The position numbers and the translations under genes were made by a program. A stretch of DNA of 64,000 nucleotides, from positions 17,520,746-17,584,745 of the forward strand of contig NC_068998.1 of NCBI RefSeq assembly GCF_001194135.2, in the 5' to 3' direction. Each line of letters opens with the position of its first letter. The first letter of the stretch is position 1. This DNA comes from Octopus bimaculoides. Taxonomy: Eukaryota. The notes under the pieces are model-generated. The model was not told the origin of the DNA. It saw only the letters and a list, made by a program, of their open reading frames with translations, and searched no databases. Of this stretch, positions 1-64,000 are shown one piece after another.

Positions 1-1596
1 TCTTCTGCAGAGGATTGTCTGGATCTTATGTTACTGAAGACGTGTGCAGTGTGAGTGAGCGTGTGTATGTGAGTGCTGAATGTGCCAGTCATTGCGTGAC
101 TGAGGCAGTGTAAGTGTGCATGTGAGTGCTGAATGTGCCAGTCATTGCGTGACTGGGGTAGTGAGTGAGTGCATGTGCAAGTGGCAAGAAGACACAGTGG
201 GACATACTGGCATGTTGCAAGAAGCAAGCAACTGTCTCTGTTTATTCTGTGGATGATGGTGAACACTAAAAGATGCATAGTCGAAAGAGTGATGTTGCCA
301 CTAGGACCGTCAAATCCATAACTGATTTACATCTGACATCTCGGATACGAAACGTCATAACAAAAATCAGTGCTGGCTATAATTTCTATAGAATATCTGT
401 AGAAATGACCTTGACAAGCGATGTTCCTCCTAGTTATTATTAATCTTTTACAAATATGCTTTACTCACTGAATTACTGCCTAAGTTGTTTCTCTCTGGTC
501 TACACTAACAGATTTTTGATGTCACTAGTATGCAAGGCACAAGCCTACATATTCATTTAACTACTGATGCACTTTTTAGCTCATTTATTTTTTCCCCCTT
601 ATGGTACAAATTTAAATTAGGCCAAGCCATACTCTGCACTAAGACCAATCGCTTTCTGTCTTAGAATAATCTCTTTCTTCATTTCTACAGTAATATTCTT
701 TTGTACAGACTTTGCTTTCAGCATGGGGAATGTTTTATTTGAAAATGAAAATTCACATTAAATTCTTTCTTGAAAAAAAAAATCCCATAAGGACTGTCAA
801 AATAAACTAGAGTGATGCTACAAGTTCACAGGAACATGTTGTAGGATTAGAGACTATGCATTTTCTTCAGCAACAGTCAATTTGCAGGGTGGGCCTAAGC
901 AACCTTTCATTACCTCCATTTTCAATATTTTTCTATGAAATCCATTCTTTAGGCAATTTTATTCATTGCCAAATTAATAGAATAACATTTATTACCATGT
1001 TTTATATTAACACAGCGTCAACTGCATGTATTTATACATATTTGTATATATTTGCATCCAAACACACACACACACACTCATATTCTTTGTGTATTCTTCT
1101 TACATATGCATAAAGAAGGAATGGCAAAGAGAGAGAGAGCAAATAAAAATTCAACAAGAAGTATATGCAGAAAATCATATTAATTTTATTTAATGATTTT
1201 TGCATTAAATATTTGTTACTGAAATAGGATTATGTATCTATTTGGAGGAAGTAAATATATACTACTTAATTTGAAATTATTTAATGTAAAAGGGTAAGGA
1301 TCATCCTTGGAATCTTAACTGGCAGTCAGTGAATGTGTCAGTCCTATCGAGATTAGATATTAGAACATTTCATTTCTCAAGGTCAAATAGAGATAATTTA
1401 ATTAATGCCAGTTATTCCTTGTTTGATGTGCTGTGCGTGTAAGTAAGCACACTATGAAATATGCTGGCTGAAACATTGACTTAAGATCGACATAATTGAT
1501 TTAATTTCTTCATGCAGAAACTTTTCTAAATGCAAAAGAATCATCTCAGTATTTCTTTATTTTCTTCATAGTGATTGTAGATCTGCTTCCCTACCA

Positions 1597-1635
<39 letters not shown>

Positions 1636-3339
1636 ATAATTGCTTTTTTTATATATTTGTTTTCATTGATTTAAGATTATTTTCCTTAAGACGACGATGA
1701 TGATGATTATTATCGTGTTGTTGTTGTTGTTTCATATCCTTTTATTTCTTTTAGAAACATATGTAATTATCTATAAGATTAAGTGACCTGCATTTCCTCT
1801 ACATATTTACTTAGTAATTTTGTGTCTTAAGGTAATGATTGTAAGTATGCTCACTCTGACATGCTTTGAAGTATATTTGTCTTTTTTTCTTCTGTTTATC
1901 TTGTTTAATGCATAATTTATTTTTCTATTACTGTCTGTAAATGAATGTCATTCAGGAAATAGGAAATCTTAGAATTGATCCCTACATGTTTCATTATTAC
2001 GTGTTTATGTTGATGTGTGTAAACATATATGAAATAAGACAACTATGAATTCACATACAAGGTTCTATTTAATCTCACAGGTTTGCTGGTAGTTGCTTGT
2101 GACATGTTCTCTCTTCAATTATTTCTTCACTGAACAGAGATGCTTCCTAAGTATGGTTTAATGGGAAAGGAGATTGAACACGTTTCAAGTAAATTCAATA
2201 ATTTCACTAAATAAATAAATATTCACTTGATAAAAGTTTTTAACATGTACAATGAAATGTAAATTTAAAGTTATCAATGAATTATCTATTGGGATATAAG
2301 ACTATCTGAACATTTTTTTGTTGCTGTTGTTGTTGCTGAATTACAATGCAATTTTCTTAGATTGATGCATAGAAAATATTGCATTGTTACTCATCAAAAA
2401 TGTCAATGCTCATTTCACATCATTATTTGTATTCTTTCACTTCCTTTCTCTTTCCAAACAAATATAGGTGTATGCGCATGTGTGGAAGATGATTGTAGAC
2501 AGTTCAGATGAGTAGCTACGTCAGCGTGTTTTCACTGGTTTAATTGAACCTGTGAATACGTGTGTTAAAATCACTTTCTGAGGTTTACGAATGAATTAAG
2601 ATGTAGTTGGTGTGAAACAAACTGGCTACATGTTAGTGTTGCTAGATTTTATTTAATTGCTTATATGTCTAATTTTATTATGTACCTCTTATTTTCAACT
2701 TGTTCTATATTCTGTGTGGGGGAGTCTTAACTTTATATTGACTTTCTTTGCTGGCATGGATTGGGTATGTTGTCATGGATTGAATCCATTTCTTTTGGAG
2801 TTACTGTTCTCCTCCTCTCTACCAGTGAGTAAGAAGAGCATGTCTTGCTTGCATATTTCATCAATTCTATGTCTGGGTGCTTCACCAAACACCTCAGTCT
2901 ATTAGGTACATTTCATAGTGGTATCACCACTTGAAAGGTTGTCTCATTGCCAACAAAGCCAAGGAACTATCATGACTCTGTACCACTTCATCTCACTCAC
3001 CAACCACTTCACCGAGTGCATCTCATCATAACACCTGCACTAATGAGACTGCCTTATATCACACATATCCAAAAAGTTCTCAGTACTCCATGCTACTATC
3101 TCTACTAGTTTTACTTGGTCGCTTTATTTGCGACCGAGAAGGTGAATTGAAGATTGCATTGAACCAATGAGAATGTGGTGAAGTAGTCTTCCTTTGCGAA
3201 GTTCAGAACCGTCACTAATCAGAAATAAGGTGATGATGATCTTTATTGTGCACCAGAGCAAGTGGATGTCCATACTTGTCAAGATCTGATTGCAAATCAC
3301 ATAGTTAGCATGAACATAAAACAAGACTGGCCAGATGAA

Positions 3340-4100
3340 CAAGATTTGTCTGAATTTGAGCCTTTCTCATTATCCAACTCTGAATTAACTGTCTATGATA
3401 GTTGCCTGCTTTGGTGTTGAGAGTAATTATCCCTCTCAATCTGGGGCATGAAGTAATCTATCAACGTCACCTGATGCATCCATGTCAACAGGATGAAGGC
3501 ACTTTCCAGTTTCTACATTTGGTAGCAAAAGATGCATTGTGACATAGGAGCCATGTTAGAGGCTGCAATAATGTCAATATTCCAGCCAATACTCCAATAC
3601 AATTTTGAGGAGAGCCTTCTGGCCCATGGACCTTTCTACATATAGGTTATGTAGATCCATTTCTAAGCAAAATACTTTCACTTGTTGAAGACACTTAGGC
3701 TAAATGGATTGAAGCTACATCTATGAGCACTTTAACTTCTATAGCAAACATTGAAAAACTTGTTTTTAAGATTCATAGCCTTTCAGATATGTGCAGTAGA
3801 TAATGGCTCTTTCTCTGCAAGTGATGGATTCTTGAGCTTTATGTCTCTAAATGGTATATGACATGTAACCAATGCATCTTGTTGCTTGTCATCCAATAGT
3901 TGTACAGAGAGGGCTGTCCAAACTTTCAGTGCAGCTCTGAAGAAAGTGTCAATTTGAAGTTATGACATAATTGAGACTAATAAATCATTTTCTATTTGCT
4001 TATTGACTTATGCATCCACCCTGCTACTCTCTGTGAGTCTCCCGTGGAACTGTTGTTGAATCATAAATTATGCAACTTTTTCGATATAGTTAAACCTAGC
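3340..4100 (+). mobile_element. Degenerate Ty3/Gypsy LTR-retrotransposon pol fragment (integrase), pseudogenised
   Basis: Translation across stops and frameshifts: SELTVYDSCLLW/RVIIP, RMKALSSFYIW*, PSGPWTFLHIGYVDPF, *AKWIEA, DNGSF, NGI*HV, SNSCTERAVQTF. These are Gypsy integrase motifs in the expected order. Confidence 0.85.
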
Positions 4101-5929
4101 TTCACTTGATGCTACCAACATGCCCAGGAGATGGTGATTGCTCAAAAACAGCTAAGAAATGGAAGCCAAGGAGAAAAATGGAACTCTGAAACAGCACTCA
4201 AAGCAAATCGCCCAGTTTCATATTCTGTATCTGTGTGAGGGGATTATCCAGAGACATGTTAATTAATTATACTCACATGTTAACAAATGATAATCCCTAT
4301 TTTGAATTTGTAGTTCATGTATTTTCAACAAATTGTTAATTATTTCTGCTGTGTGATACACATCTCCAAGCAACCAAACTTTTGGCAGCACCTATTCCAC
4401 CACATGAGATAGCACTGAATCCCACTATCGCAACAATCTAATTTATATGAAATTACTTATGACCAAGTCAGTATCAGAGCCCACCATCCTGTCTAACAAA
4501 GTTTGATAGTTTTGTGAGCCAAAGGGGAAAAATAGTATTGTTCTCACATATCACAGAGATTCATAAAAGACTATGTTTATAATGAGTTAAATTCTTTCCC
4601 TTTTATGGAGCTACCCTTAAAGTATCATTTTGATATAATTTGGAAATAGTTCATTTACCATTAAATTGAGTCTAGAGCCCATCTCTTCATTTAAGACTTA
4701 CAACAGTTTTGTACATAACTTGTAGTATTTCTACAAATAGGTTATATCAATTCACACTTAATTTTATTGTTTTATTTCCAATTTCATAAACGCATTTCTT
4801 ATGCTGTTTACTTTTTCTTTTCGTGAAAAGTACAATTGATTTTTACTATTTTTGATGTTTGTGTTCATTGTACATATTAGAAAGTCTTCGTGCACTTTAA
4901 ATTTCCTCTCACTGGTTTATCTTTCTGGTTTTTATCCTAAGTTTTATTCTGTTTTAGAATTTGTTTTCCATATACTTAATATTTTCATTGTCTGTAAAGT
5001 CTAATAGTAAGCCACTATTGTATTTTTCATTTTTGATAATAGCTAGTGAATTAGCCAAAGGAATAGTCCCATTTCAACAAATAGAACAGACTTCATCTCT
5101 CTTTTTTTTTTTTTTTTTGTCATGCCAACATAGGTTAGACAAGTGTTTTCCAATAAACATCTGAGTCTTGTATCATCTCACCTTTATGACCCAAACTTTT
5201 CAAATCTAACCTAACCAATTGCTTCCAAATCTCTTTGTTTATCTTCTCCGCATTGTCTATCTTTTACCATCAGCCTACAGCTCTTAGTTTTCCTTGTCTG
5301 GATCATCCACTCATGTCACTCATATAACACTGAGGGTGCTGTATTTCCATAATAACATTGTCATTTCTTTTGTGTACAATGACCACTTGAATATTAGACT
5401 GAGTTTAGATGAATATTTTATACTGAATTTGTACATAAGAATGATTTCTAATTACCTTCAAATATTTCATAACAAATATTATTCTAAAATAATTGATTGA
5501 TGAATATTACCTATGTTTTGCAATATTTTATTTTAACTTTATAACTAATGGAATATCAAAAGTCAATTGGTTAAACTGTTTGCTTCTAAGTTAACTAAGT
5601 GGTTCTGCCTCTAATATTTGCTCAAAAGAATAAATGAAATATTTTATTCTCAAATTGAAAATCTATTTTTAGAGGTGAAACAACTGAAATTAAACTCAAA
5701 AGTTGGAATTAACACTTAATCTTTGATATTGCATGTGCTATATGTAGCATAACTAGTTTTTAAAAATTGAGTGAGCTTAGCTCTTTCACAATATCAGTCA
5801 TTAGAATATGATAATCAATGTAAAAATAAACTTTGTATGTACTTTAAATGTAGTCTTATCACCATTTTTGAAGTCAGTTTTTTTCTATGTTGAAATAGAC
5901 TGAATGGATCAGTTCAGCATATGACTAAT

Positions 5930-7230
5930 AGGCAGATATTGTCACATCTCATCTCTTGTTAGCTCCACCATTTTGCAGATATGCTTTCACTTCTCTCTTT
6001 TAGAGTTTTCTGTTTTTTCAACCTTTGCCATTAAAGTGATGTGGTACAGAGTGAATGATACCTTCCCATGGTTCACTGATAATTGTGCTATAGCAGTTTA
6101 CATACAGAACATGACCAACAACACATTGAGCAAATCACTGTTTTGCAAACCAGGTGTCTTAACTATGACAATAGCTCCTGTAAAATCATTGTCCCAAATG
6201 TAAAGAATTCCTCTGTGTTGCATTGCTTGCAAGCTCTTTCAGTTTTCAAACTTCAACCTATACTGTTGGTCTCTTGTTAAAAGGATATCTACCAACTTTG
6301 TGTAATCCTCTTTCTTTCCACTTTACAAACATGATGGTTCTATAACAGTATTTTCCGGAAAGAAAGACTCAGCATATGCTGCCCCACTTTGGACCAACTT
6401 CACATGGCTAGTTTCTGTGCCACCAGTTCATCACCATGTACACATATGGACCAAGTATGAAAGTACTTCCAACAGCTTCAAACCAGCTTGGCTATTAGCA
6501 CTAGCAATGCCTATCAAAACTCTCCCCTACTCTTGCCAAACTCTTCATTCTTTGTGATATATTTTGATCCTTAGAAGTATACAGTAATCCCTTGCCATAT
6601 TGCAGCTTATTATTTAAGCTTACATCGATTCCTCTGTGGTGTTGTTTTACATACATAATAAAATAAATATATGCAAATTATATAAATATAAAAATTATTA
6701 TACAGTATTGTTTCTACTTCGCGGATTTTCACCTATCACGGGGGTTTGGGGAAATAAAACCCATGATAGTCAAAAGATTACTGTACTACAGTTTGCCCCA
6801 TTCCCACAAAGATGACAACAAACTTCCTCCAACATCTTGAATCTTTCTATGGCTTTCTTGGAACCTTTTGTCAGTCAACAGTGCTTGAACCCTCAACCTA
6901 CAAGAAATTTTATAAAACAGTTTAACAGTGTTGTTGCATGCATAATCAGCAAGGCCTTAGACTATAGATAACATGTGAACCTCCTGACAAAACTGCTCAC
7001 CTATGAGCTCAATACATATCTCTCTGTGTTTCTCTCACACACACACACATACATTTTATTAACTGTGATGTGACCCAAGGTTAGTTTTGTCCCTTACAGA
7101 TTGACCCTCTGGAATTCCTTTCAAATTTTAATATACGACTCTTCTAAAATGAACATTGCATTGGTCTCACTGGCCTTAGAGGGACTGTGAAGGACATAGG
7201 CACAACCCCTATTTCAGACTAAACCAATAA
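5930..7230 (+). mobile_element. Fragmented old LINE relic (CR1/Jockey-group-like), interrupted by a MITE
   Basis: Scattered motifs PWFTDNCAIA (EN-RT linker-like), AYAAPLW (RT C-terminal 'YAxPxW') and LWNS (LINE ORF2 end), with many stops. Confidence 0.45.
6582..6783. mobile_element. Tc1/mariner (Tigger/pogo-like) MITE
   Basis: Imperfect TIRs CAGTAATCCCTTG...CAAAAGATTACTG flanked by TA on both sides; no ORF. Confidence 0.7.
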
Positions 7231-7752
7231 GAAAAAATACTGAGCTACTCTTATAAACCATTTATCTTCACTTAAAATTTCAAAATATAAATCTTTAAAG
7301 TATATGATGACAAATTTTGAAGCTGTTCTGAATTTTAAATGAGTCTTCATTAGCTTCTTGTTTTTTTTTATCAAAATGGAATTTATATAATTGCAACAAG
7401 TATAATTTACCTTAATCTGATCTCGTTTAGATTTTCCTTTGTCACAACCGTCTTACAGCTGTTTGATTTTAAGTTAAACTTTTTTTTTCTCATCATACAC
7501 AACTATTATCCTTTATTGGGAAAACCTCATTATGAAAGAATGTATGGATCATTTTTTGACTTAAGGCATAAATAGCTACCTTTGACATTTATAATTCAGA
7601 TAGAAGCCTTGATAGAAATTTTAAAAGTTTACTTTCATTTTTAGGTCTCTCTCTTTTCTCTTCTCTATCCTTTCTCTCTTTGTACTTCTATGTTTCTCCT
7701 CTTTCTCCTTTCTCTTCTATTTCCCTCCCTCTATTTTCTTTCCTCTTTCTCC

Positions 7753-7791
<39 letters not shown>

Positions 7792-10487
7792 CCTCCTCTG
7801 TCTGGGTTAAATTACATTTATTTTTCTCTATTCTTACGAACTGAGCATATTGTTCAGTTTAATCTGTGTAAAATATATGCATAGAACATTAACCCTTTTG
7901 ATACTGTCATTTCTGTTACTTGCAAAAATTGCTCAAATGTTTGTTGAGATATTGAACATAATAATTGTTGTGATGATGCTTGTTGGAATATGGTGACTAG
8001 AGGCAATTGAATGAAAATTTAGAAATACAAAACTTCAAAGGAATTTTCTCCATTTATGAGAATGGAGATTACATCATAGCATCTTTCTTTGCCTGAAACA
8101 AAGTGTGATAAAATGGTAATGTGATAATTTTGCTTGAAACAAAATGATAATGTGATAAGTGGGAATTTTGAAAAATAAACTGAACCAGAAGACTATTTTA
8201 TAGTCAAAGAAAGTGATGTCCCTCTTTCTCATTCTTCTTCAGATTTTAGTTTAAATAAATAAATCAAATTATATAGAACAAGGCAGCCAGGCTAATATTT
8301 CTAACTTACCAAAATTTAAAAAGAGTTGTATTACTGCAGGTTATATCAGCTTAAGATTTAATCATGTCTAGTTAAATTCACTTTGAAGAACAAATGCACA
8401 AGAGGAAATATTTTGGTAGAACATGCATATCTTAACATTTTGTCTAGAAATTCATTATATATATGCTATACGATTATATTGCATATAAAATTAAATATTT
8501 CTTAGTTATGGATAGTAATTTAATTGTAGTAGTACTTTATGTATACATTTTGGTTATCAAAAATTTCATTTAAATAAAAATGAAATTATCTAAGTCAAAT
8601 CCTGCACACTTGGATAATAATACTACTTTGAAATAGAATTCTTTGTTAGAGCAAGTTGATCAGAAATAGTAAACTAGCTTATTTGAGTTTGGCTTTAAAT
8701 GCCAAGCTATAAGAAATCAATACAATCTAAAGAAAAGTGTTCACCAGCTGTCAAGCAACTCCTGCTACTTCTGATACAATTTATTTGCCATGATATTTAA
8801 TTTTTTTTTTATTTACTTGTTTAAATGAAATCTGATTTGATCTCTCCTGTTCAATGGGTCACAATATTTTTTTCTTTCTTTTCCGAGCATTTGATATTTT
8901 GTATAAATGGATTCTGATGATTTAGTTACAGTCTTGTTGATGTAGATTTATGAGTTTACTAATGGTTTTAAAATGATAACTTTAATGGATTGAGAATTAA
9001 TAAAATTTAAATTTCTTTATAATTTCTAAAGATAATGATGTGAAAGCTAATAAAACAATGATTACAGTAGGTTTCCATAGGTTTTAAAAACAGTTAAAAT
9101 TAACATTCATTCATTCATTGTAATGTATACATTCAATATGTATGTGTGTCATTATGATATTAAACCAACAAATTGTGGCATGTGCAAACATTCATTGTAG
9201 GCTTTAAGCTATGTCATAACAACCACTAATCTTCACTACTTTAGTCCATCCATTCTCTTTGTGTATTATCAAGTTTACAAAAATTTTCTTCTACAAGTGT
9301 ATATATTCTGTAAAGACTACATCAACCTGAATTAATTCATTTAACTATTGTCCGGAATTATTCTATACAGATATACTTAGTCTTCCTCCACCCAACCATC
9401 TTTCTCTTTGTTATACATGTATCAACCAATCACATACAGATCATCATTTCTCATACATTTCTTTCTATTCGTTCATATTAGTTTATTTTCTCTTACTCGT
9501 TCCATATATCTACTCATTCTTTCTATGCAAATTCACAGTGAATAGCTGCATGTAAAACAAATCTAATTATGTCGTATTGATTTAATTTCTTTCCCCCTTG
9601 CTTTATTTTTTAAATAGAAATCTGGCTGAATGCATTCATTTGTTTCTTTCACATTTCTTGACATTTTTCTTTAATTTCCTTCCTTTTACTTTTTCACCCC
9701 TCCTTACTGTTTCCAGTTGTTGTTGTTACATGTGTATTCAATAGAAACCTTAACCATTTGTATTAGTCTATAACTCTACCCACTAGAACATGGCCATACA
9801 ATAGTGACAGATTCCTTTTCAAATTTTCTGGTTTTCCTATTGACTGTTTCCAGAGTTGATTCTGTAGGAATTTTGTGTGTATTTTCATATAATGAATTTT
9901 ATTGAAAAAATATCATAAAGATTTTTTGATATTAGAATTCATTTTATATTTGATTTCACAAAAAACAAAAAAAAACATTCCCTTGTAACAAGTCAAGAAA
10001 GGAAGACTGGACTAATATCGTGCATTGATGTTATAGAAGAATATAGTTGCAGTTAATGCTCTCTTAATTTTGTTTGGTTTACTTGAATAGAAACTGTTCT
10101 TAAAGAGCTAAGAGTAAGTAAATGTTTCATAGATATAAGTGCTATTTAGTTAAGTATGCCTGGAAAGAAATATTATATAGAATATAGAAGGAATTGCATG
10201 TCTGTGAATATGGAGTGTAGTGGGGATTATTTAGACTTTTGACTATGTTTTCAACACTATATAATTCTTTGTTGATGACTAACACTATATATTCTTTGAT
10301 ACCTAGCATTATACTACATACATGCATGTATATATATCTATATATATATTGCTGATATGACGTGTATATAATGTCAAGTGTCAGCAATATTCTTTGATAT
10401 GAAGCATATGAGCGTTTTCTCAAAGCCATATTGGCTGTTAAAACAGCATATTTATCTATCTATCTGTCTGTCTGTCTTTATTTATTT

Positions 10488-10643
10488 TTGGCTAAATATT
10501 TCTGAAGTTGCCTAACCAGGAATATAGCATCAGTTGTGCTCCTGCCTGGCACAAGTCTGAACTGCATCTCATCTACACTAACTCTCTTCTTAATTAATTG
10601 AGTTATGACCCTTTCTGTGACTTTCATCACCTGGTCCAGCAAT
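10488..10643 (-). mobile_element. RTE-clade LINE RT fragment (downstream half of a split copy)
   Basis: Minus strand reads LLDQVMKVTERVITQLIKKRVSVDEMQFRLVPGRSTTDAIFLVRQLQ, the RTE RT 'QFGF.PGRSTTDAIF' region. Confidence 0.88.
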
Positions 10644-11402
10644 ATTTGTCTGTCTGTCTATCTATCATCGTCATTTAATGTCGGTTGTCCATGCTGGTAT
10701 GGGTTGGACAGTTTGACCAGGGCTGGCAAGCTGGAGGGCTGCACCAGACTCCAGTCTGATTTGGTACAGTTTTCTATGGCTGGATACCCTTCCTAACACC
10801 AACCACTCCGAGAGTGTAATGGGTGCCATTTGCATGACACCGGTATCTGCCACGACTGCGATTTTGCTCGGCTTGATGGGTCTTCTTCTCAAGCATGACA
10901 TAATGCCAAAGATATATCATCATCATCATTTAATGTCTGCTTTCCATGCTAGCATGCGTTGGATAGTTTGACATGGAGTTGTCTAGCAGGGAGCTGTCCA
11001 GACTCCAACTGTCTGTTGTGGCATGGTTTCTATGGTTGGATGCCCTTCCTAATGCCAACCACTTAACAGTATGTACTCAATGCTTTTTACATACCACTAG
11101 CACAGGTGCATTTACACAGCACCAGAACAGGTGTATTTATACAGCACTGGCACAGTTGTGTTAATGCAGCACCAGCACAGGTGCTTTTTCATGTGGCACC
11201 AACACCTGAAAGGACAAGCCTGTATGTGTTGAAGACAGTGATTTTACTTAGTTTGATGTGTTTTATTGAGTACAGCAAATTGCCACATCTCCCGGTCCCT
11301 TGTCATTTCCTCAGAGTGGCCCAGCATCTGAAGATCATTTCTCACCACTTTGTTCCACATTTTCCTAGGTCTACCCCTTCCACAGGTACCCTCCACAGTT
11401 AA
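10644..11402 (-). mobile_element. 5'-truncated RTE 3' segments inserted into the older RTE copy
   Basis: Minus strand LTVEGTCGRGRPRKMW (RTE ORF end) plus two 3'-UTR-like units ending in catcat/tcta microsatellite tails; flanked by a 30-bp direct repeat. Confidence 0.7.
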
Positions 11403-11790
11403 TCTGTGACTTTCATCACCTGGTCCAGCAATTTGATGCCTCTATAATTATTTCTGTCTAAGGCATAACCTTTGCCTTTGTAGCAGTTAACTATAATGCT
11501 GCTACACCAATTGCTAGGTATCACTCCCTCATGGACAACCTGATTAACTATATGGGTGACTAGGCCATATCCTACTCCACCAGATATTTTCAGCATCTCA
11601 GCAGTGATTCCTGATGGGCCAGTGATTCCTTAATTGCTTTATCCACCAAGCTATTGTTGGTTCAGATAGCTGGTCCCTCAGTTGGGTCTACATTTGGCAG
11701 ACTCTCCTTCTCCCATTCATTCTCCATGTTTAGCAAACTTTCATAATGGCATTTCCAATATATTATTGAAAGAACTAAAGAAAAAAGCTC
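11403..11790 (-). mobile_element. RTE-clade LINE RT fragment (upstream half)
   Basis: ORF 11399..11596: IPSNWCSSIIVNCYKGKGYALDRNNYRGIKLLDQVMK, RTE RT domain 1. Confidence 0.9.
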
Positions 11791-11959
11791 AAAGGAGCCA
11801 ATGGTATGAATTTAGATAACTTAATTTATTGAAATTTTTCCTTTGAGGTGGAGACAGAAAACAAACCCTACAGGCAATTGTTGGTGACTGTCAAGGAGAT
11901 AAAGGGAGGTAATTTCAAGAAATTAAACAATATGTATATATGCATGCATGCCTTTCCAT

Positions 11960-12376
11960 GCTTGCATTGATTGGGTTGAGCCCTACCGCCTAGTCTTGCC
12001 ATCTGTTGCATTCTTTTGTCATCTCTTATGTGAAGCTATGACCAGCTTTTACTATTACTAAACATGTCTTCTTTGGTCTTTCTCTTCCTCAGTTTCCTTC
12101 CACTTGGATATCCTGGCTCTTCTTTCCCCATCTGTTATCCTCCATAAACCTCACATGTCTGTGCCAACACAGTTTTTCATTTTTCTTGTTTGCTGCAACT
12201 GATTCTTCTTTTTTTCATAGCTTCAATCCATCTGCATCACATCATTCATGCATACTAACATTACACATCCAGCAGAGCATGCTTGCTTCATTTCCTTTCA
12301 ACCTTTGCTCATCCTTTATATTCAATACCCATGTCTCACTACCATGCACCATCACACCTTGTGCATAATCAACATG

Positions 12377-12377
<1 letters not shown>
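11960..12377 (-). mobile_element. RTE LINE C-terminal fragment
   Basis: Minus strand VMVHGSETWVLNIKDEQRLKGNEASMLCWMCNVS ('HGSETW' motif), followed by GRPK-like and UTR sequence. Confidence 0.8.
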
Positions 12378-12420
<43 letters not shown>

Positions 12421-14070
12421 CTGNNNNNNNNNNNNNNNNNNNNNNNNNNNNNNNNNNNNNNNNNNNNNNNNNNNNNNNNNNNNNNNNNNNNNNNNNNNNN
12501 NNNNNNNNNNNNNNNNNNNNNNNNNNNNNNNNNNNNNNNNNNNNNNNNNNNNNNNNNNNNNNNNNNNNNNNNNNNNNNNNNNNNNNNNNNNNNNNNNNNN
12601 NNNNNNNATTTTTTTTTTTTTTTGTTAATGTTTTCACTTAAAATATAAGCATTAATATCATTTATTATTTTAGTTTACTCATAACACAGTTATACTTCAA
12701 ACATAAACATGTATAATTTGTTTTCTTGTCTTTGCATATACTTTATCTTTATTTGTCTTTCAATAAAAGAAAAACATTGAATTAGTCCTTCTTGAAAATA
12801 TACTCTAGTTCATAATATTTACATTTGCCGACTAAGTCGATGTATTGTCATAATTGATTTTTATGCAACCTGTGATACAGAGACCAATTTTTTTTTTCAT
12901 TATCTCAAAATGTAAATGATTAATTCAAATAATACAATATTTTTATTCAAATATCATATCTATAATCATTTCATTTAATATCTAATTTTCTTTGTTGGCA
13001 TGGATTAGATAGATCTGAGCAACCATCTCTCTCTCTCTAATTGTACAACTTTTCAATAATAGTCTGTAATTAGTGAATCATTTATTGTTCTAATACAGCT
13101 CACAATACCATGTGGACAGCAATATTGACTTCTTTCATATTACTTGTTTTCCCACCCACCCACTCATGAAATATTCTGGCTGAATTTGGCATAAAGCAAA
13201 GATAAAATTGTCCGTAATAAATAAAATAGGTAGTGCTCAAGAAAAGAGAAATGAAGACTGGTCTAATATCGTGCATTGATGATCTAGAAGTGTATGTGTG
13301 TGTATATNNNNNNNNNNNNNNNNNNNNNNNNNNNNNNNNNNNNNNNNNNNNNNNNNNNNNNNNNNNNNNNNNNNNNNNNNNNNNNNNNNNNNNNNNNNNN
13401 NNNNNNNNNNNNNNNNNNNNNNNNNNNNNNNNNNNNNNNNNNNNNNNNNNNNNNNNNNNNNNNNNNNNNNNNNNNNNNNNNNNNNNNNNNNNNNNNNNNN
13501 NNNNNNNCTATCTTAATTTTGATTAGTTCACTTGAATAGAAAATACTTCCAAAGAACTCCAGAATAAGGCGATATTTCACAAGAATTGTGTTATTCAGTT
13601 AAGCGTGCCTGGAAAGAAATATATAGAAGAAATTATTTTTGCCTGCATGTGAAGGAAAGTATATTTGTACTCTTCAAGACATTTTAACTTCAAAGCTTTT
13701 ATTTAATTATATTGTAATTTGGTAATCTTATTTATTTATTTATTTTGTAATTTGATAATCTTTTGAAGATGCACTATTGTTTAATAATGTAACATTACAT
13801 TTCTTTCATCCGTTTCAAAGCAATAAAGGATTTTACACATTATTTTTGGAAACTTCTAGAAGAGGCTTTTGTATTCATTCTAGAAAAATGTAGTACTGAC
13901 GTTCATTCAATGTTAAAATAAGTATTAATAAAACTTCTTCAGATTAACCGTTTTGAGACCAACCCACCTGAGATCCCTCTTCTAAGATCCAAATTTCCTG
14001 TTTTAAGGTGATCTAAATTAAAACCATTCATAAAAGTTTCACATTAACCTTTGTTCCAAACACCAACTTA

Positions 14071-14235
14071 ATGGTTTCAAGTTTTAGCACAAGGCCAGCA
14101 AATTTGAGGGTGAGGGTAAGTCAATTACATTGACCCCCATGATTTAACTGGTACTTTTTTATTGAACCCCCCCCCCCCAAGGATGCAAGGCAAAATTGAC
14201 CTTGACGGAATTTCAACTCAGAATGTAAAGACAGA
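14071..14235 (-). mobile_element. Partial SINE (ctgagttcaaatt...gtaccagtt family)
   Basis: Similar to copies at ~26972-27180, 38750-38960, 50070-50280 and 59860-60050 in this window. Confidence 0.7.
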
Positions 14236-15826
14236 TGAACTTAGTAATGACAATATATTTCAGTGGAAATATGGAAACAAAAGGGTTAAATTCATAAGAA
14301 AATGAGGAAGTCTCTATGTGATCACTGAACTTGTTAAAACAGTAGCTAAACCTCTCTCAAATTACATCTTGTGTTAAAAAGGGGAAGGATACATTAGGTA
14401 ATGCACTACTAGCTGCTCCTAAAAAGTGTAGGCTGGAATTCTTTTGATGACAGGACTGCTTGAGGAAAGCTGCCTTGATTCTAAACAACAATAACCTTTC
14501 TTACATTGTTAACAGAAGTTAGTGCTTTTGTTGATAGCATAAGATATTATTTGTTATTGTTTAGCTCCTAGCAGATCTATGGTCAAAGACATTCCAGTCA
14601 TGACCATTCAGAATACTCTATCCATTTTTTTTAAAGTGGCTGGGTATGATTTGAGAGAGATTTGCTAATTCTAACAGGTCAAGTGTCTATGTAGGGGCGT
14701 CTCATTCATTCAAATTATTTTATGAATGAATTACAAGTTAGCTGAGACAGTTGTATAATAGATTGAATGTTATCCATTGGGTGTTAAATGTAAATTTAGA
14801 AAATATATAATAGTTGGTGCTTCATGAAAGCATATAAAAGACAAAGATTCTGGTATGGGCACATTATAAATGAATGATGTGTTGAGCAAAAATGTACATG
14901 GGATAGATAAGATATAGAGATAGGCTGAGCAAGTCATAGGAAAAGCAATTAGATCAGGTTTGTGAAAGATAGGCAAAGTAAGATAAAGGTAAATAAAAGA
15001 ACAAATTTAAAGTTAAATCAAAGATAATTCAACAAAAAGAAAGAATTTTTAAAAATCTTCTTTCACTGACTGTTGATATATTACAGCAAATTAAACATGT
15101 ACAGTAAACATGTACAATTGCTTACATTTCCTAGATCTAAAAAAACTGTAAAGTGTTTGGTATTGTTACTGTCTGTTCTTTTGTGATAAGAATAAATAAT
15201 TTTATGCTGTAAAAAGATGAGCTTAACTTCAAAGTAATATTTTAGAATAAGAATTTCAATTTATTTTTAGATTTATTCCTACAGTGGTTTTTGTTATCCA
15301 TTTTTTTTTCTTGTTTCTTTTTCCCCAACATATGTTGAGGTGGTAAACGAAAATTACATTTACATGTACTTGTTAAATATGTTAGGCATAAAATTTTTAA
15401 CTGTTATCCAAAGTGGTTTTTACATATGAATTTTTATGAATTATTTTAAGGTAAAATGCCAGAAAGTAGAATAGTGTTTTTGGACTTACTTGACTTTATT
15501 TTTGGTAAGTAAAGAAGATGCTTATGATTTAAGACCAATAGGAAAGGGTGAATGTCATAACCATATATCAATAGCAAGAATTCAGGGGTGGAAAGGATTA
15601 GAAGTGAGAGGAAATAATTCTGAAATTCACAAATGTATATGCTTGCATGCATTAAAGGTTAACTAAATACAGTAATAGACCATTTAATCTGACTTGCTTG
15701 AAAAAATACTTTGAAAACATTCTGGCTTCATTCATTGTTTTTATAATTCAATGAACACTTTAGATTTCTTGGAAACCTTATATTTCACTAAATCTTAATA
15801 TTTCTTATATTTTTCATAATAGAAAC

Positions 15827-15871
<45 letters not shown>

Positions 15872-17225
15872 NNNNNNNNNNNNNNNNNNNNNNNNNNNNN
15901 NNNNNNNNNNNNNNNNNNNNNNNNNNNNNNNNNNNNNNNNNNNNNNNNNNNNNNNNNNNNNNNNNNNNNNNNNNNNNNNNNNNNNNNNNNNNNNNNNNNN
16001 NNNNNNNNNNNNNNNTGATTAATGAAGCTTTGCTACTTTTGTTTCTAGACAATGGGACATACTACAAATAATCACTGTCAAAACTATTTGATAGATTTCA
16101 TTTATTTTTTTCAGCTTTTCTTTTTTCGTTGCTTTTGAAATTATCAGATTTTCTTTATTTTTATTGCCTGTTCATAAATAAGCCCAGCAGTATATTTATC
16201 TATAAAACTAAAGGAAGCCAAGAAAAGAAATGAAGCATAGTTATTTAGTGAAGTTATTATGTAAGAATGTTTTTCAAGAAAATAAGTTATTGATTATGTG
16301 TAGTGATGTCAAATGACCTGTTCATGAAATAAAGTTATAAATTTTAAGCCTTCTTATTTCTTTTTTCTGCTTTTTTCTGCTTTTAAAATTAAGAAAACAA
16401 ATTTGGCAATTTTAGAAATAGCCATAAACTATTACATTAAATGTAGGTTTCAAATCTTGCTTTAACAGAAGCTGATAAACAAATTGTTCATATGAGGGGA
16501 AAGACAGAAACAGTCTAGGGAATACTACCATTATGGGATGCATTTAAAATATAGCACTTTACACTATTTTCCTGAACAACTTAGCTGAAAATAGCTACTA
16601 TTCCCACTTGATAATTTAAAAATTGAGATAAAGTAGAGCATCCATTTGTAACCTTTTCATGTTAACAGCAGTTAATATAAATATCTAAAATGGACAGAAG
16701 TGCTCCAAAAATTGAAATTTAAAAAAAAATTGCGATTTGTTCTTAATAAATTATTGATGCTGCCTTCGTAGTTAAATTTATGAAGGTTTATTTCAGTTGA
16801 TATTTTTGCACAACAAAAAAAGTTGGGCCCTCCATCACAGTAAATGCAAAGTTTATTTTGTAAGACAGAAAGAAGGTATAGTTCATCTCCACCTCAATGT
16901 ATTTCTGTGTACTCATTTCCTATAATTTCATTATTCTTGAAAAGCAAATTTTGCTCCAGTTAACAATTCATTTCAACCTAGATATAGTAAAGCATTTAAA
17001 ATAATTATCTGCTGTGTATACCAATTCCGTTATAAAGTTGACTAAATATTAAATCTTTGAATTTCAGCTATGTTCAATTATCTTGTGTTTTGACACATTG
17101 TAAGAAAAATCTACAAATGTGATTAAGAACTTTATTCTAAATTGCATAAAATAGTAGTAGTTTTGATCTATTATTGCATTACCTAATACTTGCAATGCAT
17201 TTGAACTCTGGTATTAGAAAAAAGT

Positions 17226-17640
17226 GTTAGGCGAGGAGTTCCGCGACGACAACGGCTGCTGCTGCTGCAGCAACGGAACAGTGCGCGACTGCAGTTAGAA
17301 GTCTTAGGGAAGAATTAAAATGCACTACTTCTAGGAATGTGGCCAAGGTTGATGAAGAATGATAATGAAGTGTTAACTTGATATCAAAACATCAGTAAAG
17401 ACTACACCTGTATTAAAGAGAAGTAAATAGAAAGGCAAGAGTAACAACCCAATCAAAAGGAATCTTTTTAACTGAGAGGACCTACATGACTACCAATTGA
17501 TTGAAACTGCAAATAGGTAATTAGTGAAAAAAGAATAGGCTGATCTGAAGTGACAACTTCAGGCAAGTTTCAGTCTTATTAGACCTCTTCAGTGAACCAT
17601 AATCATCCATGTGACTACTAGATTAATAAAGAGATAAAAG
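17226..17640 (-). mobile_element. Putative Penelope-like element terminal repeat relic with a degenerate hammerhead motif (17557-17598)
   Basis: Minus strand GGTTCA-CTGAAGA-GGTCT-AATA-AGACT-GAAAC-TT-GCC-TGAAG; CpG-rich (CAG/CTG)n islet at 17230-17295. Confidence 0.45.
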
Positions 17641-19380
17641 AATATATATATGCATTTATAAAGATTGCACATACACTTTTTATTTCTCAAGATGTCACTT
17701 TTCAGCACACCACTGCAATCTGGGTCACCAATACAGTTCTATTTTGTCAATGGTCAGATTGTAGTGGTGTAATGAAAATTTTGGTACTTTGAGAAATAAA
17801 TGAAAATCATAGTCTTAGACCATGTCACTCACCAAATAAGTACAACTCCAATTTTTTTTTTCTATTTAGTCACTTGTAATATCATATCAAAATATGGTAT
17901 AGATGATCAATAACTCTTCCATTATGTAAATTTTAAACTACTCAGAATACTTGAATAATTTTAATAACAATTTCTCAACGGAATCACTATTTGAATTGAA
18001 GTTAACAAGTTGTGTGAAACTTAGCATTAAAAATGGCCCTATTGAAACACGCAAAGACACTGTCATATATTAATATCCTTTAGCTCTTGGTGTATGGTCT
18101 TGTTAATATAGGCTAAATTCCCTGTTAAGAGAATAGAGAAATGGAAATTTCTGCTGATTTCTCTGTTGGTTCAAATATGTCTAATCTGTCCTTTTTCCAC
18201 TCACTCAATCAAGAATACATTTCTCTTTTACCATTCTTTCAGCAATGATCTCTTCTCCTAAATTTTCAATTTTAACCACTTATATTCCTACCATATTTAT
18301 TTCTCAATTTCTTTGCATTCTCAACTGAATCAGTGTATTTCAATAGAACTTCCTCTGCATATTCCCCCCAAAGAATTCTGAAAAACATATTTAGTGACAA
18401 CAAGACACACAAAAGCATTTCAATGGAAAAAAATAAATGGAGATTTTCTGCTCTTCATGAGCAGTTCTAGCTTTAAAGAATCTCATTCACTAGACATATT
18501 AAAACTCTCTCCAACAAACTTATTTTATTTCTTAGAAACTTGTCAATTTCAATAAACTTAGTTGAAGAAATGTAATTTCCCTTGGGAATGTGAAAAAAAA
18601 AAAAGTGCTTTAATTCTTGAATATTTGTTGCCTAAGACCTAAATAAACTGCTTTTGTATCTGGAAGAGTACAATTCTTTAATAAGCAGCTTACTATCTAT
18701 TGCAGCTTGATATAAATATTGGAAAGTAATGTAAAACAACAAAAATGTACACAATAGCCAAATTTTATTTAAACAGGAAAGAATCTGAAATACATGTTTG
18801 CTGCTAAATAAATCATTACAAGAGATAAAAGGAAAAGATTTTGTTTTGTTTTGTTCTTAAGTTAAAGAAAGCAAGTCATTTGTAGCTACCCTGGTGTGAC
18901 ATTCATGTAAAAGCATGACACTGAACAATTATAAGCTGCACTACATGTATACTATAACATGGGGTATCAGTAAATAATACACATAACATTCATCATCTGA
19001 CTTATTTTCAGAAAGTAATCTAAAATATTAAACTCTGATAAATGTCTAAAGTGTTTTTTTCATAGAAAATACTCCTGTGCGATGTTGCTCACATGGTTTT
19101 GTGTTAATTTTTTCTTTTTCTTTTTTATTACCTTAAAAAGCATTTATGGCTTTTAAAAGGTGGTTGAAGCACTTGAATATCTGGAATCATTTTTTAAAAG
19201 CCTCACTCAAAAATGAACAGAAAATTATGTAACACCATTGTCCACAAAGAGTATTTTCTATCAAGTTCTTTTTTTTTCAAATAGTTCTGTTCAAACTAGA
19301 TTTCAGTGATCAGAGGCAATTATACTTTAAAGCTGAAAAATTTGACTATCTTTAAACAAATTGATAAAATTTATAATTAT

Positions 19381-19690
19381 AGGCGCAGGAGTGGTTGTGT
19401 CGTAAGTAGCTTGCTTACCAACCACATGGTTCTGGGTTCAGTCCCACTGCGTGGCACCTTGGCCAAGTGNNNNNNNNNNNNNNNNNNNNNNNNNNNNNNN
19501 NNNNNNNNNNNNNNNNNNNNNNNNNNNNNNNNNNNNNNNNNNNNNGTTCCCGTAACTTAGCGGTTCGGCAAAAGAGAACTGATAGAATAAGTACTAGGCT
19601 TACAAAGATAAGTCCTGGAGTCGATTTGCTTGACTAAAGGCAGTGCTCCAGCATGGCCACAGTCAAATGACTGAAACAAGTAAAAGAGTA
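19381..19690 (+). mobile_element. tRNA-derived octopus-type SINE (contains assembly gap)
   Basis: tRNA-like head with GGTTCAGTCC B-box-like motif and the shared tail gactaaaggc.gtgctccagcatggcc.cagtc.aatgactgaaacaagtaaaag found in other copies here. Confidence 0.85.
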
Positions 19691-20873
19691 TACTATGAAA
19701 GTTAAAATTACTTTGATCTACTTATTAACAGGAATTTTGAAATTTCAAAAACACAATGCAGTTACAGTTTTAAAAAATATGTATGTTTGGAATATCCTTT
19801 TCAATCATAATCAATATATTAATGATGGTACTGGCTACACTGATCTATTGTACATCATTTTAGCAACTGTCTTGGTCTGTTGTCCTACTTTTTACTGAAC
19901 AACAATTTCATCATAATACTCATATATACCAGCATTATCATGGGATAATGTAAGACACTAATCAGTTCTGTGAAAGGAAGAGACAACAGCTTGGCATAGT
20001 AAAGGTAAACTATACCAGCTAAACAACAGGCTTGGAAAGTTTGAAATAAAAAGGGCAGCAAGTGAAATATCAAGCATCTGATAAAACAAAAGAGATTTGC
20101 AAATATTCTACACCATGAGGATGATTGACACAAAATGTTCTAAAGTGCAAAGTAGCATATTTATATAAACTGAGATGTCATTGAGAGGTGTGCCTGAAGT
20201 GATGCAGGTTCACTTGAATTTTCTATGGTAACCTGCCACTGTGGTAGTGGAAAGAAAGAGATGTATAAGTGCTACTATGAGAAGTTGCTGAATGAAAAGT
20301 ACTAGTGGGATAGTGAAGGATTACTCAGTCAATCAATTGTAATACCGCTTCCTACATCTTAGTTTTCTTCTATGGATACTCTATTGAAAGCTCATGGTAC
20401 TTTATCACCCAACACTTTTTGTCCACTCATTTATGTTCACATCAGTGCAGTTACTGCTCCTTCACAATTTAGCTGATGTTTTTAAGCCCACTTATGGTCA
20501 GTCCCTCATGCATACTAATATTACATTTGCTACACACCTGCTAATTCTATTTCTCTTTCTACAGATCTACATCCTCTCTATATGTTGTCTTGCTATATAG
20601 TATCTATATATTTCTTTCACTTGCTTCATATAGGGTCTCGCTGAAAGAGGGAACTTCTTACTATTATTAACCTTCAAATTGGTTTTGATTAAGCAGTCCT
20701 ATGGCCTGTAGTTGGTAACAAACAACTAGGCACATGATTCACAGATTCAGTATTCAGTCAGTGTTTAGAGTACCATAGTGCTGTTTATTAGTGGTGTGAT
20801 GATGAGGCATTTATTGGTTGTTGTGTACAACTAGCATACATCTATGCCCATTTTGTCTTTTTTTTTTCTAGGG

Positions 20874-21135
20874 CAGTGGTTTACAGTTTTTTACAATTTT
20901 CAAAAAATCACAGAATTCATATTTTACAGACATCACCCCACTTTAATTTTGATAAGACATTAAATGAAACAAAAACTAATTTAGAGAGAATTTATTCATA
21001 TAAAAACATATAACAACATTACTTTAAAACGCTGAATATCATTTTTATAGAAAATAATTTTTGATTAAATTTAATTTTTAAAAAAAACCTTGCAGAACCC
21101 CAAAATATTTTCATGGAGCAGCTTGAGAAACACTG
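20874..21135. mobile_element. hAT (Charlie-like) MITE
   Basis: Imperfect TIRs CAGTGGTTTAC...GAGAAACACTG; flanks ttctaggg and atctagga (degenerate 8-bp TSD). Confidence 0.6.
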
Positions 21136-22374
21136 ATCTAGGATATAACATTTGAAGAGATATGGATTTTTAAGTGATATTTGTCTGATATTTCCAGCAG
21201 GTTAACTAATGGCAACTAGGTTATCAACATAAGTTCTTGAGTTCAACCAGTTTCGAATTTTTGTTATGGCCTCAAAAAATAAAGAGACTGAACTGAGGAC
21301 TGTACTCTGGTGGACACCCACTTGCATATTGAATTCTTAACTAAACTCACTCCAGCTCCTTGAATCTTGCTAACTCTGCCCTTGTATATGACCTCAGTCA
21401 GTATCTCAACTGAAAATATGACGTGTGTAGTTTTGTTTTCTAACTTGAGCCTAAACAGCATCTTATCCAGACTCACATTCTTAACTAGCTTTGTGAAAAT
21501 TCTGAGCCATCTCTGATTGCCCTGTCCATTGCATCTCTCTTACTTTGTACCAATTGATATTACTACACAAGACAGAGGAGATAGCATCTTTCTGCACTAC
21601 TTATTTTAGTGAATAGCTAACATTTGACACAAATTGAATTATATCTTCTTCATATCAGCTATCATCACTAGTTAAGGTGCAGCACTTCCTGTTTTCATTC
21701 CTCTTAATAGCCTTACTATCCTGATGTTAACCTCAGCTGGATCAACCCTGAACAGTCCTTTGTTACCTCACTCATACTTTTGTCACCAGCTTATCATAGT
21801 AGCACTTTCATGTTTCCTTCTTTCCACTACCATAGAAGTCAAGTGCATCTATACACACTTCTCCTCAATGACATCTCAATTCATATAAATATGCTGCTTT
21901 GCATTTCAGAATATTTCCTGTTACTAATCCTCACAGTGTAGAATATTTGCAAATCCCTTTTGCTTAAGTATATTTGAGGTCTTGCTTCCTGCTTGATATT
22001 TCACTTGCTACCCTTTTATTTCAAGCTTTCTAGGCCTGTTGTTCAACCATCATAGTTTCACTATCACCACCTCTAGCTGTTGTCTCCCTCATACACAGGA
22101 CTGACCAGAGGTATACAGCAAATTGTCCTATTGGAATGCTTGTAATGGGAATGACTACAATGTGTCTGAAATATGGAAATGTCATGTGAAGTCCATATTT
22201 CATTAAAAACTTGTAAGGAAAACAAGTTTCAAGTTTTACTTATCACATATAAATTTACCTTCAGTGCTTTCAAATAAGCTTCTTCAACCTTTTGTACTGG
22301 ATGTATTTTTGTCTGTTTTTGTTTATTTTTTTTTCTTCTTCTAGAGGAATACCTTGTAAATAGAAAGATATATT

Positions 22375-22715
22375 TTCTTTATCTTTTACTTGTTTCAGTC
22401 ACACTGGGGCACCACCTTGAAGAATTTTTAGTTGAATGAATTGACCCCAGTACTTTTTTTGTAAGCCTGGTACTTATTCTATCAGTTTCTTTTGCTGAAC
22501 CACTAAGTTATAGGGATGTAAACACATCAACGCCAGTTGTCAAGCGATGGTGGGACACACACACAATGGGCTTTTTTTCAGTTTCTGTCAACCATATCCA
22601 CTCACAACGCTTTAGTCAGTCTGGGATTATAGTAGAAGACACTTGCCCAAAGTGCTACACAGTGGGATTGAACCTGGAACCATGTAGTTAGGAAGCAAAC
22701 TTCTTACTATACAAT
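22375..22715 (-). mobile_element. tRNA-derived SINE, same family as 19381-19690
   Basis: Reverse complement of the SINE head and tail (cttttacttgtttcagtca...gacacttgcccaa...gggattgaacc). Confidence 0.8.
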
Positions 22716-24559
22716 TGTGGGAAATATTTTTGCAAATTATGTATATTCTTATAACTTTAACTTTTTTTTTTTTTAACTTTCAACTGGAAATTTGATACTA
22801 AGCAGTTGAATTATTTTGGAAATATGAAAGTTCTGTATGATTTTATATATATATTAAATTTATAACATCATTTGTTTCTCTTTTATAGAGGAAATTAACT
22901 TGAAAAATTTTAACTCAAGAAAAATTTTAATGTTGCATAAGTATAACTTTCTGAATATGTATAAAATCAATTCTGACTTGTTTCTGTAAATAAATCAAAA
23001 TCTTTTACTCAGTATCCTCTATCTCGAGTAAAATCTGTTGAAAAAAGACTGATGTTTAGTTTTTATTGCCTACTCTTGTATAATTTTAACTGCATAAGCA
23101 CAGTTATCGTACCTATATATATTTCCATTATTTTCCTATTAATCTCTCAAAGAAATTATGTATAATGTGAATTGATAAACATCTAAAAAAAAACTTTTCC
23201 TGTATATATTTTCCTTCACTTTTACATGCTGGCTTAACATTTAGTATGAACAGCTAACTCTAGCAAAACGATGAATATATAAATACACTTGTAAATGTAT
23301 GAAATTATATGTTAAATAATTTTTCAGTTACATGTTATCTAATGTTTATATTATTTAGCCTTATCTATACCGTTAATGTTCATACTTATCAGATCATCCT
23401 GTTGCATAAGTAATGTAAATTTCAGATCCTATTAAAAGGTCAAAGAAAGTGAACTGACATTTTGTAAACTCTAATAAATATGTTGCATTGCTTTTCAAGG
23501 GACTACCAGTGGCTTCAATGTTATAGGTAATCTTTATATCATTTATAACACAGCCTTTACTTTGAAGTAAAATCGCTATACATTTATAAACATTAGATTG
23601 AAATGCCAATTGATTTCTTCATTTACTTTAACTAGATCAGTGATATTGTCTATTTTTGTACTAAGAATAACTCAGTACCAGAAATGAACTCTCCAAAGCA
23701 GTTTATCATGCCCCTTCTTTTGTAATCAGTTTGTGGTTGTCACTATTCCACTTTGGCTAATGTAACAGATGATTAGTTGTCACCCAATTCTCTACTTCAT
23801 GTGGTGCTTACATTTATGTTTCTTGTCATTATCGAAAGATGAGAGAATATTCATTGTCCAAAATAAAAGTGGCACAATGTAAGAATAATGCTGTTCAGTT
23901 GTCCAGGTAGACCTGGACAAACCAGTTCAACTATCCGGGGGCAGTTCAGACAACAGACATTATGGACAGAGGGCTGTAATTTGTTTTCCTGGAATCCCTG
24001 GTCCACAGCAGTCAATAGAGAGGCATGAGTTCGTCAGACCTTGTTGGCAGCCAGTTTATTATATTAATGAGACTTTTGAATCACACATAAACACACTTAT
24101 ATGAGTCATATATTTGCAAATGCTGCTTTGCAATCTTTTTTTTTCTTTTTCCTCCGCATGCTACAATAAATGAAGTAAGCTCTAATAAGTTAAAAGATTT
24201 ACAGGAACATTTATAGAGAGATGCTTTTACTAACTCTTCAACCATGAAATAGGAACGGTACCTATTGTCAACGTGAGAGATTCCTCAAAAGAGGGTAATT
24301 AGATTTGTCTGGGAGCAATTACATAAAAATATTTACTATTTGGGAAAAAAAAGTGTGTTTTTCTCATAAATTTACATATGCATGCATGCACAAGAACATT
24401 GTCTGGTGGTATATTTGGCTAAATTCAGCCATGAATAATGCATTTCTATTTGTGTTTAAGCATTTGTGTGTGGGTGTGTGCATATATGTGTATGTAGGTG
24501 TAATGTGTATATATGCTTATGCGTGTATGTGTATATATGTATGAGTGTGTGTATATTAA

Positions 24560-24714
24560 ATTTTGGATTAAAAAGGTATATCAAAGTCTAGCACGGGAAG
24601 ATCAAAGTAAACCACTCAGGCATAAACTTGAACAGATATAAGCTAATTGCTATCTGAATCTAGTTGAATATTCTTTTTTAAATTCTCTGAATGAAATATG
24701 TTCTTTGCCTGAAG
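24560..24714 (+). other. Candidate non-coding (5' UTR) exon
   Basis: Consensus donor GAAG|GTAAGT at 24715 in non-repetitive sequence. The start is not defined and the link to the SLC6-like gene is unproven. Confidence 0.2.
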
Positions 24715-25123
24715 GTAAGTTTTCCAGTTCAAGCTTCTGAAATATAATTTATTTTATATATTTATATATATTTTTTTCCTAAATTTTCTTGCAAATAAGA
24801 AATGTTTACAAATAGATCTTTCCTAAATATTGTTAGAATAAGTATACATTGATTGCTCCTTTCTTTTTTTCCTTCTTTATCATAGATGAAAATCTTAGAT
24901 TATTTCACAAATATGTATACATATTTATAGTGTTTGCATATATACATTCTTAATACTTCAACTTGTCATATTTAGTATGTCTTTCAACTACAAAAATAAG
25001 TCCAAAATATATTTAAAATAAAAATAGTTTTAATGAAAATATCTTTAATGGACTTGAAACATATCATCATTGTAATCATCTTCCATTAGGAATGCGACTA
25101 CATTGACTTTATTTTATATACAT

Positions 25124-25160
<37 letters not shown>

Positions 25161-26652
25161 NNNNNNNNNNNNNNNNNNNNNNNNNNNNNNNNNNNNNNNN
25201 NNNNNNNNNNNNNNNNNNNNNNNNNNNNNNNNNNNNNNNNNNNNNNNNNNNNNNNNNNNNTTAAACATTTTAAAGTTTTATGGTAAATATCACATTTTGT
25301 TTGAAAATTATACAGGAAATAAAAATCAAGATTGTAAAAACATTTTTCTCCCTTTTAGTATGTCTTCTCTCAGAACATAACAAGCTGATAACAAAATGTC
25401 TGAAATATAATTTCTTTCTATATTAGATACAAAAGTATTTAAGGATTTCAAAACTCTGAGAGTTAGCTTTCGAGTAGTTCGAATGCAACTTACATTTTAT
25501 ATCTGGTGCTATAAATTTGTCTTCAATTATTTTATAAAAGTAGAAATTTTTTTATATAATCTCACTATGTGGCCATGATTACAAATTGGAAATCTTTCAA
25601 GTTGGTGTAACTTTCCTGATGTATCAATACATTTACATTATTCAATCTTTCCATGTGTCATACATATGGCCATAGTGTCATACATATGATTTAGTGAGCT
25701 TTCAATGAATATACCAATATTTTCACATACAAAAGCTACACCCCTGTTGCATTCCTGTTCCTTGAAGCATTTTTAATTTTGCTAAAGTTAATTTAGTATA
25801 GTGGTTTGCTTCAATAAAAAAAAAAGTTGCAATATTGTAATATGCAAGATCTTCAACTAACTTTCAACTATCAACAAAATCGCTGGCATTGACTAATGTG
25901 ATGGTGGGGATGGGTGGTGGAACTTGCGATAAAATTTTACTGAAAAATCAATATAATAGTAATAACAGATATAAATTAGAAGAGTTGGGGGTTTTGTGGT
26001 TGGGTGTTCTTTAGCATCAAGTAGATACTGTGGCAACAGTAGAAGATTAAAAATAGATAGGAACTCAAATGTATAATATCAGAGGGATATTCTCTGCAGG
26101 AAAACAGCTGCTAACTTATATAACCACTCTACAGGCAAATTTTAGAGATTATTATAAAAATTTTTCAAATTAGATATGTATATTTTGCATGATTTATATG
26201 TTTCTCTCTTCTTTCTCTCCTCCCTCCCCCCTCTCTCTCTCTCTGTGTAAAATAAGAATGATAAAAATAAATGCTTGTAAAGGAATAAGAAGAGAAAAAA
26301 AAAGGAAAATAACAAGTTTCCTATACAAATTGCTAGTGATGCTGTGATTATAGTTTTGTTTTTGCTCTAGTAGAGTTCAACAAATGTAACTGATCACAGT
26401 AAAATGACTGAAGACTTGGTAAATTGATCTCTTGAAGTCAGTTAATTACAAGGTGAAAGTTTCTTCCTCAGTCACTATTATAATTTTTCTTCTTGTGTCA
26501 TAAAAGTATGTTTTACCTTTTTGAATTTGACTGTAATTAATTGCATATTCTATAGAAGTCTGGTTGGAAGCAATAGCTTCCGTTGCTTGTATCTGGTGAT
26601 TTTTATCATTGCAATGGCTCCTGCCTTCCGCCCTCTCTCTTTTCTCTTTATA

Positions 26653-26704
<52 letters not shown>

Positions 26705-26971
26705 ACATTATATACGCATACATAAATGTACATTATGTGTGTATAAAACAATAGGTATGCAATCTGAAGGGGGAGGATTTTATAACTTTTGGCTACAATG
26801 ACAACAGGATTAGTCGTATATTTAATTTAAATAACTTAAACTATTACACATACACACACTTATATAGGCATGTGCTCATACACACTTCCTTGATGTTGAA
26901 TCTCATAAATGACAATCTCAAGTGGAATATTCCATTCCAGAAGATGCTGGTAGGATATAACCTAGATTAGA

Positions 26972-27180
26972 TATTAGTTTCAAATTTTGGTACAAGGCCA
27001 GCAATTTGGTGGGAGGGAGTAAGTCAATTACGTCAACCCCTTATAATTTGAACTTATTTTATCACCCCCAAAAGGATGAAAGGCAAAGTCAACCTTGGTG
27101 GATTTTGAACTCAAAACATGAAGATGAAATGCCACTAAACATTTTGCCCAGCATGCTCATGATTCTACTAGCTTGCTGCC
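26972..27180 (-). mobile_element. Partial SINE (same family as 14071-14235)
   Basis: Shared gtacaaggccagcaattt...ggatgaaaggcaaagtcaacc...ttttgaactca segment. Confidence 0.7.
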
Positions 27181-28469
27181 TGACCTAGATTAAATATAAA
27201 CAAATATCTGTATTTCCTATACAAAATACAGTTTATATCGCTGCTGTATCACATTTATCTACTAACAACAACCTTACAGAGGAGTTAGTCATGTGGTCTC
27301 TCTATAATAGTTACCATATTTCTCCTGTTTCCATTTGTCTTCTCCACCCACTATTCCTGGGAGGGTCATGGGTGTAGAGTCTTCAAACACCACCTCCTGC
27401 ATCGGATCCTATCAGAAACAATTGTCATTAGATTTTCTGGTTGGATTCTCAAGCATGGCAAATTGAAACCAAAGATATTATTCAACCATATAGTTCTTGG
27501 TCTGTCACTATTGTTTAGCCCTAAATAATCTTTGACTGAACAAATCTATAATTAAAGATGTTTCAGCCATAATTATCTAGCATTTTTTTGTCCTGATATA
27601 ATGTACTTATGACAGCGTTATTCAATGTTTCCTTCATATTTTTAAAATAATAGGATATGATTTGGGAGAAATTTAGCTTCTATTTCTAGCAGGCTCCAGT
27701 AAATAGTATCTATATGCTTTCATTCCTCATGGAATTTATTACATATTATATTTCAAATGTAATTTTTATTTATGCTTATTGATTGCTAAGATAAATTGGG
27801 AAGATAAATTAGGCTTATTAATTGGTAAGATAAATCGGGAAGATAAATTAGGCAGAATTGATTAGAATTATTTCAATTTCTGTTGAAGCTGTACTAATTT
27901 CTTTTTAATTCAAAAATTGAAGTTTTTCACATAGAATCTCTTCTGCACAGCATATCATCTTCCATCTTCATGAGCAGAAATGTAAAATACTCTCATATTT
28001 TTTGTTGTGTTATTAGAATAATTAAGCCATCAAATAAGGATTTCTAATATAGGTGCAATGACACAATAGTTATTTTCCAGTGGTGGGTTATTGTTTGTTA
28101 AATCAATCGCAGTACTTCATTGGTACTTATGTTATCAACATGATGAGAGGGAGATTCAAGCATGGCAGGTTTTGAACTTGAGACATAACTTAATATTGCA
28201 AGGAATTTTAGCTTTCACTCTATTGGTTCTGGCAATCTAATTTTTAACATTGGCACAAAGCCAAATCTTTTGAGGGAAGTAGCATCAATTTAGTCAATCC
28301 CAGCATGACTGGTACTTTATTGATGCGTGACAAGATTGAAAGGTTTAAGTAGACCCTAGTAATGGCATAATTAAATTTTGGTTCTCAACATAGCTACAGC
28401 ACTTCAGATTTGCTGAGGAGAACATAGTTAATTATATTGACCACATTACATGATTAGAAGTGTATCTTA

Positions 28470-28735
28470 TCAACACTGGGAATGTGAATGACAAAATTGA
28501 CCACAGACTGAGTTTGTCCTGACTCTAGTCACTACACTCTCAGAACAGCTAACCCCATTACAAACTTGGTTACCTAGGTAGAGGAAACTAATAACTACTT
28601 CTAGTTTCTCCCCCTGGCATGTGGTCATTTGAAATCCCACCAAATACTGTATTCTTCCTGACTGAAAGTCATTTGAAATAGTCCAGGCTGATATATAAAG
28701 ACAGTCGCCACCCAAAATGTTCTTGTTGTGCACAT
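28470..28735 (-). mobile_element. RTE LINE RT fragment
   Basis: ORF 28470..28733: GEKLEVVISFLYLGNQV...SESVVTRVR, the RT 'F.YLG' motif. Confidence 0.75.
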
Positions 28736-29289
28736 TTAGAGAAACCCTATTTATAGTTCATATGAATAATATTTTTTAGTATCTGTTAATGAAGAGTCTA
28801 CTAATTAAGACAGCTAACAGTATTGCTAAACAATATAGTTTCTTGAGATTTCTGGGAGTCCCAGTTATCATATTAGATTGATTGTTTTCTTGTAGGCTAA
28901 AAAAATCTGTGAAGCTACTAATTTATTTTATTTTAATGAATGGCAGTGCCCCAGCATCGCTACAGTCTTAATGACTGGAACAAGTCGAAGAGAAAAAAGA
29001 AAAAGAAAAAAAGCATTTTGATATCTTTAAAAGTATTCAATTATGTTCCTTGTTACCATCATTGTTTTAAGTTTCATTGTTCTATGAAAGTTAGGGAACC
29101 TTTTACATGGTCACATGACTTGCTAGAAGTTGCAGCCAAATTTCCCCCAGATAACATTTGAGTTTAAGAAAAGGATATATTAGATAATGTTGTCCTACTT
29201 GCCCTTGAAAAGTCAGAATTGACAGTTAAAAAGCATGTGATCATAAGTTTGCTCAATCAGAGCTGATGGAGGGTCAAGTAACAACTGTA

Positions 29290-29520
29290 TGAGTTGAATC
29301 TATTTGCAGCAAAAGCCCAACTTTCTCACATCTGATCTGATCTCCCTACTTTTTCCCTATATTTTTCTAGGTCTTTGGTGTATCTTACACAGCAATTACA
29401 CACCACCTTTTCAACCAATATGCTTCATCCATCCATATAGCACATGTCCATATAAGCACAGTTACCTCTCCTGCACATTATCATTTGATACTTTTAATAT
29501 CCAGATGCATTAATACTTTT
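29290..29520 (-). mobile_element. RTE LINE C-terminal fragment
   Basis: Similar to the RTE 3' coding end at 11330-11400 (GRPRK-W-like region), degenerate. Confidence 0.55.
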
Positions 29521-30399
29521 TCTACTCACTTGAGGAAACAAATGCCTCTATTGACCACATTTATTCCACTCTTTTGAATAGAAGTTCAGTTATATTCTGT
29601 TTGATGTTTAAACTCTCGATTTTTCTGACTGTATCATAGCTAATGTATTTGATATTTCTGTCAAATGATGTAGAGAAGCAAGTGCCAGTTTCAAATGTTT
29701 CGTATTAGATACCCTTCAAAAGGTGTGTATGTATGTATTATACAGAACTATGATAGTGTTGCTAAATTACATAAATGTATGAATACATCAGTCAAATAGC
29801 CTTATCACAGCCTATTTATTTTCTTTTGATGTATCAGAAATGTTTGTTAAACAATTGACAAGCTTCCCTTGTTTCAATTTCCCTGCTTTAACTCATGACT
29901 TCTGGTAATTTTATTAAGTCTAAACAGAAAAATCTTTACAAATGATCTTTTATTGGCTCTCATTTAAGTTAATAAAAATGCTAATTCATAATTGCTTTTG
30001 AATATTCTTAACATTTATTTCTAGTTAGCTTCCATGTTATGAAAATGTAATTAAGACTTAGAGATTTGGCTTTAAAATCATTCAAGGCATATTTGATATA
30101 ATTTATATCTGTTGTTAGATTTCCAATGTAAAGCCTTTTCTGTGAAGAAATCAGTGCTGTCTTTGATAGTGAAATTTTGGGGGAATAATTTATATATTTG
30201 GTTTATAAATTTTCTAAAATGAATCATGCTGTTTTTAAAAATAAATGCATTGTGGTTTGTAAGTTTTCTTATTTCTGTCATTTGCTGGTTTGTATTGTAT
30301 CTTATTCTTTTACTACCATTACAGCATTGAATTTAAAGGGTTTTTCTATATTTTGTGTGTGCCATTAACTATTTATGTCACTTCTTTTTCCCTCTCTTT

Positions 30400-30462
30400 G
30401 GCCCCCTCTCTCCTCCTCTCTTTTTCTCCTTCTCACAGTTCCCTTTCATTTTCACCTTCTCT

Positions 30463-30496
<34 letters not shown>

Positions 30497-30665
30497 CTCC
30501 CTCACTTCTCACCTCTTTCTGCTCTCTCTCCTCTCACCTCTTTCTGCTCTCTCTCCTCTCACCTCTTTCTGCTCTCTCTTCTCACACCTCTTTCTGCTCT
30601 CTCTTCTCACCTCTTTCTCCTCCTCTCTCTTCTCTCTCTCCCATCACTCTCCTCTCTCTCTATCT
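30400..30665. repeat. CT-rich micro/minisatellite (tctcacctctttctgctctctctcc-like units)
   Basis: Visible tandem units. Explains the low-complexity L/S-rich ORFs at 30290-30715. Confidence 0.9.
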
Positions 30666-31993
30666 TATCTATAAATAGAATTATTCAAACTTATGCTTTC
30701 TCCAAAATGATGTGAAGAAAACCTTTTGTAAAAGGCCATTAAGGTATTGGAATTGTTAAAATGAGGAATACTTGATTAAAAAAAAAATGCATTTTGAATG
30801 ATTTTCCAAAAAAGTCATGTCTTTCTATTAGAATTTCCTCATTTTCTAACTTTAAAATGTTCCCTGAATGGAATGGAATCTATTCCAAAAATATTTTTCA
30901 AAACCACACATTTAGAAATGTCAGTTTCTCGTTATCTTTAATTATTTTTCTGTTTTATTAGTATTTCTCATTAATTTTACTCCTATATTTTTTCCCCCTT
31001 TGGAATTTCTGATGTTAATTAACTTCTGATAAATTAGGCAGAAACATTGTTATGTAATGCTTTTTATTTTCTTTAATAATAGTAGTTTCAAATTGAGAAA
31101 ACTCAAGGCAAATGTTTCACTGCAGATTAATTTACAAATAAGATGCAAGGAAATTTCTATTTTTGCTAATTTATTAGAATTCTATTTATTCTAGGTTTGC
31201 TCAATTAGGGTTGATGCAGGGCTTGAAAACAGAAGGTTAAAATGTCACCAGAGTTGGTATTCCTTTCTATAAATTATCAGTGTTCTAGATCAGGCCAATC
31301 AATGATTCTATACTCCCTACCTTCTTTTTCTTTTAATGTACTATTATCTTCTTAAAGGTGGTAAGGAAAGAAAATCAGTATTAATACTAATTAATGGAAG
31401 ATGGATAAAAGTGTGATTACTACCGAAAATTAGTTCACTATATTGTCTGTTGCTAACATATATGTTTTAACAAACTCACTGGTTAGTCACGACACCAGTG
31501 CCTGTTTTGGCACCATTTTTCTATATCTCACTGGTGGGGAGATGAGTCACTGCTATCTCTAGCAGTCAAACATTGACAAGAAAGATCAAGGAAGGTTGAA
31601 ATCATGTGATCTGGTGGTCTTGCTACTGGAGATGGTGGGGATTTATCTCTCCATTAGTGATATAAACAAGCATGCTTTTTGCACCAAAAGCCAATATGAG
31701 TTTCTCACATGGTATCTACCACAGTATAGTTTGTCCTATCAGAACATCCATGTTCAAGTGGAGATAATATTACCTCTCTCTATATTGTCTGTATTTGTAA
31801 AAGGTAAACATCTTAAAATTGAGTCTGATGTAAGGAATAATTGTTAGGGTTTAGTGGTGGGGGTGGGTATGGTTGTCAATGGTTGTGTCTAGATGAGGTG
31901 GAAGTTGGTGAGTTTTTAACATTTAAGTTATAACTTCTAGATTGTATTAGAAAAAATAAATTTTATTTCATATTGTCTCCTATGCCATTAATA

Positions 31994-32874
31994 CGAGGTC
32001 TGATCAATAAGTATCCGGATTATTGTCATAGTAACAAAGCTAAAGTTCACAGAATAAAGCCATGTGGCAAAGATTGACTTTGAACTCTGCTGTGCATGTG
32101 CAGTAAGTTTTAACATTCTAACTCATTTCTGCTGTTTACAACAGTGCTTGGAAGGAAAGTGTGTAACATGTGACCATCGCATTGACCATGACAAAAAGTT
32201 GTCATGGCGATACTTGCTCAGAGGCCTATGCAAAATTAGAGAACGTGTGTGGAAAGGAATGTATGAGTCACACACAAGTGTACGATGGTTCAGACGTTTC
32301 TAAGATGGTCGATAGTGACGAATGTTGTGGGAGACCCGAACCAGCAGAACTGAGAAAAACATTGCAGATGTGTGTGCAGCTGTGAGGGAAAAATCATCGA
32401 ATTACCATCCATGAGTTATCAGAGGATCTACAGATTAGTTATGGTTCAGTTCAGTCCATTATCACTGAAGATTTGGGTATGAGACACGTGTCTGCCAAGT
32501 TTCCGCTAAAACTGCTTTCAGCTGACCAAAAAGACACTCAGGTTTCTGTTGCACAAGATCTCCTTGATTGTGTCAAGAATGCTGAAAACTTATTGAAAAC
32601 TTTGCGTTGGCCTCTGAACAGCTATCGCCAAGCTTTTGGCAAAATTTGATGCAGATTCTCTGCTCAACTTTCTTTGTCATAGTCAATGCAGTGATCACAC
32701 ACTACACATCTTCCTTCCAAGCACTATTATAAACAGCGGAAGTGGGATAGAATGTTAAAACTTAGTGCACATGCACAGGAGGGCTCAAGGTCAGTTTGTG
32801 CCAAGTGGCTTCACTCTGCATGCTTCAGCTTCTTTACTCTGGCAACAGTCTGGATACTTATTGATCAGACCACA
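31994..32874 (+). mobile_element. Non-autonomous mariner derivative with long inverted arms and a 5' transposase (HTH) fragment
   Basis: TIRs CGAGGTCTGATCAATAAGTATCCGGA / TCTGGATACTTATTGATCAGACCACA, TA at both ends. Internal frameshifted GDTCSEAYAKL...CMSHTQVY-WFRRF...VCAAVREN/HRITIHELSEDLQISYGSVQSIITEDLGMRHVSAKF. Confidence 0.92.
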
Positions 32875-34079
32875 TATCTACTTAGAAGACTGCTAAGTAA
32901 ATATTGCCATTTCACTTCAAATCTTAGCTAGTAAAAAGAATGGTTGACTATAACCCATTTGATATCAACTATTCTAAAACTACCCCTGTTTCTATGAAAC
33001 AAGAAACATAGTCTGTTGAGGTATTCACGTCACACAACCTTCCATCATAATTTTACGTAAGATTTCTTTTAGTAACATTCTAAACACTAAATTACTAATG
33101 TTTACTTTAATAAATCCCACCAAAATTTGCCTGTTTAATATTTAATTGTAAGATATAGACAATGTGTTTCATTGGAAACCTAGCCATGAATGGGTTAAAC
33201 AGATTGGCAAATATGCAAACTAAGAATCTAGAGAAAGTGTTGTCATTATGGTAACCTGGTGAAATTGTTGCCTCAGTATAAAAACAAAATAATTATTTTA
33301 AATTATTCTGATTAATTTGTTATAAAATTAGACCCACATAGATGTCAGTCTGAGATTGGCTTAAGTTCTTTGTCATTGATTACCTAGTGATTATTAGCAC
33401 TGTTATGTCACCAAAGACTGGCCTTTGTACTTGCTTGTACTGCATTCATGGTAAATAAGCTGTTTGTTTTCTTCAAACTTCCTTAACTGCAATTGGAGCA
33501 TGAAAAATAATTTTTTAAAAAACATTGTATGCAAATGCAATCAACTGTCTCAACCAAACAAGTTACATTAATAATGAAGATTTGAACTTCCTCTAAAATG
33601 TCGTTTTGGTATTAATTTCTTTGAGTTCACACTTGAACCATAAGAAAGCACCTGAACCTTTTAATCCCTCTTAAATCCCTGAACTGCTGTGTTCTCTGTG
33701 AATTTAGCAAACCAATGTTGCAATTCATCAAATCTACTTCCCATAAGTCTGTTGCTTTTCACTGTGTAAATCCTTCTAAGAACTTCACTTCAGTGTCTGA
33801 CCTTATCATTTACATTTGTACTTTGCTACTTTGACATAGTTTTCTGTTCGTATTGCTTCAAATCAGATTTTCAATAGTTGAAGATGGAAGGATTAACAAC
33901 TTCATTTACCTTATTCTTCAACTTGAGGTTAAATCTTTCAAGATTTTATATAATTTTTTCCCCTTTTCCTTTTACGATTTTACTTGAATTTTCAAAGAGG
34001 CAAAAAAAAAAAAACAAATACAATTTCAAATAAGCCTTATGGTTTTCTCATTCTTTTTTTATTATGATTCTGTCTTATA

Positions 34080-34467
34080 TGAATAGTTTTTCATATTTTA
34101 TTCCCTCTTTCTTTAGCTTTTTGTCTCTTTCCCTCCTTTTCTTTCTCCCCTTTTTCACTCTCTTGCTTTCTTTCTTCCCCACTCCTGTTTGTTGTCCTCT
34201 CCTGTCTCTTTTATTTATTTTTTATTTTTTGCCCTCCTGTTAATCCCCCCCCCCTCTCCTGTTTTTCCTTTTTATTTGCCCACTTGCCTCCTTCTGTTTA
34301 CCCTTTCCTGCTATTCATTCTTGCTATCTTTCTCCCATTTTTATTACTTCTGTTTCTCTCCCTATTTTCTCACCCCCTCTACCACACCCACTCCTTACTC
34401 TCTTTCTCTCTCATTCCTTTCCCCACTTCTCTCTTTTCTCCTGTTCTTCCTTTTTCTGCCTTCTCCC

Positions 34468-34519
<52 letters not shown>

Positions 34520-34560
34520 CCTCCCTCTCCCTTTAATTTTATTTCCTTTCTGTTCCTTTT
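34080..34560. repeat. Polypyrimidine/(CT)n low-complexity tract
   Basis: Direct inspection. Confidence 0.9.
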
Positions 34561-36444
34561 ACATCAGCTCTCTTGCATGTTTTGCAAGAATTATTTAAAT
34601 CATTGATATCAGCTTTTATTAACAATGATATTGAGGTTTTATAACAGTTGTAAACCTGCTAGCTGCAGTCAAGCATTCTCATACTTGATCTGGTTAATCT
34701 TAGTGCACAACCATGGTTCTTAAGCAATGGAGCTAAAAATATGTTTAGACAGACTGGCTGTATGTGTATGCTTCATGTTGAATGTTTCTTTTTGTAGTTC
34801 TGTCTGCTGTCATGCAACATAACTTCTTGCGTATTTCTGAAATATGTACAAGTTGTTATATAGCATTCTCTACACTAGCTAATCAATCTATATCTGACCT
34901 TCATAGAAAATCAATAATTCCTATCTATATCAATATTGATGAAAACTGAATTTTTCTTCATATCTTTTTCTCCACTTTCTATTCCTGCATGTTGACACCT
35001 TTGTGTAGAAACACCAAATCAAATTGCTCAGAATTAAAAAAAAAAAAAATTTTTTAACACTCACAAAATATATTATCACTAATTATTTTATGTCCAATTC
35101 CATTACTGTTTAAAATGATGTTGAATATAAAAATATTAAACAACATATGCTTCTTTTTTGTATCTCATTTTCTTTTTGTGGGTGTTTGTATGTGAAAATA
35201 TTGACTTTGTTTTGATAAATACTTAACACTCTTCCACACTAGCAGTTTGTGAGGGTGTCACTTTTCACACACACATGCATAATCAGATTTAATTTGATGG
35301 CCTAGATAAAGACATTTAGATGGGCAAAAAAGTATTAATTTAATAATTACTTGCTAAGTTTTATCAAACTTTTGCTCAAATTTTCATTGTTTTGATATTC
35401 GTCAACAGGAAGTGTCAAACAGCAGAAAAATAAAATATTTTCAATTAATGTAGATGCTGGATCCTGTGTTTGTTGTTATAAAAGTATAGTTTAAATATTT
35501 CTTTAGCAATTCTATAAGATAGTGAAATGTTCTCATTGGAAGCAAATGAGTAGATTGTGTGTGTGAGTGTGGGTGGGGTTTCCAAACAACCTCATGATGT
35601 TATCTATAGTAAATTATTTATCTTCTGAAATTGAATATGATACCTTTATATTATCATAATTTGTTAGGTTTTTTCTCTTCTACTTTAAATAACATCTTCC
35701 CATTGAAGATGTGTCTGTGTTGCAATAGAATCTCAGTGTACTAAATGTCTTCATATGATTTTCAAAAATGTCTTGATGTGCTATTTGATGAATGTCATTC
35801 CAATGAAAAACTTTGAGTAATGGAAGAGTAGTTAATTATGTATGTGCATAAAGAAATAGAGAGATAGCTATCCGGTTAAGGTGCTAGACTGTTGATCACA
35901 AAGTTATAAGTCTCATGATTATAACAATTGATTTATCCTTATCTTTTGGTTCAGCTAGACTGACTGATAGCTAGTTTCACTTCTACTTAACACTTAAGCA
36001 GTTAGGAAGGAAGGACATTCAGTTGTTGATACAGTTGCTCCAGCAAAAAAACAACACACTCATGGTTGAAAACAGCCAAAATAAAAAAATAAAAAAGAAC
36101 TTTTGTTTTATCAACACAATATATTGTAATTTGAGAATATCCATCAATTTACAATAACAACCTTACTGTATAATCATTTATTTCTTACTAACTATCACTC
36201 AACCTTTTCTTCATTAGAGTAATTGTTTAACTCTACATCATTAAGAGTCAACAAGGAGTCTCTCTACATGGACATTCAACTTGTTAGTAATAACAATTAA
36301 CACCATACCCATTTTAAAAGAAAGACACTGTGGGTTATATAGTCTGGGGTACACTATTGTTTAAAAGAAAAGTTAGTTGGTCACATTTAAAACACTTTGA
36401 TCATGGACCTATTCTAGTATTCAGTCTTAATATTAATTATTCTT

Positions 36445-36870
36445 TTTACTCTTTTACTTGTTTCAGTCATTTGACTGCGGCCATGCTAGAGCACCACCTT
36501 TAGTTGAGCAAATCGACCCCTGGAATTATTNNNNNNNNNNTAGTTGAGCAAATCGACCCCTGGAATTATTCTCTGTAAGCCTAGTACTTATTCTATCGGT
36601 CACTTTTGCCAAACCGCTAAGTTACGGGGATGTCAACACACCAGCATCGGTTGTCAAGTGATGTTGGGGGTACAAACACACACATATATATACATATACA
36701 TATGTACGATGGGCTTCTTTCAGTTTCCATCTACCAAATCCACTCACAAGGCTTTGGTCAGCCGAGGCTATAGTAGAAGACACTTGCCCAAGGTGCCACG
36801 CAGTGGGACTGAACCCGGAACCAAGTGGTTGGTAAGCAAGCTACTTACCACAGCCACTCCTGCGCCTATA
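36445..36870 (-). mobile_element. Near full-length tRNA-derived SINE (same family as 19381)
   Basis: Reverse complement of aggcgcaggagtggctgtgtggtaag head through gactgaaacaagtaaaagag tail. Confidence 0.9.
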
Positions 36871-37154
36871 AATTACCCAAGTAAATTATAGAAACATTTC
36901 AGACCTGTATGTATATTCAGGTACATGCACATATATGTCAGTACAAGTTATTGGGAAATGAATCCCTTAGTGTTTGGAAGCAGCAGTTGAGGAGTTGGGT
37001 TGGTGTGGAAGTAAATAGATTGCAAGAAAATATATATGTCACATTCTTTTATTCTACTGGTTTCAGTCACTGAACTTCAGTCATATTGAGGTGTCATCAA
37101 AGGCTCGGTAGATCACATTGCCCCTCCCCTAGTACTTATGTTATTGATCTATAT

Positions 37155-37509
37155 CAGTGGTTCCCAAACTGAGTCGTGACCCACTGATGGGTCACGAACA
37201 GAATCCTAGTGGGTTGCAAAAAGTTATAAAATTACGCATTAGCTTTGATTAACTGCTGTCTATCGAGATAGTTCAAGACTCATGTTTTCAATACCAGACT
37301 GGTTGTTTTATCAAGCAGTAGGCTTTTTTAATTCTATTATTGAGCGTAGCAAGAAACAGGCTCATCCTTCTCACAGGCCTCAATGAAAATGTAATCTGAA
37401 ATAAATTTGTTTCTTTCATTAATGTTTTTACCCAGTAGAGTTAAGTGGGTCACCATAAACTGGTGTCATAAATAGTGGGTCGCGTCTCTAAAAAGTTTGG
37501 GAACCACTG
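37155..37509. mobile_element. hAT MITE
   Basis: TIRs CAGTGGTTCCCAAAC / GTTTGGGAACCACTG with a perfect 8-bp TSD ATCTATAT (37147-37154 and 37510-37517). Confidence 0.93.
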
Positions 37510-38749
37510 ATCTATATATTTTAAATTGTGAAGTTTGGCATTTTTTCATACAATGCTGCTTCTTTAAACAATACTGGTTTTGAAGTAAATGCAAACATGT
37601 ATATACATGACTCTTAAAGTGTCAATAGCTGTGGTAGGACACTACCCAAGATGCTGTGCAGTGGGATCAAACCCAGAACCACTTACTTGCAAAGGAAATT
37701 CATCAGCTACACAACCATGTCAGTAATTCTGCCACAGCTGTCAGATATTATAATTGTTTGTATGCAATAATACTGTTCAAATGTAAATAATCTTTAGAAA
37801 TCATCCAAGCTTTTAATTTTGTCATTTTCTTCTCTTAAGAGCATAGTATTTGAAGCATCAAAAATTATTAATAGACGTGATGGGGTTAAGAGAGAGAGGA
37901 AACAAGATGACTGATGAGCAGCCAGTAAGTTTTGAATAGCAGAATTCCATTTAGGAGAAAGAGAGGACAGAGCATAACCTGACAGGAACTGGAGTGGTTG
38001 ATGTTTAACCCTAGGTCAATATTGATAAAGTAGTTTTGTGTTCAAAGTTGTTTCAACCATGACTGTCTTTTTATATATCAAGACTACGTTTTCTAGTGTA
38101 TCTTTCCATTTTATGATAGTTAAGTGTCAATAGATTTTACTTGCTATTTCTAACTGGTTGAGTGATCATGTACAAGTTCTTTCTTTAGAGTTGTTTAACC
38201 CCAGATCAGCCCTGATTCAGCAGATCTATGATCAATCATTCCAGCCATGAATGGCTCATTTTTTTTACCCCACCGCCAAATTTTTTTTCACTCGTGACAA
38301 GATTATCCAATGTGTCCTCCTCCTTTTTTAAGATGGTCGGATTGAGATTTGACTGCTATTTTTTGTAGGTTGAATGACTGTATAGGGGTTCTTACATTGG
38401 ATTGTGACTCATTATGGTTATTAGCTATTATACATGTAGTTATTGAGAACAAAAGATAGCATGTCATCTGTATCGCTTTAAAGTCAGTGAGTTAAACTTG
38501 GCTATCTTAATCAGTAAAGTGATAAAGCTGGTCTTTTGCCATGTTCTGTTTCTTGTAATTATAATTTTAATGATAATTTTGACTAGTTGTCTTTGAAATA
38601 ATGTTTTGTTTTTGCAAGACTCCATAAGGTTGTTTGTTTATAGGTCATTTTGTTTTTTGTGACAGGAAATGTGGAGTCATTCATGAAGTTTAGAATATTT
38701 AATTTTAATGTTATCATATTTAATCTTATTTAATATTTAATTTGCAAGT

Positions 38750-38960
38750 AAGGCAGTAAGCTGGTAGAATCATTTGTGCACTGGGCAAAATGCTTAGTGG
38801 CATTTTTGTCCATCTTTACATTCTGAGTTCAAATTCTACCAAGGTTGATTTTAGCTTTCATTCCTTTTGGGGTATATAAAATAAGTACCAGTTGAGCACT
38901 GGGGTTGATAAAATCGACTTTCTCCCTCCCTCGAAATTTCTGGCCTTGTGCCAAAATTTG
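38750..38960 (+). mobile_element. SINE copy followed by a (CT)n tract
   Basis: ttctgagttcaaattc...tttcattccttttggggt...aataagtaccagtt shared with other copies. Confidence 0.75.
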
Positions 38961-38996
38961 AAACCAACATTTAATTTGCAAGTGGCTAAGACTTGG

Positions 38997-39036
<40 letters not shown>

Positions 39037-39044
39037 TCTCTCTT

Positions 39045-39109
<65 letters not shown>

Positions 39110-40234
39110 TAAGAGTTCAAATTCTGCAAGGTCTTTGATTTTGTCATTCTTTCTAGACAAAAAACAAAAAAACAATAATATACTTGGATTAATCACTTGT
39201 CTGCATCACTACTAAGCTTAGCTCTGTTATGTTTTGTAAGTATACCAATATTTACTCACTGTTTATGTAAAGATATTGCACATATTACGCAATTAACTAT
39301 TTTTTTTTTCATACTTTGCTGATTGTATTTATTTATTTTATCATAGATTTGAATAATTCATTCAGCTTTGATCTGCTCAGAATAACTAAAACAAAAACTG
39401 AGACAAGGCAAGCTAATGACTGATTTGGAATGTAATTCAAAATATTAATATTTTAGTCATTCAGTATTGCATATGTCTTTTACTGTCATTTACTCTTTCA
39501 AATTCATTTCAGCTATATATATATTTATATAGAGAGTTTTACTAATGCAGTGTCATCTGTCTTTGTTTTATGTTTGCATATTTTTTTCTTCTCACATCAA
39601 ATATTTTCTTATGTAGTTTTACCTATTTAGTCTTGTTTGTTTATTTTCTTATTTAGACATGGAAATTATTTTTGGTGCGCTCTATAGCTTTTCCAGTTCT
39701 TACCAGTTAATGTTCGTTTTGGATCTTTAGTTGTCAATGATTAAAAGAAGAGAAAATAAGCAGGGAAGGTTTGTGAGTGAAGTGCTTAATGCATAGTCAG
39801 TGGGGGTGACAGGAGAATGTATGTTTGATTGGAGGTGCTATGTTAGAAAGTTCAGAAGATGAGTAAAGATTATTACAATAATGATTGAGAAAGCAGGGAG
39901 GATGCACTTGACATATGGGCAATATGTACAGTCTGTCTTTAATTATTTCTGTTCAACTAGCTTTGTTACACTCCCAAGATCACTCCCATTCACACACACA
40001 CACATTCACACTCTTGTAAGTACTCTGTCATACATGCTCATATTCACACTCTGGTGTACACACACATACATCCACACTTTAGCCTGAAAGCACACACAGA
40101 CCTTTGCACTTTGGCATGCATACATGCACTTTCACTCAGCTACATACACACATTCTCTTGCTGGCACATCTATATGCACAGTTGTGCATTTACACATGTG
40201 CCAGGATATTTACCTGCATGCTGACATATTTTCA

Positions 40235-40333
40235 CACATGCTGGCACACTTTCTGTCACACATGCTGGCACACTTTCTGTCACACATGCTGGCACACTTT
40301 CTGTCACACATGCTGGCACACTTTCTGTCACAC
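40235..40333. repeat. 24-bp tandem repeat, ~4 copies (cacatgctggcacactttctgtca)
   Basis: Direct inspection. Produces the HTCWHTFC repeat in ORF 40104..40427. Confidence 0.92.
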
Positions 40334-43300
40334 TCACTCGCTATCTTTCTTAGCTTTTAACTTACTAGTTTGCATATTGGGTTATTATATTGGCATGAGT
40401 CCACACACTTGTAAGGAAATGTCTTGACAGTTGAATCAACTACATTATATGATTTATCAACTCTGGAAGATGAAAGGCTATGTTAGTTTGGATAGAATTT
40501 GAATGTAGAATGTTGAGTCAAAACTAAATACTCTACTGTTGATTTGGCTGTTTACTTGGTGCAATTTTGTATAGTTTTTAAAGAAAAATATTATCTTTAA
40601 GCTTAATTAGCTATATTGTCATTAGATTTTACTGTTAACAAATGTCAGCATATCTTTTTCTTTTTTTTTTTTTGTAGATTGCGTATCTTGTTCTTAATTA
40701 TTGCAATTGTTAGTTTTCAAGAACAAATAGTTTAACCCATTCCAACATGTAAATGATATTTAGCTATAAATCTTACTAAAAACTTAATACTGAAAAATTA
40801 CTATTAACATTAACATCTCTATTAATGACCAGTGGTCTATAATTTTTTTTTTTTTTTCATTATTTTGACTTGATATGTTCAATGAATATTTTAATTTGTG
40901 GGCGATATGTATAACCATGCAATTTATATAGGTAAAAATAAAATGTTATTTGTTTATCATTTTAACATTTCTTTCTTCTCTGTGCTGCCATGAGTCGGCC
41001 ATGTCTGTACAACAAGTTTGTCTTGATTTTTTTTTTGTGTTTTATGTGCTGCTTATACAAAACCAGTCATCAATAAAGCCCAATACATAGAATTGGTTTT
41101 GCCACTTGATATATGATTATATACAATTTTATTCTAAAAAATATACTGTCATTTATTTTGTTCTTTTTATGCAATTTCTTGCTTCCTTGGCTGATTTTGT
41201 TGTATTGATCAATATGAAGACATCTGAATGAGAAACTAAACATATAAACTCGGGGAATATCTGGGAGGGCAGGGTCTGCTAATGCTTCTATTGCTGCAAG
41301 ACTTCTTTTTCTTTTCCTTTCTTTTTTTCTGTTTCTGTTTTTTTTTTTTATTGCTTTCCTCTTTAAGCTATCTATAGATGTATATCAGCATTCTGCATCT
41401 GACAGCAACAATGTTTTACACATGCTGCATTATCCTTTGGATGAGACTTATTTCCTATTCAGTCTTTGATCGACCCAGTTTCTTAAATACAAAAATAAGA
41501 AGCAAAAAACTTTGACTATTTATAAAGTACATTCACATCCATACTGTCTTCATTTATTATTTAACTTCTACTTGTACATTGTGTTGAAGTATGTAGATTT
41601 ATTCCCTGTTAGTTTTTTTAAACAAGTAAATATTCTTATGTACAATATCTCCACAATTATTGTCCACTTTTTATTTTTACTGATATCATACACTTTCCTT
41701 CTGAAGTCTGTTTCAATACTTCTATTTCTTTCACACACAAATATTCAGCTCATTTTAGAAACTGTGCACTATAAAATCATCTCTTGACATGTTTTTTTTT
41801 TCCTTCTCTTCAGCTGCAGAGAATTAATTTCTATTAAAATTTTCAATATCTCATTCAGGGTTATTTCCCATTTTATAAACATCTAACTAACCCTATTATA
41901 CAGAAACATATGCAAAACTATTTTCTAATTATTGATGGATGGTAGTCTAGTAATAGTATTAACTTGGAATAGCTTTAATTTCTGTCAGTACTAATCTGGT
42001 TAGTCAAACTAAGTTAATCCAAACCCACAAACACAAAACAGGTGGTTACATGCTGATAACAGAGTATATCTAATTAAAATTTAAACAGATATTTCCAAAA
42101 TAGTTTTTTCTTTTTCTTACCTGAGATACCAAGATATATGTGTGTTTTCATAAGTGTGTGCAGAGGTATAGTTGTGTGATTTAATAAGTTCTTATTGCAA
42201 ATATACGGTTTTGTGTTGAATAATAACTTGAGTGGAATTTGGTAGACAGAAACTGTAGAAAAGCCCATTGTGTGTGTGTGTGTGACACACACATACATAT
42301 GCACACGTGCCTCATATGGACTCCTCTGAATGCATCTCAGTTTATCTAAATTGAAGTATAACCCAGAAGAAAGGTCTGACAAATCATTATAGACAATTAT
42401 AATTCAGTGTTGTGGCAAGCGTGTTTGTGTTGGTGTAAAAACAGGATGGTCAAAAATATAGCTTGGCATCTGAACAGATGTGTAGCCATAAAGTAAGTAC
42501 TTAAGTCTTTCTGATAAATAATGACTCTTGAAGGCAGTGCCCCAAGATGACCACAATCCAATGATTGAAGTTAGAAAACGAAAATATGGTATCCCAGTTT
42601 AATTCCTACTTGTTTTTTCTGTATAGGTAATACTTTAAGGAAGGCAAAGTTAACTTGCCTTTCATTTATTTTGAAGTAGCATTTTTTTTGTACACATCTG
42701 CACCTTTGTGTGTCGTACACACAAATGCAATATGTATGTGTTAGAGTTAATCTGACACCTGGTTCAATGCCACCACCTACCCTTGGGCATCTTTAGGGAC
42801 AGTGGACATTGTTGCAAACATTTGAGCTAGGTTTTCTGTCTGAGACATCTCCACATGACTTCCTCTATAATGTTTTATGAAAAATTAATTTTGTCTCATC
42901 TGCAACATCTAAAAAAAATATATCATGTAGAATATCTGTAAATATTTTAAAATTTCAAATGAAAAGGGATTAAAAAAATATCTAGATATTTAGGCTTTGA
43001 CATGTAATCATTTTTTTTTTTAATTAGAACTGCAATATCAAATTACAAGTAGTCTGTTTTGCTTTACTTGTTATTCAGGTCATAGGTTCATTTTGAATTA
43101 TCTTAAATCCACTTCCTTATAATGATTTTAAGACTTTCTGTGAGCTTTTATTTTATAATTAATTTTGCTGTTGAATGATCATTGATGTATTTTATAGAAA
43201 TCTTGTTATACTAGCACATAACAGTCTCCAATATTTTTATGCTTATTGGTTTTGTGCTAGCATCAAATATGTATTTTCAGTTCCCATTTTCACTCTCTTT

Positions 43301-44334
43301 GAAATCTTACCAATACTTTCATATATCACTTGATGCTATTATTTCCATCCACAAAGCCCGACCATATCTGTAAGTCATATTTAGTAGATACTTTCTCTTA
43401 AATTTGTTCAACTACAACTGTTACTACCTAAGTTTTGCTTCTAAATATGTACCATCCATAATTATAAATTCTTGAAATAGTCCCCTCCCCTTCCTTTGTA
43501 AGTTCTAAAATTTCAACATCGCTCTCTCATCTGCTCTGGTCTGGTTTTCAAATGGAATTATACTTTGGGCAAAACATTCCAAGTTTTGGAGAAATTATGA
43601 AAAATATCAATTTATATTTCATTTTAAGACTCAGTCAACTGAAATTTGCAAAAAAAAAAAAAAAACTTTGTTAAAAATTTGTAAAGATTTAATTACTTTG
43701 AAACCCATGGTGCCTTGCACCACTTGCTACAGGCAGAATTTGTCTTAAATACTGACTTTATTTATATATTAGTTGCACATCAACAATGTAGTATATTTTA
43801 TTTATTTAATATTGAAAAAAAAGTATGTTATTAATATAAGCATAATTATTGTCTTCCCTGTACTACTGAACATAGTAAATATTTATTATATGAGAGAGGG
43901 AGAGAGAGAGAGAGAATGTGAAACAATCTACCCTTCACTTTTAGTGATTTTGTGTTGTAAATGTTTTCTCAAGTGGGTTTCATGAAATCTACTGAATTAA
44001 TGGATAGGTTAGAATGTAATGTGAAATGGGGAAGTAAGACATTTAGCTGCTGTCCACTTATCTAGGAGTTTGTTGTTATTAATGTACTAGCCACAGTGAA
44101 AACATTGTAATTCAGATTGTAACAATGAAAGGGCTTTTCACAGGTTAACTAATGGTTTATTATCTTGATGACTATCACAGAGGACAGTGTCCATCAAGTT
44201 TACTTGATCATACATTTAAATGTATGATGTATAAAATGACTGTCATACAGGTCCAAACAATAATATTGATCAATGTCAGGATCAGGTGAAAACTCGACAG
44301 AGAAACAATTAGTTAACAGTTGAAGTATCTAGGT

Positions 44335-45085
44335 CAGTGGTTCTCAGCCATTCATAGCTCAGTGACCCCTCTCACCAAATTGCATTTTACAAACACCCTT
44401 TCATGTTTTGCAGCATAAAAAATATTCTAATCAAGCAAAAGCCAAACCAACACAATGGTGTATTATTCTCTCCCCCAGTATTTGGCCTTCAGATATTTAC
44501 ATAGACTAGTGTGCCCTATGTTAATTTTTTATGCAAATTAGTAAAGGTAAAAGACTTACTGAAATTATATTATTCCTTGGCACAAAGTCATGTTTCTTCT
44601 CACGGATGACACGGTGTGCTATTCATATTTTAAACTCAACAAAGATCTTAATGAAAAAATATGTTGAAATATAAGTAGTATATTTGATTTAAATATTTTA
44701 TTTTTAAGAAAATCACGACCTGATTGCAGATAGCCACAAAGTGAGTTGTTTTTGTTATTTTTTCTTCCTTTCTTCCACTAGTCACAGAGGCCTAGTACAA
44801 ACATTATGGCTATCTTTTCCTGATAAACCATTTAAAAAATTTCAAAACAATTTCCAGAACCTTCACTATTTCCAAAGAAATTAAGATCAAAAAAGCTATC
44901 TGCATAGAAAAGACTAGTAAGATATTTCTCAAAGTTTATTGGGTTAACCTGAAGATTTATTTAATCCAGTTGATTTTAAACTTAGTAATTAAAAACCATT
45001 TACCTGTCCAAGTTAAGACCCAGTGGCCCTTAATGAGCTCACACTGCATCCAAGAGAACACTGCTACCTGGGTTAAGAACCACTG
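44335..45085. mobile_element. hAT (Charlie-like) non-autonomous element
   Basis: TIRs CAGTGGTTCT / AGAACCACTG; flanks atctaggt and gtccaggg (degenerate 8-bp TSD). Confidence 0.6.
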
Positions 45086-45825
45086 GTCCAGGGGTCCAGG
45101 TGAACATTCAGATTAATCATTAAACTTTTAGAAGTGTCTCTCCTTTGCTTTTCCTGTGCACATGACTACCTTGATGTTAATTTGTTTGTAAACAAGCTAT
45201 GATGGTGATAGTTGTTTTTCGGGGGGGTTTTCGGGGTTTTTTTATCAGAAAAGAAAGGACAGTGCTCATGATCCTTTTGCTAGGCTTCTGAGATTGGAGG
45301 ATAAAAGGGAGTAAGAAATCCCAACTCCTGGAAACTCTGTTAAAGGCACCTAAAAGCCAGGTGGTTTTGTTAAATTAGGTCATAGTCTCTGTCTCCCAAG
45401 TTTCATTCATACAACTTGGGTTGATTTGAGGCTATGGAAGAAGACACTTGCCTTAGGAACATACAGCGGGATTGAACTTGGAATCATGTGATTGCTAAGA
45501 AAATTTCTTAACCACAATATCCTGACATATAGGAATTACATTCGCTCACTTATTGATTTTATCATGATATATTCAGGGATTCAAGTTATCTTGTAAATTC
45601 AATTAAGGTTTCATTATACATTTATAAGATATTTTAAGCTGGTGAATTAGCTGTGTTATTAGAAAGTTGGATCAAATGACTTGTAGTATTTATTCCTGCT
45701 CTCTAAACTCTGTGTTCAAATCACACAGAGATTTACTCCATCTTTCATGATATTCGTCCATTAATATAAAAAAAAATCCCAGTTCAGAATGGTGGATTAG
45801 CAGAAGTGTTAGTGTGGCACAGGAT

Positions 45826-47460
45826 ACCTTGCAATATCTGTTCTGGCTCTTTGCCTTTCCTTGGGACATCAGTAGTGTGATGAGAGTATACATGGACACT
45901 GCTTGTCTTCCACACATAAGAAAAAAAAACATTGCCCTGACCTGTGCATACATGTGTAGATATATGGTCGAGTTTGATTGATGGAGACTCTAGAAGGTAT
46001 TAGATTTGATTAAACTTAATTTACTGTAGAGGTATAAAGAAACACAAGTATCAAGATATTAAGAATTTAGGGTGGTTTTTTTGGGGGGGGGTTTATTTTG
46101 TTTTCTCCCTTTGTTGTTAAATTTAAGAACCTGAATATTTTTGTTTAATCTTTGACAACATAAAGTTAACTATAAATGCTCTACTTCCAAACTAAGGATG
46201 AGAACTAACCAAGTATGCCAGGAGTGTTTCTACTGATTGCTTGATAGCATGCAATATTCTAAAACAAACAGTTAAATATTCCAAAGTCAGAAGGTATTTA
46301 GTAAGGTTGTCTTTGACAGGTCATTCATGTGTATGTTACTTTGAAAATGTTTCTATCTTTTGATTGTTTCCTTGTTAACAAGTTTTGTAGTATTAAGCAT
46401 AAATTTCTTAAAAATACATTTGAAAATCTCCAAAATTTAAGTATACCATGATTTCTTGCACAGGTATGAAACTTCATAAGAGAAATATTGTTTGAAGTGG
46501 TTCTCTTCTAAATACATTAACTGAAATAATTGCACCTGAAAATTGAAAGCAAATCAAATTTCTAATAGTTATGAACTTCTCCTGCATCTCCACATCCACC
46601 AAAAAAACAATTATGTAACACCTGTTACCAATAATGGAAAAATCATATAACTGATATTCTACTTTTCATCTTTTTGCGAATTCATATTTTGAGAATTAGA
46701 TTAAAGAAAATTAATACCGACTCTTTATGTCTAAGAATATATAATGCAAATTAATGTTTTTCATTAGTTACATGATCAATGTGAAAACCTCCTTTGTATA
46801 GAAAAGTAAACAGGTGACTAGAGATGAGGTTTTGTATTGGCATTCTCTAGAGACTTATTTGAATTAGAAATTGCAAAGGAAAGTTTTATGTGGCTTTTAA
46901 TTAAGGAACACATTAAGGTTTTTGAGATGTGTGCTGCCTGAAAATCTTTTATCACTAAAAGCATCAATCCAGGATTGTGGATTGATAGAATAATTAGGAC
47001 ATTGGACAAGATGACCTTGCAGTATTTGTTCTGGCTCTTTGAGCTCTGACAATAATGCCTGTGACAACACTGATACCAAGTTGTATCAGCTTAAAGTGGT
47101 GGCCTTTCCTTTTGGATAAGATAAGTGATGTGGAAAGAGGACACATGCATGCATGAACAATTGCTAATCTTCCATACAAAAAAATTCCAGATTGATGTCA
47201 ATGATGTTAGAACAGAATACATTTTAAGAAGCATTCTGATATTGAAAAAAATAAATAAAAGGAAAGATAGTTAGTCAGGCATATAGATTAATAGAAATAA
47301 TGTCAATCTTGAGTGACACTGTCTTGTAAATTGCACTATTGCAAAATGTGGTCAAATGTTTCTTAGGCAGTATTTATGTTATCACCAAGACAAGGAAATA
47401 GTTTAGATGGAGGTTGACATGGATGAAGACGAGAATCTATTGTGGTATAGTGTGAATTAG
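45826..47460 (-). mobile_element. Two related degenerate LINE-like fragments (45826-45900 and ~47014-47460)
   Basis: Shared accttgca.tat.tgttctggctctttg (26/28 nt) and gcctttcctt. Minus strand resembles a LINE EN-RT linker. Family assignment is weak. Confidence 0.35.
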
Positions 47461-47565
47461 TACTGGAATGAAGGACATCCAAGAATTAGACAGGGAAATT
47501 AATTATTAGGTTAAGGGTGTAAAATATATCAATCCAAGATATATAATTTGATGAATGATGGCTTA

Positions 47566-47640
47566 TCATTGAATGTGCTACTTTATCAATGAATGTGCTA
47601 CTTTATCAATGAATGTGCTACTTTATCAATGAATGTGCAA
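47566..47640. repeat. 20-bp tandem repeat, ~3.7 copies (tcaatgaatgtgctacttta)
   Basis: Direct inspection. Confidence 0.9.
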
Positions 47641-48441
47641 TGGTTAGATGAGTTATCTATTCAATAATGGAGAAAGCTGCTTATTAATTAGGTATGTAAC
47701 AATTACTAAAAGAAAGCAATTATTAAAGGGTTGACCATCTGGAAATATTTTTATAAATTCATGTTCTAAGAAATTTCCTATAATTTTGATTTCTCAAATT
47801 TATTGAATTTTTTTAACTCCAATTTCTCTCAAATTTAAATATTCATTGCATTCACTGCATCCAATTCTTCACAAATTTAGATATTCATTGCATTCACTGC
47901 ACAGTATTCCATTTTCATTTGCCAAGTCTTTCACTTTCTCTTTTTAAGTTTTAATTCACTATTTGGAATTGGGAATCAAATGTGAAAATATTATCNNNNN
48001 NNNNNNNNNNNNNNNNNNNNNNNNNNNNNNNNNNNNNNNNNNNNNNNNNNNNNNNNNNNNNNNNNNNNNNNNNNNNNNNNNNNNNNNNNNNNNNNNNNNN
48101 NNNNNNNNNNNNNNNNNNNNNNNNNNNNNNNNNNNNNNNNNNNNNNNNNNNNNNNNNNNNNNNNNNNNNNNNNNNNNNNNNNNNNNNNNNNNNNNNNNNN
48201 NNNNNNNNNNNNNNNNNNNNNNNNNNNNNNNNNNNNNNNNNNNNNNNNNNNNNNNNNNNNNNNNNNNNNNNNNNNNNNNNNNNNNNNNNNNNNNNNNNNN
48301 NNNNNNNNNNNNNNNNTTTACTAATGTCAAATTGATGGTCTCCAAGTGTCAGTAAAAAGCAAGTACTGACCTTGGGGGACACTAAACCTCCTACAAAACT
48401 TGCTAATCTGTGCCAAGTAAACATACTCCCATCATTTCAGT

Positions 48442-48541
48442 ATGGCTGATGGAGAAACATATAAACCACAATGGAATTTGGTAGAGTTCACATTGCTCTC
48501 AATTTTTCCTATTCATCTTTCATTCTTTCACATACATAAAG
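48442..48541 (+). CDS. Divergent SLC6/NSS-like transporter, coding exon 1 (N-terminus and shortened TM1): MADGETYKPQWNLVEFTLLSIFPIHLSFFHIHK
   Basis: Acceptor ccatcatttcag ends at 48440, ATG at 48442, donor G|gtatgt at 48542 (phase 1). QWNLVEFTLLSI resembles SLC6 'WxxxxEFLLSxI'. Phase matches the next exon. An upstream coding exon cannot be excluded. Confidence 0.75.
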
Positions 48542-48654
48542 GTATGTACCAGCTGATCTAAAATTTATAAAAATGTCTTTAAATCATCTTGAAAACTTTT
48601 TGCATGGTTTCTTTTTTCCTTCTTTTTTAAGGCTAAATTAACAAATGTGTATCT

Positions 48655-49030
48655 TTGTTAGCATAATTTAATGTCCTCTTTCCATGCTGGCATGGGTTGG
48701 GCAGTTTGACGGGAGCTGGCAAGTCAGAAGACTGTATTAAGCTGTACTGTTGGCTTTGGCATGGTTTCTACAGCTGGATGCCCTTCCTAATGCCAAACAC
48801 TTTACAGAGTGAACTGGGTGATTTTTACATGGCACCAGCAGCAGTGAAGTCCTCAAGTAACTTGCAAAATGAGACCCCTCAACTGAGTGGGGAGTAATAT
48901 TGAGGAAGGTGGCTTTGTACTATGTGATGAGAGGATAGAGTATGAGCAGGAGGAGACAGAAACAGGTATCTTGCAGTTGAGAAAGTACATAGCCACCCTA
49001 GTTGGAGGGTGGGGTGAGATGACAATGATG
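48655..49030 (-). mobile_element. RTE-related 3' UTR element in intron 1
   Basis: tttaatgtcc..tttccatgctggcatgggttgg...ggatgcccttcctaatgccaa matches the units at 10660-11060. Confidence 0.75.
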
Positions 49031-49889
49031 ATGAAGATTTGATGGGTTGTATCTCCATATTAAATTGTAATGCCAAGCATTAGAATTGTTAGTCAGTCCT
49101 ACAACATGTTAGTCAGTCCTAAAACCAGCAAAAGATAAAATTTTTGGATTCCTTTAACAATTTTGTTTCCTTTTTTTTTTTTATGTTAACCTATCATTAT
49201 TATTTAAATTGACTTTCCCTTTCTTGTTCTTTCTGATGTATCAACACTGAACATAAGAGATTCCTGGTAATTCAAGCTATTTTTCTTAGTTTGCCATTTG
49301 CTTAAAATTTAATGACTGTCCTTAATGAGAAAAAAATAGTAACATCATTAGCACATTAATACAACATAAATTGTTTTCTTTGTGAGGATGTCATTTTACA
49401 TATCCTTTATAGATTTTAAGTTATTCTTGATCCTAAGATCATAACCAGATCCAACTGTCATTAATGGAAAGGCATTCCAACTGTGACCATTCTTGTCTTT
49501 TTATCAGTCATAATGTATCTGGGAATATATTATCTGTGTCTTACCTTTTCTTTTTTTTAAAGAGAAATTTGTTCCCTATTTCTAGCAAGTTGAGTGAATA
49601 ATGGCTCCTGCAAAAAGTAGTAGAAAAGATTGTAAACAGCTGACAACTGGTATGTCAGTGTTCTACTGGGCCTTAATCTTTCTCTGATTTTGTTCAGGAT
49701 CAATAAAATTTTTACAAATAATATACTAGAGTTCGTTAAATCCTCAAAACAAAGTTGACTTTATGAAATCACTGGTAATATTATAAATAATTTTGTGTAA
49801 TGTTCTGTAGTGTTCTGTTTTATTGTAATCAAATTAAATAACAATCTGTTAGTGATTATATCTTAAATTATTTTTCTTTTCCATTTCAG

Positions 49890-50024
49890 ATTTGTCAGTG
49901 ATAATTCATTTCATATTTTTATCAGTGCTTTGTATTCCCCCCTTGTTTCTACAGCTGAAGTTAGGGGGACACTTACAAAAAGGAATTGTGGGAATGCTCT
50001 CAACCTATTTTCCTATATGGAAAG
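49890..50024 (+). CDS. SLC6-like coding exon 2 (TM2): (D)LSVIIHFIFLSVLCIPPLFLQLKLGGHLQKGIVGMLSTYFPIWK(G)
   Basis: ttttccatttcag acceptor, G|gtaagc donor, 135 nt, phase 1/1. Aligns without gaps to SLC6 '[26 protein letters not shown]...P..KG'. Confidence 0.88.
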
Positions 50025-50069
50025 GTAAGCTTATTAATAATTATCATCATTATCAACAATTTATGAGGT

Positions 50070-50690
50070 AATAAGCTGGCACAATCATTAACACTTCAGA
50101 CAAAATGCTTAGCAGCATTTCTTCCAGCTCTTCATGTTCTAAGTTCAAGTCTTGCCAAGGTCAGCTTTGCCTTTCCTCCTTTCAGGGTTGATAAAATAAA
50201 GTACCAGTTAAATACTGGGGACAATGTAACTAACTCATCTCCTCACTTCGAAATTACTGGTCTTGTGCCAACATTAGAAAGAATTATTAACAGATCATAA
50301 ATAATAATGAACGTGACTGTGTGGTAAAAAGCTTGCTTCCCAACCATATGGTTCCAGGTTCAGTTCTACTGCATGGCACCTTGGGCAAGTGTCTTCTACT
50401 ATAGCCTCAGGCCAATCAAAGCTTTATGAGTGGATTTGGTAGACAGAAACTGAAAGAAGCCCGTCATATATATGTATATATTTGTGTGTTTGTTCCCCCA
50501 CCATCACTTGACAACTGATGTTGGTGTGTTTACGTCCCTGTAACTTGGCAGTTCAGCAAAAGAGAGTGATAGAATAAGTACCAGGTTTACAAAGAATAAG
50601 TCCAAGGGTCGATTACTTCGACTAAAAGGTGGTGCTCCAGTATGACCACAGTCAAAATGACTAAAACAAGTAAAAGTATAAAAGAATAAA
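50070..50690 (+). mobile_element. Two adjacent SINEs in intron 2
   Basis: 50070-50280 belongs to the 14071 family; 50305-50690 belongs to the 19381 family with its full tail. Confidence 0.85.
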
Positions 50691-53419
50691 ATATTTAGTC
50701 CCATTCTTCTAAGTTGTCTTTCCTCTTCTAATAGTGATAAAATAGATACCAGTCATGTAATAGATTAGTTTGACTGGTTTTACCATTTTTCCTTATCAAC
50801 AAAATGTTATTCTGAATTTATTATTTTAATATCAAGAGTTTTGTATTTGAAATGAAAAAGTAAGAAATATTAATATACTTATAAACTTCCATTTTCTTTT
50901 TTTAATTTGAGACTGGCTTTTTAAACACAAAAAAATTAGGTTTTCTTCAAAGAAATTTTTTTTCACAGGTAAAATATAATTAAACAAATTTCAAGTTTGA
51001 ATATTTTGTGTGTTCTGTTTTCTTGTAAAATTTTTAATTATTTTTTATTTAATTTGTTGTTTTTCTCCCTCTTTTACTCTCTCTTTCTCTCTCACTCTCT
51101 CTCTCTCTCTCTCTTTCTCTCTCACTCTCTCTCTCTCTCTCTCTCTCTCTGATAAAACTAGACAATTTTCTCTATAATGCTTCCCAAATAATTAATAGCA
51201 CTTTTGTGATTTTAAAAGTGCTATCTGTTTACTTATTTTTAGAATTTGTTTCCATATGATTTACACTGCAGGATAACAAATCAATGATTTTGCTGCTTTA
51301 CAGCAGAATATCTAAAATAAAGCTAAGAATTAAAATTATTTTCATTCCTCCATTGCTTATTTCTTAACTGCTTCAGTTGTGTAGCATAGTCTTTCTTCTT
51401 ATCCACTGATCTGTTCTTCTGAGAAAGGTTGTAGTTGGCTGATTCAGAGTGATTTTGGTTTACTGGCTAAAGGGTTAGTAGTTTATGTTCTAATCACTAC
51501 TAGCTTTTTTAACCTAGTTGTACTAGTTACCAATCACAGACTTCTAATTCATTACAGAAGCTGCTTATTCACTGTTTTATCGAACTGGTCCCATTATTTT
51601 ACTGTGTTGAGGCCAAATTTTCCCCAAAATATTGCTTGAAGTGAAATTGGTTCTTAATATTACAAGAAATGAAAGTTTTTACTTTAGTGCCTCCTATTAT
51701 TAGGAGTTACAGAACCAAGCTCATATTATCCTTAACCTTTTTCTTTTATTTTTTAACCTGGAGAGGCAGCATATCTAATAATACCCTTTCAAAGACTGGT
51801 TGAATTTAATGTATTATTTTTATTGTATATCTCTAGTTTTATGAATAAAGATTCTCTGCTAATCACAAATACAGAAAGTATCCAGATTTCTTTTGAATTT
51901 ACAAAAGCTTGAAGCTATACTATTATTACTCTCAATTTACGTTTGATAAACTCATTTAATGAACAATTTCTTTCAAATGATCATTATTGCTGTCTGAGTT
52001 TTTATAACAAGATTTGGGAATTCTATCCATTATGACATTATAGTTAATGTAATTTAAATTTTGCTTTCATAATCAGTCATTTTGAAATGCCAATGTACTA
52101 TTGTTGCAAAGATTACACCAGTATTGGACTATTGCCAATTTTCTTCCCTTGAGAAAAGCCATTTTTCTGTTGTTGGTAGATATTTTTGAAACCCCCTATC
52201 ACTGATTGACACTTTATTTAAAATTACAAAAACTCGTAATTTTCCAAACATTTCCTCATGGTTCAGTTAATAATAATTATTACCTAGCTTTTATGTCTTC
52301 GGTTTCCTAACTTTGGTATACAAAATCTCATCATCACAAGACACCATATTCTGCTTTCATGCTTAGGTTTCCTCTGCTTGTTAAAAAAAATAATGTTGCC
52401 AGTCTCCAAATTTCCTTATAAATCTCATAACTCTAATCAAATTACCTATAAGTTTTGATTGGGCTAGACACCCTTGTCTTCTGCAATGATTACTCATAAT
52501 TTATATATGTACTAATTGATAATTCATTAGGTGATGTCTGATCAAGGTTTCTTTTAGAAAACAATTTATGTTGTTGAGTTGGGTAAATTTTGATGTGCAC
52601 ATGTGAATGCATGTTGATGATTATTTAAAACCATGGGTTAATCCTGATTCGGCTGACCTACGATAAAAGGTATTCCAGCCGAGACCTCTCTTATTCCATT
52701 TTTTTTTTTTCTCTTTCATACTATGGTAGCTCCCAGGACTCTATGTTCCATGCTCTTCTAAATTTTTAAGACAGTAGGGTGAGATTTGAAGGAGATTTTT
52801 GGCAGGTCTAGCAACCACAAGCTGCTCACTCATTGTTTAACAAGCCAACATGTGAAAATGTGATTTAGTATGTTATAAAAGTCAGAGCAGATGTAAGCTT
52901 AGAAAACTTTACTAATGCATTGACAGTAGCCAGATAGATTGTTTTATTCAGACATGTCTCTTTGAGACAAAGAACTACAATATCATAAAGTGCTCTCGCC
53001 TCTGCACCAGATTCTCATGTTAATCTAAAGAATACTTAACTGTATTTTAAACATAATGTCATTTAGTTTTACATGATTAACTTTTCAGAAAAAATCAAAC
53101 CTGTGCAGTCCACTTTGTAACTGATAAATAGTTGTTTTTGCTATTGGTATTAGTTTCCTTCCTTCTTTTTTATAATTAGAATGTTGTGATTGAATTTCCA
53201 TGATTTTGATTTTAAAATGAAAAGGAATTAAAAAAACAAACCTTCATGCAATCAATACATTCACTTATATGTGATCAGTAACTGCTTGGTTATTTTGAAT
53301 TTTGCTTTTAGTCCTGTCTTATGGATTCATTAATAATTGCTATGACTTGTGGGAATTAACCTCTTTAAATCTACACAGTAATATTGCAATTCACTTCTGA
53401 GTTTGCATTTTCTAAGTTT

Positions 53420-53750
53420 ATATATACATATGGTTAAGAAGTTCACTTTGCAACTACAGGTTCAGTTTTTCACTAAGCTGCACCCTGGGCAAGTGTCTTT
53501 GAATATTGCCCGGGATCAATCAATGCTTTGTGAAGGAATTTGCTATGTAGAAATACTGTGGCAGCCAATCATATATACATCTGCGTGTGTTGTGTTTATG
53601 TCCCATTTACATGACTGTTGAACAAAAGGAGAATGATAGAATAAGTACCAGATTTAAAAATAAGAACTAGAGTTGATTTTATTGACTAAAACCCTTCAAG
53701 CCAGTGTCTTAGCATTGCTGCAGTTCATAAATGAAACAAGTACAAAAATA
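53420..53750 (+). mobile_element. Degenerate tRNA-derived SINE in intron 2
   Basis: gggcaagtgtctt...gatagaataagtaccag...gactaaaacccttcaag...gaaacaagta tail. Confidence 0.7.
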
Positions 53751-53973
53751 TGATAAAGTCTTACAAATGAAATTTATCTGTAATTATTTTGCACACACAC
53801 ACACAGTCATAGCCATCATTTAGGTCTGAGATCCAATGCTATTTACATCCTTTTGTCTGTTAGTACAGTAAAATCTTATCTATTTCTATTAAAAATTTGT
53901 ATTCTGTGGATTTGCATACTACAGCAATTTTTTTAATTAAAGCAGTTTCATAATGTAGAGCTTCAGTTTCTTA

Positions 53974-54504
53974 CAGTTCTATATTTAAGAGATGAGGAAT
54001 TATGTACATTATTTACATTCGACGGATATTTGTCCTCATCTTGTTTGTTGTTAACACGTTTCAGCTGATATACCCTCCAGCCTTCTTCAGGTATCTTGGG
54101 GGAAATTTCGAACCTGGGTTCTCATTCCTAAGGTATTTTTTGATGTTATTATTATTATTGTTGTTGTTCAGGTCACTGATTGGAATCGAACTCGGAATCT
54201 TGGGGTTAGTAGCCCATGGGGTAATATGCCCATGGGGTAATATGCCCATAGGGTAATATACCCATGGGTATATGGTGTAGTGGTTAAGAGCGTGGGCTAC
54301 TAACCCCAAGATTCCGAGTTCGATTCCAAGCAGTGACCTGAACAATAGTAATGATAATAATAATATCGAAAAATGCCTTAGGAAGGAGAACCCAGGTTCG
54401 AAATTTCCCCCAAGACACCTGAAAAAGGCTGGAGGGTATATCAGCCGAAACGTGTTAACAACAAACAAGATGAGGGACAAATATCCGTCTAATATAAATA
54501 ATGT
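53974..54504. mobile_element. Palindromic insertion of two head-to-head copies of a tRNA-headed element with a hammerhead-like core
   Basis: Arms ~54005-54215 and ~54293-54504 are near-perfect reverse complements. A-box TGGTGTAGTGG and B-box GTTCGATTC on the right arm. CTGAAGA-A-GGCTG...CAGC(C/T)-GAAAC motif at 54053-54095 (-) and 54414-54456 (+). 12-bp TSD ttcagtttctta at 53962-53973 and 54505-54516. Central cccatggggtaatatg repeated ~3 times. Confidence 0.85.
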
Positions 54505-54568
54505 TTCAGTTTCTTATATAAACTTCTAATATCTAATTCCATTCCTTTGTTTCTTGAACTTACTTACA

Positions 54569-54627
54569 CAGATTACTGATGGTATCGATCATGTTCAGGG
54601 ATTCCCGCATTGGAGATTGACAGTGAC
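54569..54627 (+). pseudogene. Intronic 59-nt duplicate of part of coding exon 5 (ITDGIDHVxGFPHWR)
   Basis: 56/59 identity to 56785-56843. Confidence 0.92.
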
Positions 54628-54688
54628 TTCAATGTTTTGGCCTGCTAAGCCATCATCAGGCAGTCCAGAAACTTCGAAATCACTGTCA
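54619..54688 (-). other. Hammerhead-like hairpin motif (degenerate)
   Basis: Minus strand GACAGTGATTTCGAAGT-T-TCTGGACTGC-CTGATGA-T-GGCTTAGCAGGCC-AAAAC-ATTGAAGTCACTGTC: 17-bp closing stem with one mismatch, CUGAUGA core and short stem II. G12 is replaced by A and no stem I is evident. Confidence 0.5.
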
Positions 54689-54831
54689 CAACATTCTTGT
54701 TTGAGAATGATAAAACATATATATATATATATATATATTGCTTAATCAATACCAAAATAGTTTTTTGTGAAATTTGATGCTTCACTTTTTGTACATGTTT
54801 CTTATTTTTTTGTTTTTGTTTATTTCTGCAG

Positions 54832-55000
54832 GTGTAGGCATTGCAGCATTAGTGCATTTAATGTTAATTTGTATATACCAAGGTCCTGTTGTAGCAGAAG
54901 TGGCAAGTTATATGTTCATATCTGTAGCACAGCAGCCATATCTATGGGGTACTTGTGACAATTCATGGAATACAAATTACTGTTCTCCAGGTGTTGTAAG
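54832..55000 (+). CDS. SLC6-like coding exon 3 (TM3 and start of EL2): VGIAALVHLMLICIYQGPVVAEVASYMFISVAQQPYLWGTCDNSWNTNYCSPGVV
   Basis: tatttctgcag acceptor, AG|gtaaga donor, 169 nt, phase 1/2. Has the hallmark SLC6 EL2 motif W-x-x-C-x-N-x-W-N-T-x-x-C. Overlaps ORF 54774..55004. Confidence 0.92.
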
Positions 55001-55769
55001 GTAAGATTTCCTTAAGTATATGCCCTATTTTATAATGGAACTCTTTAGTATTATTTTATATCGCAACAGGCATGAATGAAGGGTTAAATATTCCACTTCT
55101 CTGTCATGAGAGAAGGGTTTAGTTTCAATCTCACAGTGATAACACTTTTAGCAAGTATTTTCTTCTATATATTCTTGAGTGAAATTAGGTTAGCAAAAAC
55201 TGTGAGGAAGCTCACTGGATGAACTAGAGCTGTAATTCAAAAGGTTGGCTTCATCACAATGTCACACTAGGTATGCCTGAGAATTACATTAAGGATACAT
55301 GTATTTGTGCGTTACTCAACTACTTGCACTATAATATAACAGTTCCATTGATTGAGCCGTCGGATCAAAGCAGGCATTACATAGTAATTCTTAATTACAT
55401 CGTGGCTCTCAGAAGTGTGTGGCTTGTAGGTCATTGGAATTTTGAAGGCTGCACAAAAAAGAAAATTATGTTGGCCAAATATTATCACAAAAGCGATGAC
55501 ACGATTTTTTTCTCTTTTTTTTTTTTAACCTTTTTACAACTACATTAATGATGATATTCTCTCATCTCCTACCATCATATCTTAATTAGAGCACTACAAT
55601 AATTCTGCTACAGGTTGATTAGTGATTTCATCAGATGAAAGGTGCCATAAACAACAGTGTGAAAAGAAATCAATATTTGATAATGAACATTGTGTTACTT
55701 TTTTCTGTCTTCCCTACTACTTATATTGAAATAGAGGTGTTTTGTGACCTATTTTTCAATTTGTTGCAG

Positions 55770-55823
55770 TTCTATAACTGGTTTGCCAGAAATGACAAAG
55801 AGATCAGCATATGAATTCTATAC
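55770..55823 (+). CDS. SLC6-like coding exon 4 (EL2): (S)SITGLPEMTKRSAYEFY(T)
   Basis: ttgttgcag acceptor, AC|gttagt donor, 54 nt, phase 2/2, keeps frame. SAYEFY matches the SLC6 'SPAEEFY' motif. Too short for the ORF track. Confidence 0.8.
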
Positions 55824-56771
55824 GTTAGTATTATTTCTTTAACTCTTCTATATTTTCTATATTATATTAACAGTATTTATTTTAAATTTTTTTAGCTTTT
55901 TTACTTCACCAGCAGTTATGTTATTTTCTTCATAATTGTATAATTTCGCTTCGTTTTCTATAATTTACTTCATTAAATTATGAGTCTAGTTTAATGTAAT
56001 TAGCAGTGTGCTTGTTTATTACATCTTTCTCAGTGAGTAACCAACAGACTTGATTGCCAATTTCTGAACATAGGTTTGATTCATTCCTCATAAACTTTAT
56101 TCCTTTGCTGAGAAAATATTTTATTAACGTTGAGTTATAATAAAAACAATTTAGTATTAAACTGAGGAATTATTCAGTACCTTTTGTAGAGTACATATTT
56201 ATCATACTTTTTTCAGACTTTGAAGTCACAGTTACTACTTCTTGTAAATGTATAATGAAAATATTTTACATAGATATATCTATTTCCTGGTATATTTTAA
56301 TTGATTTTCTTCTTCTTTAGTCATTTATTTTATTTTGGAGGTTGAGGGGAAAGTAGTCCAAGTATGCTGCTCAGTTTAACACATCACCTGGTCCTTGAGA
56401 GCCTCTCACATAGTTCATTCTGTTAAAAGCATTTGACAAGACTGCACTAAATGCCTAATTTGAATATCTGCAGTTCAGTTTTACCAGTTCAGGAAGGCAT
56501 CACACAGTTATGAATACTACCCTGCTTCTCTTGTAAAAAAAAAAAAAAAAAAATTTTAATGTAATCTTCCATTGAGCTGACAGCACATACTGGTTTCAAT
56601 TCTCTTATTCAAATTTATTTCAAACATACCAGTGATGCCCTTGAGAAAAGAATGACTGTCATATTCTCAATGTGCTATGAATTTGTGGCTGTATGGATTA
56701 AGTTTTTCAAAAAATGAATATATATCAGTAAAGCAACATGTTCCTAAGCAGTTTTTTTTTTTTTTCCACAG

Positions 56772-56943
56772 GTTTGAATTCTGGCAGATTACTGATGGTA
56801 TCGATCATGTTCATGGATTCCCGCATTGGAGATTCACAGAGACAGTCAGTCGGATGACTGTACCTATGTTGCCTATTGCGTCTGCATCAGTTTGGCTCCT
56901 GGTACTATTGATGGTAGCACTCGGCGGACGTGTCTTTGGTTGG
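56772..56943 (+). CDS. SLC6-like coding exon 5 (EL2 end and TM4): FEFWQITDGIDHVHGFPHWRFTETVSRMTVPMLPIASASVWLLVLLMVALGGRVFGW
   Basis: Poly-T/ccacag acceptor, TGG|gttagt donor, 172 nt, phase 2/0. Resembles 'ISxGIxxxGxxxW...WxxxxxxxxKG'. Within ORF 56677..56997. Confidence 0.88.
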
Positions 56944-59859
56944 GTTAGTACCTTTTTAATTATAACTACTTCATTACTCTACCTACTTTGTTATTGAAAT
57001 AAATATTTTTCCTCATTTGTATGACAGTTATATTTCTTCACTTCACTCCTACATCTGATAAGAAGTCATCAATCATATGAACTGTATTAGTTTCTCACAA
57101 TTTCTGGAGAAAGTGATTTACAGGCTTAATTATTCATCCAATAAGGTAATTTTGCTGTAATAAATTGCCACTTCATATATTAGCATCAAATAGAATATCT
57201 GATACTAGTGCTGCTCTTTTCCCTTTTATGTGTTAATATATAAGTTCTGGTTAGAGTAATAATAGTAATTTTTTTTTTGCGTGTTGTTGTTGTTGTAAAA
57301 CATAAAGCTGATCTTTTCATCTCTAATCAATTTGTTTGCTGTGGTTCTTTTTCCCCTTTCATCATTTTCAGTCTCACAGTCTAACTATTTTCAATATCGA
57401 GGCAGATAAATATATGTAAGTTGCAGTGTGTGTTTATATATGTGTGTGTGTGTATGTATGTGTGTATGTATGTATGTATATCTATCTATGTATGTATATA
57501 TATGCACTATTAAGATGAGTTATCATTAGCTTAATATGACCACTTCAGATTATTAACCTCTTCGTTTTATTTATAGTATGTTTGAATCAGTTTAGTCTCA
57601 GTCATATTTAGGGATCTGACTCCTTCATTTAAGCATATCTTTAGTTGTGTTTAATCTTTAACCTAAGGTCTTGCAGCTCTCTTGAACTCTAACACTGGGT
57701 TTCAATGTCCCTCACCCCTACATGTCACAGTCTGTTAATGGTTAAATGTGTTAAAAATTGTTAGAAAGGAAATTTTGGTGTCCAAACAACCTAAAGATTG
57801 TTATTGCTGTTTAGCCTCCAGTCAACTTTGATTTAGTATATCTATGATCAAAAGTGTTCCAATCGTGACCATCCTTTTTATTTCATTATCCAATATATCT
57901 TTCTTTCCCTTTTCTAAGACAGTTGGGTGAGATTTTTGTCTAACAGTTTAAGCCATGACATAAATACTTCACAGCACACATGATGATTATAGTAGAATGA
58001 ACTGGTTGAAATATAGTATAGGAGAAAGATACATGTCTGGAAAATTTAGCATAGCTTTATTCTAAATAATTCACTCCATTACTGTAAATTTTACCTAATT
58101 TTGCTTTCGTACTTCATTTCATATGACTTAAGTGAAATATAGTTGCATAGGTGCTTCTGTGCTCATCTAAAAGTTGTCAAAATAATTGTCATTTGCATTT
58201 TAAGAACAAATTAACTCTAGTTTATCATCATTACTAGAATTAAGGCAGGGTAATAGCTGAAAGAAAAAGAAAAAAAAGAGTAATAAATTCAATATCTAGC
58301 AGTTTTTAAATTCAGGTGTCATTTCTCTACATTCTGTGTTTAAAATCCCACTGGAGTTAACTTTGCCTTCATCACTTCTGAGTCAATAAAAATAACGTGA
58401 AATAATGCCAAGTTTAATTCAATCAGCAATATCCTCTCTCTCTTTCTCTCTCAATTTATAGACCTGTGCTGATGTGAAAAGTCATTACTATTGTCTTGCA
58501 AAAGCCAAGATTTTGGGAACTGAATTGTGGTAAATTCTTCTCAATATCATATGTTCATTCTATCTTGGTCTTTTTTTTTTTTTTTTCCATTAGAATATGA
58601 AGTTTTAGATGAGATGTTTGCTATCTCAGACAAACATATACCATAGATAGAATTTTTTTTTTTTTTTTTTGGTCATTGATTGAGGTGTAGACAACAAAGA
58701 TAGCTACATTATTTGTTTTGTTGGTAACTTTTAGAAAATGATAGGAAAACACAAACTTTGTATGAGAATCGATTCTTTAGTTCATTAATATCATTGTTAC
58801 ATAAGACATAAAAAATTAATGCAAATGTCTGTTTCTTTTGTGCTCAGAAATCTGAGGTGAGTTTTTTTTTTTGTTGATTTTTGTGTGTGTTTTTTTCTAT
58901 GTCCCTTATTGATAAATATCGATTTTTGAAACAATACTGTTCTTTAGTATGTGAAATATACATGTATATTAACATATAGCTATTATTTTAATGAAATATG
59001 TCTTTTGTGTGTAACCACATAGAAACATTGAACTTTTGAACTTGGAAAATGGAAATTTCTTGGATCATGGACCTCTGATAGTATCCACTTCAAATATAGG
59101 CATTTCTTCAGTGATTGTCTAAAAAATAAGCTTTAAATTTTTTATTAGTAATGTTGTAGCAAATGATTGCTAGGGTTGGGTCCACTGGTTTCAGCTAAAG
59201 TCATTCTGAGATTCTTTGAATCTCAAGGTCTGTAATTTTGCTTATTGATAAAATCCTTCTGGTGAAAATGATTTTCATTGATCAGTATCAATTTTCTTGT
59301 AGGTGTAGAAAATACATCTATTTTCATAGTGTTTTTGTTGGTTTGTAGGCTATAAATTTTGCATCAAATGAATATTAGAAAATATATGATAAATTCTATC
59401 ATGAAATTTATCATCACCATTGTCCTTTATCTTACTGGAATTTTCATGATCTCATATTCTCATTTAATTTACTTAACCAAAACTTAGTTTGTGGTCTGCC
59501 AATTAACCTTGCTTTAATTAAAATAAGACAATTATTTTGGACCTTTTCCCTGTTGAAATTATTAACTGCTATAACACATTGAAGACGTACATCTTTCATT
59601 ATTATGAGCTTCAATTTATGTCTGCAAATATAGAGAGAAATAATTAAAATTATATAACACAGGCTACAGCTATTTTCAATAAGATGTGACAACACATGTG
59701 GATATATATACACATGCATACATATGAAATTTATCTATCATTTCTAATTCCAGTGAGTCATGCAAATATCAAGATTTGAATAATCTTCCAACCCATACTA
59801 ACATAAGAAAAAACTAATGTAAAAAAGTTATTTGAAATAAAATGGTGTATGGTCAGACT

Positions 59860-60050
59860 TTAGTTAGCTGGCAGAGACGTTAGCATGCCAGGCGAAATGC
59901 TTAGTGGTATTTCGTCTGTCTTTACGTTCTGAGTTCAAATTCTGCCACGGTCAACTTTGCCTTTCATACTTTCAGGGTCGATAAATTAAGTACCAGTTGT
60001 GTACTGGGGTCAATCTAATCGACCTTTTGGGCCTTGTGCCTAGAGTAGAA
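59860..60050 (+). mobile_element. SINE copy in intron 5
   Basis: ttctgagttcaaattctgcc..ggtcaactttgcctttcat...aagtaccagtt as in other copies. Confidence 0.8.
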
Positions 60051-60354
60051 AAGATTATTTCAAAATAAATAGATATTCTTATCTTACACCAATTATGCTA
60101 CACAAATATGGAGATATATAAACAGTGATAAAAATAAGTTAGCTTACCATTAATATAAGCCTTTTGACATTGACTCTGGTCTTTCTTGTTTAAAGTGATC
60201 TAAATTAAAACTTTCTATTAAAATTTTTTGTGTTAATTTATGTTTCAAATACCATCTTAATAATGGCAGTTATTTTATTAAATTCTTTAATATTTTCAAG
60301 ATAAATAATTCATATAAAGGCAGTGTATTTTCAGAGAAATATGTTAACAAAGTG

Positions 60355-60690
60355 AAGGTATGTGGCCTAGTGGTTAAGGTATTTGGTTCACAACCATAAG
60401 GTCCTGAATTCAATACCCAGCAGTGCACTGTGTCCTTGAGCAAGACACTTTATTTCACATTACTCCAGTCCACTCAGCTGACAAAAATGAGTTGTACCTG
60501 TATTTCAAAGGGGCAACTTTGTCATATTCTATGCCGCGCTGAATCTCTTTGAGAACTACATTAAGGGTGCACGTGTCTGTGGAGTGCTCAACCACTTGCA
60601 TGTTAATTTCACCCACAGGCTGTTCTGTTGATTGGATCAACTGGAACCCTCATCGTCATAACTGACAGAGATCCAGTTTATGGTAACAAA
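60355..60690 (+). mobile_element. tRNA-derived SINE of a further family in intron 5
   Basis: A-box TGGCCTAGTGG, degenerate B box, then gtgtccttgagcaagacacttt (SINE central-domain-like motif). Confidence 0.7.
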
Positions 60691-60839
60691 AGGGTTAAAT
60701 AGAGCATTGAAGCATTTGATATTGTTAATCATTGAAATGCATATCAATATATGCCAAAGATAGCATGACATTAAGAAAAAAAGTAAAAAATGCAACTATA
60801 TCATTAGACATTATAAGGTATATTTTTCTTTACTTTCAG

Positions 60840-61001
60840 ATTTTAGCTGTTGTTACTCCTATTGCAATCTCCTGTACACTGGTTGTATTAGGTTATGGAC
60901 TTGCACGCTTAGATCAAGAACCTACAAAAGAAATGCTGAGAATTATTTTTACAATACCAGATTTTAAACTAAGTCATTTTACATCTGAAGATATCTTTAC
61001 A
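60840..61001 (+). CDS. SLC6-like coding exon 6 (TM5 and EL3): ILAVVTPIAISCTLVVLGYGLARLDQEPTKEMLRIIFTIPDFKLSHFTSEDIFT
   Basis: ttactttcag acceptor, ACA|gtaagt donor, 162 nt, phase 0/0. Hydrophobic TM5 followed by a P-D-F-K-L segment like SLC6 'P.W.KL'. Within ORF 60732..61082. Confidence 0.85.
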
Positions 61002-61596
61002 GTAAGTTATTGCTTTTTTTTTTTTTTTTTTTTCTCTCCCCCCACTTTCTCTGATAGTGGATATTTGAACTTAATAATCTAGGGTTTCCTAAACGCTGAT
61101 TCACTGATAACTCTTACTTGTCAGCAGTCAGTTTTACCTTTCATCCAGTCTTTAGTGGTCAATAAAATGCTAACCTGATACTGTGAAATAGCAGTTAGTT
61201 GTCAGTGAGCTAAACACACTGCTTAGTTTCTATTCCCATTACTTGACTATCATTCTTAGAAAGATTACAACTGTCACCACTGAAATCATTAATTCAAATA
61301 TCATTGAGGAACACCAATGGTGATTACTAGTGAAGGAGGGAGAAAAGATAGATATTTAATATTTGATCTCATTTATCATTCTTACATGAGATAAATCATT
61401 CTTGTAATAAATGATAACTAAAATCAATTTGATCAATTTTAACTCTGATTTTTAAGGAAAATATGCCTTGTGGTATTTAGATACATCTCTTTACAATGAG
61501 CTCAAATCCTGTTGTGGTTGATTTTGCTATTCATCTTCCAGGAAAGTACAGGAGTTAATTAAAACTCCATGGTTTGTACCAATTAATAAATCACCA

Positions 61597-61637
<41 letters not shown>

Positions 61638-61690
61638 TGTTGTTGTTGTTATTATTATTAGTGTTGTTGTTATTATTATTATTATTATTT

Positions 61691-63577
61691 GTGGTCAAGG
61701 TGTTAGTGAAGAAGCTGACGCTTGTTGTTATTGGGTTGATTGGTGAGGCACAAACGTGTTCCATCCCAAAACGATCCATCCACCACAACCTCCACCTCAT
61801 GCAATACATTATAGAGGAAGTGGCTAGGGAAGCTGGCATGGGTGGGACCCAGATCAATTTAGATCAATTGAAAGCTTTTGATAGGGTCAACCATTCTCAG
61901 AGCAGCCAGTTTTCAGGGGCTGGATATCGATAATATCCAGTGGTCAAAGTCAATGGCCACCTATCAGAATTGTTTAGTATTTTACACTCAGTCCACCAAG
62001 GTTGCCTGCTCTTGCCTTTTCTGTATGTGTTAAGCTGAGAGCCATTCTTATGAAAAATGGAGGCATTGAGTGGTTTCCCACAAGACCTAGGATGTGAGAG
62101 AAGTGTGTTGGCACATGCAGATGTCACCGTAATCGAGGCAGTCGGCACCACTCTAAAGGAATGTGAAGCAGCAACAGGAGCAAAGATTAACCTGGAGACA
62201 AATCAGTAGGTCTGCAGGTCTATGCTAGAGAGGCAGGTCTATGCTGTCCAACAGTGTTGTAGGGCACTGGACAGATGGACCGATTAAGGTACTCAGGGTT
62301 TGAGAGGAAACTGTCTCTGAAAGGTCAGGTGGAGGTGGCGAATACATACATCGCATCGTCTGACCGTCATGCCTTGCCCTGAGTCACACCTCAACAAGTT
62401 GGAGCATATACTTTTTTGCTTTATGTGGAAGGGGCAAGTTCCTCTTGTCAGGCAGTTCAACTGCTGTCAACAGCTGCTGAATGGAGGGCTGGGCATGCTG
62501 TGGTTGCTGATACGTAGGCATGTGCTGTGGCCGTGGCATCTCCAGCGTTTCCTTGATGGTGAGTAGGTGTGGTTGCTCTTTGTCAGATCTGCTTTTCCTC
62601 AACTCGTCTCCTTAACGGAACTGCAACCCTGGGTCGAGCAGAGACGGAGGGATGGTGAGTGGCACCTTGAGTGCTGACAAGCCCTCTTAGTCGGTGGAAT
62701 GTGGCTGGTGGAAATTCTACCTTGGTGTTCTATAGGGGGTTAGTGGAGGATAGGTGCAACAACATCCTTAGGGAGGCTCTGGCCTTTGATGAGGAACAAC
62801 TGAGGACTTTCAGGCCAGGGCCTATGGATAACTTTCAGAAATCCCTGACCTGGCAGTGCTACTGGGGAGCGTTGCTGGTTTGGGATAAATTCCACAGGCA
62901 CGGAAGTGCTGTCAGTTGGAGCTGCCCAAGATGTGTGCAGAGCAATGGAAAAGGTTCTGAACACACTCGTCAAGTGCCCGACAATTTCTGATATGTGGGT
63001 TTATGTTGAGCACTTGCTGTCGCGTGTCGCACAGATCTGGCTATCATCCGAGTCTATTGTTAAGACTGCTCTGCTCCCTTCCGTTGGTTGGGAAGGCCAG
63101 ATAGCTTCCATCTGCCTGGTGGCCATGGTGAAAGAGGTTGTATGGTGAACAAGACTGAAAGAGCTGAAGATGGGATCTTTCGTCTCCGGTGAATTTCTGA
63201 TCAAGTTTTTCAGGTTTCACTTGAAGAGGCACATCAAAGTGGAGAGGGAGGTATTCCCTTCTAGCAAATTTATTGAAAGGTGGATGAGAGTGGCAAGCAT
63301 GGTTTGCGTGAATGGGATTGCTCTGAGCATGCGCTTCTGAGTGGAATAAGAGAGAGAAGAAGCACTTGCCTAAGTGGTCAGGAAAACCATGATTTTCTGT
63401 GGGGTTTCCACAGTTTTCCTTTGGAAGTCCCCCCACCTTTGGGGAATTGTAATTGTTTAATTTTATTGGTTCCTTTTGTTATTGTTTTATATGTTTACAT
63501 GGTAAACCCCTCCATTTGTGATTTGTATTTGTGTCCTTGTGTGTTCAATGTAGGCCTATGTGGCCAATAAAGAAAAC
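61691..63577 (+). mobile_element. 5'-truncated Tx1/L1-clade LINE (RT and C-terminal zinc-binding region), decayed, in intron 6
   Basis: INLDQLKAFDRVNH, SVHQGCLLLPFLYV, VLAHAD, WQCYWGALLVWDKFHRHGSAVSWSCPRC; AATAAA at 63566 followed by (ATT)n. Confidence 0.88.
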
Positions 63578-63894
63578 ATTATTATTATTATTATTGGATG
63601 GTGGTGATAGTAGCGTTGGAGGTAGAAGTGATACAATTTTTCTACACTAAACATTGTGGCATAAGTATTTTATAATCTCTTAAGTTTTAGATTTCAAATT
63701 TTGTGCTTATATTTAAAAATCAACTCCAATAAAAACCATCCTACCTGTATTACATATATAAAATAGTTGAAACAGTTTCAGAATATTCTATAAAACTATA
63801 TAGTTACTTGACATTATAGCTTTTATGGCTTTATAGAATATCGAAATACACTCTTTGCAAAATAATATGTATTGATACAATCTTTTTTTTCCAG

Positions 63895-64000
63895 AAATGC
63901 ATGAGTTCTTTCGTACACATTCAAATGGCCTTACCATTATGGTTTGGAATTGCTCCAACAATGGGTAAAATGACAGGCTTTGGAAAAATTCATAAAAATG
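63895..64000 (+). CDS. SLC6-like coding exon 7 (TM6), truncated by window end: KCMSSFVHIQMALPLWFGIAPTMGKMTGFGKIHKN
   Basis: ttttttttccag acceptor, phase 0, open frame to the window end. Q...FG spacing fits SLC6 TM6 'QIFFSLGxGFG'. Confidence 0.75.

Follow-up and report, generated by a model that had tools for sequence, protein, structure and literature searches.

The locus considered here raises the question of whether a protein that has its helices in SLC6 order, and that lacks most of the residues on which SLC6 transport depends, is the product of a genuine gene and, if so, what such a protein might do. We addressed it in the window, by which we mean the whole stretch of octopus DNA that was analysed (64,000 nucleotides). 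An earlier note on this DNA had described a seven-exon gene that was probably still under selection and had suggested a pseudo-transporter, a transceptor or an uncoupled carrier.

Gene structure and expression

The seven GT-AG exons with matching phases reported earlier were reproduced; all borders are AG/GT, and the exons splice into a 299-aa product without stops (Table 1) that is 100% identical to residues 1–299 of a 599-aa database protein, P0188. The land-snail ortholog has a matching seven-exon layout, and comparison with its donor indicates that exon 7 is about 1 nt short at the window end. The placement of the gene at 48442–64000 was correct for these exons but not for the gene as a whole, which continues beyond both ends: there is an alternative first coding exon upstream, and residues 300–599 are encoded 3′ of base 64000, outside the window, which holds only TM1–TM6. 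The upstream exon splices to the acceptor immediately 5′ of the main ATG (exon 1 has an internal acceptor, cag/T, at 48440/48441), and its peptide, MFSQVGFMKSTELMD, which matches exactly within the window, equals the N-terminal extension of P0187, a 615-aa isoform of a sister octopus. What the region contains is the 5′ half of a genuine octopod gene, the full product of which is a 599-aa, 12-TM protein. Repeats are present in its introns, together with a degenerate LINE and 59 nt that duplicate part of exon 5.

Table 1. Coordinates of the coding features within the window.
Feature	Position	Strand	Incoming phase	Content
Alternative first coding exon	43962–44008	+		Encodes MFSQVGFMKSTELMD + 2 nt; donor AG/gttaga
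Exon 1	48317–48541 (coding 48442–48541)	+	0	5′UTR from at least 48317 (N-gap edge); ATG at 48442
Exon 1 product	aa 1–33			Short N-terminus, TM1a, truncated TM1b (FPIHLSFFHIHK)
Exon 2	49890–50024	+	1	TM2 with FLQLKLGG (Q55), IL1
Exon 3	54832–55000	+	1	TM3 (Y94-Q95-G96, E101), first part of EL2 (C120/C129)
Exon 4	55770–55823	+	2	EL2 segment
Exon 5	56772–56943	+	2	EL2 end (DGIDHVHGFPHWRF), 12-aa insertion specific to mollusc orthologs, TM4
Exon 6	60840–61001	+	0	TM5 (LGYG), EL3
Exon 7	63895–64000	+	0	TM6 (HIQMALPLWFGIAPTMGK), IL3 start

Two spliced mRNA contigs, one from a cuttlefish (L002) and one from an octopus metatranscriptome (L008; PMC11662614), align to the window in exactly seven exon blocks, the edges of which match the predicted junctions. 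Spliced transcripts are also present in many RNA-seq assemblies; for instance, the cuttlefish protein P0002 is indexed in 66 blocks. The window and L008 differ by 32 synonymous and 5 non-synonymous changes (dS 0.18, dN 0.007, omega 0.04), and the comparison with cuttlefish, which shows no indels, gives pS 0.71 and pN 0.088. Thus, dN/dS is about 0.04 over short and long divergence alike, far from the value near 1 of a pseudogene, and the gene is therefore not a pseudogene, in line with the selection supposed earlier. It is intact and transcribed, its splicing follows the predicted model, and purifying selection on it is strong. The character of the introns and a Pfam SNF match limited to aa 38–178 could have suggested a recent pseudogene, or a splice model arising by chance among repeats, but this reading is refuted, with next to no probability left to it, by the open frame, the omega of 0.04 at two depths, the spliced transcripts, the identity with an annotated 599-aa protein and the existence of mollusc orthologs (28–42% identity) that share its intron positions.

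Ion, substrate and gate positions

Residue correspondences were taken from MAFFT and hmmalign alignments against hSERT numbering. The TM2 Glu/Gln lies 44 residues after the N-terminal Trp, versus 54 in a SERT-like reference, and the earlier estimate of a TM1 about 10 aa shorter is therefore correct; the deletion removes 10 residues of TM1b-EL1 in the mollusc orthologs and is specific to them, leaving a TM1b of 8 residues in the model of the cuttlefish ortholog. The TM1 motif G-x-A-V-[DG]-L-G-N-V-W-R-F-P is absent, and hmmalign leaves the mollusc TM1 unaligned. The reported loss of GNVWRFP also extends beyond the octopus, as no clade member has W[RK]FP, while canonical hits carry it. The N-terminus is very short, with 10 aa before the Trp.

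A 321-nt gap of Ns (47996–48316) ends 125 nt 5′ of the ATG, and the earlier note had allowed for a longer, canonical TM1 exon hidden there or upstream, in which case the short TM1 would be an annotation artefact. We looked for such an exon in the gap and upstream and found none. Positions 250–480 of the octopus mRNA L008 are colinear with 48317–48547 (96.5%), that is, from the gap edge past the ATG; the 5′UTR has an in-frame TAA at 48418–48420; the sole alternative upstream coding exon adds 16 residues, none of them TM; and TM1 is just as short in the transcripts of cuttlefish and in orthologs from bivalves, gastropods and chitons. The mRNA colinearity, the in-frame TAA and the short TM1 across molluscs refute the hidden exon, to which we give practically no credence.

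In hSERT, the Na1 side-chain ligands are N101, S336 and N368, those of Na2 in TM8 are D437 and S438, and the Cl− site comprises Y121, Q332, S336 and S372; the extracellular gate is formed by the R104–E493 salt bridge and the Y176–F335 lid, and the intracellular one by R79–D452 and W82. Both alignment methods agree with the earlier manual assignment of Y121 to H40, E136 to Q55, YYN to Y94-Q95-G96 and W182 to E101. At the Na1 site, TM1 has no Asn or Asp, S336 aligns to A276 (register ambiguous) and N368 to Y309. At Na2, D437/S438 correspond to L377/F378 in full-length P0188, TM8 being encoded outside the window. At the positions of the Cl− site, H40 stands for Y121, A276 for S336 and W313 for S372, while Q332 is matched by H272 or, in other registers, by a different residue. 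Most of these ligand replacements are hydrophobic in cephalopods. Elsewhere, Y176 is replaced by Q95 and G340 by W280. Among the 13 clade sequences of the site table, 12 have Gln in place of the TM2 Glu and one, P0028 from Lingula, has Leu; a TM2 signature, Q-x-[KR]-x-G, marks the clade, K/R57 being found clade-wide two positions after the Gln.

The register of TM6 is ambiguous. The earlier note had equated QIFFSL with QMALPL; the loss of F335/S336 stands, since no TM6 register restores them, but alignments anchored on relatives set HIQMALP rather than QMALPL opposite QIFFSLG. At the outer gate of cephalopods, the salt-bridge positions are occupied by H/K and I/T and the lid by Q95 plus M/L, while bivalve orthologs keep R and D at the former. 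At the intracellular gate, K8, W11 and E392 align to R79, W82 and D452, although K8 is not conserved across molluscs. The EL2 disulfide motif was read correctly: C120/C129 align to C200/C209 by both methods, and C129 is at least 95% conserved. The earlier statement that nearly all canonical residues are gone is accurate for the ion, substrate and outer-gate positions, but W82 (W11), P131 (P50), G140 (G59) and the EL2 cysteines have been kept. As judged from these alignments, the Na1, Na2, Cl− and substrate side chains and the TM2 Glu have been lost across the clade.

Family, fold and clade

The product scores 56.1 bits with Pfam PF00209 (SNF), the cut-off of which is 27, over aa 38–178 only and with TM1 unaligned. 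Searched with a full-length clade profile, the PDB chains of human PROT, TauT, GATs and DAT match over their whole length, with E-values from 4e-71 to 1e-48. The fold was modelled with AF2 on the cuttlefish ortholog, which is 87% identical to the octopus protein (pLDDT 78.6, pTM 0.82). In this model, a 12-TM LeuT/SLC6 fold is retained with TM1 and TM6 split (13–19/22–29 and 259–276/283–291, with breaks at 20–21 and 277–282), and its superposition on dDAT by Foldseek gives a TM-score of 0.82.

The clade is monophyletic in 100 of 100 NJ bootstraps and was found only in spiralians: molluscs, a brachiopod (Lingula), annelids (Owenia and Capitella), a nemertean (Lineus) and a flatworm (Macrostomum). 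Among the matches found, no arthropod protein carries the clade signature. The names that its members carry in databases were assigned automatically and read taurine, GABA-ine, glycine or proline transporter-like. The octopus gene is thus no lone oddity: the clade to which it belongs is spread across spiralians, has already been annotated and represents an ancient, functionally uncharacterised SLC6 branch. As the gene itself is already in public databases, what is new is the clade and its lost ion and substrate sites.

Conservation and possible functions

Over 20 mollusc orthologs, 67 positions are at least 95% conserved, many of them Pro or Gly at helix ends; conserved charges (K289, D388, E471 and R472) lie on the cytoplasmic side, as do all invariant polar residues. 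Between octopus and other molluscs, conservation is lower at the equivalents of the canonical S1 and ion sites than at TM positions overall (0.32 vs 0.44), and 9882 of 10,000 random TM subsets scored at least as high as these core-equivalent positions. TM1 and TM6 belong to the most weakly conserved helices, whereas the opposite holds for canonical SLC6. With the old core so variable, it is less likely that these proteins bind a common small ligand there. Within cephalopods, however, the exons for TM1 and TM6 have omega values that are just as low (0.02–0.05), and the core is therefore constrained there. The octopus residue is shared at 0.65–0.72 of positions in IL1, IL3 and IL5 versus 0.09–0.34 in EL1–EL4 and EL6, and a tail motif, E-P-[ST]-A-P-P-[YF], is conserved.

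Given the loss of Na+-, Cl−- and substrate-binding residues, the protein would have to work differently from its known SLC6 relatives, and canonical Na+/Cl−-coupled symport would be impossible for it; the lost sites are consistent with a pseudo-transporter, a transceptor or an uncoupled carrier, as first suggested. We tentatively favour, at somewhat short of even confidence, a Na+/Cl−-independent carrier over a non-transporting sensor or scaffold. Alternating access may have been retained without Na+/Cl− coupling, giving a facilitator or exchanger, and the central site may have been remodelled to an aromatic one, as in CaiT and APC exchangers. LeuT-fold proteins are mostly carriers, and several lineages are Na+-independent. 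The split TM1 and TM6 helices, the conserved helix-end Pro/Gly and cytoplasmic charges, and the uniformly low omega of the TM1 and TM6 exons speak for a carrier cycle. In contrast, a single substrate common to these proteins is difficult to reconcile with the under-conserved S1 and ion-site equivalents, TM1b is very short, cephalopods lack the R104/E493 pair, and an interaction surface would account for the cytoplasmic invariant polar residues as well as a gate would.

These objections lend weight to another reading, which we consider somewhat less likely than the carrier: the LeuT fold may have been kept as a rigid unit in the membrane, and the protein may be a sensor, a scaffold or a regulatory subunit that transports nothing. 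The old ion and substrate sites could then be filled by hydrophobic or aromatic side chains, with the protein acting through its conserved cytoplasmic face and C-terminal tail. Apart from the weak conservation of the core, the truncated TM1b-EL1 and the lost outer gate, this would fit the bulky residues at the former ion ligands (Y309, F378 and W280, conserved among mollusc orthologs, and the cephalopod-specific W313, Y374 and L377), the contrast between internal and external loops, the cytoplasmic location of invariant polar residues and the tail motif. However, the split helices and many hinge-type Pro/Gly have been kept, the core is constrained within cephalopods, and non-transporting LeuT-fold proteins are rare. 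Moreover, short cytoplasmic loops are well conserved in working SLC6 transporters too, so the loop pattern is not specific.

It seems improbable that the protein is still a symporter coupled to Na+ or H+ through non-canonical ligands, namely backbone carbonyls together with new side chains such as the TM1 histidines or, in TM2, K57 taking the place of an ion. Several Na1/Na2 ligands of SLC6 are indeed backbone carbonyls, a basic K/R57 is present throughout the clade, and ApcT-type carriers have a Lys in place of Na2; nevertheless, all the side-chain ligands (N101, S336, N368; D437, S438; Y121, Q332, S372) have been replaced, mostly by hydrophobic residues in cephalopods, and the TM1 histidines are cephalopod-specific and unconserved in the clade.

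Comparison with known systems

With canonical SLC6 proteins of solved structure (human PROT/SLC6A7, TauT, GAT1/3, BGT1, GlyT1/2, DAT, NET and SERT, and Drosophila DAT), the octopus protein has in common the Pfam SNF domain, full-length matches to the clade profile (E down to 4e-71), a LeuT fold of 12 TMs in which TM1 and TM6 are broken (TM-score 0.74–0.83, normalised to target length), the EL2 Cys pair, the N-terminal Trp (W82) and the TM2 Pro/Gly. It differs in lacking G-x-x-x-G-N-V-W-R-F-P, in a TM1b-EL1 10 residues shorter, in its substitutions (E136 to Q, Y176 to Q, N368 to Y, S372 to W, D437/S438 to L/F, with F335/S336 absent), in the R104/E493 pair missing in cephalopods, and in the poor conservation of TM1 and TM6, which are among the most conserved helices of canonical SLC6.

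Insect Inebriated (Ine) is an orphan or osmolyte-linked SLC6 transporter. Ine-like proteins (P0030 etc.) were the best-scoring non-clade sequences in a library of 1.84 billion representatives, and several clade members carry the automatic NCBI name "GABA transporter ine-like". Nonetheless, Ine keeps the canonical TM1 motif (WRFP) and the TM2 Glu and has a long N-terminus, and we rejected orthology, as Ine motifs are canonical and clade and Ine grouped in 0 of 100 bootstraps (of a rough NJ tree with long branches). Drosophila bedraggled (bdg) and bloated tubules (blot), which the earlier note had named, are, by literature description only, also atypical or orphan invertebrate SLC6 members.

More distant proteins serve for comparison of mechanism only. 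CaiT (BCCT) and ApcT, AdiC and LAT1 (APC) share the fold class and lack the Na1/Na2 ligands but have no family-level homology to the clade. The central site of CaiT is an aromatic box, and, by alignment only, the conserved aromatics W280, Y309, F378 and F28 at former ion and substrate positions may resemble it. Yeast Ssy1, the SLC38A9 transceptor and prestin (SLC26A5) likewise have an intact fold under selection with coupling lost or repurposed. Their signalling or motor roles have been shown experimentally, and most of them keep a conserved ligand site, whereas in the protein described here the old site varies across molluscs.

Gene model and 5′ end

Rebuilt base by base, the gene model has seven spliced exons that together make 898 nt without a stop codon and encode a 299-aa product. 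The surrounding DNA is AT-rich and eukaryotic, with seven N gaps of 10 to 321 nt. As the earlier note proposed, all intron borders are GT-AG (AG/GT around each exon), and the frame stays open through the incoming phases given in the table below. The product is identical to residues 1 to 299 of P0188, the 599-aa database protein of this gene, which is present in NCBI, UniRef and EukProt. Two mRNA contigs, L002 from cuttlefish and L008 from octopus, each align to the window in seven blocks whose edges match the predicted splice sites, and the gene for P0001, a protein of the land snail Candidula unifasciata that is 38% identical, has the same seven-exon layout. No tandem paralogs were found in the window.

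Features of the window
Feature	Position	Strand	Incoming phase	Remark
Possible upstream exon, probably a dispersed repeat copy	39178-39291
Alternative first coding exon	43962-44008			encodes MFSQVGFMKSTELMD; donor AG/gttaga
N gap	47996-48316			inside or just upstream of exon 1 5′UTR
5′UTR colinear with L008	48317-48441			L008 positions 250-374
In-frame TAA	48418-48420
Exon 1, coding	48442-48541	+	0
Exon 2	49890-50024	+	1
MITE-like or foldback element	54006-54504			intron 2
Copy of exon 5 segment	54569-54627			intron 2
Exon 3	54832-55000	+	1
Exon 4	55770-55823	+	2
Exon 5	56772-56943	+	2
Exon 5 segment with a copy in intron 2	56785-56843
tRNA-like element	60361-60422	+		intron 5
Exon 6	60840-61001	+	0
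Decayed LINE-like ORFs	~61700-63100	+		intron 6
Bin of highest GC	62001-64000			0.44
Exon 7	63895-64000	+	0

It had been considered that a canonical TM1 exon might be hidden in the N gap or upstream, but none is there. The 5′UTR of L008 is colinear with the window as far as the gap edge, so that the gap can contain no more than a portion of the UTR, and an in-frame stop closes the frame 5′ of the ATG. The alternative first coding exon, which splices to an acceptor one base 5′ of the ATG and recreates the 615-aa isoform of the sister octopus, contributes 16 residues and no TM segment. The real 5′UTR probably continues into the gap. A segment further upstream has 81% identity to positions 110 to 231 of the L008 5′UTR, but it is doubtful as a 5′UTR exon: since true exons match at 90 to 99%, its sequence is probably that of a dispersed repeat copy.

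The introns hold several other elements. Intron 2 contains, about 65 nt downstream of an inverted-repeat element and some 200 nt upstream of exon 3, a second copy of 59 nt from the 5′ part of exon 5, in direct orientation and 95% identical. Because the window has only two copies of this segment, the intronic one looks like a small local duplication and not an exon; nor is the start of exon 5 an exonised repeat, as it is a normal SLC6 EL2 segment conserved in cuttlefish and snail. The inverted-repeat element, of about 500 bp, has arms of 183 nt that are 93% complementary and 76 nt apart, and its ORF has no Pfam match. The LINE-like ORFs match RVT_1 (E 0.004) and zf-RVT (E 0.016) weakly and in order, and the bin of highest GC covers most of that element. 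The tRNA-like element scores 33.5 bits, which reaches the Rfam gathering score, has no ARAGORN call and is probably a tRNA-derived SINE.

Transcription and selection

A word-indexed protein search returned only one truncated snail model, and the family was found only when a profile was run exhaustively against 1.84 billion representatives. This profile recovered the cuttlefish ortholog P0002 (599 aa, E 1e-154), listed in 66 blocks of the index, whose cluster combines a genome model from Sepia (Acanthosepion) pharaonis with contigs of about 3 kb from Logan assemblies, which we take to be spliced mRNA because they are too short to hold introns. In a second search, the cluster of P0188 also held an Argonauta hians "taurine transporter-like" protein, the 615-aa octopus isoform and the RNA contig L008. 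The source run of L008, SRR3401912, is described in a paper as an octopus metatranscriptome (PMC11662614). Together, these matches point to an octopod as the source of the window.

The gene is intact, expressed and constrained. Over 897 bases, the window differs from L008 at 37 positions, of which 32 are synonymous and 5 non-synonymous (dS 0.18, dN 0.007, omega 0.04). Against cuttlefish, amino-acid identity is 84.6% with no indels, pN is 0.088 and pS is 0.71, which is near saturation; per-exon omega is at most about 0.07, the TM1 and TM6 exons included, except in exon 2, where saturated synonymous sites allow no ratio to be computed. These comparisons refute a pseudogene and bear out the selection that had been proposed for the gene.

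Lost residues and retained fold

The sites for Na+, Cl- and substrate that define SLC6 transport lie in TM1, TM6, TM7 and TM8. We mapped these sites by aligning clade members with canonical matches, including the SERT-like P0091 (numbering equal to human SERT plus 33), and by alignment to an HMM trained on 26 canonical sequences; the two methods gave the same equivalents. Both reproduce the substitutions in TM2 and TM3 that had been read by manual alignment, as well as the EL2 disulfide cysteines.

Octopus equivalents of human SERT (hSERT) residues with established roles
hSERT	Site or role	Octopus
Y121	Cl- site	H40
E136	conserved TM2 Glu	Q55
Y175-Y176-N177	TM3; Y176 part of substrate lid	Y94-Q95-G96
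W182	TM3	E101
C200/C209	EL2 Cys pair	C120/C129
N368	Na1 and Cl- sites	Y309
S372	Cl- site	W313
L434	Na2 site	Y374
D437	Na2 site	L377
S438	Na2 site and substrate	F378
D452	intracellular gate	E392

TM1 contains no Asn or Asp, and the canonical HMM leaves it unaligned. Its reported shortening by about 10 residues holds, with 44 residues from the conserved N-terminal Trp to the TM2 Glu/Gln versus 54 in the reference, and the missing stretch is the end of TM1b plus EL1 (about hSERT 104-113). This deletion is common to cephalopod, bivalve, gastropod and chiton orthologs, whereas Lingula, Owenia, Lineus and a second mollusc paralog keep 51 to 53 residues, some with an R-[FL]-P-Y remnant. Of the 13 clade members in the site table, 12 carry the change of E136 to Gln, as part of a Q-x-[KR]-x-G signature; the exception is Lingula P0028, with Leu. 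In TM6, the earlier pairing of QIFFSL with QMALPL is doubtful: the cephalopod register is uncertain, and the conserved Trp of relatives sets HIQMALP opposite QIFFSLG, two residues off. The loss of F335 and S336 nevertheless stands, as no register restores them. The outer-gate pair R104/E493 is absent in cephalopods and is R/D in bivalves. As judged by alignment, none of the canonical side chains for coupling and binding is present.

The predicted fold, in contrast to these losses, is that of SLC6. The cuttlefish ortholog, which shares 87% identity with the window protein, was modelled by AlphaFold2 from a 13-sequence clade alignment; the model has 12 TMs, a mean pLDDT of 78.6 and a pTM of 0.82. 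In it, TM1 is split into helices 13-19 and 22-29 (pLDDT about 91), TM2 starts at residue 35, and TM6 is split into 259-276 and 283-291. Foldseek superposed this model on dDAT, hDAT, NET, GlyT1, TauT, GAT1 and SERT with target-normalised TM-scores of 0.74 to 0.83 at 16 to 20% identity.

An orphan clade in Spiralia

The protein matches Pfam SNF (PF00209), with 56 bits against a cut-off of 27, but only across aa 38-178, TM1 and the TM4-TM6 part being too divergent to align; single-sequence matches to solved SLC6 structures likewise begin at about residue 37. The clade profile matches human PROT, TauT, GAT3, BGT1, GAT1, GlyT2 and DAT over all 12 TMs (E 4e-71 and weaker). Full-length relatives occur in bivalves (Solemya, unionids, Mytilus, Mercenaria, Mya, Ruditapes, Mactra), gastropods (Haliotis, Pomacea, Batillaria, Nucella, Plakobranchus, Candidula), the chiton Liolophura, Lingula, the annelids Owenia and Capitella, the nemertean Lineus and the flatworm Macrostomum. 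The clade thus spans at least five spiralian phyla, and the profile search showed no members outside Spiralia, the best other matches being canonical SLC6, with insect Inebriated (Ine) first.

A neighbour-joining tree of 52 sequences recovers the clade as monophyletic in 100 of 100 bootstraps, and the short-TM1 mollusc orthologs group together in 81. Orthology to Ine, hinted at by automatic names, is not supported by this tree, in which the clade joins Ine in none of the 100; with its long branches, the tree does not fix the place of the clade among canonical subfamilies. Molluscs have two paralogs, one with the 10-aa TM1b-EL1 deletion (the window gene; Haliotis P0181, Mya P0177) and one with TM1-EL1 of normal length (Haliotis P0022, Mya P0043). 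Databases already contain the gene and its relatives, under automatic names only, which are mutually inconsistent (taurine, GABA-ine, GABA-1/2, glycine-1/2, proline, XTRP3, B(0+)-like) and probably misleading. In the literature, we found no account of this clade, whether as a spiralian SLC6 group, as an SLC6 pseudo-transporter or member without ion sites, or in connection with bdg or blot. The snail model P0001 (297 aa; contig L001, about 34700 and 43538-43660) is a truncated annotation whose stop codon falls within a perfect GTAAGT donor where exon 7 ends, and the next called "gene" on the contig opens with the exon for TM8 of the same protein.

Where constraint lies

Across 20 mollusc orthologs, the non-cephalopod ones being 28 to 42% identical to octopus, 67 positions are at least 95% conserved. 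They include Q55, K57, P75, K78, G79, Y105, W194, G228-Y229-G230, P278, W280, G288, K289, N299, W302, M320-A321-P322-Y323, Y363, D388, N389, Y462, Q465, E471, R472 and H533. The old central site was expected to be conserved best, which would have favoured a shared ligand, but the opposite was found: at the 34 equivalents of canonical S1 (central substrate) and ion sites, the octopus residue occurs in 0.32 of non-cephalopod orthologs, versus 0.44 for all TM positions, and 9882 of 10000 randomly drawn TM subsets equalled or exceeded the 0.32 of these sites. TM1 (0.33) and TM6 (0.36) are on par with the peripheral TM9 and TM12. The conserved exceptions at former ion or break positions (F28, P278, W280, Y309 and F378) are hydrophobic and mostly aromatic.

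Cytoplasmic TM halves are somewhat more conserved than outer ones (0.47 vs. 0.41, one-sided p = 0.03), IL1, IL3 and IL5 score 0.65 to 0.72 against 0.09 to 0.34 for EL1-EL4 and EL6, and the invariant polar residues are all cytoplasmic. Given that working SLC6 transporters also conserve short cytoplasmic loops, this is only a hint. The C-terminal tails of mollusc orthologs (P0188, P0002, P0003, P0158, P0172 and P0181), coded outside the window, share E-P-[ST]-A-P-P-[YF], of P[ST]AP type, followed by [FY]-P-[ML]-[DN]-x-[LV]-P-Y and, close to the C-terminus, by an acidic E-x-E-P-L. These motifs may be trafficking signals.

Possible mechanisms and meaning

The protein is probably not a canonical Na+/Cl--coupled symporter. 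Our preferred reading, held tentatively, is that it would be a Na+/Cl--independent carrier. We lean this way because the split helices and hinge-type Pro/Gly are kept, because constraint on TM1 and TM6 within cephalopods is as strong as elsewhere, and because Na+-independent carriers with the LeuT fold are well known, for example, the APC exchangers and CaiT, which has an aromatic box, whereas LeuT-fold proteins without transport are, to our knowledge, rare. That rarity weighs against a sensor or scaffold that moves no solute, a possibility that we nonetheless take seriously: the old core varies from one mollusc to another, TM1b is cut short, the outer gate is missing, polar conservation is cytoplasmic and the tail motif is conserved. 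A bolder version would make this ancient, Spiralia-wide clade the first SLC6-derived pseudo-transporter, with conserved aromatics filling its ion and substrate sites and with a shortened TM1b, signalling or scaffolding through its conserved cytoplasmic face and P[ST]AP tail with no solute movement; we consider this less likely than not. Ion coupling through non-canonical ligands would be more improbable still.

A whole clade lacks the canonical SLC6 sites and yet keeps a 12-TM fold under strong constraint, in mollusc lineages that split in the Cambrian. It serves as a natural experiment on the capabilities of a LeuT fold that lacks ion coupling and, if non-transporting, would be a new functional class within SLC6. 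Inventories of neurotransmitter or osmolyte transporters in cephalopods and other spiralians should leave these genes out. Divergent orphan members of SLC families are not rare, and this clade is one such group within SLC6, offering a clean and testable case.
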